From positions 1-64,000 of the IMG/VR virus record IMGVR_UViG_3300011115_000716: a DNA stretch of 64,000 nt. One strand, written 5' to 3'. Source of the DNA: a virus. Below, piece by piece: positions 1 to 64,000 of this stretch (the first letter of the stretch is position 1; every line of letters starts with the position of its first letter). The notes beneath the pieces were generated by a model. It searched no databases and had not been told where the DNA came from. It saw nothing but the letters and a program-made list of their open reading frames with translations. A program made the translations under genes and the position numbers.

Positions 1-1946
1 CCATCAACAAGAGGCACAACAATTTCAGCGTTGTGACCATCAATAGTCATACTGTCACTGTAACCCCAAGCCTTACGGCGTTCTTCATCCCACTGACGAG
101 TCTCATCAACAAAGCCTAAGGCAGTAATAACACCAGCCCTACGTAATCTGTGAATGATTTGGTCTTGTTCCTTAGCGTTATACCAAACACCATCAGTAAT
201 AACAATAAGAATCTTAATAGCACGCTCACTGTTAGCAAAGACATACTTGGCATAGTCAAGTGCTTGCTTAGGGCTAGTGCCACCAGCAGTGCCAACGAAT
301 GTCTTAGTTACCTTAGCCTTTTGATTAGCACTGTATAACATACGAGCATCATCAGCAAAGGTAAGCACTGTAGTGCTAGCACCTATCTTATCCATAGCAC
401 GCTTGATAGCCCACATAGAATCGTGTGCTGACTCGATAGTCCAGTTCATAGAGCCAGAGTTATCTAGCAAGATGACTGTCTCAATGTCTACGACATCTTC
501 ACGACCTTCATCCCATCTATCAAACACTTCATCAACAGCACCACCAGTAGCGTAACGATACACACTAAGTTTGCCACCACTAACTTTACGCTCCCAACCT
601 GGGTCATGCTCAGCACGGATAAGTTCTAGTTGATTAACAAAGGACTTGACTTGCTGTATAACTTCAGGTGCTACAGGTTTTTGCTGCTCGTAATTACTAC
701 GGGCTGGTGTTGGTTGATGCTTACTAGATAAAGTAGTCTCACCATTAAAGTTAGCAACCATATCATTGATATCTTCACGCAATGTATTCTTAATATTAGT
801 AAGATGCTTCTTAGCAATACTAGTTATATCATTTACCATACCAGGCTTAGGTTTACCACCAACAGATTGACTACTAGGCTTATCTGAATCACCATCACCA
901 GGCTTATCATTATCACCATCACCGTCACCGTCACTATCACCGTCACCATCACCAGGCTTATCACCAGGTTTATCTCCAGGTTGGTCACCAGGTTCAGGCT
1001 TATCATACTCTTCACCTTCTTCATCACCAGTAGACTCTGTGAACTCTTTGTCACGTTCCTTAAGAATCTTCTCAATGATACGGTCTTGACCTGCCTTAGG
1101 CATAGGTTTAGAACGTTCTGATGACTTGATGATAGAACCTTTGCCATCTTCATTCATATTAGGCATCTCTTGCCAACCACCATGTGGGTTACCATAAGGT
1201 GGATTCTTAGCAGGGTCCTTGAATGCTTCGTGAATGATGTCATGATACTCTTTGATGAGTTGCATTGCTATAGGTATCTGAGCACTGTCTGCTAAGTTAA
1301 GCACTGTGTATTTACTGATGATGTCAGATAACTCAGTGACTAACTCAGGCAGAACGAATGCCTTACGCAATGCTTTACGTAACTCAAGTGGAAGGTATGT
1401 TCTACCGTCTATTAACGGAAACAACATACCTAACTCAGTTGGGTTATCAATTAGATACTTAGCAATAGCTGCAGTAAACCAGTGCTTAACGTTACTATAC
1501 TTAGCACTTAAGAATACTTCAGTACGCTGGCTCTCTAGTGCATTGAACGCACGCTCATACTGATTACCACGAACCCACTTGACTAAATTACTACCAGCAC
1601 GAGGTGTTAATAAGATACGACCTATCTCGTGCAGAGATACACCACGAAGTTGCAACGCAACATCAGGGTCATTCAAGTCTCCAATATTTTTGGGATTGAA
1701 TGTAATATTCTCTGCATCTGATATAGCAATGGTACCTTTAGGCAACTCATAGAACTTATCTTTATCATCAGATACTGATACGTTAATCTGCCTAGCAGTT
1801 AACGCACTAGCAAACTTAGATACGACTTGAGCCATGCGTTCTTTTAGTTCATCTTGTCTATCAATAACATTAGTATTGTCAACCTTAAAGTCAATATCAA
1901 TACCAAGTTCATCATAATCAAATGAACCACGACCAATTTCAGTCAT
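1..1946 (-). CDS. VWA (MIDAS) domain protein, CobT-like partner of the MoxR ATPase; 3' end lies outside the window
   Basis: Not in the ORF track; translated by hand from ATG 1946 (SD AAGGAG). Motifs LHEIGRIL..FNALESQRTE, D/G/P-rich linker, ILLDNSGSM, GGT, VITDG. Confidence 0.88.
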   Translation of the reverse strand, partial: MTEIGRGSFDYDELGIDIDFKVDNTNVIDRQDELKERMAQVVSKFASALTARQINVSVSDDKDKFYELPKGTIAISDAENITFNPKNIGDLNDPDVALQLRGVSLHEIGRILLTPRAGSNLVKWVRGNQYERAFNALESQRTEVFLSAKYSNVKHWFTAAIAKYLIDNPTELGMLFPLIDGRTYLPLELRKALRKAFVLPELVTELSDIISKYTVLNLADSAQIPIAMQLIKEYHDIIHEAFKDPAKNPPYGNPHGGWQEMPNMNEDGKGSIIKSSERSKPMPKAGQDRIIEKILKERDKEFTESTGDEEGEEYDKPEPGDQPGDKPGDKPGDGDGDSDGDGDGDNDKPGDGDSDKPSSQSVGGKPKPGMVNDITSIAKKHLTNIKNTLREDINDMVANFNGETTLSSKHQPTPARSNYEQQKPVAPEVIQQVKSFVNQLELIRAEHDPGWERKVSGGKLSVYRYATGGAVDEVFDRWDEGREDVVDIETVILLDNSGSMNWTIESAHDSMWAIKRAMDKIGASTTVLTFADDARMLYSANQKAKVTKTFVGTAGGTSPKQALDYAKYVFANSERAIKILIVITDGVWYNAKEQDQIIHRLRRAGVITALGFVDETRQWDEERRKAWGYSDSMTIDGHNAEIVVPLVD

Positions 1947-1971
1947 GTATTTCTCCTTTACTATAAATAGA

Positions 1972-1991
1972 GTGGGGGCTTACGCCCCCAC
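1972..1991 (-). terminator. GC-rich hairpin (GTAA tetraloop) between the MoxR and VWA genes
   Basis: GTGGGGGC-GTAA-GCCCCCAC on the minus strand, weak T tail. Confidence 0.5.
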
Positions 1992-2002
1992 CCTGATTGA
2001 TA

Positions 2003-3334
2003 CTAGACAGAATAACTGTCTAATGATACACCGATGTCTGCTGCAATAGCATCGATGTCTGCATCAAGACGCATCTTAATTGCTTCACGCTCACCATCAT
2101 CCTTAGGGAAGTTGTTAAGCAATGAATACACTGCAAAGCCAAGGTTAAGTTTCTGTGCTTGGTCAATGAAGTTCATCAGGATACGTGGTGACATTGGTGT
2201 AGTGAACTGGTCAGTAGTCTTGCTTGCTTCACGAATGCTCTGTGCAAACTGTAGCAATGACTCAGACTTGATGAACTTACGTTCTACATCAATATCGTAA
2301 TCAAACTCAAGCTTAGGTTGCATACGGTCAACTAAAGCAACATCTTGCTTAGTGACTGCATAACCTGTGCCTGTGTTCTGGTCAACGATAAACAAGCAAT
2401 CAGGGTGGACCTTGACAACCTTGTTAAGTTGGTCAATGATTAACTCACGCTCATTAAGGACACGCAAGAACAAGTCTGCTGCCTTGGCAGGCATACGACT
2501 TAGTTCATTGATAAGGATTACTGATGGCTGCTGAATCGCAGTAAGGAACTGGCTGTCTTTCCATACAACGCTGTTGCCAACGCCTGTAGGGAAGAAACGA
2601 CCGTGAACTTTGCTCTCGTCAATCTGACGGCTACCTTCAATAACTACGAATGGTAGGTGATTAACTGCTGCAAAGTTATACGCAAAACTAGTCTTGCCTG
2701 TACCAGCAGGACCAGTGATAAGTAAAGTCCTTTGATTATGCTGACAATACTTAGCAACAGTAGCATCGCTAATATTGCCTGGCATTGTTCGGTCAAAGTA
2801 AGGCTTTACTTCTGGTATAACTAGAACGGCATCGCTGTTGCTAGTTGGTGTTGCTATTTCCATAGGTGTCTCCTTAGACATCTCGGGTTGGACAAGTAAC
2901 GGAATTGCTACTTGCTCTTGCACCACTGGCTGTGGTGTGGCTTGTGTTACTAGAACAATTGCTTGCTCATAAATAGACAATGAACTTGGGTCATTCAATG
3001 CTTGGTCTAGTAGATTTTGGAACTCTTCTAGAGCAGACCTTGAACTAGGCTTAGTTGTTTCAGGTAATTTCTTACCTAACTTCACCAAAAACATTGATGG
3101 TGTTATTGTGGAATTGATTACTCTATCTTCTGATGGAGTAGTCTTGAGTGATACTGGCTGTCCGACTAGTAACTCATCTTGTTCAATGAGCACATCGCCT
3201 TCTATCCAAGCACCAGCACGACCTCGACCTTCGCCTAATCGTGAGAAGATACGAACATCTTCAGTAGTAGGAACTACTGCTACTGTTCGCATCTCGCCAC
3301 TAGAAGTCTGAGACTTCATCATAGCTGCGTACAT
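2003..3334 (-). CDS. MoxR/CbbQ/CobS-like AAA+ ATPase
   Basis: Walker A GPAGTGKT, Walker B-like VILINE, VHPDC..N, ALVDR, SPR; adjacent VWA gene. Confidence 0.88.
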   Translation of the reverse strand: MYAAMMKSQTSSGEMRTVAVVPTTEDVRIFSRLGEGRGRAGAWIEGDVLIEQDELLVGQPVSLKTTPSEDRVINSTITPSMFLVKLGKKLPETTKPSSRSALEEFQNLLDQALNDPSSLSIYEQAIVLVTQATPQPVVQEQVAIPLLVQPEMSKETPMEIATPTSNSDAVLVIPEVKPYFDRTMPGNISDATVAKYCQHNQRTLLITGPAGTGKTSFAYNFAAVNHLPFVVIEGSRQIDESKVHGRFFPTGVGNSVVWKDSQFLTAIQQPSVILINELSRMPAKAADLFLRVLNERELIIDQLNKVVKVHPDCLFIVDQNTGTGYAVTKQDVALVDRMQPKLEFDYDIDVERKFIKSESLLQFAQSIREASKTTDQFTTPMSPRILMNFIDQAQKLNLGFAVYSLLNNFPKDDGEREAIKMRLDADIDAIAADIGVSLDSYSV

Positions 3335-3345
3335 ATGTTGCCTTT

Positions 3346-3738
3346 CTATTCGGTTGGACTATCAAATTCAATGTCACTCATAATGTCATTGAACTTGCTA
3401 GTAATTTCCTGATTAGCCATTGCTTCATCAGTGCTTTGCCAGGCCATTGTAGGCGTGCCTGTAATAACGCCTTGTATATAACGATGAGTATCTCCCTCAG
3501 CATTAACTAAATACAAGACCCCGTCCTTAACTTCAGCATTAGGATGCTTCTTTAAGGTTATTTCTAGGAATCCCTGGCTCATTGCCTTGGCTGATTCTAA
3601 TGTTGGAAATTGCATTTCAAGCACTTCCAACGCATCCTCACCGTTAACAATGGTGCAATCTAGGCATTTCTTAACAATGTAATAAGATAAGTTGCCGTTG
3701 ATTTCACTTGCTGTGATTCTAGGAATGTTGTTATCCAT
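3346..3738 (-). CDS. hypothetical protein
   Basis: 130 aa ORF with SD AGAAAGG. Confidence 0.7.
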   Translation of the reverse strand: MDNNIPRITASEINGNLSYYIVKKCLDCTIVNGEDALEVLEMQFPTLESAKAMSQGFLEITLKKHPNAEVKDGVLYLVNAEGDTHRYIQGVITGTPTMAWQSTDEAMANQEITSKFNDIMSDIEFDSPTE

Positions 3739-3739
3739 T

Positions 3740-4390
3740 AGGACACCAACCTTTCTATATAATGGACTACTAACGGTTGTTAGCAGGTTTGTCTATATTG
3801 CTATAGACACTACATATATAAGACTTGTTTATATAAGTAATGCGTATAGCAACGCTGGCAAAATGTTTGTGTTGGGCTCGCCATCGCCCTGTGGTATAGA
3901 CAAGCCCCCTGCTTGAGGTTACTAGTCGAATAGACTTATTATGTAACGCTCAATATACAGGGGGCTTGAGGTGTGTTCATATAATTTGAAATTAAGTTAG
4001 CTAAACTAACTGGGCCATCAGGGTAGTAGAGAACTCAGCACTCAGCAAATTAATCTACCCTTACACCAGGGAACCACTACGAATATACCAGCCAGAGTAT
4101 ATAAGTTCGGCATCTCACCAACTCAGGCTTTGATTGACTGGCCTAGCCACACCAGATGCTATGTACTACTACATAGAATTCTTATTTGTAATGCCTGTCT
4201 AGTTCTAGGGTTACCGGAGTTTCTACACCCTTGTCGTGGTCTATAAGCATTTCAGAGTATACCCTTACTAATCCGCAACCTAACCTCGTTGTATCTAACA
4301 TCTTTAGCCCTTGGTTCTAGACAGGCACTACGCCCTTTACATTTTGTAAAGGTTAGCCACTAGCAACATCTCTGCTGCTAGTGACAGTTC
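3740..4390 (-). ncRNA. Putative ~650-nt structured RNA (chain of about 15 stem-loops)
   Basis: No long minus-strand ORF; stems of 11-15 bp; GNRA loops (GAGA, GCAA) and G-U pairs work only on the minus strand. Confidence 0.6.
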
Positions 4391-4401
4391 CTTACAAACT
4401 A

Positions 4402-4905
4402 TTAGAACTTGTTTAGGAAGTTAAAGTCCTTAACCTGAATTTCTACTGTGCCTGTAGGTAGTAACTCTAGCATCTGCAGTGCTTTCTTGAAGTGAAAGAT
4501 AACTGCATCAATTGATATTGGACGGTTATATGAATCAAAGTACTGAGGAATTGCTTTATACAATTCACCATTCTTCTTTTGCATATCTTCTCTGAATTGG
4601 TAACGACTAAACTCTGGTCGTGGAGTTAGTGCACTAAGGTCAACACCATTCAAGTAAAGAGTTGCTGCTGAATTGCCTCGAATATCTATTGATAGGTTCT
4701 GAACATCTTTAGCTGAACTAAGAAGTGCCTTAGCTGCCTTAACATTCCAAGCCTTGAGGTCTTTCTCATACTTTTCTTCTGCTGCTTTGTAATCAGCATC
4801 ATACTTGTCTCGTGCAGTGTTATACGCTTTGATGCTATCTTCTAGCGTCTTTAACTTTGTAGTAATTTGATTGCGTGTTGCTACTACATTGATTTGTTGT
4901 GCCAT
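4402..4905 (-). CDS. hypothetical coiled-coil protein
   Basis: 167 aa ORF, SD GAAAGGCGGAG. Confidence 0.75.
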   Translation of the reverse strand: MAQQINVVATRNQITTKLKTLEDSIKAYNTARDKYDADYKAAEEKYEKDLKAWNVKAAKALLSSAKDVQNLSIDIRGNSAATLYLNGVDLSALTPRPEFSRYQFREDMQKKNGELYKAIPQYFDSYNRPISIDAVIFHFKKALQMLELLPTGTVEIQVKDFNFLNKF

Positions 4906-4965
4906 TTGTTGCTCCGCCTTTCTAAACGGTTATTGCTATCTGTTAACGGAATTGCTAACAGAAAC

Positions 4966-5133
4966 TTACTTGCTAGGCTTGTACCCATCAGCAAACATCT
5001 TAGCGTTGTGTACTCTGATAGCACCTATCTCTCTATCAACATGCTGTAGTTTTACATTAGCCTTACGCTCTACCCAGAACCAAAACTTCCAGCGTAGTAG
5101 TTGACGATTGGATATCTTACGAAACTCACTCAT
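4966..5133 (-). CDS. hypothetical protein
   Basis: ATG overlaps the upstream stop (TAATG); MSEFRKISNRQLLRWKFW... Confidence 0.6.
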   Translation of the reverse strand: MSEFRKISNRQLLRWKFWFWVERKANVKLQHVDREIGAIRVHNAKMFADGYKPSK

Positions 5134-5276
5134 TAGATTCTCACCAGCCTTAACTTGATGCCTAAGCGTATATACCAAGGCAACTGGCTTATAGCATAGT
5201 CTGATACGTGCCAGCCCTTACAGTCTGGACATTCATACGCATCTTCAGTGCCTGTATATTTATAGTGCTTGTTCAT
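5133..5276 (-). CDS. 47-aa protein with a YxCxxCxGWH zinc-binding motif
   Basis: Hand translation MNKHYKYTGTEDAYECPDCKGWHVSDY...; SD AAGGAAGG; fills the gap between neighbours. Confidence 0.65.
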   Translation of the reverse strand: MNKHYKYTGTEDAYECPDCKGWHVSDYAISQLPWYIRLGIKLRLVRI

Positions 5277-5514
5277 TTGTAGCCTTCCTTATTCCTAGGA
5301 CAAATCCTTCTGAGAGTAGTCCTGATTTAGTTAGTTCTTCTAGTTCTTTCTTGATGTCGTAGAGTGATTGGCACTCTGGACATACAGGAAACTTTTGTGG
5401 GTCATTACTAGGCACGAACTCTATGCCACATACTGCCTTAATTATTTTGCCATTGACATAGCCTTCCATTGCTTGGACTACATCTGTATAGTGGGCGTAC
5501 TTTTGTTCACTCAT
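5260..5514 (-). CDS. DUF3039-like protein
   Basis: AHY...AVCG..FVPSNDPQKFPVCPEC..LY matches the actinobacterial DUF3039 pattern. Confidence 0.8.
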   Translation of the reverse strand: MSEQKYAHYTDVVQAMEGYVNGKIIKAVCGIEFVPSNDPQKFPVCPECQSLYDIKKELEELTKSGLLSEGFVLGIRKATNEQAL

Positions 5515-5750
5515 TAATTTTCCTCCAGTGTTTTATATATCTCTTTCATAAGATAAGAGATATCTCGTTGTAACCCTACTGTCCATATTGCTTCTATGAT
5601 TGGTAGGCTTGGGCATTTGTTGCCCCGTTCTATGTCAGACAGATGACCTAAGGCTACTGAAGCCCTAGAAGACACTGTCCTTAATGTGATGTCGTCTTGC
5701 TCTCTAATTCTTCTTAGAGTGTGTCCTACTGCTGTGTTAAGGTCCATCAT
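5514..5750 (-). CDS. XRE-family HTH regulator, ClgR-like
   Basis: VGHTLRRIR...TLRTVSSRASVALGHLSDIERGNKCPS. Confidence 0.8.
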   Translation of the reverse strand: MMDLNTAVGHTLRRIREQDDITLRTVSSRASVALGHLSDIERGNKCPSLPIIEAIWTVGLQRDISYLMKEIYKTLEEN

Positions 5751-5980
5751 TACTCCTTAAAGTATGCTGATACGGCTGCCCATATGAATGTGATACAACT
5801 TAGCACCATAAAGGCTATACACAATGACATTGCACTAGAGTATGCTTTCATTGCTTCAGGTGTTTCATTCATATAGTATTGAAACTCATACTCGTTAGCT
5901 AACTGCCACGATACAAAGCCACTAAGTAGCAAAGCAAATGCTAGTAGTGTCTTGAGTCCTGTTTTACTCATTTGTTCCAC
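5750..5980 (-). CDS. small two-TM membrane protein
   Basis: Two hydrophobic segments; stop/start coupling. Confidence 0.7.
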   Translation of the reverse strand: MEQMSKTGLKTLLAFALLLSGFVSWQLANEYEFQYYMNETPEAMKAYSSAMSLCIAFMVLSCITFIWAAVSAYFKE

Positions 5981-6141
5981 TCCTTAGTCTCAACATTCCA
6001 AGTCTGTTTAGAACGAGGTGTAGTGCTACCGTATTTTGCTTCTCTAACCTTGAGCCTAGCGATTGCTCGCTTGCTAGTGTTAGGTGGTGTTACAGGTGTT
6101 ACAGGTGTTACTGGCTTGTTAGCCTTGACTGATTTAGTCAT
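5968..6141 (-). CDS. small basic protein with PVT repeats
   Basis: SD AAGGAG before ATG 6141; PVTPVTPVTP. Confidence 0.6.
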   Translation of the reverse strand: MTKSVKANKPVTPVTPVTPPNTSKRAIARLKVREAKYGSTTPRSKQTWNVETKEWNK

Positions 6142-6370
6142 TTGTTTCTCCTTTGAGTATTGAATCATACTGACGACCAAGTTCAACTAGTCGTTCAGTG
6201 TCTTGACGTTGTTTCTCTTCGGTTATATATTGTTCTATTGCTATTGACCTTAGATTTCTTAGATATGATACCTTTTCGGATGCTTCTCTAATGATTTTTT
6301 GCTGTTCAGCAATTTTTTCATCAACGTTCCTAACAACATAATCAGGAACTTCTATATCTTCATTGCTCAT
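6134..6370 (-). CDS. hypothetical coiled-coil protein
   Basis: 78 aa ORF, SD GAAAGGTAGG. Confidence 0.7.
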   Translation of the reverse strand: MSNEDIEVPDYVVRNVDEKIAEQQKIIREASEKVSYLRNLRSIAIEQYITEEKQRQDTERLVELGRQYDSILKGETND

Positions 6371-6634
6371 TGCTATACCTACCTTTCAAATAGGTTGGGG
6401 GGCTTAGCTACTTCTAGATAACGACTACCTGAAAGGTTGCGTGTCTCTTGGTTGCAACTAAGCCCCCGTCTTACCCTTAGAACGCCCCGACAATTAGGTA
6501 TAAAACAACACCGGGGGTCTAAGGGGGCTGTGCCCCCTTTTACTGCTCTCTATGGGGGACTTTATTATAGAGAGACAGAGAAGACTTAGAGGATAGATAA
6601 CCCACTTACTATCCTTGCTTCTATTGGAGAAGAC
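6371..6634 (-). ncRNA. Putative structured RNA or leader (~260 nt)
   Basis: At least six stems, including a 14-bp stem (6398-6411/6454-6467) with G-U pairs on the minus strand. Confidence 0.5.
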
Positions 6635-6988
6635 TTACTTAATGTAGTTCTCTACATATTCTGTTACAAACTGTAGGAAGTTGCTCTCTCTAGTAGGGTC
6701 AGTATCAAGATATTTACACGAGTAACAACCGACTTCTTCTATATTGGCAAGGAGAGAGTCATAGGCGTTCTCTTGCTTAGATATCTCGTTGTTCTCTCTA
6801 CTCATAGGCATAATAACTATACCTATATCAGAGAGTCCTGCTCTTACCATTACAACGGCATTACGGCTTGCTGTAATGATTTCTGTGTGCTTACACCCTT
6901 TAGACTCTTCTATGGTCTCTACGGGCTCTACAGGGCTTTCTTGACGTATCTTATAGCCACAGCCACAGCTACATCTTTTTTCACTCAT
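6635..6988 (-). CDS. hypothetical protein with Cys motifs (CxCGCG, CxH, CxxC)
   Basis: 117 aa ORF overlapping the upstream gene (ATGA). Confidence 0.65.
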   Translation of the reverse strand: MSEKRCSCGCGYKIRQESPVEPVETIEESKGCKHTEIITASRNAVVMVRAGLSDIGIVIMPMSRENNEISKQENAYDSLLANIEEVGCYSCKYLDTDPTRESNFLQFVTEYVENYIK

Positions 6989-7356
6989 CGGTTTCTCCCA
7001 TCAGACACCACTTTCTTTGGCTTATGTGTTAGGTCAATCTGTCGAAGCATTGCTTCTTCTAGACTGATAGTCTCTCCACTTGGTAGAGTGACTTGGATGT
7101 TGCTGTTAGTAGGCAAGACTCTTGGCTTCACCGTAGTGACGCTTTCGTCTTTGTCTCCATTAAGAGCAGCATTTAGGACTTTGTTCTTTCCTATGATTGC
7201 GGCTTTCAACTTTGCCCACTCTTCGTTAATCTCATCTTGACTAGCAAGAGGGTTATTCTTGACATAGTCATACTGAAACTCTCCGTAAGACACTTTGACT
7301 TGCTGCTTAGCAACACGCTTGACATTGTGTCTACTCCGACGATTACGGTCAGACAT
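6985..7356 (-). CDS. hypothetical protein
   Basis: 123 aa, SD AAGGAG. Confidence 0.7.
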   Translation of the reverse strand: MSDRNRRSRHNVKRVAKQQVKVSYGEFQYDYVKNNPLASQDEINEEWAKLKAAIIGKNKVLNAALNGDKDESVTTVKPRVLPTNSNIQVTLPSGETISLEEAMLRQIDLTHKPKKVVSDGRNR

Positions 7357-7459
7357 ACTTCTCCTTTGTGTGTAGTACCTGATAACAAGCGACTTCTTCC
7401 CCTGTACATCTGGGCAGACCAGCTGTCAGGCTCTGCTTGCTTCTTAGCAGTAGCCAAGA

Positions 7460-7516
7460 GTGCCCCGGTAAGACTCGAACCTACCTGTACCAGCCTTGTA
7501 ATACTGGTTTGGGGCT
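7460..7516 (-). ncRNA. tRNA-like element lacking a D-arm
   Basis: Canonical T-arm GTAGG-TTCGAGT-CTTAC, acceptor-like GCCCC/GGGGC, one anticodon-like hairpin ACCAGT-ATTACAAG-GCTGGT. Confidence 0.5.
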
Positions 7517-7568
7517 TGTGCCTAGGTATTATGAAAGCCCCCTAGGCTTAGGGCTTGGTGTGTATGGT

Positions 7569-8051
7569 TTAGAGAGACTTCTGTAGTGCTACTAGAGTCT
7601 CGTAAGCCCATTTAGCCTTACGGAACTCTTCTACGGTTCCCTCGTGAATGAAGAAGACCTCTTCCTGAGAAGCGCCTTTCTCCATCATGCGTGTCATTTC
7701 CCAAGCGCGTGCTCGTGCTTCCTTGCCCTTAGCCAAGAATACGAAGTACGGGTCTGTGGTACGACCTGCGGCAGTTTCGTCTTTCCAGATAGCCTCGGCT
7801 TCTGGGCAGGCGAATACAATAGCAAGACGGTTAGCCATCTTGCGGTTGTTGTTCATAGAGATAGCAAGGACTTCAGGGTTTACCTTAGTCTCGCTTACTG
7901 TGAACAGTGCCTTAGCGAAAGATGTAAGAGCAGCCTTGAAGTTCTCTGCCTTAGTCTTAGCGCCTTGGATTTGACGGGTTAGTGCGTCGCTGGTGCCCTT
8001 ATCGGCAGGTGATGCCAATAGGTCAAAAGCGTTAGAGTATCGTGTTGCCAC
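7569..8051 (-). CDS. hypothetical protein, first gene of the leftward arm
   Basis: 160 aa, GTG start, SD GGAGG. Confidence 0.75.
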   Translation of the reverse strand: MATRYSNAFDLLASPADKGTSDALTRQIQGAKTKAENFKAALTSFAKALFTVSETKVNPEVLAISMNNNRKMANRLAIVFACPEAEAIWKDETAAGRTTDPYFVFLAKGKEARARAWEMTRMMEKGASQEEVFFIHEGTVEEFRKAKWAYETLVALQKSL

Positions 8052-8252
8052 GGTACACCTCCATTGTTGTAGTTGTATACCCTATGGAAGCGGTATAGAC
8101 GGCGGATGCCATCGCCCCCCTGCTGTGTCTCGCACACAGTAATACAAAGTAATTCCCATAAGGTCAGGGGGACCATACACACACAAAACCAAAACCATTG
8201 ACCAACTAGAACACCATAAGAAGCGGTGCCTGTATAGAACAACAGGTATAAC

Positions 8253-8402
8253 CTAACTGACGGCATACCAAGTGTTTATAACAATTGGGATACAACTGCC
8301 AAACACTAGGCGAGCAACTACACCCGAAACGGGCGTGTTGTTGTTGCCGACAATTAGATACTAACTGACGCCAGCCGAACCGATTATAACAAAAGGGATA
8401 CA
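8253..8402 (-). promoter_or_regulatory. Duplicated 42-bp element, probable tandem leftward promoters
   Basis: CTAACTGACG-N13-TTATAACAA-N2-GGGATACA at 8253-8294 and 8361-8402; the minus strand reads TGT-TATAA(A/T), an extended -10. Confidence 0.6.
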
Positions 8403-8476
8403 TTTATTTACATTTCAGGGAACTAATGCCCAGGTCAGACACGCCGTTGAGGCCACTAGATGTCAGGCAGTAGCCT

Positions 8477-8492
8477 AGTTTCACGTGAAACT
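8477..8492. promoter_or_regulatory. parS: parS centromere-like site
   Basis: AGTTTCACGTGAAACT perfect palindrome; core GTTTCACGTGAAAC is the actinobacterial chromosomal parS consensus; intergenic. Confidence 0.8.
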
Positions 8493-8496
8493 TATG

Positions 8497-8511
8497 CTTA
8501 AAACGCCCCTG
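8497..8511 (+). promoter_or_regulatory. Repeated upstream motif CTTAAAACGCCCCTG, copy 1
   Basis: Identical 15-mer at 9210-9224; both precede an (C/G)ATACT box and an ATG. Confidence 0.55.
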
Positions 8512-8531
8512 CAGTATGGCATACTGGATGA

Positions 8532-8822
8532 ATGAGTGAAGAACGCGGTAAAATACCATGTCCTGGTTGTGGGGGGTATCTTCGCCTAAATAATGACACC
8601 CTAAGGTTTGCTCATGAAGGACCTCATGACCCAGATTGTAATTTTAAATCTGTTGAGCCTATAAACTTTCAAGTTATTACTGCTTATAAAAGGGGTATGT
8701 GGAGGTTTACTCCTGACGGTAAAGTAGAAAGAACACCGACTCCACCTATTAGTGGAGAACAGTTTGGTAATTCAGATAATGTCATTAACGTAGATTTTAA
8801 GAACAAAAAGCGTATAGAATAA
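8532..8822 (+). CDS. hypothetical protein with CxxC..H..H..C zinc motif
   Basis: CPGCGG...FAHEGPHDPDC. Confidence 0.7.
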   Translation: MSEERGKIPCPGCGGYLRLNNDTLRFAHEGPHDPDCNFKSVEPINFQVITAYKRGMWRFTPDGKVERTPTPPISGEQFGNSDNVINVDFKNKKRIE

Positions 8823-8841
8823 TATAAACAAAGGATTTATT

Positions 8842-9201
8842 ATGAAGCCACCTAAGAGTAGATACTCTCCAAAGCCACCAAAAGAGACTGTACTAGACAA
8901 AGTAAAAAAAGTTTCTAAAAACACTGTCGTTGGTGGAGCTCTAGGAGCTGCTGCAAGTATGGCTAAAGACAGACTTGCCGGTGAACCAAGCAGGCTTGAG
9001 ATTAAAGACAGAATTGGCGAAGACCCACTGGGCCTAGGCAATGGCCACATTTACTCTGGTGAAATAATCCCAGGAACAGGTGTTTACCCAGAACAAATGA
9101 TGCAAAATGCTGCTGACTGGGGGTTTAAGGCTGCGGCAGGTGTAGCGATTGTTAGCGGTCTTCACCATGCTCTCGGCAAGCAGTGGCGCAAAGGTAAGTA
9201 A
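8842..9201 (+). CDS. hypothetical protein
   Basis: 119 aa ORF, SD AAGGA. Confidence 0.7.
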   Translation: MKPPKSRYSPKPPKETVLDKVKKVSKNTVVGGALGAAASMAKDRLAGEPSRLEIKDRIGEDPLGLGNGHIYSGEIIPGTGVYPEQMMQNAADWGFKAAAGVAIVSGLHHALGKQWRKGK

Positions 9202-9209
9202 AACCTAAA

Positions 9210-9224
9210 CTTAAAACGCCCCTG
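9210..9224 (+). promoter_or_regulatory. Repeated upstream motif CTTAAAACGCCCCTG, copy 2
   Basis: Identical to 8497-8511. Confidence 0.55.
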
Positions 9225-9238
9225 TAAAGGATACTTGT

Positions 9239-10435
9239 ATGGCAAAAAAGCCAGAGGCAGACCCTAACGCGTTACTTTGCGTTACTTGTGATAAACAAGT
9301 AGAGAAGAACGACGTAGGCGAATTAGTCCACAAAAACCAAAACGTAAAAGACCATGAGGTCATTAAAGCTATTAAGTTTAGCGACTGGGCTGATAAACTC
9401 AATAAACTTCGTGGAATTAAGCCAGCAGAGCCTGTTAAAAAGGGTAAAAAGGGTGCAAAAGCTCCTACAGAAAAGAAATCTGACGCAAAACCAGGTCCTA
9501 AGCCTGCTGAATCAGAGAAAATCAAGCCAAAGTCCTTAGCACAGCGTAACAGACGCTATAAAAGAGCTGATATCGGTGTTGAAGGCTGGACTAAAGAGCA
9601 AAACGACAAAAAAGCAGCTATAGAAGCTAAAAAAGCTGAAGCAGAACGCACTCTTCCAGACCTTTATTACCACCGTATTAAAGGATTGCACTACCCAAAT
9701 GCTAATAGCATGACTCCAGTCATCAATCCGGCTACTAAAGAGATTGTTGTCCCTAAGACAGGGGCAATTACGGGTAAGTTTTCTGGAGTAATTCCTACAG
9801 ATACCTCAAAACCTAGCGAGGTTGCCGGTCAAGAGCACGTAGATACACATCCAGAACATGCCTGGGAGACTGCTGTAGACATCCGTAGCATTGAAAAGAC
9901 AGGGCAAGCGACCCCTCTAATTGGTCCTGGACCAGATGAAGGGTCTAACCGTAGCGGTCCGAGTCACGCATTCTTTGGTCAGATGGCCGATTGGGCTCGT
10001 GAGCACAAAAAACTCTTTGACCAAGCAGATAGGTATGAATACACATTAGCAAAACCTAGTCTAACCCTAACAACTGGTGTTAAGAACAGAGTGTTTACTC
10101 AACAAGACGCAATACAAAATCCAAACGCATGGATAGTAAAACGTCGTCTAAAGTTTTGTGCAGACTGTGCACCAACAGTACTAAACCCTGGAACAGGAAA
10201 AAGAGTAAGAAACCGTGCTCAATCTGTAACAAGACCTGCTCCACTAGAACTTCCTTCTGTAACATCATTACGTCAAGGAGGAAAAGACGATACTGTAATA
10301 GCTCAAAGAGGTAATTTAGGTTTAGTAAACAAAGATAAGCCAGGTCCAATTCCTGCAAGCATAGCCCCACGAGCACCAAGGACAGAGGGCTTTGAGGCAG
10401 GCAAAAGCGAAGCTACAGGGGCGCCCAAGGTTTAA
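9239..10435 (+). CDS. hypothetical Lys/Pro-rich protein
   Basis: 398 aa ORF, CxxC..H..H near the N terminus. Confidence 0.75.
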   Translation: MAKKPEADPNALLCVTCDKQVEKNDVGELVHKNQNVKDHEVIKAIKFSDWADKLNKLRGIKPAEPVKKGKKGAKAPTEKKSDAKPGPKPAESEKIKPKSLAQRNRRYKRADIGVEGWTKEQNDKKAAIEAKKAEAERTLPDLYYHRIKGLHYPNANSMTPVINPATKEIVVPKTGAITGKFSGVIPTDTSKPSEVAGQEHVDTHPEHAWETAVDIRSIEKTGQATPLIGPGPDEGSNRSGPSHAFFGQMADWAREHKKLFDQADRYEYTLAKPSLTLTTGVKNRVFTQQDAIQNPNAWIVKRRLKFCADCAPTVLNPGTGKRVRNRAQSVTRPAPLELPSVTSLRQGGKDDTVIAQRGNLGLVNKDKPGPIPASIAPRAPRTEGFEAGKSEATGAPKV

Positions 10436-10478
10436 AAATCGTTAGGGCCGAAAAAAAGCCCGTCGTTGTGAGGATATT

Positions 10479-10796
10479 ATGGCTAGAAATACAGGTGACT
10501 TCCACCAGTATAAGTTCCAGTACTCCCCTGGATTGAGGGGAGAAGTTAACCACATAGTTACTGCTACTCATCCAGATAGCTCTGACCTTGTAGGTTATAT
10601 GGAATGGACAAAAGATACTGGAGAGACCAGGCATATTGAGGTAGATAAAGAACACCAACGCAAGGGCGTTGCCACAGGCATGTGGAACTTTGCAAAGAAT
10701 GTTGCAGCAAATAGCGAAGGCAAAATTAGACGTCCACAGCACAGCCGTGTTCAGACAAAGTCTGGTAAAGCATGGGTTAAAAAGGTTGGTAAGTAA
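10479..10796 (+). CDS. GNAT-family acetyltransferase
   Basis: Motif A IEVDKEHQRKGVATGMW; C-terminal T..GKAW. Confidence 0.75.
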   Translation: MARNTGDFHQYKFQYSPGLRGEVNHIVTATHPDSSDLVGYMEWTKDTGETRHIEVDKEHQRKGVATGMWNFAKNVAANSEGKIRRPQHSRVQTKSGKAWVKKVGK

Positions 10797-10993
10797 TGGC
10801 TAAAAACAGAGAGTACTGGGCTCGTAAAGAGCACTTTGAACGAACTGGTTCATGGCCAGAAACTCCAAAACAACGTGCGGCTAGAGAAGAGGGCCCTACA
10901 GAGGCCGCTCACCCGGTAGTTTCTTCTGCACAGCTGGACCAGGTCTCCAAAGTAGTAGAAGCATGGCACAAAGCAAACCCAGGATTTAGATAA
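10796..10993 (+). CDS. hypothetical protein
   Basis: 65 aa, TAATG coupling. Confidence 0.6.
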   Translation: MAKNREYWARKEHFERTGSWPETPKQRAAREEGPTEAAHPVVSSAQLDQVSKVVEAWHKANPGFR

Positions 10994-11002
10994 TAGTTAA
11001 AC

Positions 11003-11031
11003 TTGACAAGTAGTCATTAAATATATAATAT
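11003..11031 (+). promoter_or_regulatory. sigma70-type promoter for hsp20
   Basis: TTGACA-17-TAATAT (overlapping TATAAT). Confidence 0.65.
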
Positions 11032-11129
11032 AAATATAGATACGCCAATTGGGTATCGTAAACAATAGTCCGCCTTATGGGGACCACTCGCCAGATGGCG
11101 GACGCTTATCTACGTCTAAGGAGTAGAAA

Positions 11130-11651
11130 ATGCACATAGAACCATATCCACACGACCCGTGGGATAAACACAAAAAACCAAACCCATATGACCCATGGGA
11201 TAAACACGACAAGTGGCAAAAGCCAGTGCCCCCAAAGCCTGCGACAATTGCTGACTTGTTCCCCCGCCTAGACCGCCTTTCAATTGGCTGGTCTCCTATC
11301 CTTGACCAACTCAAGGAAATCACTGATACCAAACCAAGTTACCCTCCATACGACATTGTGTCGTTGAAGGATGACGTAAACCTACTCAACGTGGCCGTAG
11401 CAGGCTTCACACGGGACGAAATCACCGTAACCGTGCAGGAGTCCGTTTTAACCATTGAAGGCCGTCAGAGCGACAAACAGCGTGGTGAGGTAGTATACCA
11501 AGGTATTGCTACTCGTGACTTCAAACTAAACCTTGCTGTTGCTGAGTTCTGGGAAGTTACAGATGCCAAGCTTGAGAACGGTATGTTAACTATTCAATTC
11601 AACAGGGAACTTCCTGAAGAAAAAAAGCCGAAAGTCATTGACATCAACTAA
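11130..11651 (+). CDS. hsp20: Small heat shock protein (Hsp20/IbpA family)
   Basis: SYPPYDI, VAVAGF, YQGIATRDF, AKLENGMLTI, PEEKKPKVIDI. Confidence 0.93.
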   Translation: MHIEPYPHDPWDKHKKPNPYDPWDKHDKWQKPVPPKPATIADLFPRLDRLSIGWSPILDQLKEITDTKPSYPPYDIVSLKDDVNLLNVAVAGFTRDEITVTVQESVLTIEGRQSDKQRGEVVYQGIATRDFKLNLAVAEFWEVTDAKLENGMLTIQFNRELPEEKKPKVIDIN

Positions 11652-11667
11652 TCTTGGTGTAGACTAG

Positions 11668-11700
11668 TAACCTGGGGAAGTCAAGGCTTCCCCAGGTTTA
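11668..11700 (+). terminator. hairpin after hsp20
   Basis: AACCTGGGGAAG-TCAAGG-CTTCCCCAGGTT. Confidence 0.55.
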
Positions 11701-11715
11701 GCATAGGAGAATAAA

Positions 11716-11823
11716 ATGGCAAAGCCAAAAGGTAACCGTAACGACAATCGCCCAAATGGTAAGGCTTCTAAAAAGTCCCCAAAGGTATTTGATGCAATTA
11801 AGCGTAAGCTAGTTAAGGCCTAA
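11716..11823 (+). CDS. 35-aa basic peptide
   Basis: SD AGGAG; MAKPKGNRNDNRPNGKASKKSPKVFDAIKRKLVKA. Confidence 0.6.
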   Translation: MAKPKGNRNDNRPNGKASKKSPKVFDAIKRKLVKA

Positions 11824-11824
11824 G

Positions 11825-11998
11825 ATGCCTACCTATCAATACAAGTGTGAAACTTGTGAATCTACTGTTAGTCACGTAATGACTGTATCTGAAGAACGTA
11901 AAATGCCTGAATGCTTACCTTGTAAGAAAGATATGGTCAGAGTATTTTCTGCGCCTTCACTGACCTTTAAAGGTTCGGGATGGGGGTCTGACAGATGA
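11825..11998 (+). CDS. FmdB-family zinc-ribbon protein
   Basis: Hand translation MPTYQYKCETC...PECLPC...RVFSAPSLTFKGSGW. Confidence 0.85.
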   Translation: MPTYQYKCETCESTVSHVMTVSEERKMPECLPCKKDMVRVFSAPSLTFKGSGWGSDR

Positions 11999-12330
11999 TT
12001 CCTTCAACAATTAAGATAGGTACCCAAGTTTGGACTATCGTAGAGCACACGTCTAAAGAAGATGGGATGCTTTATGAAGATAACTATGGGTACACTCTAG
12101 AACGTCGTAACATGATTGTTCTTGATAAAGATGCTTCTGATACCCGTAAGAAACAAGTACTGATGCATGAAATACTACACGCTATTCGTTTTACTTTCTT
12201 TACTGGAAGTAAAATGAACCCTAAGCTAAACTTTGAAGATACAGAGCACTATTTCATTGGTATGTATGAAGAAACGTTACTTATGGTGTTTAAAGACAAC
12301 CCACAGCTTTTAGAGTACTTAATTAGTTAG
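11995..12330 (+). CDS. HExxH metallopeptidase-like protein
   Basis: QVLMHEILHAI plus downstream E. Confidence 0.75.
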   Translation: MIPSTIKIGTQVWTIVEHTSKEDGMLYEDNYGYTLERRNMIVLDKDASDTRKKQVLMHEILHAIRFTFFTGSKMNPKLNFEDTEHYFIGMYEETLLMVFKDNPQLLEYLIS

Positions 12331-12333
12331 TAG

Positions 12334-12362
12334 TTGCCCAACACAAACATCTATGCTAAGGT
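12334..12362 (+). promoter_or_regulatory. putative promoter for the NlpC/P60 gene
   Basis: TTGCCC-17-TAAGGT with TGn extension. Confidence 0.5.
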
Positions 12363-12444
12363 CTTACCTATAACTTAATAGAGAATGTCACTTAGACAAT
12401 AAACGACCCCAGTACTAACTACCCAGGAAAGGTAAGGTCGCCAA

Positions 12445-12972
12445 ATGAAAAAGTACGTAATAATAGCCAGCATAATTTTAACATTAGCTGGTTGTTCTGC
12501 ATCAGCATCACTTGCTGTTTCACAGGACACATCCGTAACAAAGCAACATCAAATAAAACAACCAACTTTAATTGAGATAGGTAAAGCACACCGCAATACC
12601 ACTCAAATGAAAAAGGTTATCAAGTACCTAGAAACTCGTGTAGGAAAAACTTCTTATGTGTTTTCAGGTGCCAGTCCCCGTGGATGGGACTGTTCAGGTC
12701 TAGTTCGTTGGACTTATGAACGATTCGGTATTGAACTACCACATTCAGCAAATAAACAAGGTCATCTAGGTAAACGTGTTCACACACCTAAACTGGGAGA
12801 TATTGTGGTGTTTGCCTATAATGATTCTACTAATTTCTATCATGCCGCTATTTATATTGGCAATGGCAAAATAATTAATGCACACTATGGAGCACATTCT
12901 ACAATCATTCAACCCCTTACCGATTACAAAAATAATCAAATAAGGTTTGTGAGAGTAGTCAAAACTCTATAG
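12445..12972 (+). CDS. NlpC/P60 cell-wall peptidase, predicted lipoprotein
   Basis: Lipobox LAGC; YVFSG..P.GWDCSGLV, GDIVVF, HAAIYIGNGKII. Confidence 0.9.
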   Translation: MKKYVIIASIILTLAGCSASASLAVSQDTSVTKQHQIKQPTLIEIGKAHRNTTQMKKVIKYLETRVGKTSYVFSGASPRGWDCSGLVRWTYERFGIELPHSANKQGHLGKRVHTPKLGDIVVFAYNDSTNFYHAAIYIGNGKIINAHYGAHSTIIQPLTDYKNNQIRFVRVVKTL

Positions 12973-12975
12973 ACA

Positions 12976-13014
12976 AGTAGCCCCATCAGTTTAGGCTGGT
13001 GGGGCTATTTCTTT
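12976..13014 (+). terminator. intrinsic terminator
   Basis: AGTAGCCCCA..TGGGGCTATTTCTTT. Confidence 0.75.
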
Positions 13015-13049
13015 ATGTCATACTTAATATGACTTTAAAGGAGTTACTA

Positions 13050-13316
13050 ATGGCTTTATGTTGCACAAGTGGGGTCCAACTAAAAAACATCGGGCATATG
13101 CATAAGATGCTTGAAGGTGGGTTAACTGATGACACTCGTCCTTATAGCGCGACACCTTATGGAGATAAGACTAAAAAAGCTATGGGTGAAAACAGCTCTT
13201 TTGATGGACGTGGCATTGGTGATAGAAGAGATGATGCAGGCGGAGTAAAACCTGCATCAGAAACAGACTACACAAAGACTACTGTTAAAGCTACTGACCC
13301 TGGATTCTATAACTAA
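13050..13316 (+). CDS. hypothetical protein
   Basis: SD AAGGAG before ATG 13050. Confidence 0.6.
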   Translation: MALCCTSGVQLKNIGHMHKMLEGGLTDDTRPYSATPYGDKTKKAMGENSSFDGRGIGDRRDDAGGVKPASETDYTKTTVKATDPGFYN

Positions 13317-13669
13317 TGATTAACAGAAGAATAGCTCCAGATAGAACTAAGGGAATGTTTGCGGGTATGCTTGCAGAAATTGGTAATTACTTATCTGGGA
13401 ATATTGCTCAGAATAGTAGAGTTACTTATCCTAGTACCCCACAGTATTCAGGAACTGCTGCCATTGATACATTGGGAAAAGATGCTTGGATTAATTTTCC
13501 TGCGAGAGTAACGACTCAAGCAGCAACTTCTAACCCAGCATTGATGGACCCAGGTTCAAACCTAGATGCTGTAAACCAAAACATGTCTCTAGCTCAACGA
13601 GCTGGATTAGATGGAAACATTGCTACTGGTGACCCACAAGGTGTTGGTTATATGGCCAGTGGAATTTAA
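13316..13669 (+). CDS. hypothetical protein
   Basis: 117 aa, TAATG coupling. Confidence 0.65.
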   Translation: MINRRIAPDRTKGMFAGMLAEIGNYLSGNIAQNSRVTYPSTPQYSGTAAIDTLGKDAWINFPARVTTQAATSNPALMDPGSNLDAVNQNMSLAQRAGLDGNIATGDPQGVGYMASGI

Positions 13670-13758
13670 AAAAATAAAGTATCCTTATATAGAAAACACA
13701 ATCTCCTCACTAATTTGTTTACAAGTTGTAGCAATTTAATATTAGTTAGAGGTCCTAA

Positions 13759-14022
13759 ATGAAACTTACTGGAAATGTCCTTCTTAGAATTTTGGCGACG
13801 TTTGTCGCGTCCGCACTTGGCGTTATCGGTGCTGGTTCCCTTGGTGGTGTGGCTCCCGCTACTGCTGCCCTTGTTGGCGGTATTTTGGCTGTCGCTAAGG
13901 TAATTGAACGTTTGTCTCTTGCTTTCCTAGAGGATGGCAAACTATCTAACGCTGAAATCAATGCTGCCTTCCAGCAGTCTCTTCAGCTAAAGAATGTAAA
14001 AGAAGAAGAGCCAAAGAAGTAA
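13759..14022 (+). CDS. holin-like membrane protein
   Basis: Two hydrophobic helices, charged C terminus, near the M23 peptidase. Confidence 0.55.
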   Translation: MKLTGNVLLRILATFVASALGVIGAGSLGGVAPATAALVGGILAVAKVIERLSLAFLEDGKLSNAEINAAFQQSLQLKNVKEEEPKK

Positions 14023-15767
14023 TGCGGCTGTTGCGTATACTCGCAACGCTATCCGTAACACTACTTTTAGCTCTTACCCCTTTACTATTCCCAGCATCAG
14101 CGTATGCCCAAACACTTAATGAAGCAGAGTCTGCTCTTTCATCTGGAAAGCAAGAGTTAATTGATGCTACCCAAAATAGGAAACTAGCGGACCAAACAGT
14201 ATCCTCAACATTAACAAACTTGCAGTCTTCTAATACAGATGTTGAAACTGCACAAAATAATTACGATAAAAACCTAATCTCAGACCCAACTTGGGTTAAC
14301 CCAACTCAAGAGGTAGAGCACACTCGCTTAGTGCCTAAAACTGAATTAGTTTCTAAAACTACCCCTGTATCTCACATTGAAACAATTACACATACAAATA
14401 TGGTAGAAGTTCTAACCAGTATCCCCCACACAACCATTGTTGAACACACTACTACAACAGTAGTTCCTGGTGGGTTAGTAGCTAAGTCCTATAACCGTCA
14501 AGGTTACAATAATGCCCCTCCACTTCCCCTGTCCGAGGAAACTCCTCTAAACACTGAGAATGTTTCAAACATTGACTTTCAGTGGGGTGGAGGACAGGTT
14601 CTTAACTCAGGCAAATCCGAAGATGTACTTGTAGCTTTTGAAGGTAACCTTATGGTGCCAGTTGATGGTTGGTACAAGTTCTATGCTCCTGGTGACGATG
14701 GAATAAAGCTAGATATTGCTGGAATGAAACTTATTGATGACTGGCGAGATAAGGGTGGAGGCGGAACAGTCTCTGAACAGGTTTGGATTAGAGCTGGTAT
14801 TTTTTATCCAACCACTCTTTATTACTATGAAAATGGTGGAGGTGCTTGGGTTCAGCTTTACTATTCAACTCCAGCCTCAGGATTCCAAATAGTTCCAGCT
14901 AGCTGGTTTGGGGAAAAAACAGTAACAGAGACTACTTATGAGGAAGTTGTTACTTGGGAAACTGTAATCACATACGAAGAAGTTGTGACTTACGAAGACA
15001 TCACAGTTTGGGAAGACGTAACTACTTGGGAAGAAGTTACCACCATGGTTGAGGAGGTATACTTTACAGTAGAGTTAGTTCCAAATCAATTTGCCCCTTT
15101 AATAAAAGATGATGCACTTTTAGCAATTGTAAATGAAAAAGTCATTATAAAAAATATTGCACAGCAAAACTACGATGAGGCAGTAGCCACCCAAGCAGTA
15201 GCTGTTTCTAGAGAAGTGGTTGCAATTAAAGCAATTCCTGATTTAGAACAAGCAGTTATTGACGCTACACCGGTTGTTGTTCCACCTGTTGTTGACCCTC
15301 CAGTAGTGCCAGACCCACAGCCAGAACAAGGTTCAAAGGAAATCCCGGTAGTTATTGAAAATCTTATGGATGTTGACCTACAAGCAGTAGACCCTACTGA
15401 ACTTACTGAAGCACAAGCAGAACAACTTGTAGAGGCAGCCCTTGTTGTATTTGAAACAGCAGAAGAAGGCTCACCAGAATATGCTCAAGCGTTGGATGCA
15501 CTTTACCTTGCAGCCGAACAAGACGACATTGTGGTGGATGAAGCACTTGCTAACATTCCTGGTGTTGGTCAAGCCGCTGTTGCTATTGCTAACGTATTGA
15601 ATGCCATTAGTAACGTAGGTGCAGACATTTCCCCTAAAGCTCGTAAGAAGGCTCAAAACCTTGTAGTTACTACCCTAGTTGTTGGGCAGATTGCTCAATC
15701 AGCCGCCCTAGCAGCCGCTTCGGGTGGTTCATCATCTTCTAATAGAATAAACAGGAGAAAAGAATGA
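14022..15767 (+). CDS. Exported PA14-domain protein with repeat stalk and C-terminal hydrophobic segments
   Basis: Signal peptide (AYA), PA14 motifs IDFQWGGG, GDDGIKL, YYENGGGA; 6-residue repeats flank the domain. Confidence 0.8.
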   Translation: MRLLRILATLSVTLLLALTPLLFPASAYAQTLNEAESALSSGKQELIDATQNRKLADQTVSSTLTNLQSSNTDVETAQNNYDKNLISDPTWVNPTQEVEHTRLVPKTELVSKTTPVSHIETITHTNMVEVLTSIPHTTIVEHTTTTVVPGGLVAKSYNRQGYNNAPPLPLSEETPLNTENVSNIDFQWGGGQVLNSGKSEDVLVAFEGNLMVPVDGWYKFYAPGDDGIKLDIAGMKLIDDWRDKGGGGTVSEQVWIRAGIFYPTTLYYYENGGGAWVQLYYSTPASGFQIVPASWFGEKTVTETTYEEVVTWETVITYEEVVTYEDITVWEDVTTWEEVTTMVEEVYFTVELVPNQFAPLIKDDALLAIVNEKVIIKNIAQQNYDEAVATQAVAVSREVVAIKAIPDLEQAVIDATPVVVPPVVDPPVVPDPQPEQGSKEIPVVIENLMDVDLQAVDPTELTEAQAEQLVEAALVVFETAEEGSPEYAQALDALYLAAEQDDIVVDEALANIPGVGQAAVAIANVLNAISNVGADISPKARKKAQNLVVTTLVVGQIAQSAALAAASGGSSSSNRINRRKE

Positions 15768-15952
15768 AAAAAGTAAAGAAATTCCTAGTGGCTTTGCTTA
15801 GAGACCTGCTTGACCAGGCTTGGACCCTTTTAGGTCTAGCTCTTGGTTGGGTTCTTCTTGAAGGCTCTGCTCGTGACATTGTAGGTAAGTTGATTGGTGT
15901 TACCCTTCTTATCTGGATTGTTACTTTCCCACTGCGTAACCGTGACGAATAA
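15764..15952 (+). CDS. small two-TM membrane protein
   Basis: QAWTLLGLALGWVLLEGSAR..IGVTLLIWIVTFPLR. Confidence 0.7.
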   Translation: MKKVKKFLVALLRDLLDQAWTLLGLALGWVLLEGSARDIVGKLIGVTLLIWIVTFPLRNRDE

Positions 15953-15986
15953 GAGATAATAAAACTATCTATCTGAAAGGACAACC

Positions 15987-16445
15987 ATGTCTGAAATTGT
16001 ATATCATGAACCATTTGATAAAAAACTTAGAGGCGATGAACTTGGTAACTTGGCTCCGTACCGTAATGGGCGACCACACCGTGGGCAAGACTGGCACCCT
16101 GCCGAAAAGTCTGCTATTCACGCTATTTGTGACGGTACTGTCGGGCTAGTTGACTGGTCTGATGTTTTAGGTAACTTTATTGTTCACTCTTCAAAAGACG
16201 CTAAACACTGGGTGCTTTATGCTCACTTAGCAAAACCAAGCACTCTTAAAAAGGGTGACAAGGTTGAAGGTGGCAAAACTGTTCTTGGATTAGTTGGTGG
16301 TGGAAAGAACACTCCTTCAGGTTCAGCATCTACTGGTGCACATCTACACATGACTGTTGCAACAATGGGAAAGAACTACCAAGGCGTAGAAGCACACTTG
16401 CTTCCATTTGAGCGTCTAGTAGACCCTCTAACCCTCTTTAAGTAA
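15987..16445 (+). CDS. M23-family peptidase (endolysin candidate)
   Basis: HRGQD (HxxxD), YAHL, STGAHLH (HxH). Confidence 0.9.
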   Translation: MSEIVYHEPFDKKLRGDELGNLAPYRNGRPHRGQDWHPAEKSAIHAICDGTVGLVDWSDVLGNFIVHSSKDAKHWVLYAHLAKPSTLKKGDKVEGGKTVLGLVGGGKNTPSGSASTGAHLHMTVATMGKNYQGVEAHLLPFERLVDPLTLFK

Positions 16446-16446
16446 A

Positions 16447-16638
16447 ATGTTTTCCCGTAAACCCGTGGTACCCAATAATCGCTCTATAAAAACTTTGATG
16501 AGTGAGTTTAAGGCACCCCGGGATTTTGCTAGTAATAGTAGAAACTCCGGAAGGGAGCTTGCTAGCATTAGAAGCTGGGCACGGAGGGGTCGTCAAAATT
16601 CAGAAGGTTTTGGCGGAGGAAGAGTCGTAGGTAAATAA
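16447..16638 (+). CDS. small basic hypothetical protein
   Basis: 63 aa, tightly packed between neighbours. Confidence 0.5.
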   Translation: MFSRKPVVPNNRSIKTLMSEFKAPRDFASNSRNSGRELASIRSWARRGRQNSEGFGGGRVVGK

Positions 16639-16639
16639 T

Positions 16640-16984
16640 ATGGACCAAATTGTCCTTTACTGGGCTGCAGGAGTCATTGCAGTTGGAAGTGCACTCGGGT
16701 TGCTATGGAAACTTATAAAGCCTTTGTGCGACCGTATACACGCTGCTATGGATGCTTGGGACGCATTCCTTAGAGATTGGGCTGGGGAACCGGCATCACC
16801 TGGACGTTCCGCCGTGCCGGGTGTAATGGAGCGCTTAAACCGTATTGACGGTGAATTGAAGCGAAACGGCGGCTCTTCTATGAAAGACGCAATAAATCGA
16901 GTTGAAAAAAAATTAGAGCAAATAGATGCTAGGCTCGAGGACGGTAATAAACGATTTGAAGCTATTGAGGAAAAAATATTGTGA
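16640..16984 (+). CDS. membrane protein with coiled coil (lysis-cassette type)
   Basis: N-terminal TM; PGVMERL..IDGEL..NGGSSMKD, typical of actinophage lysis-region proteins. Confidence 0.7.
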   Translation: MDQIVLYWAAGVIAVGSALGLLWKLIKPLCDRIHAAMDAWDAFLRDWAGEPASPGRSAVPGVMERLNRIDGELKRNGGSSMKDAINRVEKKLEQIDARLEDGNKRFEAIEEKIL

Positions 16985-17481
16985 TTATTCCAGAATTTGA
17001 TAAAAGTAGAATTGCTAGCCCTGATGCTATCAAAGGTGCTGTAGACACTTTAACTAGTGAAATGCAAAGAAAAGATGAAAGAACCAAAGTAAGGGTAAAA
17101 GAAAACTGGGATGCCGCCAAGAAAGCAAACCAGGCAGCCATAACCGCAGCTGAAAAAACAGCTGCAAGAAAAAAAGCGGCTACTGCTAAAAAAAGAGCCG
17201 CAACTCGAGCTGCCAATAAAACTAAAGCTGTAACTACAACTACTAAAACGTCTGTTCCTGGCCAATCAGGTGCTGCCAAAGGTAGACCAAATACTAAAGC
17301 TAGTACTAAGACTGCCGGTCCTGGGGTAAACAAGATGGCTAAGGCTACTATTAATAAAACTGCTGCAAGAAATGTAAGAAAATCTACAAAAGTTACTCCA
17401 GTTACTAGCGTTCCTAAAATTAAACCGGTTAATGGCGCTGGTAGACGCACTAATGGTGCTCCAAAAAAGCGTATGCGTTAA
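16981..17481 (+). CDS. histone H1-like Lys/Ala/Thr-rich protein
   Basis: AARKKAATAKKRAATRAA composition. Confidence 0.65.
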   Translation: MIIPEFDKSRIASPDAIKGAVDTLTSEMQRKDERTKVRVKENWDAAKKANQAAITAAEKTAARKKAATAKKRAATRAANKTKAVTTTTKTSVPGQSGAAKGRPNTKASTKTAGPGVNKMAKATINKTAARNVRKSTKVTPVTSVPKIKPVNGAGRRTNGAPKKRMR

Positions 17482-17548
17482 TATTGAGTTTATGCTTTAA
17501 ATTTTTCTAAAATAAGGCAATCTTATATTAGAATTAAAGGAGTTTACT

Positions 17549-17785
17549 ATGGCTAATTGTGCCAATTGCAGTTCAGACGCTTTATATGTCTATCAGATTA
17601 CTTCTGATTATGGCATTAACTATTGCCAACGTCACCTCCCGTCAATCCTATCTCGTGGACATCAACCAAACCTATTTGCAGCTCCTGTTGAGGAGTCTGT
17701 GGTTGAGGCCCCATCTAAGGGGAAAAAGAGCCAGGCAGTAGTTGAGCCTGAAGACGTGGTAGAAGACGATGCCCTTAATTCGTAA
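17549..17785 (+). CDS. hypothetical protein (CxxC..CxxH)
   Basis: SD AAGGAG; CANC...YCQRH. Confidence 0.7.
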   Translation: MANCANCSSDALYVYQITSDYGINYCQRHLPSILSRGHQPNLFAAPVEESVVEAPSKGKKSQAVVEPEDVVEDDALNS

Positions 17786-18011
17786 GTTTGCCGTACAGGG
17801 ACACGCTGTCCCCAACGGCTATAGCAGTCCCCGTGGACCGTTCCCGCCTGAGATTTTCGCGCAGAATCCTAGGGCGTATGACGAATCATTTCAATCCGAC
17901 TCCTTACCTGAAGCATTTGATGATATACGTATGTTTAGGTGTAAATATTGCACTGACATACTCTACGAGGATGAATTAACTAACCATGATTGCAATCAGG
18001 AAGAAGAATAA
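17769..18011 (+). CDS. hypothetical protein (CxxC..HxC)
   Basis: FRCKYC...NHDC. Confidence 0.65.
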   Translation: MPLIRKFAVQGHAVPNGYSSPRGPFPPEIFAQNPRAYDESFQSDSLPEAFDDIRMFRCKYCTDILYEDELTNHDCNQEEE

Positions 18012-18013
18012 AA

Positions 18014-18694
18014 ATGGCAACAAATAATAATGGTCATCTACTAGATGACTCAGGAAACGTAGTCGTTGACTTTGTATGGGGTAACTTTCCTCTACAGCCA
18101 AACGACGTACGCCCAGACACAGCAACTGGTCGTCTAGACTTTGCTCTATCTAACCACACCACCGCTGAAGGAGGCTGGAATGGATATCCTCTGTTTGAGC
18201 CAAACACCGATGGAGAGTTCACAGGTTCTGCCTATGCTTACACCCCATTCATCGTTGTACCTAACGTTCTAGGTCTAACCACTGCTTTGGCTTTGGATGC
18301 ACTTAAGGACGCTGGTTACGTAGCTGCAAACATTACCCAAACCACAGGGGTAACAAACACTGCTACTCAGCCAACAGGCATCAACGTGACTACAACCACT
18401 GCTGCAACTGTAACTGTTGCTGGTGGAACAACCTCATGGCCTGTAGGCACTAAGGTAACTATCTCCGCTGGAACAGGCATCCCAACAGCACTTGTTGGTA
18501 CTTGGTCAGTAACTGGTGGTAACGGAACTACCATTATCATCTCAGGTACTGGTTGGACAGTAGCAAACACTGGAGCAATTACTCCAGGAACCAGACTAAC
18601 TGGTGCTTCTGGAACTGTAAAGACTCAGACTGTTGCTGCTAACGCAGACAGCATTGCACTTGGTACTGCAATTACTACCACTTCTTGGGCTTAA
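18014..18694 (+). CDS. PASTA-like domain protein with Thr/Gly-rich insert
   Basis: VVPNVLGLT...A...LKDAG ... GTVKTQTVAA. Confidence 0.65.
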   Translation: MATNNNGHLLDDSGNVVVDFVWGNFPLQPNDVRPDTATGRLDFALSNHTTAEGGWNGYPLFEPNTDGEFTGSAYAYTPFIVVPNVLGLTTALALDALKDAGYVAANITQTTGVTNTATQPTGINVTTTTAATVTVAGGTTSWPVGTKVTISAGTGIPTALVGTWSVTGGNGTTIIISGTGWTVANTGAITPGTRLTGASGTVKTQTVAANADSIALGTAITTTSWA

Positions 18695-18711
18695 TTCTTA
18701 GGAAGTAACTA

Positions 18712-19392
18712 ATGCCTAATCTTGAGGGAGCGACGCCTGGCGGCTATGATGCTGCTACGGCGTCCTCCTTTGAGAAGGGTATGACAGCCGATGCTGAAGG
18801 CAATCTTTTTTATCAGCAATTTTCAAACTCTAAATATGCTGGACAATATAACCCAGTAGAGTATGACAGCATTGAAGGCGAAACTGATGAGAATGGAATT
18901 CTCATCGACCCTAACGCATCCCCAGAGGGTCCTGCTCCACTTACAGATGTTCCTACATCTTCAACAAATGTTAGGCGACCTCGCACAGTAGCTGCCGGCT
19001 ATGATGAGCAGCGACAAGTTCTTACTGTTATGTTCCGTGATGGAACCCTTTTTAACTTTTATAACGTGGATGCTGGTACGTGGAAAACATTCCACAACTC
19101 TTATTCTAAAGGTCCTATGTTAAACCTTTGGAACAAAGGTACGTATAGCCCTGGAGCTCTTCTTACATCTCCGCACTCTTATGGACCGGCAGACACTTCA
19201 AATGTAAGCCCTGAGGTCTTAGCGGGTATTTACCGTGTTGCACGTTCCAGCCAATTCCGCTATGCTTCTAATAAGGGTACAGTGTATCGCACTGCCCAAG
19301 GTAAGGCCTATACTCCACCTAAATCAAAAAAAGGTAATGCACCAAAAAATACTCCACCTGCTGCAAAGGCACATAAACCACATAAACCATAG
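18712..19392 (+). CDS. KTSC-domain protein
   Basis: AGYD....LTVMFRDG..F.FYNV....W..F..S.SKG. Confidence 0.75.
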   Translation: MPNLEGATPGGYDAATASSFEKGMTADAEGNLFYQQFSNSKYAGQYNPVEYDSIEGETDENGILIDPNASPEGPAPLTDVPTSSTNVRRPRTVAAGYDEQRQVLTVMFRDGTLFNFYNVDAGTWKTFHNSYSKGPMLNLWNKGTYSPGALLTSPHSYGPADTSNVSPEVLAGIYRVARSSQFRYASNKGTVYRTAQGKAYTPPKSKKGNAPKNTPPAAKAHKPHKP

Positions 19393-19398
19393 GAAACA

Positions 19399-19725
19399 AT
19401 GCCCAAGGTTCACAACATCGGAAAACAACACTTTTTTCAATATATGCGTTTCCCCGCTCAATGGGGGCGTAAGATTGCAGTTAAAGGTTACACTCAAGAA
19501 ATAAGAGAGCCCTTTAGAACATCTGAGCCGTGGATTATCCGGTTACCGTTTTATAGAGCTCTTGTAGTTGGTAAATGGACTGGAACACAACCAAATGAAG
19601 AATCGGCATTACAAAACGCACTAAGAGGACGGATATTAACTGATGAAGATTTCACTAAAGAAAAAGGATGGACTCCAGCCAAGTACAAAACTGGAGAAGA
19701 GAGTGTCTGGAATTGGGACGTCTGA
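19399..19725 (+). CDS. hypothetical protein
   Basis: 108 aa ORF, SD AGGA. Confidence 0.7.
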   Translation: MPKVHNIGKQHFFQYMRFPAQWGRKIAVKGYTQEIREPFRTSEPWIIRLPFYRALVVGKWTGTQPNEESALQNALRGRILTDEDFTKEKGWTPAKYKTGEESVWNWDV

Positions 19726-19888
19726 TTTAATTATGTGGGCTGAGAATGCCCTATTTGTTATTGGCAAAGAAGTTACCCATCATCAACGTGATAAAGACAT
19801 GGATGCTATTCTTGAAGCCGAACTTGGTGCAGAAGCCTTACTTGTAATTGTTCGTGAGTTAAAGAAACGCGCTGAAAATGACTGGTAA
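19643..19888 (+). CDS. hypothetical protein upstream of terL
   Basis: 81 aa, overlaps the terminase start. Confidence 0.6.
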   Translation: MKISLKKKDGLQPSTKLEKRVSGIGTSDLIMWAENALFVIGKEVTHHQRDKDMDAILEAELGAEALLVIVRELKKRAENDW

Positions 19889-21542
19889 TCACGAAGAAGA
19901 AGAAACTTACAGAGATGATGACGAGCAATATGAGGATAATCCCTGGGAGTTAGATGACGAGGATGAAGATGAGCAATTTCAGGAAATTACTCCTGAGATG
20001 TACGCTGATGAAACCTTAGATGAGTTTGAAGAACTAGATGAGGAAGATGACCTCGATGAGTTTTCCCAAGATTTTGTTGACCGATTAATTGATAAGATGA
20101 TGCAGTTTATGGTTGTGTTGGTTGGCCACGACCTGCATCCATACCAAAAGCCTTTGGCTAGACGAATGATGGAATCTATCATCATAAATGATGGTGAAGA
20201 AATCACAGCACTTGCTGCACGTCAGTCTGGTAAGTCAGAAACAATTGCTGACACAGTATCTACGCTTATGGTTCTTCTTCCTAGGCTTGCTAATATATAC
20301 CCAGAGCTTTTAGGAAAATATAAAGATGGGTTGATGGTTGGGCTATTTGCTCCTACTGAATCACAGGCTGAAACACTGTTCAGCAGAACTGTAACTCGAC
20401 TTAGCTCTGAGCGAGCTTTGGATGTTTTGAGCGACCCAGAGATTGATGATGTTGCCGCTAAGGTAGGTGGCGTTACCAAAATGATTAGGCTAAAGAAGTC
20501 GGGCAGTAGCCTAACAATGATGACTGCTAACCCAAGAGCAAAGATTGAGTCTAAGTCGTTCCACCTTATTGTTATTGACGAATGTCAAGAAGCGGACGAC
20601 TTTATTGTAAATAAGTCTATCTCTCCTATGCGTGCCTATTACGCAGGAACCATGGTAAAAACCGGAACACCTACAACTTCTAAGAATAACTTTTACCGTT
20701 CTATTCAGCTAAACAGGCGTAGACAAACAGGTAAACGAGCTAGACAGAACCACTTTCAGTGGGACTGGAGAGACGTATCAAAATATAACGATAACTATAA
20801 TCGGTTCATTAAAAAAGAAACACTTCGTATTGGAGAAGATTCAGATGAGTTTCAAATGTCGTACAACTGCAAATGGCTACTTGAACGCGGAATGTTTGTT
20901 ACGAGTTCCGTCATGGATGACCTTGGTGACACATCTCAAGAGCTCGTCAAAGTTTGGCATCAAACCCCTGTTGTGGTTGGAGTCGACCCAGCTCGAAAGA
21001 TGGACTCCACTGTTGTTACGGTTGTCTGGGTTGACTGGGACCGTCCCGATGAGTTTGGCTATTTCGACCATCGAGTCCTTAACTGGCTTGAAATCCAAGG
21101 AGATGACTGGGAAGAGCAATACTTCCAAATAGTTAACTTCTTATCTAACTACGATGTTCTTGCTATTGGAGTAGACGCCAATGGTGTTGGTGACGTAGTT
21201 GCCCAACGTCTAAAAGTACTTATGCCTCGTGCTGAGGTAATACCATTAACATCTAGCCAATCAGAGCAATCTAGTAGGTTTAAACACCTACAAGCTTTGA
21301 TTCAAAGGGAGATGTTATCATTCCCTGCTCACGCAAAGACGCGCCGACTTAATCTGTGGAAGCGTTTTTATCAACAAATGATTGATGCTGAAATTCAATA
21401 TAAAGGTAACAGCTTTACTGTTGCTGCCCCGAGAGAAGCTTACGCTCACGATGACTTTGTTGATAGCCTGGCTATTGCTTGTTCTCTTACAAAAGAACTA
21501 GTTATGCCTACCGTAGAAGTTGGAACAAACCCTTTCTTCTAA
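19878..21542 (+). CDS. terL: Terminase large subunit
   Basis: ARQSGKS Walker A, LIVIDE Walker B, TGTP, VGVDPA, HDDFVDS nuclease; acidic N terminus. Confidence 0.93.
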   Translation: MTGNHEEEETYRDDDEQYEDNPWELDDEDEDEQFQEITPEMYADETLDEFEELDEEDDLDEFSQDFVDRLIDKMMQFMVVLVGHDLHPYQKPLARRMMESIIINDGEEITALAARQSGKSETIADTVSTLMVLLPRLANIYPELLGKYKDGLMVGLFAPTESQAETLFSRTVTRLSSERALDVLSDPEIDDVAAKVGGVTKMIRLKKSGSSLTMMTANPRAKIESKSFHLIVIDECQEADDFIVNKSISPMRAYYAGTMVKTGTPTTSKNNFYRSIQLNRRRQTGKRARQNHFQWDWRDVSKYNDNYNRFIKKETLRIGEDSDEFQMSYNCKWLLERGMFVTSSVMDDLGDTSQELVKVWHQTPVVVGVDPARKMDSTVVTVVWVDWDRPDEFGYFDHRVLNWLEIQGDDWEEQYFQIVNFLSNYDVLAIGVDANGVGDVVAQRLKVLMPRAEVIPLTSSQSEQSSRFKHLQALIQREMLSFPAHAKTRRLNLWKRFYQQMIDAEIQYKGNSFTVAAPREAYAHDDFVDSLAIACSLTKELVMPTVEVGTNPFF

Positions 21543-21548
21543 AAAGTT

Positions 21549-21571
21549 TTGAGTTAAGGCAGAAAAATAGT
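21549..21571 (+). promoter_or_regulatory. putative late-promoter motif TTGAGTTAAGGCA..AAAATAGT, copy 1
   Basis: Repeated at 24101-24122. Confidence 0.55.
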
Positions 21572-21637
21572 ACATAAAGCCCCAAACTAGTAAAGGAAAT
21601 ACTCGAGTTTTCCACTATCAAATTTAAGGAGTTCCCC

Positions 21638-22033
21638 ATGGGTATTGCACCAAACCCTATGTTCCCAGAGCGCGCAGCTCAGGGATATGAAATCAAGCCT
21701 GCAGGTAATGAAGAACGTCGCGGCCCACTTCGCTTTGAAGAAGGTATTGCTACTGACACTGACGTACCTACCGACTTCCAGAAGGGTATCATGAACGGCT
21801 TTGCAGCTGCTCCTGGTCGCCCAAACCGCAACGCTCCAGTATGGCAGAAGCCAGCTGCTGAGACCATGTCAGAACGTGCACACGTAGGTTCTTGTTCATG
21901 GATTGAAGCACCTACCTTCCTTAGTGAATTTGCTTATGGTTCTTACTCACAGAACTCAGAGCAGGTTATTGAAACTAAAGTTGTTTCAGGTGGTCGCGTA
22001 CAGCGTCTAAACCCAACAGTCGTAAACGACTAA
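21638..22033 (+). CDS. hypothetical virion protein
   Basis: 131 aa, SD AAGGAG, between terL and portal. Confidence 0.7.
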   Translation: MGIAPNPMFPERAAQGYEIKPAGNEERRGPLRFEEGIATDTDVPTDFQKGIMNGFAAAPGRPNRNAPVWQKPAAETMSERAHVGSCSWIEAPTFLSEFAYGSYSQNSEQVIETKVVSGGRVQRLNPTVVND

Positions 22034-22095
22034 TTTAAGAGTTTAACAACCTTGCCCCACTTTGCAATAGTAGAGTGGGGTTAGGAAGTTGACCC

Positions 22096-22350
22096 TTGAG
22101 GAGCAAATTGTCTGACGTCCCAGTTAATGAAAAGCTTTATGCCATGGTAGTAACCCAGGCCAAAGCTAAGTACCGTATTTATCCGAGCCCGGGTGCCTCG
22201 CACTGGGTACATCGTAGATATTTGGAACTGGGTGGCAAGTATATTGACTCTGAAGAAATTGCAGAGCGCAAGAGAATTATGAGAGCCTGGCAAGAGCGTA
22301 AAGCTAAAGCACGTGGCCACAATGATGACGACAAGAAGGATAGTAAGTAA
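22096..22350 (+). CDS. small basic protein (DUF5872-related pattern)
   Basis: NEKLY..V..QAKAKYRIYPS..ASHWV.RRY...GGKY. Confidence 0.6.
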   Translation: MRSKLSDVPVNEKLYAMVVTQAKAKYRIYPSPGASHWVHRRYLELGGKYIDSEEIAERKRIMRAWQERKAKARGHNDDDKKDSK

Positions 22351-24080
22351 TGTCATTTCTTGACTTTTCCCCACCAAGCTATAGAGCTTCGTCATCTGAC
22401 CTTACTATCAGCATTTCGCCTTTGGGGCTTGTAGAACTTGCTGACGAAGAATTTGAGGTCCACGGTCCTCGTCTAAACCGTTATAGTCTTAACTGGGCTA
22501 TGTACCTTGGCCATCACTGGGGTTATCGTCGTGAACAAGGTGAAATGCAAATTTCCCTTAACTATTACCGTGCGTTCATTGACTATATTGATAGATTTAC
22601 TTTTGGTAATGGTGTACATTTCCGTAGTCCTAAAGCTACTGAAGCTATTATCCCAGGTCGACTAGAGCGTGTTTGGAATATTGACAATGACAAAATGCGT
22701 GTTCTATTGGAAATGGCTCAGCTTGGGTCTATCACTGGCGACTGCTTTGTAAAGGTTGCTTATGAAGAGGCTTGGGAAGACAGCATTGGCCGTCTACACC
22801 CAGGACGTGTTCGCATTCTTCCATTGAACTCGGCCTTTGCTTTCCCTGAGTTCCATCCTCACGACCGTAGTCGTTTACTTAGATTTAAACAGAAGTACCG
22901 TTTTTGGGGAACATCCCTAGAAGGTACTCGCCAGGTCTTTACTTACACCGAAATTCTTACTGATGACGTTATTGAAGAATACGTCAATGATGAGTTGATT
23001 GACTCAAGACCAAACCCACTAGGTTTGATTCCTGTTGTACACATTCCAAACATTCCGGTGTCTGGTTCTCCATGGGGTTTGTCAGATGCTCATGATATTA
23101 TTTCTATTAACCGTTCATATAATGAAATCGCTACAGACGTAGCTGACATTATTAACTACCATGCTGCTCCTGTTACAGTTATTGTTGGTGCTAAGCAGGG
23201 TAACCTTGAAAAGGGTGCTAAGAAGGTTTGGGGTGGTCTTCCAAAAGACGCTCAGGTATTTAACCTTGAAGGTGGTTCTGCGGGATTAACTGGAGCTATG
23301 CAATACATGCAAATGCTTAAGCTGTCTATGCACGAAATGATGAACGTTCCTGAGTCTGCTCTTGGCCAGGCTCAGCCTATTTCTAACACCTCAGGTGTTG
23401 CTCTTTCTATTCAATTCCAACCTTTAATGAACCGTTATGCACAAAAGTCATCGGTTTATGGTAAAGGCCTAGAACGTATCAATGAGCTAGTTATACTAAA
23501 CCTTGCTATCAAAGAACCAGAAACTCTTACATATAACCCAGATACTGATGGCCCATTAGCAGAAGGTCAACTTACACAGTTAGACCCTAACGACCCTATC
23601 ACTTACATTACTTATTCCCATTTCCCTCCACCACTACCTTTAGACAAGCTAGTTCTTCTTAACGAACTTCAGCAAAAAATGTCTATGGGACTTGAGTCTA
23701 AAGAAGGCGCTTTGCGTGCTTTGGGTGAAGAATTCCCGCTTGAGAAGATTAGCGAAATTCGTTCTGAACTTATGGATGACGCTAAGGGCGAAGGCGCTCT
23801 TAATCTTGTTAAGGCAGAGATTCAAAAACAACTTATGGATATCACCGGAATGATGGTAGGACCTGACGGTACTGCTACTCCTATGGACCCTATGATGATG
23901 GGTGACGGAGATGTCATGGGTGATGGACAACTAGGTCCTAAGGGACAAGGCGTTGACCCACAAGGAGACGCAGAGATTGCTCAAGCAGAATTAGCAGCTG
24001 AGCAACAGATACGCCAAGGTTTGATTAACGATGCTTACGGAGAAAAAATACCTCCAAGAAGTACAGTTGACAAAGATTAA
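22350..24080 (+). CDS. Portal protein
   Basis: 576 aa; NPLGLIPVVH.PN, GLSD, SGVAL; position between terL and scaffold. Confidence 0.9.
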   Translation: MSFLDFSPPSYRASSSDLTISISPLGLVELADEEFEVHGPRLNRYSLNWAMYLGHHWGYRREQGEMQISLNYYRAFIDYIDRFTFGNGVHFRSPKATEAIIPGRLERVWNIDNDKMRVLLEMAQLGSITGDCFVKVAYEEAWEDSIGRLHPGRVRILPLNSAFAFPEFHPHDRSRLLRFKQKYRFWGTSLEGTRQVFTYTEILTDDVIEEYVNDELIDSRPNPLGLIPVVHIPNIPVSGSPWGLSDAHDIISINRSYNEIATDVADIINYHAAPVTVIVGAKQGNLEKGAKKVWGGLPKDAQVFNLEGGSAGLTGAMQYMQMLKLSMHEMMNVPESALGQAQPISNTSGVALSIQFQPLMNRYAQKSSVYGKGLERINELVILNLAIKEPETLTYNPDTDGPLAEGQLTQLDPNDPITYITYSHFPPPLPLDKLVLLNELQQKMSMGLESKEGALRALGEEFPLEKISEIRSELMDDAKGEGALNLVKAEIQKQLMDITGMMVGPDGTATPMDPMMMGDGDVMGDGQLGPKGQGVDPQGDAEIAQAELAAEQQIRQGLINDAYGEKIPPRSTVDKD

Positions 24081-24100
24081 TGTCTTATTTTAAGACATTA

Positions 24101-24122
24101 TTGAGTTAAGGCACAAAATAGT
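24101..24122 (+). promoter_or_regulatory. putative late-promoter motif, copy 2
   Basis: TTGAGTTAAGGCACAAAATAGT upstream of scaffold and capsid. Confidence 0.55.
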
Positions 24123-24213
24123 TATATTTTGCGTTTTACTTATCATATAACAGTTAAGGTCTAGTGGCATTAATTCGGAAAACGACCATCGAGAATGAAA
24201 AGAGGTTAGCCTT

Positions 24214-24981
24214 ATGGCTGATTTGGAAAACACACAAGAAGTAGTTGAATCTACTATTTACACACCTGAAGAAGCATTTGCGGAGGAAACGCTATTGCCA
24301 AACACTGACAAGGTTGCTGAAGCAATTCAAAAAGCCCGTGCTCAGGAAAAAGCAAAGCTATATCCTCAGGTAGAAAAGCTACAGGAAGAAATTGCTTCTC
24401 TCCGTTCAGAGAAGCATGAACGCGAATCTAAGGACGCAGAACGTAAAGCACTACGTGCAGCACGTGAAGCTCAAGCCGCTGTTGAGCGTAAGAGGCAAGA
24501 AGAATCAGAACTTGAAGTTCGTGACTTACTTGCAAGAAAAGAAGAAGAGTGGGCTGAAAAGCTTAACTCCGAACGCCAAGAGCGTGAGAAGGCATTTGCT
24601 CTTCTAGAACGCGAGCGTGAGTTTCAGGAGCTATCGGCATTCCGCCAACAGCGTATGGAAGCAGAACGCGACAATATCATTCCAGAACTTGTTGACCTAA
24701 TTTCTGGTAATTCCCGCGATGAAATCGAGCAGAGCATCGCTGGTCTAAAAGAACGCTCTGCGAAAATCTTCGACTCTGTTGCGCAAGTTGCACAGCAAAG
24801 TCGCAAGGAAATGGTAGGAACTCGAATCACGAGCCCTGCTTCTGGACCCCTCGACAACGACTCGGACTCACGTACGTACTCGCCTGATGACATTTCTAAA
24901 ATGTCTTTGTCAGACTATGCGAAGAATCGTTCCAAGTTACTTGGAAACAGCAAAAACAGTGGACAGGGATTGTTCGGGTAA
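24214..24981 (+). CDS. Capsid scaffolding protein
   Basis: Charged coiled coil directly before the major capsid gene. Confidence 0.8.
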   Translation: MADLENTQEVVESTIYTPEEAFAEETLLPNTDKVAEAIQKARAQEKAKLYPQVEKLQEEIASLRSEKHERESKDAERKALRAAREAQAAVERKRQEESELEVRDLLARKEEEWAEKLNSERQEREKAFALLEREREFQELSAFRQQRMEAERDNIIPELVDLISGNSRDEIEQSIAGLKERSAKIFDSVAQVAQQSRKEMVGTRITSPASGPLDNDSDSRTYSPDDISKMSLSDYAKNRSKLLGNSKNSGQGLFG

Positions 24982-25025
24982 TTCAAAAAACCTAATCTAA
25001 CGACCGCTTCTGAAAGGAGCAAAAA

Positions 25026-26207
25026 ATGGCAGGTTCTGCTGTTACAGGTACGGGAGCCCTCGCGGGCGCACCTACCGCATATTCAGGTTCAAATAGCCAG
25101 CTTTCACAGGCTATCCAAACTATCTGGTCGAAGGAAATTCTGTTCCAGGCGATGCCAATTCTTCGCTTTGAGCAGTTTGCAGTTAAGAAGACAGAACTAG
25201 GTGTTGCACCTGGTCTGCGCGTTAACTTCCTTCGTTACAAGAACTTCGCAGTGGACCCAACTCCACTTACCGAAGGTGTCCGTATGACAACCTCCGCTCT
25301 AACCGCAGAGCAGATTGCTATTACCGTTGCTGAGCACGGCTTTGCAGTTGCAGTTTCCGAATTGCTACTGAACGCTTCGTTCGACGACATCATGGCGTCT
25401 TCTTCACGTTTGCTTGGTCGCCACATGGCACAGTACCTAGACGTACAGGCACGTGATACACTATCAGCTGCTACTTCAGCAACTTTCGGTTACGACCGTA
25501 CTGCATACGACGGTGCTACCAACTTCAACCTATACCAGGAAGGTAGCGTTGCTACCGCTGTATCAGGCTCTAACACTTCTGTTGGTTCTGGTACTGCTGC
25601 TGGTAAGTACAAGTTGACCACTGGAGCTATCAAGGACTCAGCACTTGTGCTTGCGTCTAAGAACATTCCAAGACTAGGTGAGACATACGTCCAGTTCATT
25701 CACCCTAAGCAGTCTCGTGACCTTCGTTCAAACCCAGAGTTTATCGAAGTAACCAAGTACGCTGCTCCAGGTAACTTCATGCTAGGTGAAATCGGTCGTC
25801 TATACGACGTAGTATTCATCGAGACCACACAGGTCAAGAAGTATGCAACTGGTGCTAGCGTTACTGACTACACCTCAAAGGTTGGTGCTCCTGCAGACCA
25901 GTACGGTTATCCTGTAAAGGCTAACACTGGTCCTGGTCAGGGTGGTAACCCAGCTCTTACCCAGTTCGGAAACGGTGCTGGTGGTACTGGCTCTGCTTAC
26001 CCAACTGACACAACAACTCTTACCGCAGACGTGTATGAGTCAATCATGATTGGTGACAACGCATTTGGTCACGCAATCTCTCTACCAGTTGAGCTTCGTG
26101 ACGGTGGTGTTCTGGACTTCGGTCGTGAACACGCACTAGCATGGTACGCCATCTGGGGTCTAGGTATCATTACCGACCAGGCTATCAACAAGGTTTACAC
26201 CAACTAA
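25026..26207 (+). CDS. Major capsid protein (N4-gp56-like family)
   Basis: PLTEGV, EHG.AV, IHP.Q.RDLR, GEIGRLY.V.FIET, D.GR...AWY. Confidence 0.9.
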   Translation: MAGSAVTGTGALAGAPTAYSGSNSQLSQAIQTIWSKEILFQAMPILRFEQFAVKKTELGVAPGLRVNFLRYKNFAVDPTPLTEGVRMTTSALTAEQIAITVAEHGFAVAVSELLLNASFDDIMASSSRLLGRHMAQYLDVQARDTLSAATSATFGYDRTAYDGATNFNLYQEGSVATAVSGSNTSVGSGTAAGKYKLTTGAIKDSALVLASKNIPRLGETYVQFIHPKQSRDLRSNPEFIEVTKYAAPGNFMLGEIGRLYDVVFIETTQVKKYATGASVTDYTSKVGAPADQYGYPVKANTGPGQGGNPALTQFGNGAGGTGSAYPTDTTTLTADVYESIMIGDNAFGHAISLPVELRDGGVLDFGREHALAWYAIWGLGIITDQAINKVYTN

Positions 26208-26226
26208 TAGCCAAACCCTTCGTCGA

Positions 26227-26249
26227 GGGGGGCCTCAAAAGGGCCCCCC
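26227..26249 (+). terminator. hairpin after the capsid gene (no U tail; stabiliser or attenuator)
   Basis: GGGGGGCCT-CAAAA-GGGCCCCCC. Confidence 0.45.
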
Positions 26250-26288
26250 AACACAAACAAACAAACTAAAACAAGGAGAATAAATATC

Positions 26289-26672
26289 GTGGCAAATAAA
26301 CCCACTAGTCCACAGGACACAACAGGACGCGCAGTAGAAGATGCTGCAAGGCGTAACGCAGCTGAATTAGCTGCTCGCAAAGATGAAATTGCATTATCTC
26401 GTCAGGCAGAAGTTACAAGCCTAGAGAATGATGTATTCGACCCAAGACAACCAGATGCTCCAATCTTGCTAGACGAGGTTGAGGAACTTGGTGTTAATGT
26501 CACTGCTGATGAGTTCGTTATCATCCGTACAATTTCAGACATTGAAGACATGACTTATGGTGTAGTAAACGGTGCTCCGCAGAACTTCACCTTTAAAGCC
26601 GGAGTTAAGTACAAGGTTCCAGTCGATTTGGCTTCATACCTTGCTCGTCTAGGTTATACCTGGAAAGCTTAA
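26289..26672 (+). CDS. hypothetical virion protein
   Basis: 127 aa, SD AAGGAG. Confidence 0.75.
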   Translation: MANKPTSPQDTTGRAVEDAARRNAAELAARKDEIALSRQAEVTSLENDVFDPRQPDAPILLDEVEELGVNVTADEFVIIRTISDIEDMTYGVVNGAPQNFTFKAGVKYKVPVDLASYLARLGYTWKA

Positions 26673-26684
26673 TTTCTTTAAACT

Positions 26685-26732
26685 GTCCGTCCTGCTGGCC
26701 CCCGCCTCCTCGTCAGCAGGGCGGACTTTTTT
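26685..26732 (+). terminator. intrinsic terminator
   Basis: GTCCGTCCTGCTG...CAGCAGGGCGGAC-TTTTTT. Confidence 0.8.
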
Positions 26733-26790
26733 ACGCTGTATTTACTCGTAATATGCGAGAACATAAATATATAGAATTTTTGGAGGAGTA

Positions 26791-28125
26791 ATGGCTACTA
26801 TTAACAGCCTAATCTCACGTGTTAGAGTTGAACTTGGCGACCTTGGTAAGAGTTTTGTTACCCAGTTTGTTGCGGATGGTTCCACTAACCGTTTTAAGTT
26901 GCACTACGCTCCCCTAGACTCAACTACAGTAACAGTTCAAACTAAGTGGCTATCTAACGGTACTACGTATAATATTACTGCTAACTCTCATATTGAAGAA
27001 TCTACCGGTGTTCTTGTTCTACTTCAAAATGACGGGGTTACTCCTTTAGTTCCTGCTGATGGCGATGAGATTACTGTAACTGGTAGCTACTACAGATACT
27101 TTACTGGTGCGGAACTAACTCAGCTTATTAATGATGCTTTTGTTCAACATTCTTTAAATGCTTTAGACAGCACGGGTCGTAAAGTTACTTTAGATAACTT
27201 GCCAGTTAATGAAGAGTACCCGTTAACTATCTACGCCGTAACTTTAGCTCTGTATACACTAGCTACAGACTCTGCTTTTGATATTGATATTTCTGCTCCA
27301 GATGGCGTAAGCATTCCTCGTTCTGAGCGTTATCGCCAGTTGATGGAAATGGTTCAAACTCGTCAATCTCAATACAGAGAACTTTGTGCTCTTATGGGTA
27401 TTGGGCTATACCGTATTGAGGTATTTGACCTAAATAGAATTTCTAAGATGACTAATCGTCTTATTCCTAGGTATCTTCCTCAAGAAGTTGATGACCGCTC
27501 ATACCCACAGCGTGTCGATATTCCTGCCCCAACTCTTGGTAATAAGCCAACTACTTGGCCTACAGAAGCTGGAGAAGTTACTGCTTATCAGGGCCGTGCG
27601 TTTACAACTTCTCTTACATTTAACGACAACTATGCTGGTAAGACTTTTATTGCCAACCTTCTAAACCAGCGGGGTTCAGTACTTGTAGTTCAGCCGTTTA
27701 CTCTAAGTGTGTCAACAACTGATACAGATGTTATAACAGGTGCAGCTAGAACTTCTGGAAGCACTACTGTAACTATAACTACAAGTGCAGCCCATGGGCT
27801 AATTGCAGGAACTGCTATTGTCATTACTGGTGTTGACGCTACTGTTAATGGTGGTGGTACGGTAGTTGCTGCCCCAACACCTACAACGTTCACCGTTACT
27901 AGCACAGTTACTACTGCTCTTTCTTTGACTGGTCTTACTGGTCAAGTTGAAACTAATGCAGCTAAGAATTACACATTTACATTAAGCTTTACTGCTGACC
28001 AAACATTACGTTTGGCAGAGCGTACCTATTGGTCCCTTTCTACTGTAGATGCATTTACTGCTGCTCAAGTTGAGATTAAGGGCGGAAACTTCTTTACAGT
28101 TCGTAGCAGCACGGTGGTGCTGTAA
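26791..28125 (+). CDS. head-tail adaptor-like protein with beta-rich extensions
   Basis: LISRVRVELGD...FT..EL pattern; position. Confidence 0.6.
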   Translation: MATINSLISRVRVELGDLGKSFVTQFVADGSTNRFKLHYAPLDSTTVTVQTKWLSNGTTYNITANSHIEESTGVLVLLQNDGVTPLVPADGDEITVTGSYYRYFTGAELTQLINDAFVQHSLNALDSTGRKVTLDNLPVNEEYPLTIYAVTLALYTLATDSAFDIDISAPDGVSIPRSERYRQLMEMVQTRQSQYRELCALMGIGLYRIEVFDLNRISKMTNRLIPRYLPQEVDDRSYPQRVDIPAPTLGNKPTTWPTEAGEVTAYQGRAFTTSLTFNDNYAGKTFIANLLNQRGSVLVVQPFTLSVSTTDTDVITGAARTSGSTTVTITTSAAHGLIAGTAIVITGVDATVNGGGTVVAAPTPTTFTVTSTVTTALSLTGLTGQVETNAAKNYTFTLSFTADQTLRLAERTYWSLSTVDAFTAAQVEIKGGNFFTVRSSTVVL

Positions 28126-28126
28126 A

Positions 28127-28552
28127 ATGACTATTTACCCAGAAAAAGATGTTGCTTTACTGCAACAACCAAATGAAACTATTGTAAATTATGATAGCGC
28201 GTATTTTTCTGTTCCTAATGACCAAGCTCAGCCTGAGGTAGATACTGCACTATTGCCAGGTGTTCCTGGGCAACGTGGTCCTGCTGGACCTACTGGACCT
28301 ACTGGACCTACTGGACCTACTGGACCTACTGGTGCTACTGGTGCAACTGGAACTTCAGGTGGTTTTTTAACATTCACACAAAATGCAGTTTCTACTACAT
28401 GGACTATAACTCATGCTCTTGGGTATTACCCAGCGGTTACAACAACTGATTCAGCAAATACAGTAATAGACGGTACAATCTCTTATCCATCTCTAACTTC
28501 AGTAGTAGTAACTTTTGGTATTGCTACCAGCGGCTTTGCTTATCTATCTTAG
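28127..28552 (+). CDS. collagen-repeat fibre protein
   Basis: (GPT)5 GAT GAT; C-terminal WTITHALGYYP...SGFAYL. Confidence 0.8.
   Translation: MTIYPEKDVALLQQPNETIVNYDSAYFSVPNDQAQPEVDTALLPGVPGQRGPAGPTGPTGPTGPTGPTGATGATGTSGGFLTFTQNAVSTTWTITHALGYYPAVTTTDSANTVIDGTISYPSLTSVVVTFGIATSGFAYLS
28285..28350 (+). repeat. 9-bp tandem repeat encoding Gly-X-Thr
   Basis: GGACCTACT x5, then degenerate copies. Confidence 0.85.
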
Positions 28553-28560
28553 GAAAATAA

Positions 28561-29913
28561 ATGGCTAGAAAATTTTTAACCCCAATTGACCTCACTAAAC
28601 TTGAGATTCAAAATGTGGCCCTACAGAACCTTGGCTCAGACCCAGGTACGCCAGCTACTGGTCAAATCTACTTTAATACTGGCGGTTCAGTTAAAGTTTA
28701 CAGCGGCTCTTCTTGGCTAACTCTTAGCACTACTGGTGGAACTGTTACGTCTGTAACTGGTACTTCTCCGGTCGTATCTAGCGGAGGAACTACTCCGGCT
28801 ATCTCTCTAGCTTCTGGTTACGGTGATACCTTAAACCCTTATGCCGCTAAAACAAATAACTACGTTTTGGCTGGTGCTGCTTCTGGTGCCTCAACTACGC
28901 CAACATTCCGCGCTTTAGTTGCTGCTGATATTCCGACCCCCCTTAACGCAACTACTTTTAGCGGCGCTATTGCTATGGGTACCAACAAAATTACTGGGCT
29001 TGGAGACCCTTCAGCTGCTCAAGACGCTGCTACTAAAGCATATGTAGACACTATTGCCACTGGTATTAACGCTCACGAGGCTGTGTCTTACGCTTCAACT
29101 GCAAACATTACAGGAACTTATGCAAACGGTACTGCTGGTGTAGGAGCAACTCTTACAGGAACTGGCTCTCTGGTAATTGATGGGTATACTTTTGTTTCTG
29201 GTGACGCAGGTACAAACGTTGCAGGTGGAACTGGTATTAGAGTCTTATTGAAAGACCAAACCAATACTGACCAAAATGGTATTTACGCCCTAACTGCTTG
29301 TGTTTCTACGACTAGCTGGACACTTACCCGTGCCTATGACTATGACGCCCTTGGTGAAGTAGCCGCTGGTGACTTTACCTATGTGCTTCTTGGAACCGCA
29401 AACACTAAGTTTACTTTTGTTGAAACTAGCAAACCTGCCGCTATTAGCGGTGTTGGCACTGCCCTTAACGCTATTACCTTTGGCGTATTTGCTAACGGTA
29501 ACCTTAGCGGTATTGTAACGGGTACTCAAGGCGGTACTGGCATAAACAATGGTTCTAAAACTATTACTATTAGCGGTAACGTTACTATTGGTTCTAGCAC
29601 AGATACCGTTGCATTTGCAACTGGTGGTGCTACTACCGTAACTTTGCCTACTAGCGGTACTCTACTTACCTCAGCAACTGCTGTTACTGCTGGGTTTACT
29701 AAAAAAGCAGCCAGTACTGTTGCTCTTACAGCAAACACACAGGCTACTATTAACCACGCATTAGGAACTCAAGCAGTTATTGTACAAATGTATGAAACAA
29801 CTTCTAGCCTTCCAACTAATTTAGTGGATATGGACGTGGTAGCATTTGACACAAACAACGTAAAAGTTACTTCTCAAACTGGCGGAACATACTACTACGT
29901 AATTATTGGATAA
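28561..29913 (+). CDS. fibre or decoration protein
   Basis: NKITGLGDP..AQDAATKAYVD, RVLLKDQT...QNGIY; T/G-rich. Confidence 0.75.
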   Translation: MARKFLTPIDLTKLEIQNVALQNLGSDPGTPATGQIYFNTGGSVKVYSGSSWLTLSTTGGTVTSVTGTSPVVSSGGTTPAISLASGYGDTLNPYAAKTNNYVLAGAASGASTTPTFRALVAADIPTPLNATTFSGAIAMGTNKITGLGDPSAAQDAATKAYVDTIATGINAHEAVSYASTANITGTYANGTAGVGATLTGTGSLVIDGYTFVSGDAGTNVAGGTGIRVLLKDQTNTDQNGIYALTACVSTTSWTLTRAYDYDALGEVAAGDFTYVLLGTANTKFTFVETSKPAAISGVGTALNAITFGVFANGNLSGIVTGTQGGTGINNGSKTITISGNVTIGSSTDTVAFATGGATTVTLPTSGTLLTSATAVTAGFTKKAASTVALTANTQATINHALGTQAVIVQMYETTSSLPTNLVDMDVVAFDTNNVKVTSQTGGTYYYVIIG

Positions 29914-29916
29914 TAA

Positions 29917-31425
29917 ATGACTAAAAAGATATTAACTGATTTAGATGCTACTGGGCGTACAATAACTGTCGCTACCCTTACTGGAACCACTGGAACCACA
30001 TTGGCTATTTCACAACCTTCTGTTTCTGCTGCTACTGGCAATGGCATAACAATTACTGGAGGAAGTACCACACTCGCTTCTGGAAGTCCTATTGGCGGTT
30101 CTGTATTAATTACAGGTGGTGCACAGACAAATGGAACAATTTCTTCTGGAACTGGTGGTCCAGTAACTATTACTGGTGGTGCTGGCGGTGCTAACTCTAC
30201 TGGTGGAAGTATCTCTCTAATTGCTGGTGCGTCTGCAGGTGGAAATGGGTCTATTAATATTGGTACATCAAATACTTCTTCCATAAACATTGGACTTACT
30301 TCACCTGCAACAATTACAAACATTTCTGGAACGCTTCAACTTGCTGGAACAGGTTTAACAACTACTGCTTCAAAATTAAACTATTTAACTTCAGCAACAG
30401 GAACAACTGGAACAAATACTACTAACATTGTATTTTCGACATCACCAATTTTTGCGACATCTGTAATTGGTTCTGCATCTATGGATGTATTTAATACTAT
30501 TAGCACAGCAATTAACTTTGGTGGAGCAACAACTGGTACATCAACTTCAACAGGTTTAGTTATTGGTTCTACTGCTACTGGTGCTACATCTTGGACTAAT
30601 ATTGCTACCGCTGCTTTGACAGGTGCTTTTACTAAAAACGTAAATATTGGTACTGGTGGTACAACAGGTTCAACCACAACAATTAATATTGGTTCAACAG
30701 TTGGTTCTACAACTACAATAAATGGAACTGGGACTATGACTGGTGCCTTAGTTCTTGCTCTTGGAACGAACGCTCCATTAATACCTTTAAAATTTCTTAC
30801 CAATACTACAACCCCAACTGCTGTTGCTGGTGGTATGGATTATGACGGAACGGTATTTTATCAAACACCTAATGCAACTTCAGGTAGAGCAGTTGACGTA
30901 GACGCTTATTATTATGCTAATAGTGCTTCATATACCATGGATTTTTCTACAGATGCAACTGCTAAAAGCGTTTTGGGTTCATCTACCGCAGGAATTACAG
31001 TTGCGGCAGGAACAACGTATGAATATGAACTATATTTTACTTTTAGAGGTTCTTATGGGCTCACTGGTGCTCAAACACCTACGTTTGGATTTACTTCAAC
31101 CACGGTAACCCTTTCCCCAGTTGTAGCCTATAACCATTTTATTGAAACGGGCTCTAATACAACAGGATACACAACAGGAACATCTTTAACTGCAACTCAA
31201 ACAACAACGACTAGAGCATTGACAGCCTTGACCGTAGGCTCTGTCTATTATTTTATTAAATCTAGGGGCATTATTAGAGTTACAGGCACAGGAACAGTAA
31301 AAATCTATCCATCAATTTCAGCAAATGCCGCAAATGCTGATAATACTTGGACTTCTCCTGCTGGAACAATTTTTAAATTAACACCAATTGGTAATGGAAC
31401 AGTAACAGCAGTGGGAATTGCGTAA
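29917..31425 (+). CDS. T/G-rich fibre protein
   Basis: GG.V.ITGG and INIG repeats. Confidence 0.75.
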   Translation: MTKKILTDLDATGRTITVATLTGTTGTTLAISQPSVSAATGNGITITGGSTTLASGSPIGGSVLITGGAQTNGTISSGTGGPVTITGGAGGANSTGGSISLIAGASAGGNGSINIGTSNTSSINIGLTSPATITNISGTLQLAGTGLTTTASKLNYLTSATGTTGTNTTNIVFSTSPIFATSVIGSASMDVFNTISTAINFGGATTGTSTSTGLVIGSTATGATSWTNIATAALTGAFTKNVNIGTGGTTGSTTTINIGSTVGSTTTINGTGTMTGALVLALGTNAPLIPLKFLTNTTTPTAVAGGMDYDGTVFYQTPNATSGRAVDVDAYYYANSASYTMDFSTDATAKSVLGSSTAGITVAAGTTYEYELYFTFRGSYGLTGAQTPTFGFTSTTVTLSPVVAYNHFIETGSNTTGYTTGTSLTATQTTTTRALTALTVGSVYYFIKSRGIIRVTGTGTVKIYPSISANAANADNTWTSPAGTIFKLTPIGNGTVTAVGIA

Positions 31426-31475
31426 CAGACTAAGTTAAGCCTCTACTGGGCTAAATAAACATTTAGAATAGGGTT

Positions 31476-32114
31476 ATGCCTAGAAAAACACTCATACAAA
31501 TACGCAGAGACACTTCCTCTAACTGGACATCCATTAATCCAGTACTTGCCAAGGGTGAGTCTGGCCTAGAAACAGATACTAACCGTACAAAAATTGGTAA
31601 TGGAGTATCTACTTGGACTCAGCTTGTGTATCAAAATGTTCCTTTTTATGGAGCATTTCAAGATAACACAACACAAACAATTGCTAGTACTACAGTTGCT
31701 TATGCAGTAAAGCTTACGGAAACAGACTTTAGAAATGGAGTATCTGTTGTTACTAATGGGTCAGCACTTACTAGAATAACGTTTGATTATGCTGGGTTGT
31801 ATAACCTTCAATGGAGTGGTCAGTTTACTAATGCCAATAGTGCTGCTCAAGATGTAACTGTTTGGTTAAGAAAATCTGGTACTGATGTTACAGGAAGTTC
31901 TGGGCACATTACAGTCCCCAGTAAACATGGGTCAGTGCCTGGGGCTACAATTAGCTCTTGGAACTACTTTATACAGGTTACGGCTGGTCAGTATGTAGAG
32001 CTTATCTGGCACGCAGATAGCACTGATGTAGCACTAAGTTATTATGCTACTGGAACTTTGCCAACTACACCAGCAACAGCATCTGTTATTTTAACAGTTC
32101 AGCAAGTAGCCTAA
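31476..32114 (+). CDS. fibre protein with Mtd_N-like N-terminal domain
   Basis: IQIRRDT..NW...NPVLAKGE.GLETDT...KIGNG...W..L.Y; leaderless-looking start (TAGAAT-6-ATG). Confidence 0.75.
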   Translation: MPRKTLIQIRRDTSSNWTSINPVLAKGESGLETDTNRTKIGNGVSTWTQLVYQNVPFYGAFQDNTTQTIASTTVAYAVKLTETDFRNGVSVVTNGSALTRITFDYAGLYNLQWSGQFTNANSAAQDVTVWLRKSGTDVTGSSGHITVPSKHGSVPGATISSWNYFIQVTAGQYVELIWHADSTDVALSYYATGTLPTTPATASVILTVQQVA

Positions 32115-32157
32115 TTAAATTAGCCTTAAAATAAGATTATATAGATAAGGATTTATA

Positions 32158-33120
32158 ATGCCTGCAAATACCGTGATTAAGCTTAGAGCTGGTACTCAAT
32201 CAGAGTGGTCAGCCACATCTAAAACTAAAACACTTACTGGTGCTGCAATAGCCACCCCTAGTGCTACCGTTACAGTTGTGAGGTACACAGCAGCTAGCCA
32301 TAGTTTTGTAGTTGGAAACAGAGTCACTATTACTGGAATTACTGTTTCTAGCGGAAGTGCAACTCCTTATAATATTGCTGGTGGCGTAATTTACGCTGTT
32401 GCTGCTGGTACTTTTGATATTAAAGTTGACCAAGGAACTGTTGCAGGAACATATAGCTCTGGTGGTACGGCAACCCTAGTAGTACTTGCTAAGGGTGAAA
32501 CTGGGTTTATAACTGACTCTAATAGTTTAAAAATTGGAGATGGCAGCAGTGCTTGGGAAGTTCTTCCTTATCCTAATCAACCTATGTACCAACATCTTGG
32601 TACTCTTAAAACTGTTGCTGGAAGTTCAAATGTTCAAAATTTATTTTTGAATAAACTGGCATTAAATGCAAACACTGTTTACTATTTTCAAATTCAAGGC
32701 ACTATAAATGGAATTGATAACACAGTTGGATTAAAGTTTGGGTTTAATCAAACAAGCATGACTGCCTGGACTTATGCAAGGTATAACTGGAATTGCGGCG
32801 TCCGAGCTGCAGTAGGTAGTGGTGGTACTGTTTATTACTCTACTTCAACTAAAACATTTGCTGGAAGCAATGCTGGAAGTGCTGATGCAACCTCAATACT
32901 TGTTGAACTTCTACCTTCCACAGCCATAGACACCGATACAGTATTTTTTACTATTACTGGAACTATTAGAACTGATAATGGAGATTCGTATTTTCAACCA
33001 CAAATCCAATTTACAACTAGTCCCGGAACTGGATTGAGCCTACTTGCTGGAAGCTACGCTATGATTCAACCATTGGGTCCATCTTCAATTGATTCCGTAG
33101 GTAACTGGGTATCTAACTAA
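32158..33120 (+). CDS. fibre protein with interrupted Mtd_N-like domain
   Basis: IKLRAGT..EW [insert] VVLAKGETGFITD...KIGDG...W..LPY. Confidence 0.7.
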   Translation: MPANTVIKLRAGTQSEWSATSKTKTLTGAAIATPSATVTVVRYTAASHSFVVGNRVTITGITVSSGSATPYNIAGGVIYAVAAGTFDIKVDQGTVAGTYSSGGTATLVVLAKGETGFITDSNSLKIGDGSSAWEVLPYPNQPMYQHLGTLKTVAGSSNVQNLFLNKLALNANTVYYFQIQGTINGIDNTVGLKFGFNQTSMTAWTYARYNWNCGVRAAVGSGGTVYYSTSTKTFAGSNAGSADATSILVELLPSTAIDTDTVFFTITGTIRTDNGDSYFQPQIQFTTSPGTGLSLLAGSYAMIQPLGPSSIDSVGNWVSN

Positions 33121-33722
33121 TGCGTGGAAATAAAATCCAAGGTAGATTTGACCTAGATTACGAAACCCTCTCTATGTATGAGGGTATTGCTGAGGATTTA
33201 GGTGGGACAGTAGGTGTTGACGTAGATTGGTGGCGTTGGCAAGACTACTACCTACAAGATAACTACACAACTATTGTTGATGACATCTACGATGTAGGCA
33301 GCTCTGTCACTGGCGGTGGACGTCGGTGGATGCTCCCATTTAAGTTCCCTGTTGTTATGGCACAGTTTGTTCGTGGTACTAACGTAATGAACCAAAGAGG
33401 TTTCTATGTTACAGACACTTTACGACTGGTTATTAGCGCTGGAGATGCAGAACGACTTCTACCTAGTCTTTTAACTAACTCTAACAACCACATTAAAGAC
33501 CGAATAGTATATCGTGGCGAAGTGTTTGTTCCAACCCGAGTTTTGCCACGTGGTTCCTTTGGGTACAACTGGGCTGTAGTGACTATTGACTGCAACCAAA
33601 TGAACGCTGAGGAACTTGTTAATGACCCTCAATTCCTTAAATACGCTACCCCAGCATTGGCTGAGGCTAGAACTATTGGCTATGGTTATGGTGACTATGG
33701 CTCTGACCCTTATGGAGAGTAA
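33120..33722 (+). CDS. head-closure/neck-like protein
   Basis: 200 aa, DRIVYRGEVF; position. Confidence 0.55.
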   Translation: MRGNKIQGRFDLDYETLSMYEGIAEDLGGTVGVDVDWWRWQDYYLQDNYTTIVDDIYDVGSSVTGGGRRWMLPFKFPVVMAQFVRGTNVMNQRGFYVTDTLRLVISAGDAERLLPSLLTNSNNHIKDRIVYRGEVFVPTRVLPRGSFGYNWAVVTIDCNQMNAEELVNDPQFLKYATPALAEARTIGYGYGDYGSDPYGE

Positions 33723-33724
33723 AA

Positions 33725-33940
33725 ATGCCACTTGTTAAACCTACAGTAGGACAGACCGCTTGGGGTACTACCTTAAACACTGCCCTTGATTATTTAGACA
33801 CAAAAGTAGGACCGTGGGTAACAGTGCCTGCAACCGCTACTTCTACTGGAGTTGCAGGCCAAGTAGCCTACGCTTCAGGATTCTTGTACGTATGTGTTGC
33901 AACCAACACCTGGAAAAGAACCGCTTTAACAAGCTGGTAA
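33725..33940 (+). CDS. small fibre-domain protein
   Basis: WG..LN.AL; VPATATSTG.AGQ.AY...FLYVCVATNTWKR.AL. Confidence 0.7.
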   Translation: MPLVKPTVGQTAWGTTLNTALDYLDTKVGPWVTVPATATSTGVAGQVAYASGFLYVCVATNTWKRTALTSW

Positions 33941-33941
33941 T

Positions 33942-34064
33942 ATGCCTTTTCTATCTCAAGCCCAACGTGCATGGATGTACGCTAATAAGCCTAAGATGGC
34001 TAAAGAATGGGAAAAGCATACCAAAAAAAAGAAATTAGTTAAGAAGGTAAAACATGACAACTAA
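33942..34064 (+). CDS. 40-aa basic protein
   Basis: MPFLSQAQRAWMYANKPKMAKEWEKHT... Confidence 0.7.
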   Translation: MPFLSQAQRAWMYANKPKMAKEWEKHTKKKKLVKKVKHDN

Positions 34065-34212
34065 ACACGTTAAAATTGCTAAACCTAAGACTTCCCGTCC
34101 TAAAAAAAATGGTAAGGCTCCTGTGACAGTTAAGGCTCATCACACTGCTAAAGTTGCTAAAATTAAAGGCAAGAAACCTGTAAATACTAAGTCTAACTAC
34201 GGAGTAAACTAA
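34054..34212 (+). CDS. 52-aa Lys-rich protein
   Basis: SD AAGG; MTTKHVKIAKPKTSRPKK...; TAATG coupling to the next ORF. Confidence 0.6.
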   Translation: MTTKHVKIAKPKTSRPKKNGKAPVTVKAHHTAKVAKIKGKKPVNTKSNYGVN

Positions 34213-34346
34213 TGCCACGTAAAGCTAAAACTAACGAAACAAATACTAAGGACCACATTGGACGTGGAGGAAAAACTGTTCTTCCTAGACATGCCGGTAA
34301 GATAACAAAGCCCGCTAAGCACATGGGAACTCGAAAGGGTAGATAA
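34212..34346 (+). CDS. 44-aa basic protein
   Basis: MPRKAKTNETNTKDHIGRGGK...; TAATG at both ends. Confidence 0.6.
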   Translation: MPRKAKTNETNTKDHIGRGGKTVLPRHAGKITKPAKHMGTRKGR

Positions 34347-34651
34347 TGGCTACTCCAGCATGGACTCGTAAAGAAGGTAAAAACCCTAAAGGCGGACTAA
34401 ATGCCAAGGGACGCGCATCTGCAAAAGCAAGTGGGCATAACCTTAAAGCTCCAGTGAAGAGCGGAAACAACCCTCGTAGAGCCTCTTTCCTGGCCCGTAT
34501 GGCGGGTAATCCTGGACCTGAACACAAGCCTAACGGAGAGCCTACACGCCTCCTACTGTCCTTACAGGCCTGGGGGGCATCATCTAAGGCCGATGCACGT
34601 AAGAAAGCTGCAGCTATCCGTAAGCATAATGAAGGTAAGAAACATGGCTAA
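34346..34651 (+). CDS. basic protein (DUF6321-like)
   Basis: AWTRKEGKNPKGGLNAKGRAS...RRASFLARM...SLQAW. Confidence 0.75.
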   Translation: MATPAWTRKEGKNPKGGLNAKGRASAKASGHNLKAPVKSGNNPRRASFLARMAGNPGPEHKPNGEPTRLLLSLQAWGASSKADARKKAAAIRKHNEGKKHG

Positions 34652-34901
34652 AGTAACCGCTGGTGGCCTAAAGCACAGAGTTACTAAGAAAAAAGAAGAC
34701 CGTGGTGCGGGTGATAGAGGCGACATAATTGTTGAACAAACCAGTGAGTCTGGTAAAAAAGAACGTATGAATCTTACTAGACTTGCAGGAGCTAAAACTG
34801 TAAAACAGGGTGTAAAAGCTACTAAGGCTTATCACAAAAAACACCCTGAGATTGGTAAAGGTAAGCGTAATGGCCGCAAAACCACCAGCAAAAAAAAGTA
34901 A
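34644..34901 (+). CDS. basic hypothetical protein
   Basis: SD GAAGG, ATG 34644. Confidence 0.65.
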   Translation: MAKVTAGGLKHRVTKKKEDRGAGDRGDIIVEQTSESGKKERMNLTRLAGAKTVKQGVKATKAYHKKHPEIGKGKRNGRKTTSKKK

Positions 34902-35070
34902 ATCTAAGGTTAATGAAGCTGGCAACTACACCAAGCCCGAGCTTCGTAAGTCATTGTTTAAAAAGATTAAAGCCGGTACTAAGGGCGGTGACCCAGGCGA
35001 ATGGTCTGCCCGTAAGGCACAACTTCTAGCTGCTGAGTATAAGAAGGCTGGCGGAGGCTACAAGAACTAA
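34870..35070 (+). CDS. basic protein (DUF5872-like, N part)
   Basis: NYTKPELRK..F..IKAG.KGG.PGEWSARKAQLLA.EYKKAGGGY. Confidence 0.75.
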   Translation: MAAKPPAKKSKSKVNEAGNYTKPELRKSLFKKIKAGTKGGDPGEWSARKAQLLAAEYKKAGGGYKN

Positions 35071-35306
35071 TGGCTAAAGCAAAACCTCAACAAGACTTAG
35101 ACAAGTGGACTAAGGAAAAATGGAGAACCTCAGATGGTAAGCCGTCTAAGGGTAAAAAGCGCTATCTTCCTTCAGCTGCTTGGAATGACCTGACTCCTGC
35201 TGAAAAACGTGCTACAAATAGAGCTAAGGCTAAAGGAAACAAAAAAGGTAAGCAGTTTGTTGCTCAGCCAAAGAAAATTGCTAGGAAGACAGCGAGACAC
35301 AGATAA
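35070..35306 (+). CDS. basic protein (DUF5872-like, C part)
   Basis: QQDL.KWTKEKWRT.DGKPS...RYLP..AW..L...EK..TN.AK. Confidence 0.75.
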   Translation: MAKAKPQQDLDKWTKEKWRTSDGKPSKGKKRYLPSAAWNDLTPAEKRATNRAKAKGNKKGKQFVAQPKKIARKTARHR

Positions 35307-35587
35307 TGGCAGAGACCAAGAAATTTGGCCCATACAAGGGCTCTAAGGCTAATGGAGGCCGTCCTATCTATGTCTATAAGACTAAGGGCAAAGACGGTAA
35401 ATGGCACACTACAAGCAAAAATAAAGCTCGTGCTGAGTATGAAGAGAAAAACGGCAAATTACCCCGTAATGTTGACGTAGACCACAAAAATAATAAACAT
35501 GCTGATGACCGTAAATCTAATCTGCGTCCTTTGAAGCATGGAAAGAACACCGCTAAAGAAAACAAGCGGAGAGCGGGAAAGAAATAA
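35306..35587 (+). CDS. small HNH-motif protein
   Basis: DVDHKNN...DD...NLR.....N. Confidence 0.7.
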   Translation: MAETKKFGPYKGSKANGGRPIYVYKTKGKDGKWHTTSKNKARAEYEEKNGKLPRNVDVDHKNNKHADDRKSNLRPLKHGKNTAKENKRRAGKK

Positions 35588-35850
35588 TGGCTAAAAATCC
35601 AAAAGAACTACGTAAGGTAGAAAAAACTGGAGCGGCTAGAGTTCGTGCCGCGGATAAAAACAAAGACCCACGTAAAGTTCCAGGGATGAAAGCTTATAAA
35701 GCGGTATCTAATAAGCCTGGTAAAAAGGGATTAAAGTATGACACCGCTCTTATGAAGGGTCAAGATAAAGAAATTGCTAAGACATCAAAACGTACAGGGC
35801 CCTTCTCTTCTCCTGTAGCTAAAAAGAAAACTGTTCCAGGAAAGAAATAA
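35587..35850 (+). CDS. basic hypothetical protein
   Basis: 87 aa, K-rich, TAATG coupling. Confidence 0.65.
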   Translation: MAKNPKELRKVEKTGAARVRAADKNKDPRKVPGMKAYKAVSNKPGKKGLKYDTALMKGQDKEIAKTSKRTGPFSSPVAKKKTVPGKK

Positions 35851-36425
35851 TGTCTAGACAACCTAATCAAGCAGATAGAGATTTCTTAAATGTAGTGGGC
35901 ACTAAGTTAGACACAGCTAAAGGCGATAGGCAACTAACCTCTGGTATGCCTAACCCAAACAGGACACCAATTACTCGAAAAGGACTAGCTAAAGTCTATA
36001 CCCGTTTTGCTGGAGCAAACCATGGAACTGACCTTGCTTTGCAGAAAACTGCTGAAATGCTTGGTGGAGAAGACAAGATTCATGAGGCTCAGCAAAGGAG
36101 TGCTCAAAGCAAAGAAGCTTTAAGAAAAAGCATTGATACTTGGAGAGCTAGTGGAGGAGACTCTGGTCCAGTATCACGTGTTTTACGTAGAGCTGTTGGA
36201 CTTCCTGCTTCTAGACTTGAGGCTGCAGCACGAGAAGGTGTGGTTCAAGGATATCAAGGAACTGCCGGATTCATGGAGGATGCTGCCCGTGCGGGCAGTA
36301 GTGACGCCGTGATTATAGGAAACCTACGTCCTGAGCAATTTGAAGAGACAGTAAACAAGCAACGTGGTAGATTTAAACTAGCTAAAGAGCAGGCCATTGG
36401 TCCTGACGGTAAAAGGAACAGATAA
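35850..36425 (+). CDS. hypothetical protein
   Basis: 191 aa, TAATG coupling. Confidence 0.7.
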   Translation: MSRQPNQADRDFLNVVGTKLDTAKGDRQLTSGMPNPNRTPITRKGLAKVYTRFAGANHGTDLALQKTAEMLGGEDKIHEAQQRSAQSKEALRKSIDTWRASGGDSGPVSRVLRRAVGLPASRLEAAAREGVVQGYQGTAGFMEDAARAGSSDAVIIGNLRPEQFEETVNKQRGRFKLAKEQAIGPDGKRNR

Positions 36426-36484
36426 TGAACGAATGTAAATGCGGCAACTGCGGTTGCGGAAAGAAGGAACCAAATGGCAACTAA
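36425..36484 (+). CDS. 19-aa Cys-rich micropeptide
   Basis: MNECKCGNCGCGKKEPNGN; TAATG coupling; contains the SD of the next gene. Confidence 0.45.
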   Translation: MNECKCGNCGCGKKEPNGN

Positions 36485-36728
36485 GAAGTGTGGCTGTGGT
36501 AAGTGTGCAGCATGTAAGAAGTCTAAGATGGGCAAGAAGATGCCTCCTTGGATTGGTTCTAAAGAAGACAAGAAGCAAGATAAGAAGCTTGAAAAGGGTA
36601 TGACCCCTGCTCAGAAGAAGCGTTTTGAAGCTGCTGACAAGAAGATGGACGCTAAGAAGCCTTCTAAGAAGGAAGACATCAAGAAGGACAAGGCTCTAGC
36701 AGCTCGTATTAAAGGAAAGAAGAAGTAA
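36474..36728 (+). CDS. Lys-rich protein with CxCxxCxxC N terminus
   Basis: MATKKCGCGKCAACKK...; SD AAGGA. Confidence 0.7.
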   Translation: MATKKCGCGKCAACKKSKMGKKMPPWIGSKEDKKQDKKLEKGMTPAQKKRFEAADKKMDAKKPSKKEDIKKDKALAARIKGKKK

Positions 36729-36730
36729 AA

Positions 36731-36904
36731 ATGGCTCGTAAACCTATAAAAGTAAAAGAAGAAAAAAATCGCCCTATTACTCCAGCGTTACGGGCTAAAG
36801 CAGCTAAGGTAGCTGGCCCTATAGCTAAAAAGGGGACAGTGCTACCTAAAAGCACTGCACAAAGAATTGCTAAGGCAGCTGGTCCGTCTTTTAAGAAAAA
36901 GTAA
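36731..36904 (+). CDS. 57-aa basic protein
   Basis: MARKPIKVKEEKNRPITPALRAKAAKV... Confidence 0.6.
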   Translation: MARKPIKVKEEKNRPITPALRAKAAKVAGPIAKKGTVLPKSTAQRIAKAAGPSFKKK

Positions 36905-36917
36905 TTCCAACACAAAC

Positions 36918-36948
36918 AAACCCCTTGCATTGCAGGGGGTTTTTTGTT
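36918..36948 (+). terminator. intrinsic terminator ending the basic-ORF array
   Basis: AAACCCCTTGC-ATT-GCAGGGGGTTTTTT. Confidence 0.8.
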
Positions 36949-36959
36949 ATTGTGGACCC

Positions 36960-37334
36960 ATGAAGAAACCAAAAAAGGTACTACATCGGCTATCTGAATT
37001 AGACATAGATTTAATGATGGGTTGGTGTGCTGGCTGTGAGACTTTAGTTAAAATCATTAAAGATAAGATATACAACGGTGAGCAGCTGTATCGGTGTAAA
37101 AACAGGCATAGGGAGACTACTGATGCCTCTAAAAAACCTTATAAAAAGCATAAAAAGACTATATGTGAACATCCTGACTGTACAGCCAATATCCTCTATT
37201 CCTGCCAGTTAACGGTTGACCATATTGATGGAAACCGCCATAATAACGAGTTGTCTAATTTGATGACCCTATGCCATAACTGTCATGCTCTTAAATCTTT
37301 TCGTAGCAACGACTACTTAAATAAATACGATTAG
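36960..37334 (+). CDS. HNH endonuclease
   Basis: C..C, LTVDHIDGNRHNNELSNLMTLCHNCH; likely start 36960, after the terminator. Confidence 0.85.
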   Translation: MKKPKKVLHRLSELDIDLMMGWCAGCETLVKIIKDKIYNGEQLYRCKNRHRETTDASKKPYKKHKKTICEHPDCTANILYSCQLTVDHIDGNRHNNELSNLMTLCHNCHALKSFRSNDYLNKYD

Positions 37335-37428
37335 CCTTTAATTTCCCTTAAAATTCCCTATCCTTAACTTGTAGCTGTTCGTGCGAGCAGTTGCCTACTT
37401 TTTGTAGAACCTGCGCCTTTATAAGGAT

Positions 37429-37641
37429 ATGCGAATGTCTGAAAAGAACTTCAACCCTTGGTGGAAACACGTAAACGATTATCAGCAATTTGATGAACGT
37501 GAAGAGTTTCTCCGTGGAGCGATGGGCTATAGACCTAACAATAAGCAAGATGCTATGTTAAGCCTCTTACTTGCGGGTTATACAAATCAGAAATTCGATA
37601 TTCCTAGGTCGATAGGTTCTAAAAATGATAATAGACCCTGA
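37429..37641 (+). CDS. hypothetical protein
   Basis: 70 aa, SD AAGGA. Confidence 0.6.
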   Translation: MRMSEKNFNPWWKHVNDYQQFDEREEFLRGAMGYRPNNKQDAMLSLLLAGYTNQKFDIPRSIGSKNDNRP

Positions 37642-37930
37642 AGCTTATGATAACGCTCTTCGTGACACTGCTGGAAATATGACAGCAGAGTTACGTAAAG
37701 ATGCTATAGACCACGGCTGGCACCAAGATGTTGTAAATAACATGCGTGTCGAGTACAGTGACGAAGCAGGGTTTAAAGTTAAAATCCACCCTGATTATCA
37801 CGACCGTGCGTTTAAGCATGAATACGGTCAACCAGGCACGCAGCCCACTGCCGTTATTCGCAAGTTTCGTAATAGAGACACCGAATCTGATAAAGATTTT
37901 ATTAAACACTTAGATAAGCATTCAGGATAA
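37625..37930 (+). CDS. neck or tail-completion-like protein
   Basis: HEYG.PGTQP...IR motif; position. Confidence 0.55.
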   Translation: MIIDPEAYDNALRDTAGNMTAELRKDAIDHGWHQDVVNNMRVEYSDEAGFKVKIHPDYHDRAFKHEYGQPGTQPTAVIRKFRNRDTESDKDFIKHLDKHSG

Positions 37931-37932
37931 AT

Positions 37933-38598
37933 ATGGCTTTTTTGTTGGGTGAGGATAAAGCTCTGAGGGAACGCCTTCAGGGCATAGTTGTGCACGACCA
38001 AAAAGCTGATGCTACTAGCACTCCTCGTCAAGTTAGTGTTTTCTTTGGCCAGCCTGACCAAGAAATTAGGTCTCAGGTCTACCCGTATATAACAATAGAT
38101 TTAATTGATATTAACAGAGATATGGAACGAGAAATGCGTGGTAAAACCGACGCAGACTACTTAGTTCCAGATAACGTTACTATTAGTTCTGGACAGTCTT
38201 TTGAAACAGACTTGCCAATTCCAGTTACTCTTGACTACCAGATTACTGCTTATTCACGTAATCCACAGCACGATAGAACTCTTATGGCACAGCTTCTACA
38301 TTCAAAACTTCCTTTTAGATTTGGCTACCTAGAAATAGTGGAAAAGAGTGTGACCGTAGGTCAGACTACTACAAACACTAATACTATGCGTCGCCTAGAT
38401 GTTCTGGATGTCTCCAAACGCGATATGACTGAATCGGGTAAGAGACTATTCATGAATGCTGTAACTGTTCGTGTCTCGAGTGAAATACCTCAAGATACTT
38501 ACAGAAAACTAATCGGTGTACAACAGGCAGTTATACGCGTTACAACAAAGCCTGACGTTTCAACTCAAATTACTGAGACTTTTACAAAAACTGTATAA
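37933..38598 (+). CDS. tail terminator or sheath stabiliser-like protein
   Basis: YPYITIDL; P.PVTLDYQI..YSR; immediately before the sheath gene. Confidence 0.65.
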   Translation: MAFLLGEDKALRERLQGIVVHDQKADATSTPRQVSVFFGQPDQEIRSQVYPYITIDLIDINRDMEREMRGKTDADYLVPDNVTISSGQSFETDLPIPVTLDYQITAYSRNPQHDRTLMAQLLHSKLPFRFGYLEIVEKSVTVGQTTTNTNTMRRLDVLDVSKRDMTESGKRLFMNAVTVRVSSEIPQDTYRKLIGVQQAVIRVTTKPDVSTQITETFTKTV

Positions 38599-38638
38599 TC
38601 TGGAAACCTCCGAAAAACTAACTAACCAAGGAGTCTAA

Positions 38639-40219
38639 ATGACTGTGTATAACCACCCTGGAGTTTATATCAATGAACTTCCATTAACGGTAACCACCAA
38701 CGCATTTGGCTATTCAGCTAATGCCTCCGGTGCTATCGTGGCTCAATTTGCAAAGGGCCCAACAACAATTACCCGAGTTACTTCTTACTCTCAATTTGAA
38801 GATAAATTTGGTAGCATAAATGGTAGCTATCCTGCTACCTACAGCGTAAAGATGTTCTTCAACAATGGTGGAACAGACCTTTACGTTCGTCGTGTAGTCG
38901 CTTCAGATGCTCCACAAGCAACTGTTGCCTTGTACGATACCGCTGGAACTCCTGTAAAGATTGCTGATATTCAGGCAAAGTACAAAGGTAATGACGGCGT
39001 GTCTCTACGTATTAAGGTAGATAACAAAACTACTATTAATGGAAAAGACTACTACGACTTCCATGTATACTTTGACGATGGTGACAGTGACTACATAAGC
39101 AGTAGTTTTACTCAGTCTAGAGCATCTCTAAACACTGAAATTGAGCGCTTTAACTCAGTTAGCTTTGACCAGCCTGATTCAAGTAGCTACATTAAGACTG
39201 TTCTTGCTTTGTCCTCAACTAAGGTTCAAGTTAATGGAGCTGTAACTACTCCTACTGCTACAATAAACTCTACCTACTTGCCATTGACAGGTACACTAAG
39301 CACTGCTGCTCTTGTTAAGGCTGACTATACTGGTGACACTGGAAGCTTAGCAACAGTTGCTTCTTACACTGTTCTAAACGAGTACAATGTTGTTGACTGT
39401 CCACTTGTATTTTTCCTTCCAGATGTGCCTAAGTTTCTCAGTTCTTCGGATGCTCAAAGTGTATTTAACGCCACTATTTCATGGGCTGAAGTAAACACAA
39501 GCCGTTTTGTAGTGCTAGATACTCCGGCAGAATTGAGTGTTGCAGGTGCTGGAACTTTTGCTAGTTCTTTGAGCGTATCAAGTCGTGCGGCAGTTTACTA
39601 CCCACATGTGTACATCAAAGATACTTCAATTAGCGGTAGCCCACTTCGTAAGATTGGTCCAGCTGGTGCTGTTGCAGGTTTATATCTGTTTACTGACCGA
39701 AAGTCTGGTCCTTACAAGACTCCTGCCGGTATTGGAGCTAAGATTCAAGATGCACTTGCTATTGAAAAGCTACTTACCAATGATGACCTAGACACTCTAA
39801 ACAACACTACCTATCCATTGAACGCTATTCGTAACGTTCCTGGTGCTGGAATTGTTGTAATGGGTGGACGTACTCTAAAGCAGGATGGAACCGCTAACCG
39901 CTACATTGCAATGCGTCGTTCTCTAACCTACATCGAAAAGAGTTTGTCAGACCTTACTCAGTTTGCTGTATTTGAAAGCAACAGTGAGATTCTATGGTCT
40001 CGCATTACAACTGCTCTAGCTGCGTTCTTAAACACATATCGCAATCAGGGCGGTCTTCGTGGCGCAACACCAGAAGATGCTTTCTTTGTAAAGTGTGACT
40101 CAACTAACAACTCAACTCAATCAATTGCTAACGGAATTGTTAACATTGATGTTGGTGTTGCTCTTGAGTACCCAGGTGAGTTTGTAATCATCAACCTAAG
40201 CCAAATCGTCGGCCAGTAA
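38639..40219 (+). CDS. Tail sheath protein
   Basis: PGVYINE, AAVYYP, PAG, GGRTL, RYI.MRR, FAVFE.N, AFFVKCD, P.EFV. Confidence 0.95.
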   Translation: MTVYNHPGVYINELPLTVTTNAFGYSANASGAIVAQFAKGPTTITRVTSYSQFEDKFGSINGSYPATYSVKMFFNNGGTDLYVRRVVASDAPQATVALYDTAGTPVKIADIQAKYKGNDGVSLRIKVDNKTTINGKDYYDFHVYFDDGDSDYISSSFTQSRASLNTEIERFNSVSFDQPDSSSYIKTVLALSSTKVQVNGAVTTPTATINSTYLPLTGTLSTAALVKADYTGDTGSLATVASYTVLNEYNVVDCPLVFFLPDVPKFLSSSDAQSVFNATISWAEVNTSRFVVLDTPAELSVAGAGTFASSLSVSSRAAVYYPHVYIKDTSISGSPLRKIGPAGAVAGLYLFTDRKSGPYKTPAGIGAKIQDALAIEKLLTNDDLDTLNNTTYPLNAIRNVPGAGIVVMGGRTLKQDGTANRYIAMRRSLTYIEKSLSDLTQFAVFESNSEILWSRITTALAAFLNTYRNQGGLRGATPEDAFFVKCDSTNNSTQSIANGIVNIDVGVALEYPGEFVIINLSQIVGQ

Positions 40220-40238
40220 TCTAAGGAGAAAATAAACC

Positions 40239-40868
40239 ATGGCTACAGTAATCAATAACCGTTCCACACTTGAGACAGACCCAATCAGAAACTTTAGGTT
40301 TCTGGTTACCTTCAAGCCGCTAAACTCTGGTGACGCTACCTGGCTTCCAGGTGGAGCAAACAAAGTCACCGTTGGATTCACCTCGGTTTCGGGATTGGCA
40401 GTAACTACTGACTCAATTCCTTACCGTGAAGGCGGGTACAACACCACTGTCCACCAGATTCCTGGTCAGACAACTTTTGCACCTATCTCACTACAGCGTG
40501 GTGTCGTTCTCGGCACTAAGCAGCACTGGGACTGGATGCGTCAGTTGTTTGCAACAGTACAGGGGGGAACCAACCGTTCAAACCAAGCAACTAACTTCCG
40601 TTGTGATGTTGAGATTGCAGTGCTATCACACCCAATTGCAGGTTCAGGTGGAGCTAACACCGAACTAACAGGGGTTAACTACACTGACCACGTCTCAATG
40701 CGTTTTCAGGTTTACAATGCATGGCCAACCAACGTTGCATACTCTGACCTAAACGCGGGTGACAACGCTATCTTTGTAGAGCAGATGACTCTAGTTCACG
40801 AAGGTTTCGATGTTAACTGGGCAACAGACCTAACAGCTAATGGTTCAGCAAAGCAATTTGCTAACTAA
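40239..40868 (+). CDS. Tail tube protein (T4 gp19-like)
   Basis: DPIRNFRF, GF..VSGL, YREGG, I.LQRGV, NAWP, LVHEG. Confidence 0.93.
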   Translation: MATVINNRSTLETDPIRNFRFLVTFKPLNSGDATWLPGGANKVTVGFTSVSGLAVTTDSIPYREGGYNTTVHQIPGQTTFAPISLQRGVVLGTKQHWDWMRQLFATVQGGTNRSNQATNFRCDVEIAVLSHPIAGSGGANTELTGVNYTDHVSMRFQVYNAWPTNVAYSDLNAGDNAIFVEQMTLVHEGFDVNWATDLTANGSAKQFAN

Positions 40869-40895
40869 TTAAAAACTAAAACAGGAGAATAAATC

Positions 40896-41708
40896 GTGAA
40901 CGAAAAAGTAACAGCCAACAACCCGGATTTGCTAAATCAACTCGCAAACCAGGCAATGTCGGAAGGTAAACAACAAGAAGTAGCCTTTTCGGAGATTACC
41001 TACCCTTCAGAGACTTTGGTGCTCCTTCCTGGCGGCTATATAAATGCCGCTAGGGAGGTCACCAAGACTGCTGAAGTTAGAGAACTAACTGGTAAAGATG
41101 AAGAATATATGGGTAAAGCACCTACTCTAGCTAAAGCTTTTAATGGGCTTTTGGAAAGAGCTGTGGTATCTATTGGTGATGAGCCAATAACTGCAGATAT
41201 AGTAGACCAACTACTTGTTGGTGACCGCGATGCTTTGCTTTTAGGAATATACAAAGTAACTTTTGGAACAACTGCAGAACTTCAGGGTTTTTGCAATGGC
41301 TGTTCTGAATATAAAGATGTAGAAATTGATGTGGATGAAGATATTAAAATATCTACTTTAAAAAATCCAATTGATGACCGCATCTTTACTGTCCAGGGTA
41401 AAAAGCACAAATATCTTGTTACCCTACCCACTGGTACAACTCAGAAAACTCTGTTAAATAATTCAGATAAAACAATCCCAGAACTAACCACCCTGCTTCT
41501 AGAGCAGACAGTCTTAGAAATTGATGACAACCCAGTCATTAGTAAACTTCAAGCTCAAAATATTGGTTTGGCTGACCGCCGCAAGATTGGTGAGGAACTT
41601 GCAAAGCGTGCTCCTGGACCAAAGTTTAGCAATATTGAAGTAGACTGCCCTGATTGTGAAGGAAAGGTAGTGGTCCCAATCAGTATTGGGGCTTTATTTC
41701 GCTTCTAA
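40896..41708 (+). CDS. tail assembly chaperone or baseplate hub assembly protein (gp26-like)
   Basis: RELTGKDEE, L.VGDRDALL, two CxxC; between tube and tape measure. Confidence 0.75.
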   Translation: MNEKVTANNPDLLNQLANQAMSEGKQQEVAFSEITYPSETLVLLPGGYINAAREVTKTAEVRELTGKDEEYMGKAPTLAKAFNGLLERAVVSIGDEPITADIVDQLLVGDRDALLLGIYKVTFGTTAELQGFCNGCSEYKDVEIDVDEDIKISTLKNPIDDRIFTVQGKKHKYLVTLPTGTTQKTLLNNSDKTIPELTTLLLEQTVLEIDDNPVISKLQAQNIGLADRRKIGEELAKRAPGPKFSNIEVDCPDCEGKVVVPISIGALFRF

Positions 41709-41865
41709 AGTTGCTAATTACAGGACGCTATTAGAGGAATGGGCCTTGATTTCAATTTCATTTACTGGATGGACTTTAAATGAAATTAAAGAGATAAGCC
41801 CAAGAGAAAGAACTAACTGGTTAGAGATGGCTAACTTTTTTGGAAAAGTAAACAGAAAGCTATAG
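41701..41865 (+). CDS. start-less +1-frame ORF, probable frameshift extension of the chaperone
   Basis: ASKVANYRTLLEEW...GWTLNEIKEISPRERTNWL...; fills the gap exactly to the tape-measure ATG. Confidence 0.6.
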   Translation, partial: ASKVANYRTLLEEWALISISFTGWTLNEIKEISPRERTNWLEMANFFGKVNRKL

Positions 41866-41866
41866 T

Positions 41867-44116
41867 ATGAGTGATAAAGACCTTACTGGTAAAGATTTAG
41901 CAAAAAATCTCAGCTCCTCCAAGAAGGATGCTGCTGCAGTTGCTAAATCTGCTAAGGAGATTGAAAGCAGCCTATCTAGGGCAGCTAGGGCTATCTCTGG
42001 AGCATTTGGTAAGGGCGGCTTTATGGCCGGTGGTGGTACCGGTATTGGTATTGGTGGTGGTGGTGGTATCGGCGGGGGTATGCCAAAACAAGCTGATATG
42101 AACAGCAATAGCCTTCAGCGGCCTGGAATTGGTTTAACTGACTTTACTAACTTTGCTGGTGGTATGGCAAAGGGTCTTGGTAATTTCTTACCAGACGTTT
42201 CTTCTACAATTCAACGTGCTGGAAATTATTATAATGCCACAATTATGGGTGGCTATAGAGGCTCTCAAAAAATCTCACGGGGTGAAGTCGACGATAGAAC
42301 TTATGGTGTATTAGCATCTATGGGGGGAATTACAAGCGCTGGTTCAAGTTCAAATGTGGCTAACATCTTTGCTAATCAAGGCATGGTTGCAACTAGTGGC
42401 ACTTATATGCAAAATGTTCGTGGAGTAGGTAACGCGGCTAGATATTTAAACATGTCTAATGAAAAAGCAGCTAATGCTATTGGTGGACTTGGTATGGGTG
42501 CAAGTTCTGCTAATATGATGAGAAACTTTGGTGTGTATACCACTGACCCAACTACGGGTAAAGAACGTAGCATGAGTGAAATTTTTGAAGACCTTGCTGG
42601 AAGATTTACAAAACCTGGAGCCAATGCATCTTCTGAGGATGTTCAGAATTCCATCCGTAAAGGTGCTCTTGGAGCTGCTATCTCTGCATCTGGACTGAGT
42701 GATGACCAACAAAGCTTATTTAAGCAGTACATGATTGACCGTGCTGGTGGGAATAAGATGGATTTAAGTAGTCAATCCGCTATGAATAATTTAATGGGTA
42801 AAGCTGGAAAAATGGGAAATAGTAACCCATTAAATGCAATGATGGACCTTGAAACATCTGGAGAAGGTGCTCAAAAAAGTGCTACTGGTGCTTATACTCA
42901 AGGTATTGAAACTGCGGCTATAGCTTTAAAAGGTTTGGATGCAGTTGCTGGGGCGTTAGCCTCAAAGGTTGGTGCTTTTACTGCCGGACTACAACTTACT
43001 CTTGGCTCAAAAACTGGTAGCGGTCTTTTAGATATGGTTGGTGCTAGCCTTAACTTAATTAGCAGTGGTATGGAAGCTGCTGAATCTGCTGACCCAACAG
43101 GTTTATCAAGAGTTTTTGCTGGCAACGCTGCGATTTCCACTGGAACAGCTGGGTTACTTGTACCGGCTTCTTTGGCAATAACTGGTGCTGGAGCTGGTGC
43201 TCTTGGTGTTACTGGCGCAAGTGATGCTAAGGGTGGTGGTGACGATGAAAAACCAAATCCTCTTGCAAATCTAAGTGATGCTGGGTTTACTATTGGTGGA
43301 ACTGAAAAGACCGTTGTTGGCCAGCCTATCGAAGGTGCGCTTAAAGTTAGTGGTTACAAATTTGGTGACCCAGTAACTGTTGGAGAACAAAAAGGTAAGC
43401 CACATTCAGGTATTGATTACGCAGCAACTACTGATACAAGAGTATACGCTGTTGCAGACGGAACTCTAAGAAACGTGGTTAGAGGTATAGAGACAACCGA
43501 TACATGGGGCAAGACTGGAAATGGTAATTATGTGTGTATTGACCATGGAATGGGTAAGAATAAGCTGAATTTATTTAGTTATTATAAGCATTTAAGTAAA
43601 GTTAACCCAGCACTTAAACAAGGTAAACCTATTAAAAAAGGAACTTGGTTAGGTAATGCTGGTGAGACTGGAGATGCCGACGGTGTTCATTTGCACTACC
43701 AAGTAGTAGAGGGCAATATAAATGTCGACCCTAAACTTTTGTCAGCCAAATTAGGTAATAAGGCTGGAACCAAAGTTAAAATGGAAATGTCTGATAACAC
43801 CACGTCTATGTTTAATGCCGCTATGGGAATGCTTCAAAACGGAGATATAAACACCCTAGCTTCTGCAGTTCTTGGTTCAAGTAGTTCTACTACTGGTTTT
43901 TCTCTTAACTCCACTTCTCCCGCAAATGCATATGCTAATGCTGGTGATACAGGTACTGGAGGTACTAGTGGTTCTGGAGGCAATGTAACTAACAACGTTG
44001 GCGGAATTACTGTAAACATTAAAGATGCTAGTCCTGAGTCCGCTAAAAAGTTTGCGGAAATTGTTCAAGAATATTTAAATAGTCAAACTTTGACTTCTAA
44101 TCTTGGGAGCCTATAA
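41867..44116 (+). CDS. Tape measure protein with M23 peptidase domain
   Basis: A/G-rich helical body; HSGIDY, YKHL, GVHLHY. Confidence 0.85.
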   Translation: MSDKDLTGKDLAKNLSSSKKDAAAVAKSAKEIESSLSRAARAISGAFGKGGFMAGGGTGIGIGGGGGIGGGMPKQADMNSNSLQRPGIGLTDFTNFAGGMAKGLGNFLPDVSSTIQRAGNYYNATIMGGYRGSQKISRGEVDDRTYGVLASMGGITSAGSSSNVANIFANQGMVATSGTYMQNVRGVGNAARYLNMSNEKAANAIGGLGMGASSANMMRNFGVYTTDPTTGKERSMSEIFEDLAGRFTKPGANASSEDVQNSIRKGALGAAISASGLSDDQQSLFKQYMIDRAGGNKMDLSSQSAMNNLMGKAGKMGNSNPLNAMMDLETSGEGAQKSATGAYTQGIETAAIALKGLDAVAGALASKVGAFTAGLQLTLGSKTGSGLLDMVGASLNLISSGMEAAESADPTGLSRVFAGNAAISTGTAGLLVPASLAITGAGAGALGVTGASDAKGGGDDEKPNPLANLSDAGFTIGGTEKTVVGQPIEGALKVSGYKFGDPVTVGEQKGKPHSGIDYAATTDTRVYAVADGTLRNVVRGIETTDTWGKTGNGNYVCIDHGMGKNKLNLFSYYKHLSKVNPALKQGKPIKKGTWLGNAGETGDADGVHLHYQVVEGNINVDPKLLSAKLGNKAGTKVKMEMSDNTTSMFNAAMGMLQNGDINTLASAVLGSSSSTTGFSLNSTSPANAYANAGDTGTGGTSGSGGNVTNNVGGITVNIKDASPESAKKFAEIVQEYLNSQTLTSNLGSL

Positions 44117-45345
44117 TGTCAGTTCAACAAATTTCAGCTATTAGAAATAACTTAGTTACATCAGATTTAAAAAATAGAATTGCACAATTGCAGTCTGATG
44201 TAACTGTGCTTGATGATGATATTTCTAACAGGACCATTGCGCTAAATGGTGCTAATCCTGCAAATGATTCAATAATTATCTCAAAAAATGCAGAAAAAGT
44301 TACTAAATTACAGCAAATTGCGGAACTGCAGGCTCAATTAAGTGCAAACGAACTTAATAACTCTCAATCATCTATTATTGCTACAAAATCTGCGGCCAAG
44401 TCTGGTAATGCATATACTTCTGGTTCTTTTAGTAATACTCCTGGGTATGGTGTGGGCCATATTACAAAACCTAGTAATGATATGGAGTATAACGTCCCAA
44501 GTGTAGTGGACGCATATTACAGCACTAGGGCAAGTTTTTTAACTGCGGCTGAGTTTTCTTCAAATAGACCTGGAACAGTTGCATCGGCTAATGAGCTATG
44601 GACTGGCTCTAAATCTAGTAAGGGAATGATTGTTAGTTATACTCCGCCATCAAATAACGTAGAGTATCAAGGTGGGCAAGCCCCACCTAGCTCTATAAGC
44701 ACTTCAGGAGTTAACTACGGATTCCAGTTTATGTATAACCCAGCTACTATTTCTATGGATTATTCTGGTATGCCTAACGTTGACCAAGGCTTTGAGCTTA
44801 GTGGGAAAGATAAGTTTGTTTTATATGGAACCAATATAACTCAAAGCACTATTAGTTTTCAACTTCTTATCAATCGTATGTTTGATATGAAATACTATGA
44901 TGAATATGGTCGTTTAAAAGCTGGTGCTCAAAAAGCGTATGCAGGTAAGGTACCCTCAGCAACAGCTCAAAATCAAATTTATACCATGGGAACTATGTAT
45001 GACGTAGAATACCTGCTTAGAACATTGCTTGGATACACTCTTAAGAGCTATCTAAGAAACAACCAAACTGCTGACATGGGGTATTTAGGTGCTCGTCCTG
45101 TTGAGCTACACTTAGGCAAGTCTCTTAGATACCTTGGAACTGTTACAAGTCTTACAATTAACCATGTAATTTTTAACGAGCAAATGGTTCCTCTGTTTAC
45201 TAATGTATCAGTAGGATTTGCTCGTTTACCAGATTATCCTTTGTCCAACACAAACCAATCGGTAGTTCCCCCACTTCTTCAGGATATCAGTACCCGTGGG
45301 GAATTTTCAGGGAGTACCTATGATGGTGGAAGCCCCGGAAGGTAG
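44116..45345 (+). CDS. tail tube initiator or baseplate protein
   Basis: GFQFMYNP.TI; position after the tape measure. Confidence 0.6.
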   Translation: MSVQQISAIRNNLVTSDLKNRIAQLQSDVTVLDDDISNRTIALNGANPANDSIIISKNAEKVTKLQQIAELQAQLSANELNNSQSSIIATKSAAKSGNAYTSGSFSNTPGYGVGHITKPSNDMEYNVPSVVDAYYSTRASFLTAAEFSSNRPGTVASANELWTGSKSSKGMIVSYTPPSNNVEYQGGQAPPSSISTSGVNYGFQFMYNPATISMDYSGMPNVDQGFELSGKDKFVLYGTNITQSTISFQLLINRMFDMKYYDEYGRLKAGAQKAYAGKVPSATAQNQIYTMGTMYDVEYLLRTLLGYTLKSYLRNNQTADMGYLGARPVELHLGKSLRYLGTVTSLTINHVIFNEQMVPLFTNVSVGFARLPDYPLSNTNQSVVPPLLQDISTRGEFSGSTYDGGSPGR

Positions 45346-45353
45346 TAAAATAT

Positions 45354-45629
45354 ATGATTTATTCAGATAGTAGATACGCGACTGGAACCATACTTAAAGC
45401 ACAAGATGCTAGAAGTGGGGAGTATGTTGTTGCCGTTTACCGCAACTGGCCGGCAATTAAAACTTCTTTTTATTACTATACCTGGGTTGAAGGTGACCGA
45501 ATTGATTATGTAGCTCAGGTTCTTTTAGGTAGCTCGTCTTTTTGGTGGAAGATTATGGATTTAAACCCCGAGTATTTAGACCCTTTTACTATACCTATTG
45601 GAGCAACAATAAGGATTCCAAGTGTCTGA
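45354..45629 (+). CDS. LysM-like baseplate protein (gpX/gp53-like)
   Basis: GDRID.VA...LG....WWKIMDLNP..DPF.IP.G..IRIP. Confidence 0.8.
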   Translation: MIYSDSRYATGTILKAQDARSGEYVVAVYRNWPAIKTSFYYYTWVEGDRIDYVAQVLLGSSSFWWKIMDLNPEYLDPFTIPIGATIRIPSV

Positions 45630-46908
45630 CGTAACACATAACAAGTACAGAAAAGGCACATCTTATAAAGTTAGCTGGCCTTCTTTACCCTCTCTTAGTG
45701 CACAACCTATAAGAATTGACCTTATTCAAAAGCAGTACAACCATGACGTGGTTATCTTAGAGTATTCAATAGTTAGCCCTCTTTATTTTGACACAATTAA
45801 AACCGGTATATTAGTAAAATTTACTTGGACTCAAGAGGGGCTAAGTAGAAGCTGGGTTGGGTATGTTTCATCTATTGACAGAGTTATTAATAGCCGTCGC
45901 GATATAACTATGAAAATACATTGCGTTGGTGCTAGCTACAGGCTTAAGGAAAGAGCTACAAGGGTGTTTATTAACTCTTCCATACCTGAAGCGGTTCAAA
46001 CAATTGCTAAAGAATTTGGCTTACATTACTCCGGGATTAATGACGCTAGAAGATTTTCGCAACTTGCCATGGCCGGGCATTCTTATTGGGAATGGATTCA
46101 AGAGCAGGCTAAAAGAATTGGGTATGCTCTGGTTATTGACGGAACTAATTTAATATTTAAACCTATAGACAGCATTATTGATGAGAATTTTAGTACTACT
46201 CCGGTAATGAGTTTTGACACTACTCCTACTCCAACAAACACAATGTATTTAGATAGAACTTTAGACTATTTTATGGCTCTAAATGGAGAGCATATTGAAA
46301 CCGGGGGAGAACTACGTGTTAATAAGGTTGTTGGTGGTGTTGACCCAATTACTAGTACACCGTCAGTTTACATGGCTAAACCAAATGCACTTGGAAAATC
46401 AGTTAGAAATAATGTTAGCGATGTTTTGTTTACTCAATATAAATCTACTGAAGTTGCAAATGGCGGTAAGTCTGTGGCCCAGGCGGCGGAAGGAATTGCT
46501 CATACATCTAGGTTCTCATTGCCAGCTAATGCCAAAGGTCAGGGAGACCCCCGTTTAATGCCATTTGGTACAGTTCTTATTAAGGGAACGGGTGAATTGA
46601 CTGACGGGTATTGGTTGGTAAAAGAAGTTATTCATACTCTTCACCGTGTTGGAGACTACATGGCAACGTTAAATCTTCTTTCGGATGGACTTGGTAATAC
46701 TAAGGAATCGGTTTTTAGAAACAGAGATAATAGCGCTAGGGGCAGTGTAAACTTAAATGAAGCCCTTAAAAATAATGGTAAACAATCAGGGTTGTTCTCT
46801 GAAAATGATGCTAAAGCTGTTTTTCCATATGATATTGTAAAAATAGATGACCAAGGGTTTAATCGTACTCCAGCTGTCTGGAAAAGTGGAAAGGCTAGTG
46901 TGAACTAA
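45622..46908 (+). CDS. baseplate hub protein (gp27/VgrG N-like)
   Basis: IAKEFGL, Q..M...SYWEWI...AKRIGY, GDPRL, GYWLV..V.H. Confidence 0.75.
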   Translation: MSDVTHNKYRKGTSYKVSWPSLPSLSAQPIRIDLIQKQYNHDVVILEYSIVSPLYFDTIKTGILVKFTWTQEGLSRSWVGYVSSIDRVINSRRDITMKIHCVGASYRLKERATRVFINSSIPEAVQTIAKEFGLHYSGINDARRFSQLAMAGHSYWEWIQEQAKRIGYALVIDGTNLIFKPIDSIIDENFSTTPVMSFDTTPTPTNTMYLDRTLDYFMALNGEHIETGGELRVNKVVGGVDPITSTPSVYMAKPNALGKSVRNNVSDVLFTQYKSTEVANGGKSVAQAAEGIAHTSRFSLPANAKGQGDPRLMPFGTVLIKGTGELTDGYWLVKEVIHTLHRVGDYMATLNLLSDGLGNTKESVFRNRDNSARGSVNLNEALKNNGKQSGLFSENDAKAVFPYDIVKIDDQGFNRTPAVWKSGKASVN

Positions 46909-47342
46909 TGACTAAAGTAAATGCACTTGAGTATGCTATTAGTTTTCCTTTTACTATTGATGGATACGGTAATATCTCAAAAACTTCAAATCAATCTGAA
47001 ATTTGGGAAGCAAGAGTTAAATCTGCTATAGGAACAGCGATTAGTGAACGGGTTATGCGTTCAGATTATGGAACAAGAATTCCTGAATTATTTTTTGATA
47101 CTCAAGATGCACTGGATACGGGTATTCGTAAAGAAGTAACTAGGGTATTTGCTAGTTATCTACCTTTATTAACCCTTAACTCTGTAAATGTTGAATATGA
47201 AAATCTATTATTCGGAAAAACGACTGGTTTTGCAACCACGGCAACTATTTCTTACACTTTGCCAAATCAAACAACTACAACCACTAGGGTCAATGTAGTA
47301 ACTATTAACAAAAATATTCCACCTTATGAGGAGAATCAATGA
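46908..47342 (+). CDS. baseplate wedge gp25/gpW-like protein
   Basis: ISFPF, GT...ERVMRSDYGT. Confidence 0.85.
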   Translation: MTKVNALEYAISFPFTIDGYGNISKTSNQSEIWEARVKSAIGTAISERVMRSDYGTRIPELFFDTQDALDTGIRKEVTRVFASYLPLLTLNSVNVEYENLLFGKTTGFATTATISYTLPNQTTTTTRVNVVTINKNIPPYEENQ

Positions 47343-49675
47343 CAACCCCAGTTAGCAATATCCCTATTTCAATTGATTACACTAGTAGAGATTACTACGC
47401 ATTAAGGGATGCCCTTATTCAACGAGTAAAAGAACGAACTGGTAATAAATGGTCAGGTAATGACCCCTCTGATTTTGGTGTTGCGTTAGTAGAGTCTTTT
47501 GCTTATATGGGAGATTTAGTTAATTATTACATTGACCGTGTTGCTAATGAATCTTATATAGGTACTGCGACTCAGAGACAAAACGTTCTTAATTTAGCCT
47601 CTATGCTTGGGTATACTGCTGGTGGGTATACTTCTGCAACTGTTAACGTAACTCTTACTAATTCAGTAAATGTTGGTTATAGGGGCCAGGTTGGCGCAAG
47701 TCAGCTTTCTGGAGGTATCGCAAGATTAGTAATACCTAATGATAATACATTTGAGGTAGGTAACCTAGTAAACGTTTCTAATTTAACAAGAAGCGAGTAT
47801 AACGGAACGTTTACTATTACTTCAAAAAATCTTGGAGCTAATGAAATTGAATTTGTGCCTTTAAATAGCTCCGTTACTGCGGCCGGTAATGGCACCATTG
47901 TTGTGTTTACTACACCTAGCACACATAACATTTTAATTGGAGAAATTGTTACAACTTCTGGGTTTACTGGTGGGTCAACTGCGTATAACTTAGCAAACAA
48001 GACTGTTACAGCAGTTACCGCAACTACTTTTACTGTAACGGCTGCGGTAAGTGGTACTGCTACTGGAGGGGTTGTTAAATACGCTGATATTGCAACAGGT
48101 GCAAACATTAACGGGTATGTGCACGATATTGGGTATGTTACTGTTCCCGCAGGTACTCAACTATTTTCAGAAATATCTGATAACGGAGTAGTTTATCAAG
48201 TTATTTTTACTACTCTAACTACAGCCGCTGTTCCGTATGTAAATGATGATGGTACTGGAGGTTCTCAAACAGTTATTGCACGACATGGTATTGATGTTTC
48301 TACTCTAAGTTCAAACCAAGCTAATAGCTCTATTACCCCAGATATAAATGGAGAACTTATAGGCTATTCGACGGGGGAGGCTGACCAAGTAGTTTCCCTT
48401 ATAGAAACAGAAGTGGATATAAGTACATTAATTGTGTATGTTGAAAATGGTAATACTTTTGATACATGGACAGCTGTTCAATATCTTGAAGACTATACGT
48501 CAACTGATAAAGTTTACAGAGTATCAATTGATGCTGACGATAACATTTTTATTAATTTTGGTGATGGAATAGGCGGAATAATTCCTACAAAAGGTAGCCG
48601 TATAAAAGCTGCATACTATAAGGGGTCTGGTCTGTTAGGAAACATCCCTGCTTACTCAATTAAGTCTATTTACGACGTACCCGGAGCCACAACTTCTGCT
48701 CGTACGTTAATTATGTCTAAAGTTACTCCTTCAAATGCAGTAGCTGCTACTGGAGGAGATGGTCCAGAATCATTAGACAGTATTAGACACAACGCCCCAA
48801 GTGCGCTTAGAGCATTAAATAGGGCAGTAACTTTAGAGGATTTTTCAAATTTAGCTCTATCTATTCCACGTGTTGGTAAGGCAAATGCTGTTGCTTCCTT
48901 ACCTACTTCAATTAGTGTTTACATTGCTCCTGAAAGGAGTACTTCAAATAACGAGACCACTCCTGGAATTACAAGGGTGGACACTGTTGATACCCCAACT
49001 CCTGACTTAGTTATTTTAAAAAGTGAAGTAAGTTCATTTTTAGCTGATAAAAGTCAAATAGGAACTACTGTAACTATTTTAGAGCCTAAATATTCATACA
49101 TTTATACAACTATCCAATATAGTAAACTAACTAACTACTCTCAAACTGCAGTGGAATCTGCAATTAGGGCGTCTTTACTTACAACGTATTCTTATGATAA
49201 TTTAGATTTTCAAAACGTTATTACTCCTCAAATGATTGAGGATACTTTAAGAAAAGTAGATGGTGTTCAGAATGTTTTAGTTAAATATTTGTATAAAACA
49301 GGCAGTGGAGCTGGAAAAACTACCCTAGCTGGGGATTTTAATGAAATATTTGTGTTTACTGATGGCAATACTACTTTAGAGCCGTCTTCAAACGAATCTC
49401 GTCTAGATGTAAGTGGTGGGTTAACTTCTTCAATTACTATAACCCCTACATATAACCAAAACGTTTATCAGTATACCGCAACTACTAGCGCCTCAAGCAT
49501 AACTTTAACAGCAACAGCAAGCTTGGGAACTATTGCTATTGCAAATATGGCTACTGTTAGTGGGGCGTCTAGAACAATAACCTTAAATACTGGAGTAAAT
49601 AGCATTGAAATTGCTGTGACTGCTGCTGATGGCATTACTACAAGTAAGTACACTGTAACGGTTGTTAAGTCATGA
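47339..49675 (+). CDS. baseplate J/gp6-like protein
   Basis: DYTSRDY, DFGVALVE, YYIDR.ANE, FGDG..G.IP, GG...ES, RAVTLEDF; C-terminal cadherin-like sandwich. Confidence 0.9.
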   Translation: MTTPVSNIPISIDYTSRDYYALRDALIQRVKERTGNKWSGNDPSDFGVALVESFAYMGDLVNYYIDRVANESYIGTATQRQNVLNLASMLGYTAGGYTSATVNVTLTNSVNVGYRGQVGASQLSGGIARLVIPNDNTFEVGNLVNVSNLTRSEYNGTFTITSKNLGANEIEFVPLNSSVTAAGNGTIVVFTTPSTHNILIGEIVTTSGFTGGSTAYNLANKTVTAVTATTFTVTAAVSGTATGGVVKYADIATGANINGYVHDIGYVTVPAGTQLFSEISDNGVVYQVIFTTLTTAAVPYVNDDGTGGSQTVIARHGIDVSTLSSNQANSSITPDINGELIGYSTGEADQVVSLIETEVDISTLIVYVENGNTFDTWTAVQYLEDYTSTDKVYRVSIDADDNIFINFGDGIGGIIPTKGSRIKAAYYKGSGLLGNIPAYSIKSIYDVPGATTSARTLIMSKVTPSNAVAATGGDGPESLDSIRHNAPSALRALNRAVTLEDFSNLALSIPRVGKANAVASLPTSISVYIAPERSTSNNETTPGITRVDTVDTPTPDLVILKSEVSSFLADKSQIGTTVTILEPKYSYIYTTIQYSKLTNYSQTAVESAIRASLLTTYSYDNLDFQNVITPQMIEDTLRKVDGVQNVLVKYLYKTGSGAGKTTLAGDFNEIFVFTDGNTTLEPSSNESRLDVSGGLTSSITITPTYNQNVYQYTATTSASSITLTATASLGTIAIANMATVSGASRTITLNTGVNSIEIAVTAADGITTSKYTVTVVKS

Positions 49676-50088
49676 TAAAAGACTCAGCTGGTAATCAAAG
49701 GTTTTACGGAGTATACAGAGCTGTTGTTTTTAACAACCAGGACCCAGAAGCTTTAGGAAGGCTTCGTCTTAAAATTCCTCAAATATTTGCAGAAACTCCT
49801 ACTGGGTGGTGTTGGCCTGTTAACCCTGCGGGAATTAGTTTGTCGTCTCCGGCAATTGGGCAAGGAATTTGGGCTATGTTTGAGGGTGGAGACCCTTCCT
49901 TTCCTCTTTGGTTGGGTGTTTTTGGTTTAGAGGTCAGTTCATCTAAAAATATTGCTATCAATCCGGTTTTAAATGGTACTCCAATTCCCGATAATTTTTC
50001 GTTCAGTTCAACTAATACAAGCAATAACATAGACATAGTAAAAAGTTTAATAAGCGTTGCCTCAGCAATTGACGGCGGAAACGCGTAA
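49672..50088 (+). CDS. baseplate spike, gpV/gp5 OB-fold
   Basis: FYGVYRAVV..N.DP...GRL.L..P, P.IGQG.W.MFEGGDP..P.W.G. Confidence 0.85.
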   Translation: MIKDSAGNQRFYGVYRAVVFNNQDPEALGRLRLKIPQIFAETPTGWCWPVNPAGISLSSPAIGQGIWAMFEGGDPSFPLWLGVFGLEVSSSKNIAINPVLNGTPIPDNFSFSSTNTSNNIDIVKSLISVASAIDGGNA

Positions 50089-50114
50089 AATAGTAAAGAA
50101 GCCTAGGAGAAAAA

Positions 50115-51104
50115 ATGGCATTATACCCCAGTAACGCAGTATCATTTGGTGCTGACCGTGTTAATTTATCTAGCAGCGTTCTAGCTGAGGATGTCAACTC
50201 TCTATATCGTGAGGTAGTAGCAATCTCTCAGGACTTAGTTGGAACTAGTAACCCAACTGCAGGTGCGCTTATTTATAGCGCCGCTTGGGGATTAGGTACA
50301 GTTGACTTTACTACAACAACATGGCCAAGCCTTAAAGCTAGACTTCAGAATATTGAAACTGCGTTGTATAAAACTTATACATTTAGTTTGGATATTAGAG
50401 GGTTAGCGGCGTCCAATACGGTTCAAAGTATTGACGCAAAAACAGTTGGTTTAAATGTTAAAACTGGAGCAATTACTTCGTCAACTTTATCAAGTGCTTC
50501 TGGAACTGATGGTGCTACGGTTACTTACACTGGAGCTAACACATTTTCAGTGGGCCAAAAAGTCACAGTAACTGGGTTTACTATTGCAACCGGGACAACT
50601 TTAAACTTTGTTTTACAAACAATTACCGCAGTTACTAGCAATGACTTTACCATTGCTGCTCCTTCTGTAACAGGTGTTACAGGAACTACCTCTGGTATTA
50701 GTACAAGCCTAACTATTGTTGGAGACATCACTGCGGTTGTTGCAGGAATGACAGTAACTGGAACAAATATTGCATCTGGAACAAAAGTGTCTAATTTTAG
50801 TGGACAGATAGTTACTTTAGATACTGCTTCAACTGGTACCGTATCTGGAAGTATTTCTTTTACGACAAAAGGTACTACTAGCGGAACTGGTTCTGCAACT
50901 GCATACCAAACAACTTCTCTACAACAATGGCAAAAAACTGATAATACAGTTGTTGCGTCTGTTAGTCCAGACGGTAATTTTGCTGCGCTTGGTACATTTA
51001 CTGCTGGTTCTAACTCCACTATTGGGGGAACACTCGCAGTAACTGGTGCAGCTACATTTGGTGGCGAAGTCACTGCTGCTGTAATAAACGGTGGAACACC
51101 TTAA
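50115..51104 (+). CDS. tail fibre-like protein
   Basis: T/G-rich beta modules. Confidence 0.65.
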   Translation: MALYPSNAVSFGADRVNLSSSVLAEDVNSLYREVVAISQDLVGTSNPTAGALIYSAAWGLGTVDFTTTTWPSLKARLQNIETALYKTYTFSLDIRGLAASNTVQSIDAKTVGLNVKTGAITSSTLSSASGTDGATVTYTGANTFSVGQKVTVTGFTIATGTTLNFVLQTITAVTSNDFTIAAPSVTGVTGTTSGISTSLTIVGDITAVVAGMTVTGTNIASGTKVSNFSGQIVTLDTASTGTVSGSISFTTKGTTSGTGSATAYQTTSLQQWQKTDNTVVASVSPDGNFAALGTFTAGSNSTIGGTLAVTGAATFGGEVTAAVINGGTP

Positions 51105-51117
51105 CTAAGGAATAGCT

Positions 51118-52830
51118 TTGGCTAGATATAATAATTTTAAATATGGTGATGGGACACTATATGGTGAGTTAACTGCGTCAAAATACTCTGCTTCGCCATT
51201 TGTAGCATACTCACAAGATTATCAAAAAGTTGTTTTAACTTGGGGAGCTATTCAAGGGGATGCAGGTAACCCAGTTGTACTTTATCAGCTGGTTCGTAAT
51301 CAATACGCGTATTCTGAAACACAAACTGATGGCGTAATTTTATTTACTGGTTCTTTTAACCCACAATTATTTACTGATACTGTTCAGCTGGCTTCTGGCA
51401 GATTTGCATTTTATACAATATGGGTAAAGCTTCAAGATGATTCTTGGGTGCTTACAGGTGTTACTGAGGTGCTGGTTCCTAGTAAGCATTCCTCAAGAAT
51501 TTATCCTAGATATATTGACGAAACAAACACTGCAATTCCTGCTGATATTTTACTTCAAACAACTCATGAAAGATTTTTAAGCTACATACCTAGGGTGTTT
51601 ACATCAAGTGCTGGTCTTACAGATGATTATGTTGATGAAACGTCTGATTTATCTTTGTTTTTAGAGGGGTTCTCGTTTACAATTGATGAGTTTTTAACTT
51701 ATAGCCAACTTATTCTTCCTGGAGTAAGTGGTAAGTATAGTAATGCGGCAATAGTTAAACTCCAAGGTGACCAACTAGGGGTTCCCGAAGACCCGCAAGG
51801 GTTGACTAAAACTCAAAAAACATTTGTTAGAGATTCTATCTATATTTATTCTCGAAAGGGAACAAAAGTTGGGTTAAATAGATTTATTAAAGCAATAACT
51901 GGGTATATTCCAACAACTACTGTTAGTTCTAATTTAATTCTTTCTATTCAAGATAGTACTTTTTACAAGGGAATTGGTAACTGGAGCATATCAAATGGTA
52001 CCGTTTCTATGAACGCTACTAATACCTCAGATGTCCCTACTCCCGGAGGGACAGCCACTTCAGTTAGTGGTACTAGCGGTACATCAACTCTTACTGTAAC
52101 TAACGTGGGGTTTAATATTGCAGTTGGGCAAACGGTTAAAGGAAATGCAAATATTCCTGCTAACTCGGTTGTTACTGCTACTAGTGCTCCTTCTGGAGTT
52201 GGAATTACCGTAACAATTAATACTACTTTGACTGGTAGTTTGTCTTCTGCTACTGGGATTACATTTGATGATGCAAATGGGTTAGTTATTGACAGCACTT
52301 GGATTTCAACTATTGATGCAACTTCTGGTACTTATCCTAGTATTAGCCTTGGACAAAACTCCCCGGTATTAACAGGAATACCAGTTATTGCGGGGAATAG
52401 TTACTCCTTTAGTTATTGGGTAAAACGTAATAGCACTTCTGGCAGCATTTACGGTCAATCAATTCTTTGGTACAACCAGCATGGTGTTCAAATTTCTGAT
52501 TCTCCTGCACTGGTTGGTCAAACAGTGACAACAAGTTGGGTTAAAAAAACCTATACTAAAACAGCACCTACTGGAGCTGTTTTTGCGGCTATTGGGTTAA
52601 CGTTTACTGGGGGGCCTGTTTACTACCTCGACCGTGTTCAGTTTGCTGTATCTAGTGAGGTAAACTATTCAGAGGCTAGGGCAATTAAAATTAGCGTTGC
52701 CTCAAATACCCAAACTCGTATAGCTAAAATTCCTAGATTAAACTTTGAAATTACTAAGTATTTACCTATAAATACCCCATATATCATAACCTCTGCAAGT
52801 GGGTTTGAAAGTTCTGGGATTTCGTCGTAA
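51118..52830 (+). CDS. baseplate or tail protein (gpI/gp7-like) with CBM-like domain
   Basis: TTG start; IY..KGT..GL...I..ITG; G..YSFSYWVK...APTGA. Confidence 0.65.
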   Translation: MARYNNFKYGDGTLYGELTASKYSASPFVAYSQDYQKVVLTWGAIQGDAGNPVVLYQLVRNQYAYSETQTDGVILFTGSFNPQLFTDTVQLASGRFAFYTIWVKLQDDSWVLTGVTEVLVPSKHSSRIYPRYIDETNTAIPADILLQTTHERFLSYIPRVFTSSAGLTDDYVDETSDLSLFLEGFSFTIDEFLTYSQLILPGVSGKYSNAAIVKLQGDQLGVPEDPQGLTKTQKTFVRDSIYIYSRKGTKVGLNRFIKAITGYIPTTTVSSNLILSIQDSTFYKGIGNWSISNGTVSMNATNTSDVPTPGGTATSVSGTSGTSTLTVTNVGFNIAVGQTVKGNANIPANSVVTATSAPSGVGITVTINTTLTGSLSSATGITFDDANGLVIDSTWISTIDATSGTYPSISLGQNSPVLTGIPVIAGNSYSFSYWVKRNSTSGSIYGQSILWYNQHGVQISDSPALVGQTVTTSWVKKTYTKTAPTGAVFAAIGLTFTGGPVYYLDRVQFAVSSEVNYSEARAIKISVASNTQTRIAKIPRLNFEITKYLPINTPYIITSASGFESSGISS

Positions 52831-52839
52831 GATATCTAT

Positions 52840-53097
52840 ATGGATATTTTTTATATAACTTTAGTAACTGGAATGGCTACGGGATTTACTCTCGAGCTTC
52901 TGTCAACAGTATTTAGCAAAGCCTCGATTAAGCTTCTTAGGCTAGTATTTGTTCTCCCCGTCTCCTTCACCGCCGCTTATTTTTTGGGCGTAACTTCGCC
53001 TGTTTTGTGGGTTGTAGGGGTGGCCGCTAGTTTCTTTACATTGTTTGTGTTGCGCTGGTTGGATAAACCTGTTACGATTCAAAATATTCGGCGTTAA
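52840..53097 (+). CDS. three-TM membrane protein
   Basis: Hydrophobic; leaderless-looking start TAAGAT-6-ATG. Confidence 0.7.
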   Translation: MDIFYITLVTGMATGFTLELLSTVFSKASIKLLRLVFVLPVSFTAAYFLGVTSPVLWVVGVAASFFTLFVLRWLDKPVTIQNIRR

Positions 53098-53108
53098 GAA
53101 AGGTTCAC

Positions 53109-54050
53109 ATGGATGAGTTATTCCTATTATCGTTAACTCCATCCGAACTTCGTACTTATCTAGCGTTGCGTCATCTATCGAATGAATCTGGCCTGGTCAA
53201 GGCAACTATGGTTGAACTTGGCGAGGTAACTGGGTATTCCCGGGAGAGTATTCGTTTAGCTGTTCGCGAGCTTGAAAGTAAGGGTTTGGTTGAGACTCAT
53301 AGGACTAAACGTAACCTAGGTAGGCTGTATAAAAATGAGTATCAACTATTGCAAGTTGACTTGGCATCAACAGCTGTCTATACTGATAGAAGTAGTCAGC
53401 AGACTACTATAACTACTAAAGCAATAAATACTTCGTATTTATTGGGGGCTAACGCCCCAAGAGAGGCAAAGATGAAAAAGGAGATTGTTTTGAACAAATG
53501 GAGTCCAGACGCGGATGACAACATCGCTGGTGTTGGTAGATTTGATAATGAGATTGCTATTGCTCGTGAGGGTACAAAGGTAAGCAAACGTGACCCAAAG
53601 ACTAGGTACTTGCGCTCAGAGTCTGAATGGACTGCGTCAGATGTTGCTTCAGAGTTCTCGTCTCGGGTTTACGCTAGAGTTCGGGGTATCCCAGGGCTAG
53701 TAAACACCGCAAACGTTCGTGGAGCTCTATCAAAATGGCGTAAACAGCACGGGATAACCGCCGACATTGAGCTAGAGATTATGGCCATGTATTTTGCTGA
53801 TGACCGCTTTTTGGTTAACGCTAGAAAGAACCCAAAGTTTATTGTCGGTGGTTTTTTAAGGATGTTCACAACTCATTTAGACAAGGCCCTAGAGAACCTA
53901 GGATTACCACCAATTCCGGTTGAGGAGCCTCTTGTTGCGGATTCTGAGCGTAAGGTATATGTTTATGCTTCAGACGGTAAAGCGTTTGACAATTCGCTTC
54001 CAGGCCGTAAAGCTAGGGACCGTTACGAACTATCTATGAAGGGAAAATAA
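53109..54050 (+). CDS. replication initiator-like protein with N-terminal wHTH
   Basis: T..ELGEVTGYSRESIR.AVRELESKGLV; directly upstream of the DnaC-like loader. Confidence 0.7.
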   Translation: MDELFLLSLTPSELRTYLALRHLSNESGLVKATMVELGEVTGYSRESIRLAVRELESKGLVETHRTKRNLGRLYKNEYQLLQVDLASTAVYTDRSSQQTTITTKAINTSYLLGANAPREAKMKKEIVLNKWSPDADDNIAGVGRFDNEIAIAREGTKVSKRDPKTRYLRSESEWTASDVASEFSSRVYARVRGIPGLVNTANVRGALSKWRKQHGITADIELEIMAMYFADDRFLVNARKNPKFIVGGFLRMFTTHLDKALENLGLPPIPVEEPLVADSERKVYVYASDGKAFDNSLPGRKARDRYELSMKGK

Positions 54051-54776
54051 ATGGCATACAACATCGCAGAACTCAGCCCCCTAAAAAGGAACTGGTTATA
54101 TCGTAATTCAAATATTCCTCACCGTTTCTTAGGTTTGGAACCATCAGACATTGAAAAAGACAAGGGTGCTTTTCCAGAAGAGATTACTGACTGGGTTGAG
54201 TCCGCTCTTCGTGGTGAAGTAATCAAAGCTATTGGCGGCCTAGGAGTAACTGGCGTTGGACTTCTGTTTGATGGTAGTCCAGGTCTTGGTAAGACAACTC
54301 ACGCTGTGACAGCAATTATGGAGTTTGTTCGTAATTTACCAGAGAGCGATGAAGAGATGCGCAAGATTCTCGGAGCCTCAGCCGCTGACTTTGGTCAGGC
54401 TATGCGTCCTGTGTATTACCTGACTTTTCCTGATTTCTTGTCAAAGAAGAAAGCTACGTTTGATGCCAAAGGCGACGAGCGGGAGCTCTTAATTGCCGAG
54501 ATGGAGGGATTCCACGGACGCTCCAAGATGGACCACCTAAACGTTCGTGTCTTAGTTCTAGATGACCTAGGAAAAGAATATGGTTCCAAGTACGACGACT
54601 CATCATTTGACGAAGTACTGCGTTCCCGCTACGATAAAGCTCTACCAACAATCATTACCACTAACCGTGACCGTGAAGATTGGGAAAAAGTATATGGCAA
54701 AGCTATGGGAAGTTTTGCTTTTGAGGCGTTCCACCTGGTTCGTCTTGTAGGAAAAGACCTTAGGAAAGAGGGTTAA
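54051..54776 (+). CDS. DnaC/IstB-like helicase loader ATPase
   Basis: GSPGLGKT, LVLDDLGKE, PTIITTN. Confidence 0.88.
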   Translation: MAYNIAELSPLKRNWLYRNSNIPHRFLGLEPSDIEKDKGAFPEEITDWVESALRGEVIKAIGGLGVTGVGLLFDGSPGLGKTTHAVTAIMEFVRNLPESDEEMRKILGASAADFGQAMRPVYYLTFPDFLSKKKATFDAKGDERELLIAEMEGFHGRSKMDHLNVRVLVLDDLGKEYGSKYDDSSFDEVLRSRYDKALPTIITTNRDREDWEKVYGKAMGSFAFEAFHLVRLVGKDLRKEG

Positions 54777-54778
54777 AA

Positions 54779-55090
54779 ATGGAAGACAATCGTAGAACAA
54801 TTCAAATATTTATTTCTAATAAACTAAATACTAAAAATGAACTTGAGGTAAGTGAAGTTTCAATGAATGCAGAAAGCACTGGTAGCATACAGTGCACCTG
54901 CAAGGACTATAAAAAATTAGAAATATGCAAACACGCCAACTATGTAATAAAAAAAATAGAAGATAATGAAGGAAGTTTTGGATTATTAATTCCAGAAAAT
55001 GTTCCGGACGAGGTAGCATTTCTTGCGTTTAATGATGCCGATTCTTCTCGTAATTTTATTCTTAATTATGGAAAAATAGAGGTGATGTAA
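54779..55090 (+). CDS. SWIM zinc-finger protein
   Basis: CTC......ICKH. Confidence 0.7.
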   Translation: MEDNRRTIQIFISNKLNTKNELEVSEVSMNAESTGSIQCTCKDYKKLEICKHANYVIKKIEDNEGSFGLLIPENVPDEVAFLAFNDADSSRNFILNYGKIEVM

Positions 55091-55506
55091 TGCGCGGAGG
55101 CGACATATCTAATGACACGCCTCCTCGTATTATTGTAGTAATAGATGTGGTCTGTGAATCAATAATAAAAGAAGAACGCAAGTTTATTCGTGGCACACAG
55201 TTTCGCACCTACTCAAAATTAAATAATCTAGCTCTATCTGAACTATGGAGAATTTCTGACCGGTATGGATTATCGGTAGAACTTGCAGCTTTTGAAAATG
55301 AGCTTTGGACTCAAGAAACTCTTGACGCATTTATTGATAAGCTCGAACGTCGTGGTGGAAACCCATTTAACTACGCTGAGCTTTACATAAACATCGAGGA
55401 CTTTATTGGGGACCTACCTTATCGCAATAATTTAAAAGGTGTGATAGATTTACAAAGTCGTGTTGCAAGATACGGCTCATGGGGTATCGAACTAAACAAC
55501 TTATAA
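55090..55506 (+). CDS. hypothetical protein
   Basis: 138 aa, TAATG coupling. Confidence 0.7.
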   Translation: MRGGDISNDTPPRIIVVIDVVCESIIKEERKFIRGTQFRTYSKLNNLALSELWRISDRYGLSVELAAFENELWTQETLDAFIDKLERRGGNPFNYAELYINIEDFIGDLPYRNNLKGVIDLQSRVARYGSWGIELNNL

Positions 55507-55517
55507 GGGAGCAATAA

Positions 55518-56768
55518 ATGGCACACGATAACGAATACAGGCTTGTAAGCAAGGTAATTGCAGAACGCCACATCATTCCAGTACTAGAACACGGAATCAA
55601 AGATGACTGGATTATTGACGATGACTTGCGTCGTATATGGAAATTTGTACGTGAGCACTATGCAAATTACCGTGAGGTACCGACTGTAGTTGCTGTAAAA
55701 GACAACTTCCCAAACTTTCAAATTCTTAAAGTCGAAGACACGATGGATTATCTTATTGATAAGATGGTCGAGTTTCGTCGTAACTCTATAACTCGTCAAG
55801 GTGTCACCGAGGTTGTCCAAAAGATGACTATGAATGACCATGACGCTGCTCTTATGGAGATGGGTAAAGTAATTACCCTTGTTAATGACCAAGGAGTTAT
55901 TGGTACTACACATATTGACTTGACTCGTGACCCAGACAAACGCTGGGAAGAATACGAAAACATTCAAAACTCTGTTCTCCTTGGAGTCCCTACAGGATTT
56001 GAGAAAATTGATGAGGCAACTGCAGGGCTCCAAGGCGGACAGTTAATTACTGTGATTGCTCCACCAAAGACAGGTAAGTCACAAATTGCTCTACAGATGG
56101 CAGTGAACGTGCACAAGTCCGGAATGGTTCCTATGTTCCAGTCGTTTGAGATGAACAACCACGAGCAGTCACAGCGCCATGACTCTATGAGGGCTCACAT
56201 TAGCAATGCCCGTCTTCGCCGTGGAAAGCTTAACCCATCAGAAGAAGCTCGCTATAAAAAGATGCTGTCTTATATGGACCAAGCTCACCCATTCCATCTG
56301 GTCGATGCGGTTAACGGTTTAACTATTGATTCTTTACTAGCTAAGGCCGAGCAACTAAACCCAGACATTCTATTCGTAGATGGTGTGTATCTGATGCTCG
56401 ACCAGGTTACTGGCGAGGCTAATACTCCGCAGGCTTTGACAAATATTACTCGTGGCTTGAAGCGTGTAGCACAGCGTCTCAATATCCCTATTGTTATTAC
56501 AACACAAACACTATTGTGGAAGATGAAGGGCGGAAAGGTTTCTGCTGACTCCATTGGTTACTCGTCATCCTTCTTCCAAGACTCTGATGTCATCCTTGGT
56601 TTAGAACCAGTTGAGAATGATGACATGGTTCGTTTACTAAAGGTTGTTCAGGCCCGTAACTGTCCCCCATCAGAGACAAGTATTACTTGGAACTGGGATA
56701 CGGGGTGTTTCCATGATGAAACAGCTCAGGCAACCTGTAAGTTCTGTACTCCTTGGAGTTTGCCATAA
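55518..56768 (+). CDS. DnaB-like replicative helicase
   Basis: VPTGF..ID..T.GL..GQL, APPKTGKS, FEM, LFVDG, QDSDV. Confidence 0.92.
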   Translation: MAHDNEYRLVSKVIAERHIIPVLEHGIKDDWIIDDDLRRIWKFVREHYANYREVPTVVAVKDNFPNFQILKVEDTMDYLIDKMVEFRRNSITRQGVTEVVQKMTMNDHDAALMEMGKVITLVNDQGVIGTTHIDLTRDPDKRWEEYENIQNSVLLGVPTGFEKIDEATAGLQGGQLITVIAPPKTGKSQIALQMAVNVHKSGMVPMFQSFEMNNHEQSQRHDSMRAHISNARLRRGKLNPSEEARYKKMLSYMDQAHPFHLVDAVNGLTIDSLLAKAEQLNPDILFVDGVYLMLDQVTGEANTPQALTNITRGLKRVAQRLNIPIVITTQTLLWKMKGGKVSADSIGYSSSFFQDSDVILGLEPVENDDMVRLLKVVQARNCPPSETSITWNWDTGCFHDETAQATCKFCTPWSLP

Positions 56769-57745
56769 TGTATGACATTCCTTTAGCTTTAACTGCGCTA
56801 GGAGTAGACTTTACTGACCACGGTCATGAAGCGTTAGCTTTATGCCCTACTCACTATGAGCGCACAGGTAAAGAAGATAACAACCCATCTTGGTGGATTA
56901 ATCTTGAGACCGGACTACATACTTGTTTCTCCTGCGGATATAAGGGAAATCTTTTACAATTAATATGTGACATTAAAGGGTTCTACTTTAATGACAAGTA
57001 CGACTACCGTGCCGCTGAATCTTGGCTAGCAAACGCCGCAGAAATCTCTATAGAAGACCTGCAGGCTGCTTTGATGGCTATGCCATCTTATATAAATGAG
57101 TACGCTAAACCCTTGGAGATGTCTGAGGCTCGTCTAGCAGTGTTTGTTGCCCCTCCGCAAAAGGCTCTAGATTCTCGCAGTATTACCGCTGAAGATGCAG
57201 CTGAGTACGGTGTTCTATGGGACACTAAGTCACAGACATGGATTCTACCTTTACGTGAACCAACCTCAAAGAAATTAATGGGATGGCAAGAAAAAGGAAC
57301 AGTAGACCGTACATTTAAAAATCGCCCAGCAGGGTTACAAAAATCCAGGACATTATTTGGAGTTAGGAATCAAAACGAAGATGTGGTTGTTGTTGTTGAA
57401 TCTCCTCTTGATTGCCTCCGCCTATCCGCTGCTGGTATTTGTGGAGCGGTTGCTATCTGCGGCTCATCCCCGTCAGAAGAACAAGTCAAACTCCTCCGCT
57501 CCTCAGGAAAAATCATCGCTGCCTTTGACAACGACAAAGCCGGTCAAAAAGCCTCAAAAGTCCTCTTAGAATTTGGTATTAAATACAGTTTAAATTTGCA
57601 CTTTTTCAACTATGGTAGTAGTAGAGTCAAAGACCCTGGCGATATGACTGATGAAGAATTGCGCTGGGGTGTGGAAAACGCCATATCAGCACTTTTTGGA
57701 GAATCAGCCTATGTTCAAGGGAACGCTCAAGCCGTATCAAGTTGA
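56768..57745 (+). CDS. DnaG-like primase (zinc finger + TOPRIM)
   Basis: CPTH...CFSCG; VVES.LD; AFDND.AG; KDPGD. Confidence 0.9.
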   Translation: MYDIPLALTALGVDFTDHGHEALALCPTHYERTGKEDNNPSWWINLETGLHTCFSCGYKGNLLQLICDIKGFYFNDKYDYRAAESWLANAAEISIEDLQAALMAMPSYINEYAKPLEMSEARLAVFVAPPQKALDSRSITAEDAAEYGVLWDTKSQTWILPLREPTSKKLMGWQEKGTVDRTFKNRPAGLQKSRTLFGVRNQNEDVVVVVESPLDCLRLSAAGICGAVAICGSSPSEEQVKLLRSSGKIIAAFDNDKAGQKASKVLLEFGIKYSLNLHFFNYGSSRVKDPGDMTDEELRWGVENAISALFGESAYVQGNAQAVSS

Positions 57746-59279
57746 GGCAGTAGCCAAGATGGTCGAACAAAGATGCATCTTAGTAGCCTATGAAATGGGT
57801 CTTGGTAAAACACCAATGACCATTGCAGCCATCGAAGAGCTTCGAGGCAAAGGCAGAATGACTAGAACTGTACTAGTTCTATGTTTAGCATCTTTAAAAT
57901 ATCAATGGGAAAAAGAAATTCTTAAATTTAGTGACTCTTCAGTTATTGTTATAGACGGAACTCCTAAACAACGAAAAGAACAGTATGGCCAAATAGTCAA
58001 TAATGATTATGTGGTTATGAATTATGAACAAGTTTTAAATGATTGGGACATTATTAAAACTTTTGATTTTGATGCCGTAGTGTGCGATGAGGCAACGGCT
58101 ATAAAAGGATTTAGAGCCAAGAGAGCTAAGAAAGTTAAAGATTTATCCAAGAACATCCCGGTAAGATTTGCCCTAACAGGAACACCAATTGAAAATGGTA
58201 AGCCAGAGGAGATATTCTCTATCATGCAATTTGTTGACCCAAAAGTTCTTGGCAGGTTTGACATCTTTGATAAAACATTTATCGTTAGGAACTATTTCGG
58301 TGGAGTTCAAAGATACCGTAATCTCCCCACTCTTCACTCCGCTTTAATGAAGCATACAGTCAGAAAATCTCAAAAAGATGATGATGTTAAACCGTATCTA
58401 CCTGACGCAGTTTACAGAGAGCCACTACTAGTTAAGTTAGATAGCAGTGCTCAAAAAGTTTATAACTATATAGCTACTGATTTGTTAAACCTATTGACCG
58501 AAGCTAAAGAGTTATTTGGTTCTAATTTTAATTTGGCAGCTCATTACGGCCAAGCATTTGACCCCGGTGACCCAATGAATGAGATGCGGGGGCAAATTAT
58601 GTCTAGAATTTCAGCCCTACGAATGCTTTGTTCTAACCCATTCCTGCTTCACAGCAGTGCTGCAAACTTTGAAAAGCAAACAGGTAAAGGCAGTTCTTAT
58701 ATACATTCTCTTCTAGAAATCTTAGATGGGGTCTCTAAAACACCTAAACTAGACTCAGCTATTAGTTATATAAAAGAACACCTCGATATTGACTCTTCCT
58801 ACAAAGCCGTGGTATTCTCTTCTTACCTGGAATCAGTTGACCGAATAGTTGAGCAGCTTTCCCAATCAGGAATAACTGCAGTAAAATACACAGGAGAGAT
58901 GAATGCCAAACAAAAAGAAGAAGCCAAAGTCAGCTTCCAGACTAGAGCTGGAATTCGCGTTCTGGTTAGTAGTGATGCTGGTGGGTACGGCGTGGATTTA
59001 CCTCAAGCTAATCTCCTTGTAAACTATGACCAGCCATGGAGCTCTGGACTTGCGGTACAACGTAATGGTAGAATAAACCGTACATCCAGCGACTGGACAA
59101 CAATTACAATTCAAGATATATTAGTAAAAGATTCAATTGAGCAACGTCAGTATGATATGCTCAAGCAAAAGGGCAACGTTGCAGGAGCAATTCTAGATGG
59201 GGCTAACATAAACTCTAAGGGTGGAGTTGACTTAACAGTAGGAAGCCTTATAGAGTTTATAACAAATAAGATAATCTAA
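57711..59279 (+). CDS. SNF2-family helicase
   Basis: LKPYQ, MGLGKT, DEAT, LTGTPIEN, AGG.GVDL, QRNGRINR. Confidence 0.92.
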   Translation: MFKGTLKPYQVEAVAKMVEQRCILVAYEMGLGKTPMTIAAIEELRGKGRMTRTVLVLCLASLKYQWEKEILKFSDSSVIVIDGTPKQRKEQYGQIVNNDYVVMNYEQVLNDWDIIKTFDFDAVVCDEATAIKGFRAKRAKKVKDLSKNIPVRFALTGTPIENGKPEEIFSIMQFVDPKVLGRFDIFDKTFIVRNYFGGVQRYRNLPTLHSALMKHTVRKSQKDDDVKPYLPDAVYREPLLVKLDSSAQKVYNYIATDLLNLLTEAKELFGSNFNLAAHYGQAFDPGDPMNEMRGQIMSRISALRMLCSNPFLLHSSAANFEKQTGKGSSYIHSLLEILDGVSKTPKLDSAISYIKEHLDIDSSYKAVVFSSYLESVDRIVEQLSQSGITAVKYTGEMNAKQKEEAKVSFQTRAGIRVLVSSDAGGYGVDLPQANLLVNYDQPWSSGLAVQRNGRINRTSSDWTTITIQDILVKDSIEQRQYDMLKQKGNVAGAILDGANINSKGGVDLTVGSLIEFITNKII

Positions 59280-59288
59280 GGAAGTTAA

Positions 59289-59543
59289 ATGGAGCACTCA
59301 AAAGAAGATTTAATTAAAATTGTTCTAAACATCATACATGAAGAAACCAACTACCCAGAGTCTAGAATAGGATTAAAACAGTCTTTAGCTGATGATTTAG
59401 ATATAGACTCTATCTCAGTAATGACCATCTTGATAAACACCCAGGAACAGACTAAGATAGAAATACCTGATGAGGACTGGGCGTCCTTGACAACTGTAGA
59501 ACTTTTAGTAAACTATTTACTAGAAAAACAAAAAGGAGAATAA
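59289..59543 (+). CDS. acpP: Acyl carrier protein
   Basis: LADDLDIDSISVMTI...IEIPDE....LTTV; conserved Ser41; SD AAGGA. Confidence 0.88.
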   Translation: MEHSKEDLIKIVLNIIHEETNYPESRIGLKQSLADDLDIDSISVMTILINTQEQTKIEIPDEDWASLTTVELLVNYLLEKQKGE

Positions 59544-59544
59544 A

Positions 59545-59985
59545 ATGGCTAATTTAATTCCAGAAGAACCGCGCGAATTTGCAGACCCAGAGGATTTTAA
59601 AACCCAGGTTGCTGAGTATATCCGTCTAAAAGCAAGTATGAAGTTAATGGAAACTCGTACCAAAGAGTTGAACAAACTTATCTCTCAGAAGATTGATGAG
59701 CAGGGTTACGAAGATAATGACGGAAACTGGCTTATTGACCTAGAAACCCCAATTGATGGAATTTCTCGTTTAGAGAAAATGCGTAAGTCTTCTCGTAAGC
59801 TAGACGAAGATGTTGCAGAAACAATCATCGTTGCAGCTGGTATTGAAGAAGAAGTTTACGAAATGGTAAAAACCTTAAGTGAAGAAAAGCTTATGGCTGC
59901 TTACTATGACGGTAAGCTTACCGAAGAACAACTTGACACTATGTTCCCTGTTGCAATATCATGGGCACTCTGGACAAGAAAGTAA
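59545..59985 (+). CDS. hypothetical protein
   Basis: 146 aa, SD AAGGAG. Confidence 0.75.
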   Translation: MANLIPEEPREFADPEDFKTQVAEYIRLKASMKLMETRTKELNKLISQKIDEQGYEDNDGNWLIDLETPIDGISRLEKMRKSSRKLDEDVAETIIVAAGIEEEVYEMVKTLSEEKLMAAYYDGKLTEEQLDTMFPVAISWALWTRK

Positions 59986-59994
59986 GATTTAAAT

Positions 59995-60480
59995 ATGCCA
60001 GGAATGCGTAGCGAAAAAGATATCCTCGAAGCTTTCGAGGGTCTTGACCGCGCACCTGGCTCAAAGAAATTACGCAAACCGACCACCGCAGTTGCTGAAA
60101 AGCGCCGTAAGAAAATTATGGGTGAATCGAATGGCTGGGATGCAAATCCCCTCCTTCGCAGCATAAAAGGTGTGGAGACAGAACTGTTTACAATCAGCGC
60201 TCTAGCAGATGCTTTAGAGAAGAAGATTGTTACTATTCGTCTATGGGAGAAAAAGGGATACATCCCTGCTGCTCCCTACCGCTTGCGTTCTAAGAGTCTT
60301 AATGGTAAAAAGGTATTAGGTAATCGTGTTTACACAAGAAGCCTAATCGAGATTACCATTGAGGAGTTCACAAGGCGTGGACTTCTTGGTTCTGCTCGTG
60401 TAGAATGGAACCAACATCACGACTTAACAGAGGTTATTATTAATCGCTGGAAAGACGCGGTGGAAAACCGAGAGTCGTAA
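59995..60480 (+). CDS. MerR-like HTH DNA-binding protein
   Basis: FTISALA.AL....VTIRLWEKKGYIP...NRVYT. Confidence 0.75.
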   Translation: MPGMRSEKDILEAFEGLDRAPGSKKLRKPTTAVAEKRRKKIMGESNGWDANPLLRSIKGVETELFTISALADALEKKIVTIRLWEKKGYIPAAPYRLRSKSLNGKKVLGNRVYTRSLIEITIEEFTRRGLLGSARVEWNQHHDLTEVIINRWKDAVENRES

Positions 60481-60516
60481 GACCTCCGACAAAATGAGAG
60501 CCGCAAGGCCTCCGAC
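60470..60516 (+). promoter_or_regulatory. twin 21-nt hairpin repeats upstream of ssb
   Basis: GAGAGTCGTAAGACCTCCGAC and GAGAGCCGCAAGGCCTCCGAC. Confidence 0.65.
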
Positions 60517-60532
60517 CGAAAGAAGATACACT

Positions 60533-61192
60533 ATGGCTATTACACAGCCTTCGTTCAACGCTGATGACTACCTAGTAGAAGACAGTGAAACTGCAACACC
60601 AAAGCACGGCACCACTGTGCAGGCAGGATGGGGAGCAGCAGCTGCTTTTCTAAAGCCTACAAAACAGAAGAGTCTGTATCCTACAGACATGAAGTTCAGC
60701 GAGCAGGCACAACTTGTGCGTTTCCTCAGTGACGAACCATTCATGGTTTACGAACTACACTGGATTGACGCAATCAAAGAAGGCCGTCGTTCATTCATTT
60801 GCCTAGGCGATGAATGCCCACTGTGCACCATTGCTGGTGACACTCCACGTCCAAAGTTCGCTTTTAACGTGATGGTAATGACTGACGAAGTTCCAAGCGT
60901 TCAGATTCTTACCGCCCCTATCACATTCGCCCGTCAGCTACAGGCTGCTAACGAGGACCCAAAGTTGGGCCCATTGTCAAAGCACTTCTGGGCTATCGCT
61001 CGTCTCGGTACAGGTCGCGAAACTCAGTACACGCTTAACCGTGTCAAGTCAGCTGACCTTGCAGAAGACTGGGAGTTGGATGCGGAAGACCTGATGGCTA
61101 CTCTTACCGATGCTGTTGCATACGGTCCAGAGGCTATCTACGTCGCCCCACGTGAAGATATGCTAGCAGTAGCACGTCAGCTCATTTCCTAA
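60533..61192 (+). CDS. single-stranded DNA-binding protein (gp32-like)
   Basis: VRFL, HW, C...CPLC zinc motif, R.G.G..TQY; between helicases and PolA. Confidence 0.7.
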   Translation: MAITQPSFNADDYLVEDSETATPKHGTTVQAGWGAAAAFLKPTKQKSLYPTDMKFSEQAQLVRFLSDEPFMVYELHWIDAIKEGRRSFICLGDECPLCTIAGDTPRPKFAFNVMVMTDEVPSVQILTAPITFARQLQAANEDPKLGPLSKHFWAIARLGTGRETQYTLNRVKSADLAEDWELDAEDLMATLTDAVAYGPEAIYVAPREDMLAVARQLIS

Positions 61193-61206
61193 CCAACTCA
61201 CTCACT

Positions 61207-61256
61207 GTGGGGAGCCGGAGGCTGTTTCTCCCTTTCTTACTTCGGCTCCCCACTTC
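61207..61256 (+). terminator. hairpin after ssb
   Basis: GTGGGGAGCCGGAG...CTTCGGCTCCCCAC. Confidence 0.6.
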
Positions 61257-61274
61257 TAAACTTTTAGGGGCATT

Positions 61275-63275
61275 ATGAACATCATCACAACTGTTGAACA
61301 GTTACAAGAATTTATAGAGTATTACTCTAAAGTCGATGCGTTTGCATTTGACGTAGAAACAATTGGCGATGACCGTTTATACCCAGTCATCAATGATGTT
61401 TGCTGGATTTCGTTTGCGACTGATGGTCGTGTAGACGTTATACCAATGGGCCACCCTAATGGCGAACTACAGGATTACGATAAGCCCCTTCTTCTTGCAG
61501 GCCAGCGTAGGTTAGCAGATGGTAAGGAGCTTTTAGACTCACACTACTCAAAAGATGAACGTAAGTGGATTCCTAAATTTAGTGAACCACCAACCCAACT
61601 AACTCCAGGGCAAGTTTTTAAAGCAATACAGCCACTTATGTTTGGAGACAAACTAAAGATTGGTCACAACGTTAAATTTGACCTTAAATCAATTGCAAAA
61701 TATTTTGGTGGTAAGGTGCCATCTAAACCTTTCTTTGATACCCTAACCGCACAGTTTATTATAAATAACTTAAATAAAAATAACCTTAATCTTAAAGACT
61801 CAGTAAAACGTGAACTTCATGTTGAAATGGAAAAAGGAGTTGGTGAGAATGTTGCTTTACACAGTTTTTCTGCTGTTGCTAATTATTCTGGTATTGATGC
61901 CGAGCTAACTTGGGAACTTTATAAAACCTTGCTTCCCAGAATTTCTGGTGGACTTACCAGAGTCTGGAAGTTAGAAATGGATGTCTTAGGTGCTCTATGT
62001 GACATGGAGTTGACTGGCGCATACATTGATACTAAAACTCTTGAAGAACTTGCTGAACAAATTAGCGAAGATAAAGAAAATGCAAAAGCCTTGGCATTTA
62101 AAGTTGCGGGGGAGGCATTTGCCATCAACTCTGTCCCAGCCAAACAGAAGCTTTTGTTTACAGCCGAAGATGGTAAAAAACCTCGCATAACTCCAAACAC
62201 AAAGTTTAAAAACGTTTTAACTACAAAAGGCTTTGAAACTCAACGTGCCGGAGGGCAACTAACTTCTGCACATTATTCCGTATCTGCGGATGCACTTGAG
62301 TATTACCGTGGCAAGGACGACCTTGTAGATGCACTATTAGGGTACCAAGACTTAAACAAGCTTATGACTACCTATGTAACCCCCTATGCAGGTGGAACAG
62401 TGGAGCGTGAAACTAACGGTAAAAAGACCTCTAGCGAGCGTAAGAGCCTCTTAATAAACGGACGTGTACATACCAACTTTAAGTCTCACGGGGCCGAGAC
62501 GGGCCGGTTTAGCTCGTCTGAGCCTAATTTGCAGAACATCCCATCATCTGGGGATTACGGTAAGCTTATCCGCAACCTATTTGTTGCTCCTCCTGGACAT
62601 AAGCTAGTTGTTGCTGACTACTCTCAGATTGAACCTCGTGTTATTGCATCGTTTAGCGATGACCCTCTTTTGGTTGATAACTATATGACTGGCAAAGATA
62701 TCTACACAACAATTGGTGACACAATGGGAGTAGACCGTAAAGCAGGTAAGGTTCTTGTGCTAGCCATTTCGTATGGTGTTGGACCTGACAAAATTGCTGC
62801 ATCTATTGGCTGCTCTGTAACAGAAGCCAAACAACTTCTTCGTGATTTTGAAGCTAAATTTTCATCTATTCCTAGATACAAAGGAAAAGTAGTACGCCTA
62901 GCCAAACACTCAGGACCAGTACCTTTTGTAGAGACTATATTTGGTCGTCGTAGATATATTCCAGATTTGCTTCAACGTGACCCAGGCCTACTTGCTCGCG
63001 CAGAACGTCAAGCATTTAACACAGTTATTCAGGGCTCAGCGGCAGATATTATGAAATTAGCTCTTGTCCGTGCACATTCATGCTTTATAGATGAAGATGA
63101 TATAAATGTAATATTGACTGTTCATGATGAACTTGTTACAATTACACCAGAAGACCGTGCAGACGAAGTAGCAGAGGCTATTCGCGTTTCTATGGAAGGA
63201 ATACAACTTAAGGAGATTACTGTTCCACTTATCGCAGACGTTAAAATTGTTGACAAGTGGGGTGAGGCTAAATAA
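61275..63275 (+). CDS. polA: DNA polymerase family A with 3'-5' exonuclease
   Basis: FDVET, HN.KFD, TGR.SS.EPNLQNIP, ADYSQIE.R, K....L...YG, QG.AAD, VHDE. Confidence 0.95.
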   Translation: MNIITTVEQLQEFIEYYSKVDAFAFDVETIGDDRLYPVINDVCWISFATDGRVDVIPMGHPNGELQDYDKPLLLAGQRRLADGKELLDSHYSKDERKWIPKFSEPPTQLTPGQVFKAIQPLMFGDKLKIGHNVKFDLKSIAKYFGGKVPSKPFFDTLTAQFIINNLNKNNLNLKDSVKRELHVEMEKGVGENVALHSFSAVANYSGIDAELTWELYKTLLPRISGGLTRVWKLEMDVLGALCDMELTGAYIDTKTLEELAEQISEDKENAKALAFKVAGEAFAINSVPAKQKLLFTAEDGKKPRITPNTKFKNVLTTKGFETQRAGGQLTSAHYSVSADALEYYRGKDDLVDALLGYQDLNKLMTTYVTPYAGGTVERETNGKKTSSERKSLLINGRVHTNFKSHGAETGRFSSSEPNLQNIPSSGDYGKLIRNLFVAPPGHKLVVADYSQIEPRVIASFSDDPLLVDNYMTGKDIYTTIGDTMGVDRKAGKVLVLAISYGVGPDKIAASIGCSVTEAKQLLRDFEAKFSSIPRYKGKVVRLAKHSGPVPFVETIFGRRRYIPDLLQRDPGLLARAERQAFNTVIQGSAADIMKLALVRAHSCFIDEDDINVILTVHDELVTITPEDRADEVAEAIRVSMEGIQLKEITVPLIADVKIVDKWGEAK

Positions 63276-63682
63276 TGGGAAAGAAAAAGAAAAACAAAGT
63301 CTGGACAATAAATGATGTCTCAGCAAAATTACGCGAGTTTATACTTGATTCTCAAATACAAAACTCACATGAATTAAGTGTGATACTTGGCTGTGGAAAA
63401 ATTAGCGATGAGCTTGCAGAAAGAGAAGAAGAAGAAAGCGAAAAACGCGTTGCCCGTATTTCACATTTAATTCCCCTTCTTTTTGCACATTCTCATGCTT
63501 TAGCTGAAGGTTCAATAGAATTTCAAAAAACAAATATACCTCCCGAGTTAAGGAATCTATCAGACGAGATGTGGCAAGAAAGTCGTAAGTTAATGGAGCA
63601 AATCGCAATGTCAGCACTTGTGGGCTCAGTATCTCAACTAGTAGACTTAGGTTTGGTAAAGCTTCCAAAGGAGAAGAAATGA
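63275..63682 (+). CDS. hypothetical protein
   Basis: 135 aa, TAATG coupling. Confidence 0.7.
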   Translation: MGKKKKNKVWTINDVSAKLREFILDSQIQNSHELSVILGCGKISDELAEREEEESEKRVARISHLIPLLFAHSHALAEGSIEFQKTNIPPELRNLSDEMWQESRKLMEQIAMSALVGSVSQLVDLGLVKLPKEKK

Positions 63683-64000
63683 ATAACGCAGATTGGTGGT
63701 CTAAAAAGTTAGGCCAACAACCACAGGCTCCTCAAGGACGTCCTGACCCAACACCTTCTATGCCACCTTCACAACAGCCAATGCAACCGATGCCTGCATT
63801 TCAACAACCGCAAACAACTAAAGCGCAATCTGCTAACCAGACTGCTTCTTGTCCTGACTGCGGGTCGGGCAATTACTTTTCTATTCAAAATGCAAAAGCA
63901 CGTTGCTACGACTGTGGGTATCCCGTGGAGCAATCCGGGTCGCGTTACGGCGGTCTCGCTGGTGCAAATGTTCAAGGCGCACCTAAAGATGCAAAAGGAA
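63679..64000 (+). CDS. Pro/Gln-rich zinc-ribbon protein, truncated by the window end
   Basis: ATGA overlap, SD AAGGAG; MNNADWWSKKL...CPDCGS...RCYDCGYP. Confidence 0.7.
   Translation, partial: MNNADWWSKKLGQQPQAPQGRPDPTPSMPPSQQPMQPMPAFQQPQTTKAQSANQTASCPDCGSGNYFSIQNAKARCYDCGYPVEQSGSRYGGLAGANVQGAPKDAKG

Follow-up and report, generated by a model that had tools for sequence, protein, structure and literature searches.

A structured, gene-free tract in a phage early region looks like a string of separately inherited hairpin modules

The virus record IMGVR_UViG_3300011115_000716 raises the question of what a densely structured stretch that encodes no protein does between two genes of the same strand. 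The window analysed here, positions 1 to 64,000 of that record (64,000 nucleotides), comes from a freshwater phage of about 90 kb that probably infects Actinomycetota, and the tract in question occupies 3739-4401 of its minus strand (663 bases). The preliminary description had taken it for one continuous large non-coding RNA. We find instead that it divides at 4185/4186 into two modules, mod1 and mod2, that all helices returned by alifold are local, with no multi-way junction or long-range pairing found, and that rods are swapped independently among relatives. The tract thus looks like a string of separately inherited hairpin modules and not like one RNA machine. The modules and the genes downstream of them are as follows.

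4186-4401, minus strand: mod1, a structured module that always follows a gene of 136-167 aa (4402-4905 in the window)
3739-4185, minus strand: mod2, which precedes the 130-aa gene
3346-3738, minus strand: 130-aa gene, directly after mod2 in 7 of 7 relatives
2003-3334, minus strand: AAA_5 ATPase gene (Pfam AAA_5 2.6e-16; PHROG 249)
3-1946, after the AAA gene: VWA gene (Pfam VWA 9.4e-08)

The tract is not explained by protein coding or by a known RNA family. No open reading frame of 60 aa or more lies on the minus strand within 3739-4401; a 39-aa frame in mod1 (4182-4301) was rejected as a gene, its ATG being missing in five of seven sequences and stops occurring in four of seven, and the mod1 indels in the alignment are not multiples of three. 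Rfam, including GOLLD, ROOL and its other families, gave no match at the gathering score in the 64-kb window or in 47,433 bases of seven related loci, and at E <= 10 the interval 3500-4600 returned only junk (mir-4536, mir-1277 and snoR30; E 2.5-5.6) scoring 15-19 bits against cut-offs of 60-81. ARAGORN found no tRNA or tmRNA gene in the window, positions 3700-4450 had no blastn counterpart among 50,697 GenBank phage records, and a full-text literature search found no paper on the mod1 or mod2 RNAs. A group I or II intron was rejected: the flanking reading frames are separate genes with their own stop (TAA, 4404-4402) and their own Shine-Dalgarno sequence and ATG (3755-3736), relatives carry other genes between the modules, and the Rfam intron models were unmatched. 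The earlier statement that tmRNA and group I/II intron signatures are lacking is upheld. Nothing usable as a sigma-70-like promoter or intrinsic terminator was seen in 3739-4401, a weak line of evidence for a phage whose host is only presumed; a lone promoter-like site at 3979-3952 (9 of 12 matches) is not conserved.

The tract is conserved in seven related contigs from freshwater virus or metagenome collections, and covariation across these 7-8 sequences is stronger evidence than folding energy. The whole minus strand folds at -224.7 kcal/mol (z -7.83; none of 20 shuffles equals it) and the plus strand more weakly (z -3.64). By part, with 200 shuffles each, mod1 lies at z -6.56, the mod2 3' part at -7.06 and the mod2 5' core (pseudoknot and P3-P6) at +0.30, where 119 of 200 shuffles are as good. 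Low values are not peculiar to the tract: in a scan of 220-nt windows over 1-8800 (15 shuffles each) the coding window 3081-3300 has z -6.5. The covariation is more specific. Of 62 alifold pairs in mod1, 17 show compensatory change and 95.2% of cells are paired, and in the 5' block of mod2 the figures are 13 of 23 pairs and 97.3%; slid controls for these two blocks leave only 22-45% paired. Block C, the 3' part of mod2, has compensatory change in 6 of 30 pairs. None of 500 shuffle controls of mod1 and the mod2 5' block reaches the observed value on any of the five measures, a result that overstates significance because the sequences are few (7-8) and several are close, L003 being 93-95% identical to the window; the most distant relatives are L014 and L004 (AAA proteins 68% and 64% identical). 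Two further loci were left out as uninformative, since L011 covers only 444 nt upstream and L016 only a C-terminal gene part.

The cells of the alignment also name the strand. G.U cells outnumber A.C cells by 69 to 10, and the folded strand is therefore the gene strand (minus); conserved G.U pairs and GU-to-UG flips occur, which would be mismatches in DNA or on the opposite strand. Compensatory change and this excess together bear out the selection at the RNA level, on the minus strand, that had been proposed from the letters of the window. The stems listed at that stage, read directly from the sequence, are present with the exception of GCAUCU/AGAUGC, which is not kept in relatives and whose place is occupied by the pseudoknot and P3. 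Searches beyond the close relatives gave a mod1 pattern match, L030, rejected as chance because it lies inside a 186-aa ORF, and two matches from one pattern scan of species-representative prokaryote genomes, taken as chance because they have no further likeness. Model R1 detected no mod2 core in five further viral records.

Modularity and linkage to flanking genes emerge from the same comparison. Mod1 and mod2 adjoin directly in some relatives and in others are set apart by 158 nt, by about 490 nt or by two genes; public contigs break exactly at 4187 and 3863; and of 21 sequencing runs listed, none is an RNA run with the tract, while four DNA runs compared with it yield mosaic joints and a few variants, nothing else. 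L014 and L004 have individual rods exchanged or lost. Where mod1 is kept (6 of 7 relatives) it follows the 136-167-aa gene, and L004 lacks both. Mod2 is strictly linked to the 130-aa gene in 8 of 8 genomes, including those whose upstream region is entirely different, and in G005, which has no 130-aa gene, model R1 finds no mod2 core. The 130-aa protein (AlphaFold2 pLDDT 79.9) has 18 homologues but matches no Pfam or PHROG family and no PDB entry in Foldseek at E <= 0.001.

The elements of mod1, and a second locus that shares one of them, are listed from 5' to 3' on the minus strand, with element B last.

4385-4356, minus strand: H1, GUCACUAGCAGCA-GAGA-UGUUGCUAGUGGC, a 13-bp hairpin with a GAGA or GAAA loop
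4352-4334, minus strand: stem CCUUUACA/UGUAAAGG, read from the sequence
4334-4398, minus strand: three segments with alternative pairings, UUUGUAAGG (4398-4390), CCUUUACAAA (4352-4343) and UGUAAAGG (4341-4334)
4188-4331, minus strand: domain closed by a 15-bp stem (4331-4317 with 4202-4188), 114 nt enclosed, interior rod-like
4310-4316, minus strand: AACCAAG, 5' strand of the internal loop above the 15-bp stem, identical in 7 of 7 sequences
4203-4208, minus strand: CUAGAA, 3' strand of that internal loop, from the alignment
6399-6470, minus strand: element B, outside the tract, a 14-bp stem with an AACCAAG/CUAGAA loop

H1 begins 17 nt past the stop codon of the upstream gene and has all 13 positions paired in 7 of 7 sequences, with five pairs changed on both sides. 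Segment CCUUUACAAA can pair with UUUGUAAGG, extending H1 into a long rod in which one pair is found as AU, UA and CG, or with UGUAAAGG, the minimum-free-energy form, with which a C-G to U-A change in L014 agrees (read from the alignment); the three segments may act as a switch. Pairing reaches 99% in the 15-bp closing stem, inner helices 5 and 6 have three compensatory pairs each, and the interior of about 100 nt carries many invariant unpaired bases. The closing stem in L003, L010 and L012 is followed, some 10-15 nt on, by an AAAGGA ribosome-binding site.

Element B closely precedes the ribosome-binding site of the gene at 6134-6370, its end about 25 nt before the ATG at 6370, and its stem covaries in G001 and G003. 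The AACCAAG/CUAGAA loop on a long stem occurs only twice in the 90-kb genome, both times with 14 of 14 flanking pairs. The stems of mod1 and element B are unrelated in sequence, each lies a few nt upstream of a ribosome-binding site, and both sites have a lower stem (15 or 14 bp), the identical 7/6-nt loop and covarying upper helices. Readings of the loop as a K-turn, a loop E or the exact 11-nt tetraloop receptor do not fit when compared by eye with the consensus sequences. The early region of phage T7 contains long, irregular intergenic RNase III hairpins, each built of two helices, one below and one above a conserved internal loop, which lie in the polycistronic early mRNA just upstream of the next ribosome-binding site and recur in several copies per genome. 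These may be the closest analogy for mod1 and element B, since the 15-bp stem of mod1 and element B have the same layout: two stacked helices around a conserved internal loop, intergenic and near the next ribosome-binding site within what we infer to be a single transcript. Unlike the T7 sites, mod1 has about 100 nt of additional conserved structure inside its stem, and no likeness of sequence is claimed.

The 5' part of mod2 consists of six elements.

4159-4176, minus strand: P1, CUAUGUA/UACAUAG, a 7-bp hairpin with a GUAG, GCAA or GUAA loop, preceded by AAGAAUU
4126-4155, minus strand: H-type pseudoknot, S1 CUGG (4155-4152) with CCAG (4141-4138) and S2 GGCU (4148-4145) with AGCC (4129-4126)
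4105-4122, minus strand: P3, a hairpin with a U-GNRAN-R loop
4083-4102, minus strand: P4, a hairpin with UGGC in the loop
4020-4061, minus strand: P5, AGGGUAG/CUACCCU with an inner hairpin, by eye and from single-sequence folds
3995-4011, minus strand: P6, a hairpin with five alifold pairs, four of them compensatory

This core (about 190-215 nt) is conserved in 8 of 8 sequences and contains many invariant unpaired bases. The pseudoknot and P3-P6 are the most conserved part of the tract, yet they are no stabler than shuffles, a combination typical of RNAs that have a tertiary fold or a bound partner. P1 is 100% paired with three compensatory pairs; in L003, L010, L012 and L004 its 5' strand also encodes the final codons and the stop of a 104-109-aa gene absent from the window, and in L004 and L014 it is present twice. 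Within the pseudoknot, S1 is invariant in 8 of 8 sequences and so gives no covariation test, whereas S2 occurs as GGCU/AGCC, GGGC/GCCC, GAGC/GCUC and GGCU/AGUC (read from the alignment rows), with 31 of 32 cells standard pairs and three of four pairs changed on both sides. P3 has five pairs, 100% paired and four compensatory, with six pair types at one position, and P4 has compensatory change in six of seven pairs, L014 being misaligned there. P5 takes the forms CAAGUAG/CUACUUG, CAAGGAG/CUCCUUG and AAGAGU/ACUCUU in relatives and was not returned by alifold because MAFFT misaligns its region (in MAFFT block B alifold gave P6 only). About 390 nt, with nine more helices, separate the pseudoknot from the downstream start codon of the 130-aa gene.

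The 3' part of mod2 leads up to that start codon.

3901-3968, minus strand: P7, AAGCCCCCUG...CAGGGGGCUU, a 68-nt rod
3857-3882, minus strand: P8, a 6-bp stem with a 14-nt loop (3876-3863) that bears a dispersed motif
3798-3852, minus strand: optional long hairpin, in the window and L002 only, its 3' strand overlapping P9
3809-3790, minus strand: P9, UGUCUAUA-GCAA-UAUAGACA, a GCAA-loop hairpin
3767-3786, minus strand: P10, a hairpin of eight pairs, two of them compensatory
3733-3755, minus strand: Shine-Dalgarno sequence GAAAGG (3755-3750), then a small hairpin (3744-3733) whose loop contains the AUG (3738-3736)

P7 is nearly invariant in six of eight sequences; in L014 and L004 its place is taken by rods unrelated in sequence. 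The P8 stem covaries (GGCGAG/UUUGCC, GGCUAG/CUAGCC, AGCCUA/UAGGCU) and its loop core is invariant in seven of eight sequences, one base differing in L014; in the single-sequence folds P8-P10 are absent from L014; a pairing of the P8 loop with the Shine-Dalgarno region was rejected for want of covariation. The region of the optional hairpin is a gap in five of seven alignment rows. In P9, two of five pairs are compensatory (UCUAUA/UAUAGA against UCCGUA/UACGGU). The small hairpin around the AUG confirms that a last stem covers the ATG at 3738, as first described; counterparts fold in L012 and L014 from different sequence, a weak test because the 3' strand is coding.

The motif in the P8 loop, 15-17 nt long, is dispersed through these phage genomes. 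Its reverse complement lies inside the gene of a class II ribonucleotide reductase (RNR; Pfam RNR_Alpha 3.3e-30) at 82142-82158, about 960 nt into that gene and far from its start, and a 10-mer core of the motif has 9-12 copies per genome, partly within genes. Copies at 12337(+) and 3876(-) flank the divergent early region and are conserved in G001-G004; at 12337 the stem is weak, and other copies lie in coding DNA. Across IMG/VR, the 16-mer was found in at least 118 stretches, mostly coding DNA for threonine/proline repeats, against a chance expectation of about 100 that is a rough estimate from a guessed collection of about 10^11 positions.

What do these modules do? We tentatively favour a reading of the tract as cis-acting processing, stability and translation-control elements of an early polycistronic mRNA. 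The modules would ride on an early leftward transcript. Mod1, at the end of the upstream gene, consists of a long rod with a GNRA cap and the domain on the 15-bp closing stem, and together with element B it would be a candidate recognition site for an RNA-processing or RNA-binding factor; at such sites the long messenger could be divided into units, the upstream ones keeping stable hairpins at their 3' ends. Mod2 would be the leader of the 130-aa, AAA ATPase and VWA gene group, with a pseudoknotted 5' core, exchangeable stabilising rods, P8 displaying its motif and the start-codon hairpin. Against the cis-acting reading, the invariant unpaired bases of the mod1 interior and the mod2 core exceed what a plain cleavage site or stabiliser needs. 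This is where one or more stand-alone stable RNAs come in, the mod2 5' core or mod1 and mod2 together, processed from the early transcript and acting in trans. The core persists with strong covariation in every sequence including the distant L004 and L014, it combines the covarying S2 with GNRA-type loops, its shuffle-like stability is usual where tertiary contacts matter, and no family in Rfam claims it. We nevertheless consider such an RNA unlikely: the hairpins are local, parts are exchanged or dropped one by one, P1 doubles as a protein-gene end in four relatives, the core is confined to one small phage group and found only beside the 130-aa gene (neither the five R1 records nor the prokaryote pattern scan add to it), and, as weaker evidence, no promoter or terminator was seen. 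GOLLD and ROOL, large ornate phage RNAs, may act in trans as folded RNA. The tract resembles them in being phage-encoded and several hundred nt long with conserved structure and pseudoknots. They often lie near tRNA islands, which is usual and not obligatory (PMC12286853). Unlike them, the tract matches neither covariance model, has no tRNA gene in the window, and consists of local helices whose parts are separable and exchangeable. Quite unlikely, too, is that mod2 is bound by the 130-aa protein or by the AAA/VWA pair, be it as an autoregulatory operator of translation or as the RNA in an RNA-protein complex. The strict linkage in 8 of 8 genomes and the joint absence of gene and core from G005 point that way, although a plain leader would show linkage too, and the 130-aa protein has no recognisable RNA-binding family or fold. 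The leader of T4 gene 32 contains an H-type pseudoknot that serves as an autogenous translational operator. A pseudoknot in a phage gene leader may recall that operator, but in mod2 it stands some 390 nt from the start codon, and the 130-aa protein is no known nucleic-acid binder.

Two further explanations turn on the P8 motif and on inverted repeats as such. P8-type hairpins could be antisense elements in trans, the loop pairing with 16-17 nt of the RNR mRNA and tuning its stability or translation, with the rest of mod2 as scaffold or leader. The RNR site is identical in all three complete genomes and is the longest ungapped complementarity of the tract to any plus-strand transcript (16 nt with one G.U), but a reversed-sequence control reaches 15 nt by chance. 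Two of three loop variants (A to G at position 4, C to U at position 15) would still pair as G.U, and G001 has an additional P8-like hairpin between the AAA and VWA genes. Across three genomes the six target codons are free of synonymous changes, which the flanking codons do have; this sign of extra constraint is weak because the 64-codon stretch around them contains other invariant runs of 4-5 codons. The depth of the target within the RNR gene and the 9-12 core copies, some in genes, are not what a single-target antisense explains, and the orientation of the sites (28 of 32 pointing away from the divergent early region, the RNR site included) fits a polar DNA motif equally well; we regard the antisense reading as improbable. 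The same low standing applies to a bolder combination, in which the mod2 5' core would represent a new kind of processed phage RNA, or would be the RNA partner of the 130-aa protein in a complex, and P8-type hairpins dispersed over the early transcripts would be antisense to RNR mRNA, making an RNA-based timer of dNTP synthesis. The polar behaviour of the motif, the many inverted repeats and the mosaic joints at module borders could also suggest a DNA-level element (an origin, packaging or recombination site) whose repeats merely resemble RNA structure. The 69 G.U against 10 A.C cells, with their conserved G.U pairs and flips, the poorer fold of the plus strand, and RNA features such as GNRA loops and a covarying pseudoknot make this most improbable.

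If the cis-acting reading is true, the early operon of this small group of uncultured freshwater phages would contain three or more RNA motif families not yet on record (mod1, the mod2 core, and the stem with the AACCAAG/CUAGAA loop), with the dispersed 15-17-nt motif as a fourth feature of its organisation, and would offer a natural system for phage messenger cutting, stabilising and translation outside the usual model hosts. The motifs could be entered in collections of RNA families, and comparable gaps in phage genomes from metagenomes would then no longer look anomalous; the link between loop motif and reductase, if real, would be of wider interest.

Two known systems may recall the P8 hairpin. 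In lambda nut (boxA/boxB) and HK022 put, each of the two divergent early operons has one short RNA hairpin whose conserved loop is recognised while the transcript is being made. Copies of the P8-type motif lie on either side of the divergent region, at 12337(+) and 3876(-); unlike lambda nut, the sites here lie about 4 kb from the promoters, with more copies inside genes. The c4 antisense RNA of phages P1 and P7 is a small structured leader RNA whose loops pair in trans with phage mRNA. P8 shares the position of a loop in an operon leader and the putative pairing in trans with a phage mRNA, and differs in that the candidate RNR target lies 11.8 kb away on the other strand and in that the loop has several copies. 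The motif itself encodes the peptide DVCVG.

The ORF-free tract at 3739-4401 (minus strand), which the preliminary description put forward as a candidate large phage ncRNA, fits better as a chain of RNA modules acting in cis within an early polycistronic messenger. Its structure is conserved; a single large RNA is disfavored because the helices are local, the parts are inherited or replaced independently and sit at gene ends and gene starts, and transcription signals of its own are absent. The source record is an IMG/VR virus of 90,052 bp with direct terminal repeats; the window covers its first 64 kb. No minus-strand ORF of at least 60 aa lies at 3739-4401, and the neighboring genes are:

4402-4905, minus: 167-aa gene, flanking the tract on its upstream side
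3346-3738, minus: 130-aa gene, flanking the tract on its downstream side
2003-3334, minus: AAA_5 ATPase gene, after the 130-aa gene
3-1946, minus: VWA protein gene, after the AAA_5 ATPase gene

The DUF3039 and HTH proteins of this genome, the homologues of its AAA protein in Gordonia, Brevibacterium and Microbacterium phages, and its occurrence in lake and river metagenomes suggest an actinobacterial host.

AAA-protein searches and DNA patterns yielded seven distinct relatives spanning the region (contigs L002, L003, L004, L009, L010, L012 and L014, with L008 and L015 equal to L009), whose AAA proteins are 64-91% identical to that of the window; L011 and L016 stop short of the region and are not among the seven. 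BLAST of the 663-nt tract splits into two blocks: query 1-218 (module 1, 4186-4401), present in six of the seven relatives, and query 218-663 (module 2, 3739-4185), of which all seven have at least the 5′ part. Nothing separates the modules in the window and L009, 158 nt do so in L002, about 490 nt in L014 and two small genes in L003, L010 and L012; L004 lacks both module 1 and the gene preceding it. Positions 4187 and 3863 are the exact points where contigs from other lakes diverge from the window. Module 1 therefore travels with its upstream gene and module 2 with the 130-aa gene. The two small genes (the first of about 70-77 aa, the second of 104-109 aa, its product weakly matching PHROG 27218, function unknown) are located at:

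L003, 2664-3182: between modules 1 and 2
L010, 1189-1684: between modules 1 and 2
L012, 288-788: between modules 1 and 2
L004, 2348-2892: upstream of module 2

The window lacks both genes, yet retains the hairpin in which the second one ends. A covariance model built on the 5′ block of module 2 recovers all eight copies of the module (84-126 bits) and detects a second, partial copy in L004 and L014, consisting of AAGAAUUC plus the P1 hairpin (4159-4176 in the window). In four relatives AAGAAUUC and the P1 sequence supply the final codons and stop of the 104-109-aa gene, which makes P1 a gene-end hairpin, kept by the window though the gene is gone. Between its two P1 copies L004 has about 300 nt more ORF-free sequence (2893-3196) with several strong hairpins, unrelated in sequence to module 1.

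Seventeen nt past the stop codon, module 1 has a GNRA-capped 13-bp hairpin whose extension competes with a second small hairpin; its other part is a domain with a 15-bp closing stem, inside which covarying helices continue. Among its 62 RNAalifold pairs (plain MAFFT alignment, n = 7), 17 show compensatory change; 95.2% of helix cells pair, against 31-45% in slid controls, and none of 500 shuffles reached the observed value on any of five measures. A 39-aa ORF inside the module was considered as a gene and rejected, being not conserved. A script found the AACCAAG...CUAGAA internal loop with 14/14 flanking bases paired at exactly two sites in the 90-kb genome, in module 1 and at 6399-6470 (element B), the latter within a second structured gap:

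6371-6634, minus: ORF-free gap of 264 nt containing element B with its 14-bp stem, kept in the viral genomes G001, G003 and G004

Element B is kept in the same three genomes with a covarying stem; G001 has the loop as RACCAAG/CUAGAA, G003 in altered form. Element B lies directly upstream of the ribosome-binding site (RBS) of the gene at 6134-6370, and both it and the module 1 stem finish shortly upstream of an RBS.

In the 5′ block of module 2 lie P1, the four-pair stem CUGG/CCAG, P3 (loop U-GNRAN-R) and P4. Alifold assigns this block 23 pairs, of which 13 show compensatory change (n = 8 sequences); 97.3% of cells pair (slid controls 22-38%), and 0/500 shuffles reached the observed values. The CUGG/CCAG stem gives no covariation test because it is invariant. 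As read from alignment rows, GGCU in its loop pairs with a downstream AGCC in an H-type pseudoknot, the second stem of which occurs as GGCU/AGCC, GGGC/GCCC, GAGC/GCUC and GGCU/AGUC, 31 of 32 cells being standard. P5 is a by-eye reading from single-sequence folds, and P6 has compensatory changes in four of five pairs. The 3′ half (30 alifold pairs, six compensatory) consists of the rod P7 (3901-3968), P8 (3857-3882), an optional hairpin found only in the window and L002, P9, P10, the SD and a small AUG hairpin; P7 is swapped for rods of other sequence in L014 and L004, and L014 lacks the P8 stem, P9 and P10. In three alignments G·U outnumbers A·C in helix cells (43:6, 17:3 and 9:1); the folded molecule is therefore the gene-strand RNA, in agreement with the RNA-level structure proposed for the minus strand. 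The individual stems listed in the preliminary description all exist in the window, but the pairing of one, GCAUCU/AGAUGC, is not kept in relatives.

A long leader precedes the first early gene (8052-8400, minus; GTG at 8051). By eye, a CCCCCUG...CAGGGGG rod is seen in it, with GCGAUGGC and GUCUAUACC coming next, two blocks that recur in module 2 after P7 in a differing order; short-word BLAST of the tract gives one 10-mer in common with this leader.

On the minus strand the whole tract has a folding energy of -224.7 kcal/mol (z -7.83, 0/20 shuffles as good; z -3.64 on the plus strand), but part-wise scores (200 shuffles each) are -6.56 for module 1, +0.30 for the module 2 5′ core and -7.06 for its 3′ part, and the energy signal therefore stems from the long rods. 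Low scores are not confined to the tract: among 220-nt windows of the early arm (15 shuffles each), coding 3081-3300 gives -6.5 and the element B window (6381-6600) -6.7. Coding windows of the AAA ATPase gene within 2641-3300 (minus) give -4.0, -4.8 and -6.5, which could be structure in the 5′ part of that gene or the noise of few shuffles. At gathering score, neither the window nor seven related loci match any Rfam 15 family, and at E ≤ 10 there are only three junk matches; ARAGORN on the window, blastn against GenBank phages and full-text literature searches for these RNAs found nothing. The motifs of the tract count as new families, though of a known kind.

As cis-acting modules, the long stems with the shared internal loop are candidate processing or protein-recognition sites, with the T7 early region as a possible analogue, and the rods putative stabilizers. 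Module 2 would be a leader setting expression of the 130-aa/AAA/VWA group. Its pseudoknotted core, conserved yet not especially stable, is the part for which a more specific action is likeliest; it may recruit a factor, most obviously the orphan 130-aa protein, or become active once processed.

The P8 loop is an 11-15-mer with many matches across its own genome in short-word BLAST of the tract. Copies of the motif (10-17 nt), 5/11 of them intergenic, lie at:

In the window: 3863-3876, 12337-12353, 26247-26263, 31669, 36908, 45246, 53043, 56500
Beyond the window: 74865, 82142-82158, 89048

Three complete genomes hold 11, 12 and 9 copies of its 10-mer core, against 0, 3 and 1 of the reversed pattern. 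The 15-mer occupies conserved places in the P8 loop and just past the ORF at 11995-12330 (right arm), and in G001 an additional hairpin of the P8 type also carries it, between the AAA gene and the VWA gene, where the window has a G+C-rich terminator-like hairpin (1969-1994, minus). A further conserved copy sits in reverse complement within the class II ribonucleotide reductase gene (82142-82158); judged by complementarity, a 16-17-nt stretch of the reductase mRNA could base-pair with the P8 loop. Of three loop variants, two would still pair there, as G·U; however, the reversed control gets up to 15 nt, the six target codons are invariant in three genomes but invariant runs of 4-5 codons occur nearby, and 28 of 32 motif sites are simply oriented away from the divergent early region. 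G005, a more distant phage whose AAA protein is 45% identical, has neither the 130-aa gene nor the module 2 core, yet a 13-mer motif copy lies some 330 nt upstream of that AAA gene. The order terminator-like G+C hairpin, motif, RBS, GTG start recurs at 26225-26290 of the window and in the viral contigs L044, L048, L049 (the G005 contig, with the AAA homologue), L052 (G006, without one) and L103.

Follow-up and report, generated by a model that had tools for sequence, protein, structure and literature searches.

A conserved internal-loop RNA module on two unrelated stems, a candidate processing signal on early transcripts of a presumed actinobacterial phage

The closest described counterparts of the RNA elements considered here are the RNase III sites of phage T7, whose names (R0.3, R0.5, R1, R1.1, and R1.3) and rough places are presumably those of Dunn and Studier (1983); RNase III sites are not annotated in the T7 RefSeq record. 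When the T7 early intergenic regions were folded, R0.3, R0.5, and R1.1 were found to have ACUCAAGG...CCUUUAUGAU in common, a part that consists of a 4/5 internal loop and its adjoining pairs and is carried on different lower stems a short distance 5' of start codons. Passages of PMC3867540 describe RNase III recognition as degenerate and based on helical boxes, and these passages, together with others in PMC1540722, state that internal loops limit the enzyme to a single phosphodiester, so that hairpins with a protective effect are left at 3' ends. The rpsO-pnp hairpin of Streptomyces coelicolor has a [4/4] internal loop on either side of which RNase III cuts, as described in part of PMC10126417. 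For RNase P, a section of PMC11143913 describes guides that comprise a targeting sequence and an unpaired 3' NCCA, the RCCA of which pairs with the GGU of the P15 loop, and counts certain mRNAs, as well as the C4 and M3 RNAs of phages, among the substrates of the enzyme. Gene expression in phages of the abundant freshwater actinobacteria is little known, and a conserved RNA module would give a direct handle on it.

The window analyzed here is the whole stretch of 64,000 nucleotides at positions 1 to 64,000 of the IMG/VR virus record IMGVR_UViG_3300011115_000716; the phage, an uncultured one from freshwater, has a genome of 90,052 bp. Two elements, A and B, are both read on the minus strand (Table 1), both lie between genes on the strand that encodes the early block, and stand 23–27 nt 5' of a start codon wherever a gene comes next. 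Coordinates and folds bear out the initial annotation, which had noted long stems (15 and 14 bp) with identical AACCAAG and CUAGAA strands in the same register. Because the terminal AG of AACCAAG pairs with the CU of CUAGAA in both folds, the loop proper is AACCA/AGAA, a 5x4 internal loop closed by A-U and G-C pairs. This loop was thought to cap the stems; it instead lies between the outer stem and an inner domain that varies, 29 nt long in B and 101 nt in A. Each element has a perfect lower helix of 13–15 pairs, the conserved 5x4 loop, and a variable upper domain, with 14 pairs, the loop, and approximately 10 irregular pairs in B, and 15 pairs, the loop, 4 pairs, and then a junction in A. Both form the two-helix hairpin with an asymmetric internal loop (about two helical turns) that is typical of T7 sites. 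The folding energy of A is -46.2 kcal/mol (z -3.0; equaled by 0 of 200 shuffles) and that of B is -36.9 kcal/mol (z -2.3; equaled by 5 of 200), and the outer stem is retained in both.

Table 1. Coordinates in the window of elements A and B and of adjoining features
Feature	Positions	Strand	Description or basis
Leader motif GGGGCGTTCTAAGGGTAA, invariant	6471..6488	-	three bases upstream of B
Element B, whole	6398-6467	-	14-bp outer stem, two pairs G-U
B outer stem, 5' strand GGGGGCTTAGTTGC (14 nt)	6454..6467	-	covariation, 9 variants
B 5' loop strand AACCAAG	6447..6453	-	sequence, fold, relatives
B inner hairpin, 29 nt, irregular, variable	6418..6446	-	fold and relatives
B 3' loop strand CUAGAA	6412..6417	-	sequence, fold, relatives
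B outer stem, 3' strand GTAGCTAAGCCCCC	6398..6411	-	pairs with GGGGGCTTAGTTGC; covariation
Small conserved hairpin holding the ribosome-binding site (ACCUAU...GUAGGU)	6377..6395	-	between B and the ATG at 6370
Two hairpins, from the stop of the 167-aa gene to A	4334..4385	-	fold and relatives
Element A, whole	4188-4331	-	15-bp outer stem, one pair G-U
A outer stem, 5' strand GTAGTGCCTGTCTAG (15 nt)	4317..4331	-	paired in all cells, 4 variants
A 5' loop strand AACCAAG	4310..4316	-	AACCA unpaired, AG pairs with CU
A inner domain, 101 nt, branched, variable	4209..4309	-	fold and relatives
A 3' loop strand CUAGAA	4203..4208	-	CU paired, AGAA unpaired
A outer stem, 3' strand CTAGACAGGCATTAC	4188..4202	-	pairs with GTAGTGCCTGTCTAG

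The descriptor search that the initial annotation had suggested returned A and B as the only copies in the whole genome. Among 4,186 stem pairs (92 stems of at least 12 pairs), A/B was the sole match at 13/13 loop letters, the runner-up reaching 9, and the best match in 20 shuffled genomes was 11. Since AACCAAG by itself is not enriched (14 observed vs 12.5 expected), the signal lies in the combination of the loop letters with the stems. Further copies were absent from G000–G004 in strict and relaxed descriptor scans and from 333,493 bases searched with a covariance model of B, a model that cannot detect A. A 15-nt pattern taken from A gave 19 stretches in viral_contigs, namely 4 known family records and 15 chance matches that lack the 3' arm. 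No module was found in the first 50 kb of Streptomyces phage BRock, and blastn of positions 3300–7000 against the phage collection gave no match. A sequence-based search for hairpins resembling B was likewise negative. In the literature, none of the matches listed with both motif strings was on the subject according to title or abstract, and in one match both strings were present only within long sequence listings.

Rfam gave 0 matches in the window at the gathering score; when E was relaxed to 10 for positions 3300–7000, six weak matches appeared, all of them unrelated and outside A and B. With ARAGORN, the window yielded no tRNA. The Rfam result bears on the possibility that the internal loop is the core of a small self-cleaving ribozyme, which is very unlikely. 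Small ribozymes do commonly have this look, two helices separated by unpaired, invariant letters and a distal part that varies, but no Rfam ribozyme family matched with E as high as 10, inspection showed neither a hammerhead nor a hairpin-ribozyme core, and a second conserved domain is missing beside the very small motif. Inspection against known consensus forms also set aside several other motif classes: the loop letters are without the three-base bulge and tandem G-A pairs of a kink-turn and without the AGUA/GAA of the sarcin-ricin/loop E motif, and the 11-nt tetraloop receptor, hairpin-ribozyme loop A, and SRP domain IV loop were likewise excluded.

In the A family, the loop motif is exact in 4/4 variants (AACCAAG has the same letters in G000, G001, G002, and G004), 152 of 152 cells are paired, and one compensatory change stands beside the loop; the stem is nearly invariant at the DNA level, and the inner domain is mostly exchanged for other sequence in the relative G004. 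Another relative, G003, has a plain 16-pair hairpin at the position of A. In the B family, which was retrieved by means of the leader motif, the motif is exact in 5/9 distinct hairpins and carries a single substitution in 1/9, and three variants (G001, G003, and L035) have diverged loops, G001 keeping the motif in A. Pairing holds in 97.0% of 135 cells, five pairs are changed on both sides (four of them within the outer stem), and the covariation score was reached by 0 of 500 shuffles. The unpaired CC is invariant in all 13 variants of the two families, NCCA occurs in 12 and ACCA in 11, the exceptions being G003 (ACCG) and L035 (UCCA). Judged from these comparisons, A and B are real RNA structure on one strand, in which the loop is kept while the stems and upper domains change, and the loop motif is under selection. 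The general proposal of a recurring RNA recognition module is therefore supported, and because relatives carry the motif on covarying stems, the concern that no further copies might exist in relatives does not hold.

The G-U pairs in the stems identify the strand as minus, and covariance model scores are 59–74 bits on the sense strand vs 21–34 bits on the antisense strand. Both observations weigh on the idea that A and B are inverted repeats acting at the DNA level, where they would mark cassette boundaries and serve recombination as a linker or be bound by a protein. Mosaic junctions do coincide with the elements: the last base of A (4188) borders such a junction, relatives insert small genes from 4187 on, exactly after A, loose ends fell at 4187 in runs X2 and X4, and one metagenome contig has 204 other letters in place of 6405–6512; the near invariance of the A stem in DNA would also suit this idea. 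However, the G-U pairs would be C-A mismatches on the other strand, every stem change preserves RNA pairing, the antisense score is far lower, and no target-site duplication was seen by eye, so that a role as DNA is extremely unlikely.

The gene 3' of A, and that of B, differs among relatives, and the two elements can therefore be regarded as generic junction modules rather than one-gene operators. Element A sits inside a 663-nt structured non-coding tract, and the first of the two hairpins 5' of it (4356–4385) shows three compensatory pairs among relatives. Upstream of B lies the leader motif, with further copies of its core at 8509 and 9222 in the same orientation; it may act as a promoter or form the 3' half of a hairpin in the leader. 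The early region also has a tRNA-like element, and relatives have tRNAs just 5' of ribosome-binding sites; these tRNA genes do not encode CCA. A pairing of the B inner hairpin against the ribosome-binding site was considered and dropped, the pairing not being kept in relatives.

With B beginning 3 nt past the leader motif, it could be the 5'-terminal hairpin of its transcript, and this placement, like that of A within its structured tract, would fit a purely structural or stability module that needs no dedicated trans factor, such as an exonuclease-blocking hairpin, 5'-terminal or intercistronic, or a docking motif in a larger folded leader. B is not always terminal, since four relatives have approximately 110–120 nt inserted between the leader motif and B, and protection would need the stem alone, which leaves the identical loop letters in A and B unexplained; such a module is distinctly improbable.

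Thirteen identical letters on non-homologous stems are what sequence-specific recognition of a shaped loop would predict. A and B might accordingly be the site of a sequence-specific RNA-binding protein of phage or host that acts in antitermination, translational control, or protection without cleavage, and the position of B just 3' of a recurring promoter-like motif and of A past a pair of hairpins where the early gene block ends would be in keeping with this. In several relatives, a small basic protein with an Arg/Lys-rich helix, SKRAIARLKVREAK, is encoded directly behind B, but its occurrence is out of step with the motif: the G002 fragment lacks the protein yet has the motif in A and B, and L057 encodes the protein although its B hairpin is without the motif. 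The basic protein was rejected as the reader of the loop on the ground of this occurrence. Neither a boxB-type short hairpin in the shared module (folds of A and B), as a nut-type site would have, nor an RNA-binding domain in the ten neighboring proteins scanned was seen, and G001 keeps the motif in only one of its two elements. Recognition by such a protein is, on balance, unlikely but deserves to be kept in mind.

The host is probably an actinobacterium, judging from gene content: the phage encodes two WhiB genes, the WhiB relatives confirmed in genome_contigs are from Actinomycetota in 14 of 14 cases, and the closest cultured terminases are those of Streptomyces phages at approximately 50% identity; the DUF3039 protein had no relative in genome_contigs. 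The order of one WhiB relative, a Ca. Planktophila genome, was taken as the candidate host order. RNase III is present in 17/17 genomes of this order, and neither an RNase III domain nor a dsRBD was found in the phage. Mimicry of the rpsO-pnp leader or of the rRNA operon flanks of this order was considered and rejected: the rpsO-pnp leaders of the order (17 genomes searched, 16 loci) are without AACCAAG and CTAGAA, and four of its rRNA operons are without AACCAAG. In G020, a whole genome of the same order, no module was found above control (strict descriptor, 4 vs 3 in the reversed sequence; relaxed, 13 vs 15).

A and B are best explained as cis-acting RNA elements on the minus-strand early transcripts of this 90-kb, presumably actinobacterial phage. 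Related phages keep the loop as well, and it therefore most probably marks a point at which long early messages are cut or protected by an enzyme of the host. The reading that we tentatively prefer, as a good possibility somewhat short of an even chance, is that both are T7-type processing and stability signals that may be cut by host RNase III. The quasi-continuous helix would be bound by the double-strand-specific host enzyme, and the internal loop would confine the cut to a single place beside it. Of the two products of the long early message, the upstream one would then have a protective hairpin at its end and the downstream one a short leader of fixed length. We infer cleavage as such, as well as the enzyme and the site of the cut. 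Because recognition by RNase III is degenerate in the account given in part of PMC3867540, the strict identity of 13 letters and the invariant unpaired CC are left unexplained by this reading.

Several other observations weigh against processing by RNase III. Instead of a one-turn helix, A has a branched domain of 101 nt as its upper part. The T7 loop is not homologous, the rpsO-pnp leaders and rRNA flanks are not copied, G020 lacks a module above control, and the B loops of G001, G003, and L035 have diverged.

The invariant CC would find a place if the module were an intramolecular RNase P site resembling a guide sequence, cut at the loop/stem junction of the 3' strand. The 5' strand of the outer stem with the unpaired A-ACCA would mimic the 3' half of a tRNA acceptor stem, the discriminator, and CCA; the 3' strand would be the target and its unpaired purine run AGAA the 5' leader. 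The phage would in this way encode a guide of 13–15 nt plus ACCA in its own early message that has the opposite strand cut by host RNase P, a tRNA-processing ribozyme, at a fixed point 5' of the next gene. The guide requirement and the phage RNA substrates described in the section of PMC11143913 mentioned above are in favor of this idea, as are the frequencies of CC, NCCA, and ACCA among the 13 variants. The outer helix of 13–15 pairs compares with 12 in the stacked acceptor and T stems, and the tRNA-like element in the same early region and the relatives' tRNAs just 5' of ribosome-binding sites would also fit. In a genome of the candidate host order, the host assignment being itself presumed, the RNase P RNA is of class A and has a GGGUA, which we take, independently of any annotation, to lie in the P15 loop. 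In the same genome, 10 of 32 tRNA genes encode CCA, and A is the commonest base in tRNA leaders at -2 (17/32) and -1 (10/32), which fits ...AGAA.

RNase P cleavage is nevertheless rather improbable. An extra base stands between the last Watson-Crick pair and ACCA, and this one-base offset would call for either a +1/72 pair of the A-A or G-A type or a change of register. The CCA is internal, and the AG/CU helix ties leader and trailer into a closed 5x4 loop that may bar access; the single-stranded leader amounts to four unpaired bases (AGAA) before the closing helix. Such a site accounts for neither the conserved AG/CU pairs nor the G in CUAGAA, G003 and L035 depart from ACCA, and the tRNA genes of relatives do not encode CCA. 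The coincidence also weighs less because RNase P was arrived at after several other motif classes had been rejected.

Exact RNA ends follow from the module as predictions, and it would reveal whether this phage group, too, processes its messages in the T7 style. If RNase P were the enzyme, the guide-sequence technique would have a counterpart in nature, and messenger RNA would be punctuated in a new way, with hairpins joining the tRNA-like element and the tRNAs before genes as a form of tRNA punctuation. The module might also find use as a compact insulator part in actinobacterial gene expression.

Among known systems, the external guide sequences and natural non-tRNA substrates of RNase P (P1/P7 C4 precursor, M3 RNA, and 4.5S precursor) may resemble A and B in having an unpaired NCCA after one strand of a helix and a single-stranded leader before the other, and a part of PMC11143913 provides a phage precedent for a leader RNA processed by this enzyme. 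In A and B, by contrast, guide and target are one molecule, and the CCA is internal, with a one-base offset, in a closed loop. The S. coelicolor rpsO-pnp hairpin, cut by RNase III (AbsB), is likewise actinobacterial and has a small internal loop, according to the relevant part of PMC10126417. The rpsO-pnp leaders of the 16 candidate-host-order genomes differ from A and B in lacking AACCAAG and CTAGAA. The lambda nut and HK022 put sites, like A and B, are two early-transcript sites per genome with common short letters in differing surroundings, whereas the common part of A and B is an internal loop on long stems, and no matching factor was found. Of the proposal of T7-style RNase III sites, the design stands (a common loop on differing stems), but not a homology of loop letters: AACCA/AGAA in A and B contrasts with ACUC/UAUGA in T7, and against ACUCAAGG...CCUUUAUGAU 6 of 8 letters of the 5' strand are equal while the 3' strand is unlike, which does not amount to homology. 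The lower stem, 13–15 perfect pairs, is longer than the approximately 8 pairs of T7, and the phage differs further in having only two sites per genome, an actinobacterial host (presumed), a 101-nt branched upper domain in A, and a cleavage that is predicted. In both phages, an asymmetric internal loop separates a lower stem from an upper domain, the loop and its adjoining pairs are common while the lower stems differ, and the sites lie between genes or in leaders, shortly 5' of start codons.

The 90,052-bp virus record carries direct terminal repeats, and the window, its first 64 kb, codes for a terminase, portal, tail sheath, baseplate and family A DNA polymerase. Mostly small minus-strand genes fill bases 1–9,200, and this early block contains elements A and B, two long RNA stems with the same internal loop, AACCAAG on the 5' strand and CUAGAA on the 3' strand (table below). 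The AAA_5/VWA gene pair lies downstream of a structured non-coding tract: of the gap after A, approximately 450 nt are non-coding and highly structured, and within them a block reading GAATTCTATGTAG...ATCTGGTGTGGCTAGGCCAGTCAATCAAAGCC is kept in all four relatives, the distant G003 included. Of the 12 sequences searched, 8 have a conserved small basic protein (MTKSVKANKP...SKRAIARLKVREAK...); its gene comes first after B in several relatives, and its predicted arginine/lysine-rich helix suggests nucleic-acid binding.

Features of the early block and WhiB-like genes of the phage (positions in the window unless marked G000, the whole record)
Feature	Position	Strand	Context
AAA_5 (MoxR/CobS-like) ATPase, then protein of at least 648 aa with C-terminal VWA domain	3-3334	-	end of early gene block
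Structured non-coding tract	3739-4187	-	after A
Element A	4188-4331	-	663-nt gap between 167-aa gene and 130-aa gene
Small basic protein	5968-6142	-	
Element B	6398-6467	-	264-nt gap; 27 nt upstream of ATG at 6370
caGGGGCGTTyTAAG	6476-6488, 8497-8509, 9210-9222	-	early block
tRNA-like element	7460-7516	-	gap before gene starting at 7356
Palindrome GTTTCACGTGAAAC	8477-8492		just downstream of second leader-motif copy
WhiB-like gene 1	G000 65777-66109	+	beyond window
WhiB-like gene 2	G000 83476-83742	-	beyond window

The letters and coordinates of A and B in the initial annotation proved exact on re-reading of the sequence. Its description of one loop capping two long stems held for the stems, which are kept in the folds, and not for the cap, as the loop lies between the outer stem and an inner domain, which is a hairpin of 29 nt in B and is branched and 101 nt long in A. 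Because the A-G of AACCAAG pairs with the C-U of CUAGAA in both folds, the unpaired loop is AACCA/AGAA. The descriptor search that it proposed, run over the whole genome in strict and relaxed forms, returned A and B only and no third copy. When stems at least 12 bp long were compared in 4,186 pairs, only A and B had all 13 loop letters in common (the runner-up has 9), and this identity was reached in none of 20 shuffled genomes.

Four related virus records were found via the AAA_5 protein: the fragments G001 (91% identity) and G002 (88%), and the complete G003 (90.7 kb, 64%) and G004 (94.4 kb, with fragment G005, 79%). The claim of a recurring RNA module is supported by the relatives. A was found with both loop strands identical in G001, G002 and G004; the loop-adjacent G-C pair becomes A-U or G-U among the variants, all 152 cells of the family are paired, and the inner domain is largely different in G004. 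At the position of A, G003 has a plain 16-pair hairpin. Further B-type hairpins were fetched with the leader motif, an invariant sequence of 17 nt that stands shortly before B; this gave 9 stretches from viral contigs (one unrelated) and 34 from metagenome contigs, 24 of the combined stretches being unrelated by the upstream hairpin test. Nine distinct B hairpins remained after duplicates were dropped: five have exactly AACCAAG/CUAGAA, one has GACCAAG/CUAGAA, and three have diverged loops (GACCACG/CUAUUAA, GACCGUG/CUAUAGA and UUCCAAG/CUAUUGA). In this family 97.0% of 135 cells are paired, and the outer stem covaries, with four pairs changed on both sides and a score equalled in 0 of 500 shuffles. 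Every one of the 13 variants, nine of B and four of A, retains the CC of the 5' loop strand. The G-U pairs and the much lower covariance-model scores on the opposite strand show that the selected molecule is the minus-strand RNA.

In the conserved leader to which B belongs, two hairpins, the first of them GC-rich, are followed by the invariant GGGGCGTTCTAAGGGTAA, then by B, and last by a small hairpin with the ribosome-binding site. The motif caGGGGCGTTyTAAG, present three times in the early block and in several copies in relatives, may be a phage-specific promoter; the copy upstream of B is preceded by a near-complement and could therefore form one side of a leader hairpin instead. The palindrome GTTTCACGTGAAAC is parS-like. 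Four related sequences, L020 (8922–9038), L036, L055 and L057, have an extra module of approximately 110–120 nt between leader motif and B, reading GUGAGUGUAAUAAAGCGG...GGCUCACUAA in three of them; this module could be another cassette of structured RNA. Since the genes behind A and behind B vary among relatives, and contigs of other samples either stop precisely where A ends on its 3' side or have B replaced, A and B are generic junction modules.

The two WhiB-like genes indicate an actinophage. Confirmed WhiB relatives in genome contigs all belong to Actinomycetota (14 of 14, one a Ca. Planktophila genome, whose order is the candidate host order); the phage also encodes a DUF3039 protein, and the closest cultured terminases are those of Streptomyces phages. 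Sequencing runs with parts of the window are labeled lake, river or aquaculture water, which is a lead only because most contain small shares of it.

RNase III-type processing signals are, tentatively, the best single explanation of A and B. When the T7 early intergenic regions were folded, ACUCAAGG...CCUUUAUGAU was common to the sites that we take, by name and rough place, to be R0.3, R0.5 and R1.1; it makes up a 4/5 internal loop with adjoining pairs on differing lower stems, the same design as A and B. All 17 genomes sampled from the candidate host order have RNase III, and none was found in the phage itself. Passages of two sources state that internal loops restrict RNase III to one cut and that protective hairpins remain (PMC3867540; PMC1540722), and a passage of another describes cutting by the S. 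coelicolor enzyme at a [4/4] loop (PMC10126417). However, RNase III does not depend on specific letters in a loop, A has no simple helix in its upper part, the motif copies neither the rpsO-pnp leader nor the rRNA operons of the candidate host order, and a search of one complete genome from this order did not find the module. A site for a sequence-specific binding protein is a less probable alternative; the sole candidate seen, the small basic protein, is not distributed like the motif. A ribozyme, a purely structural role and action at the DNA level are less likely.

A more daring and doubtful reading is an external-guide-sequence-like RNase P site within the phage's own message. The loop letters N-ACCA, of which CC is invariant, directly follow a helix of 13–15 pairs, with an unpaired purine leader opposite; an external guide sequence on its target is arranged in this way according to PMC11143913. 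The RNase P RNA of a host-order genome, the A-rich tRNA leaders of that genome, the tRNA-like element and the placing of tRNAs in front of genes by relatives fit this possibility, but the register is offset by one base, the loop is closed, and the relatives' tRNAs lack an encoded CCA. The tRNA-like element has a 5-pair acceptor-like stem, a 6-pair arm with an 8-nt loop and a canonical T arm (GGUUCGAGUC), and it lacks both a D arm and an encoded CCA. Its region (121 nt) folds with an MFE of -45.5 kcal/mol (z -3.2), and the element could serve RNase P or RNase Z as a processing signal.

The AACCAAG/CUAGAA module matches no Rfam family, and no mention of it was found in the literature searched. 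The kind of element is already known from T7, in which two stems separated by an internal loop stand at the gene junctions of the early region.
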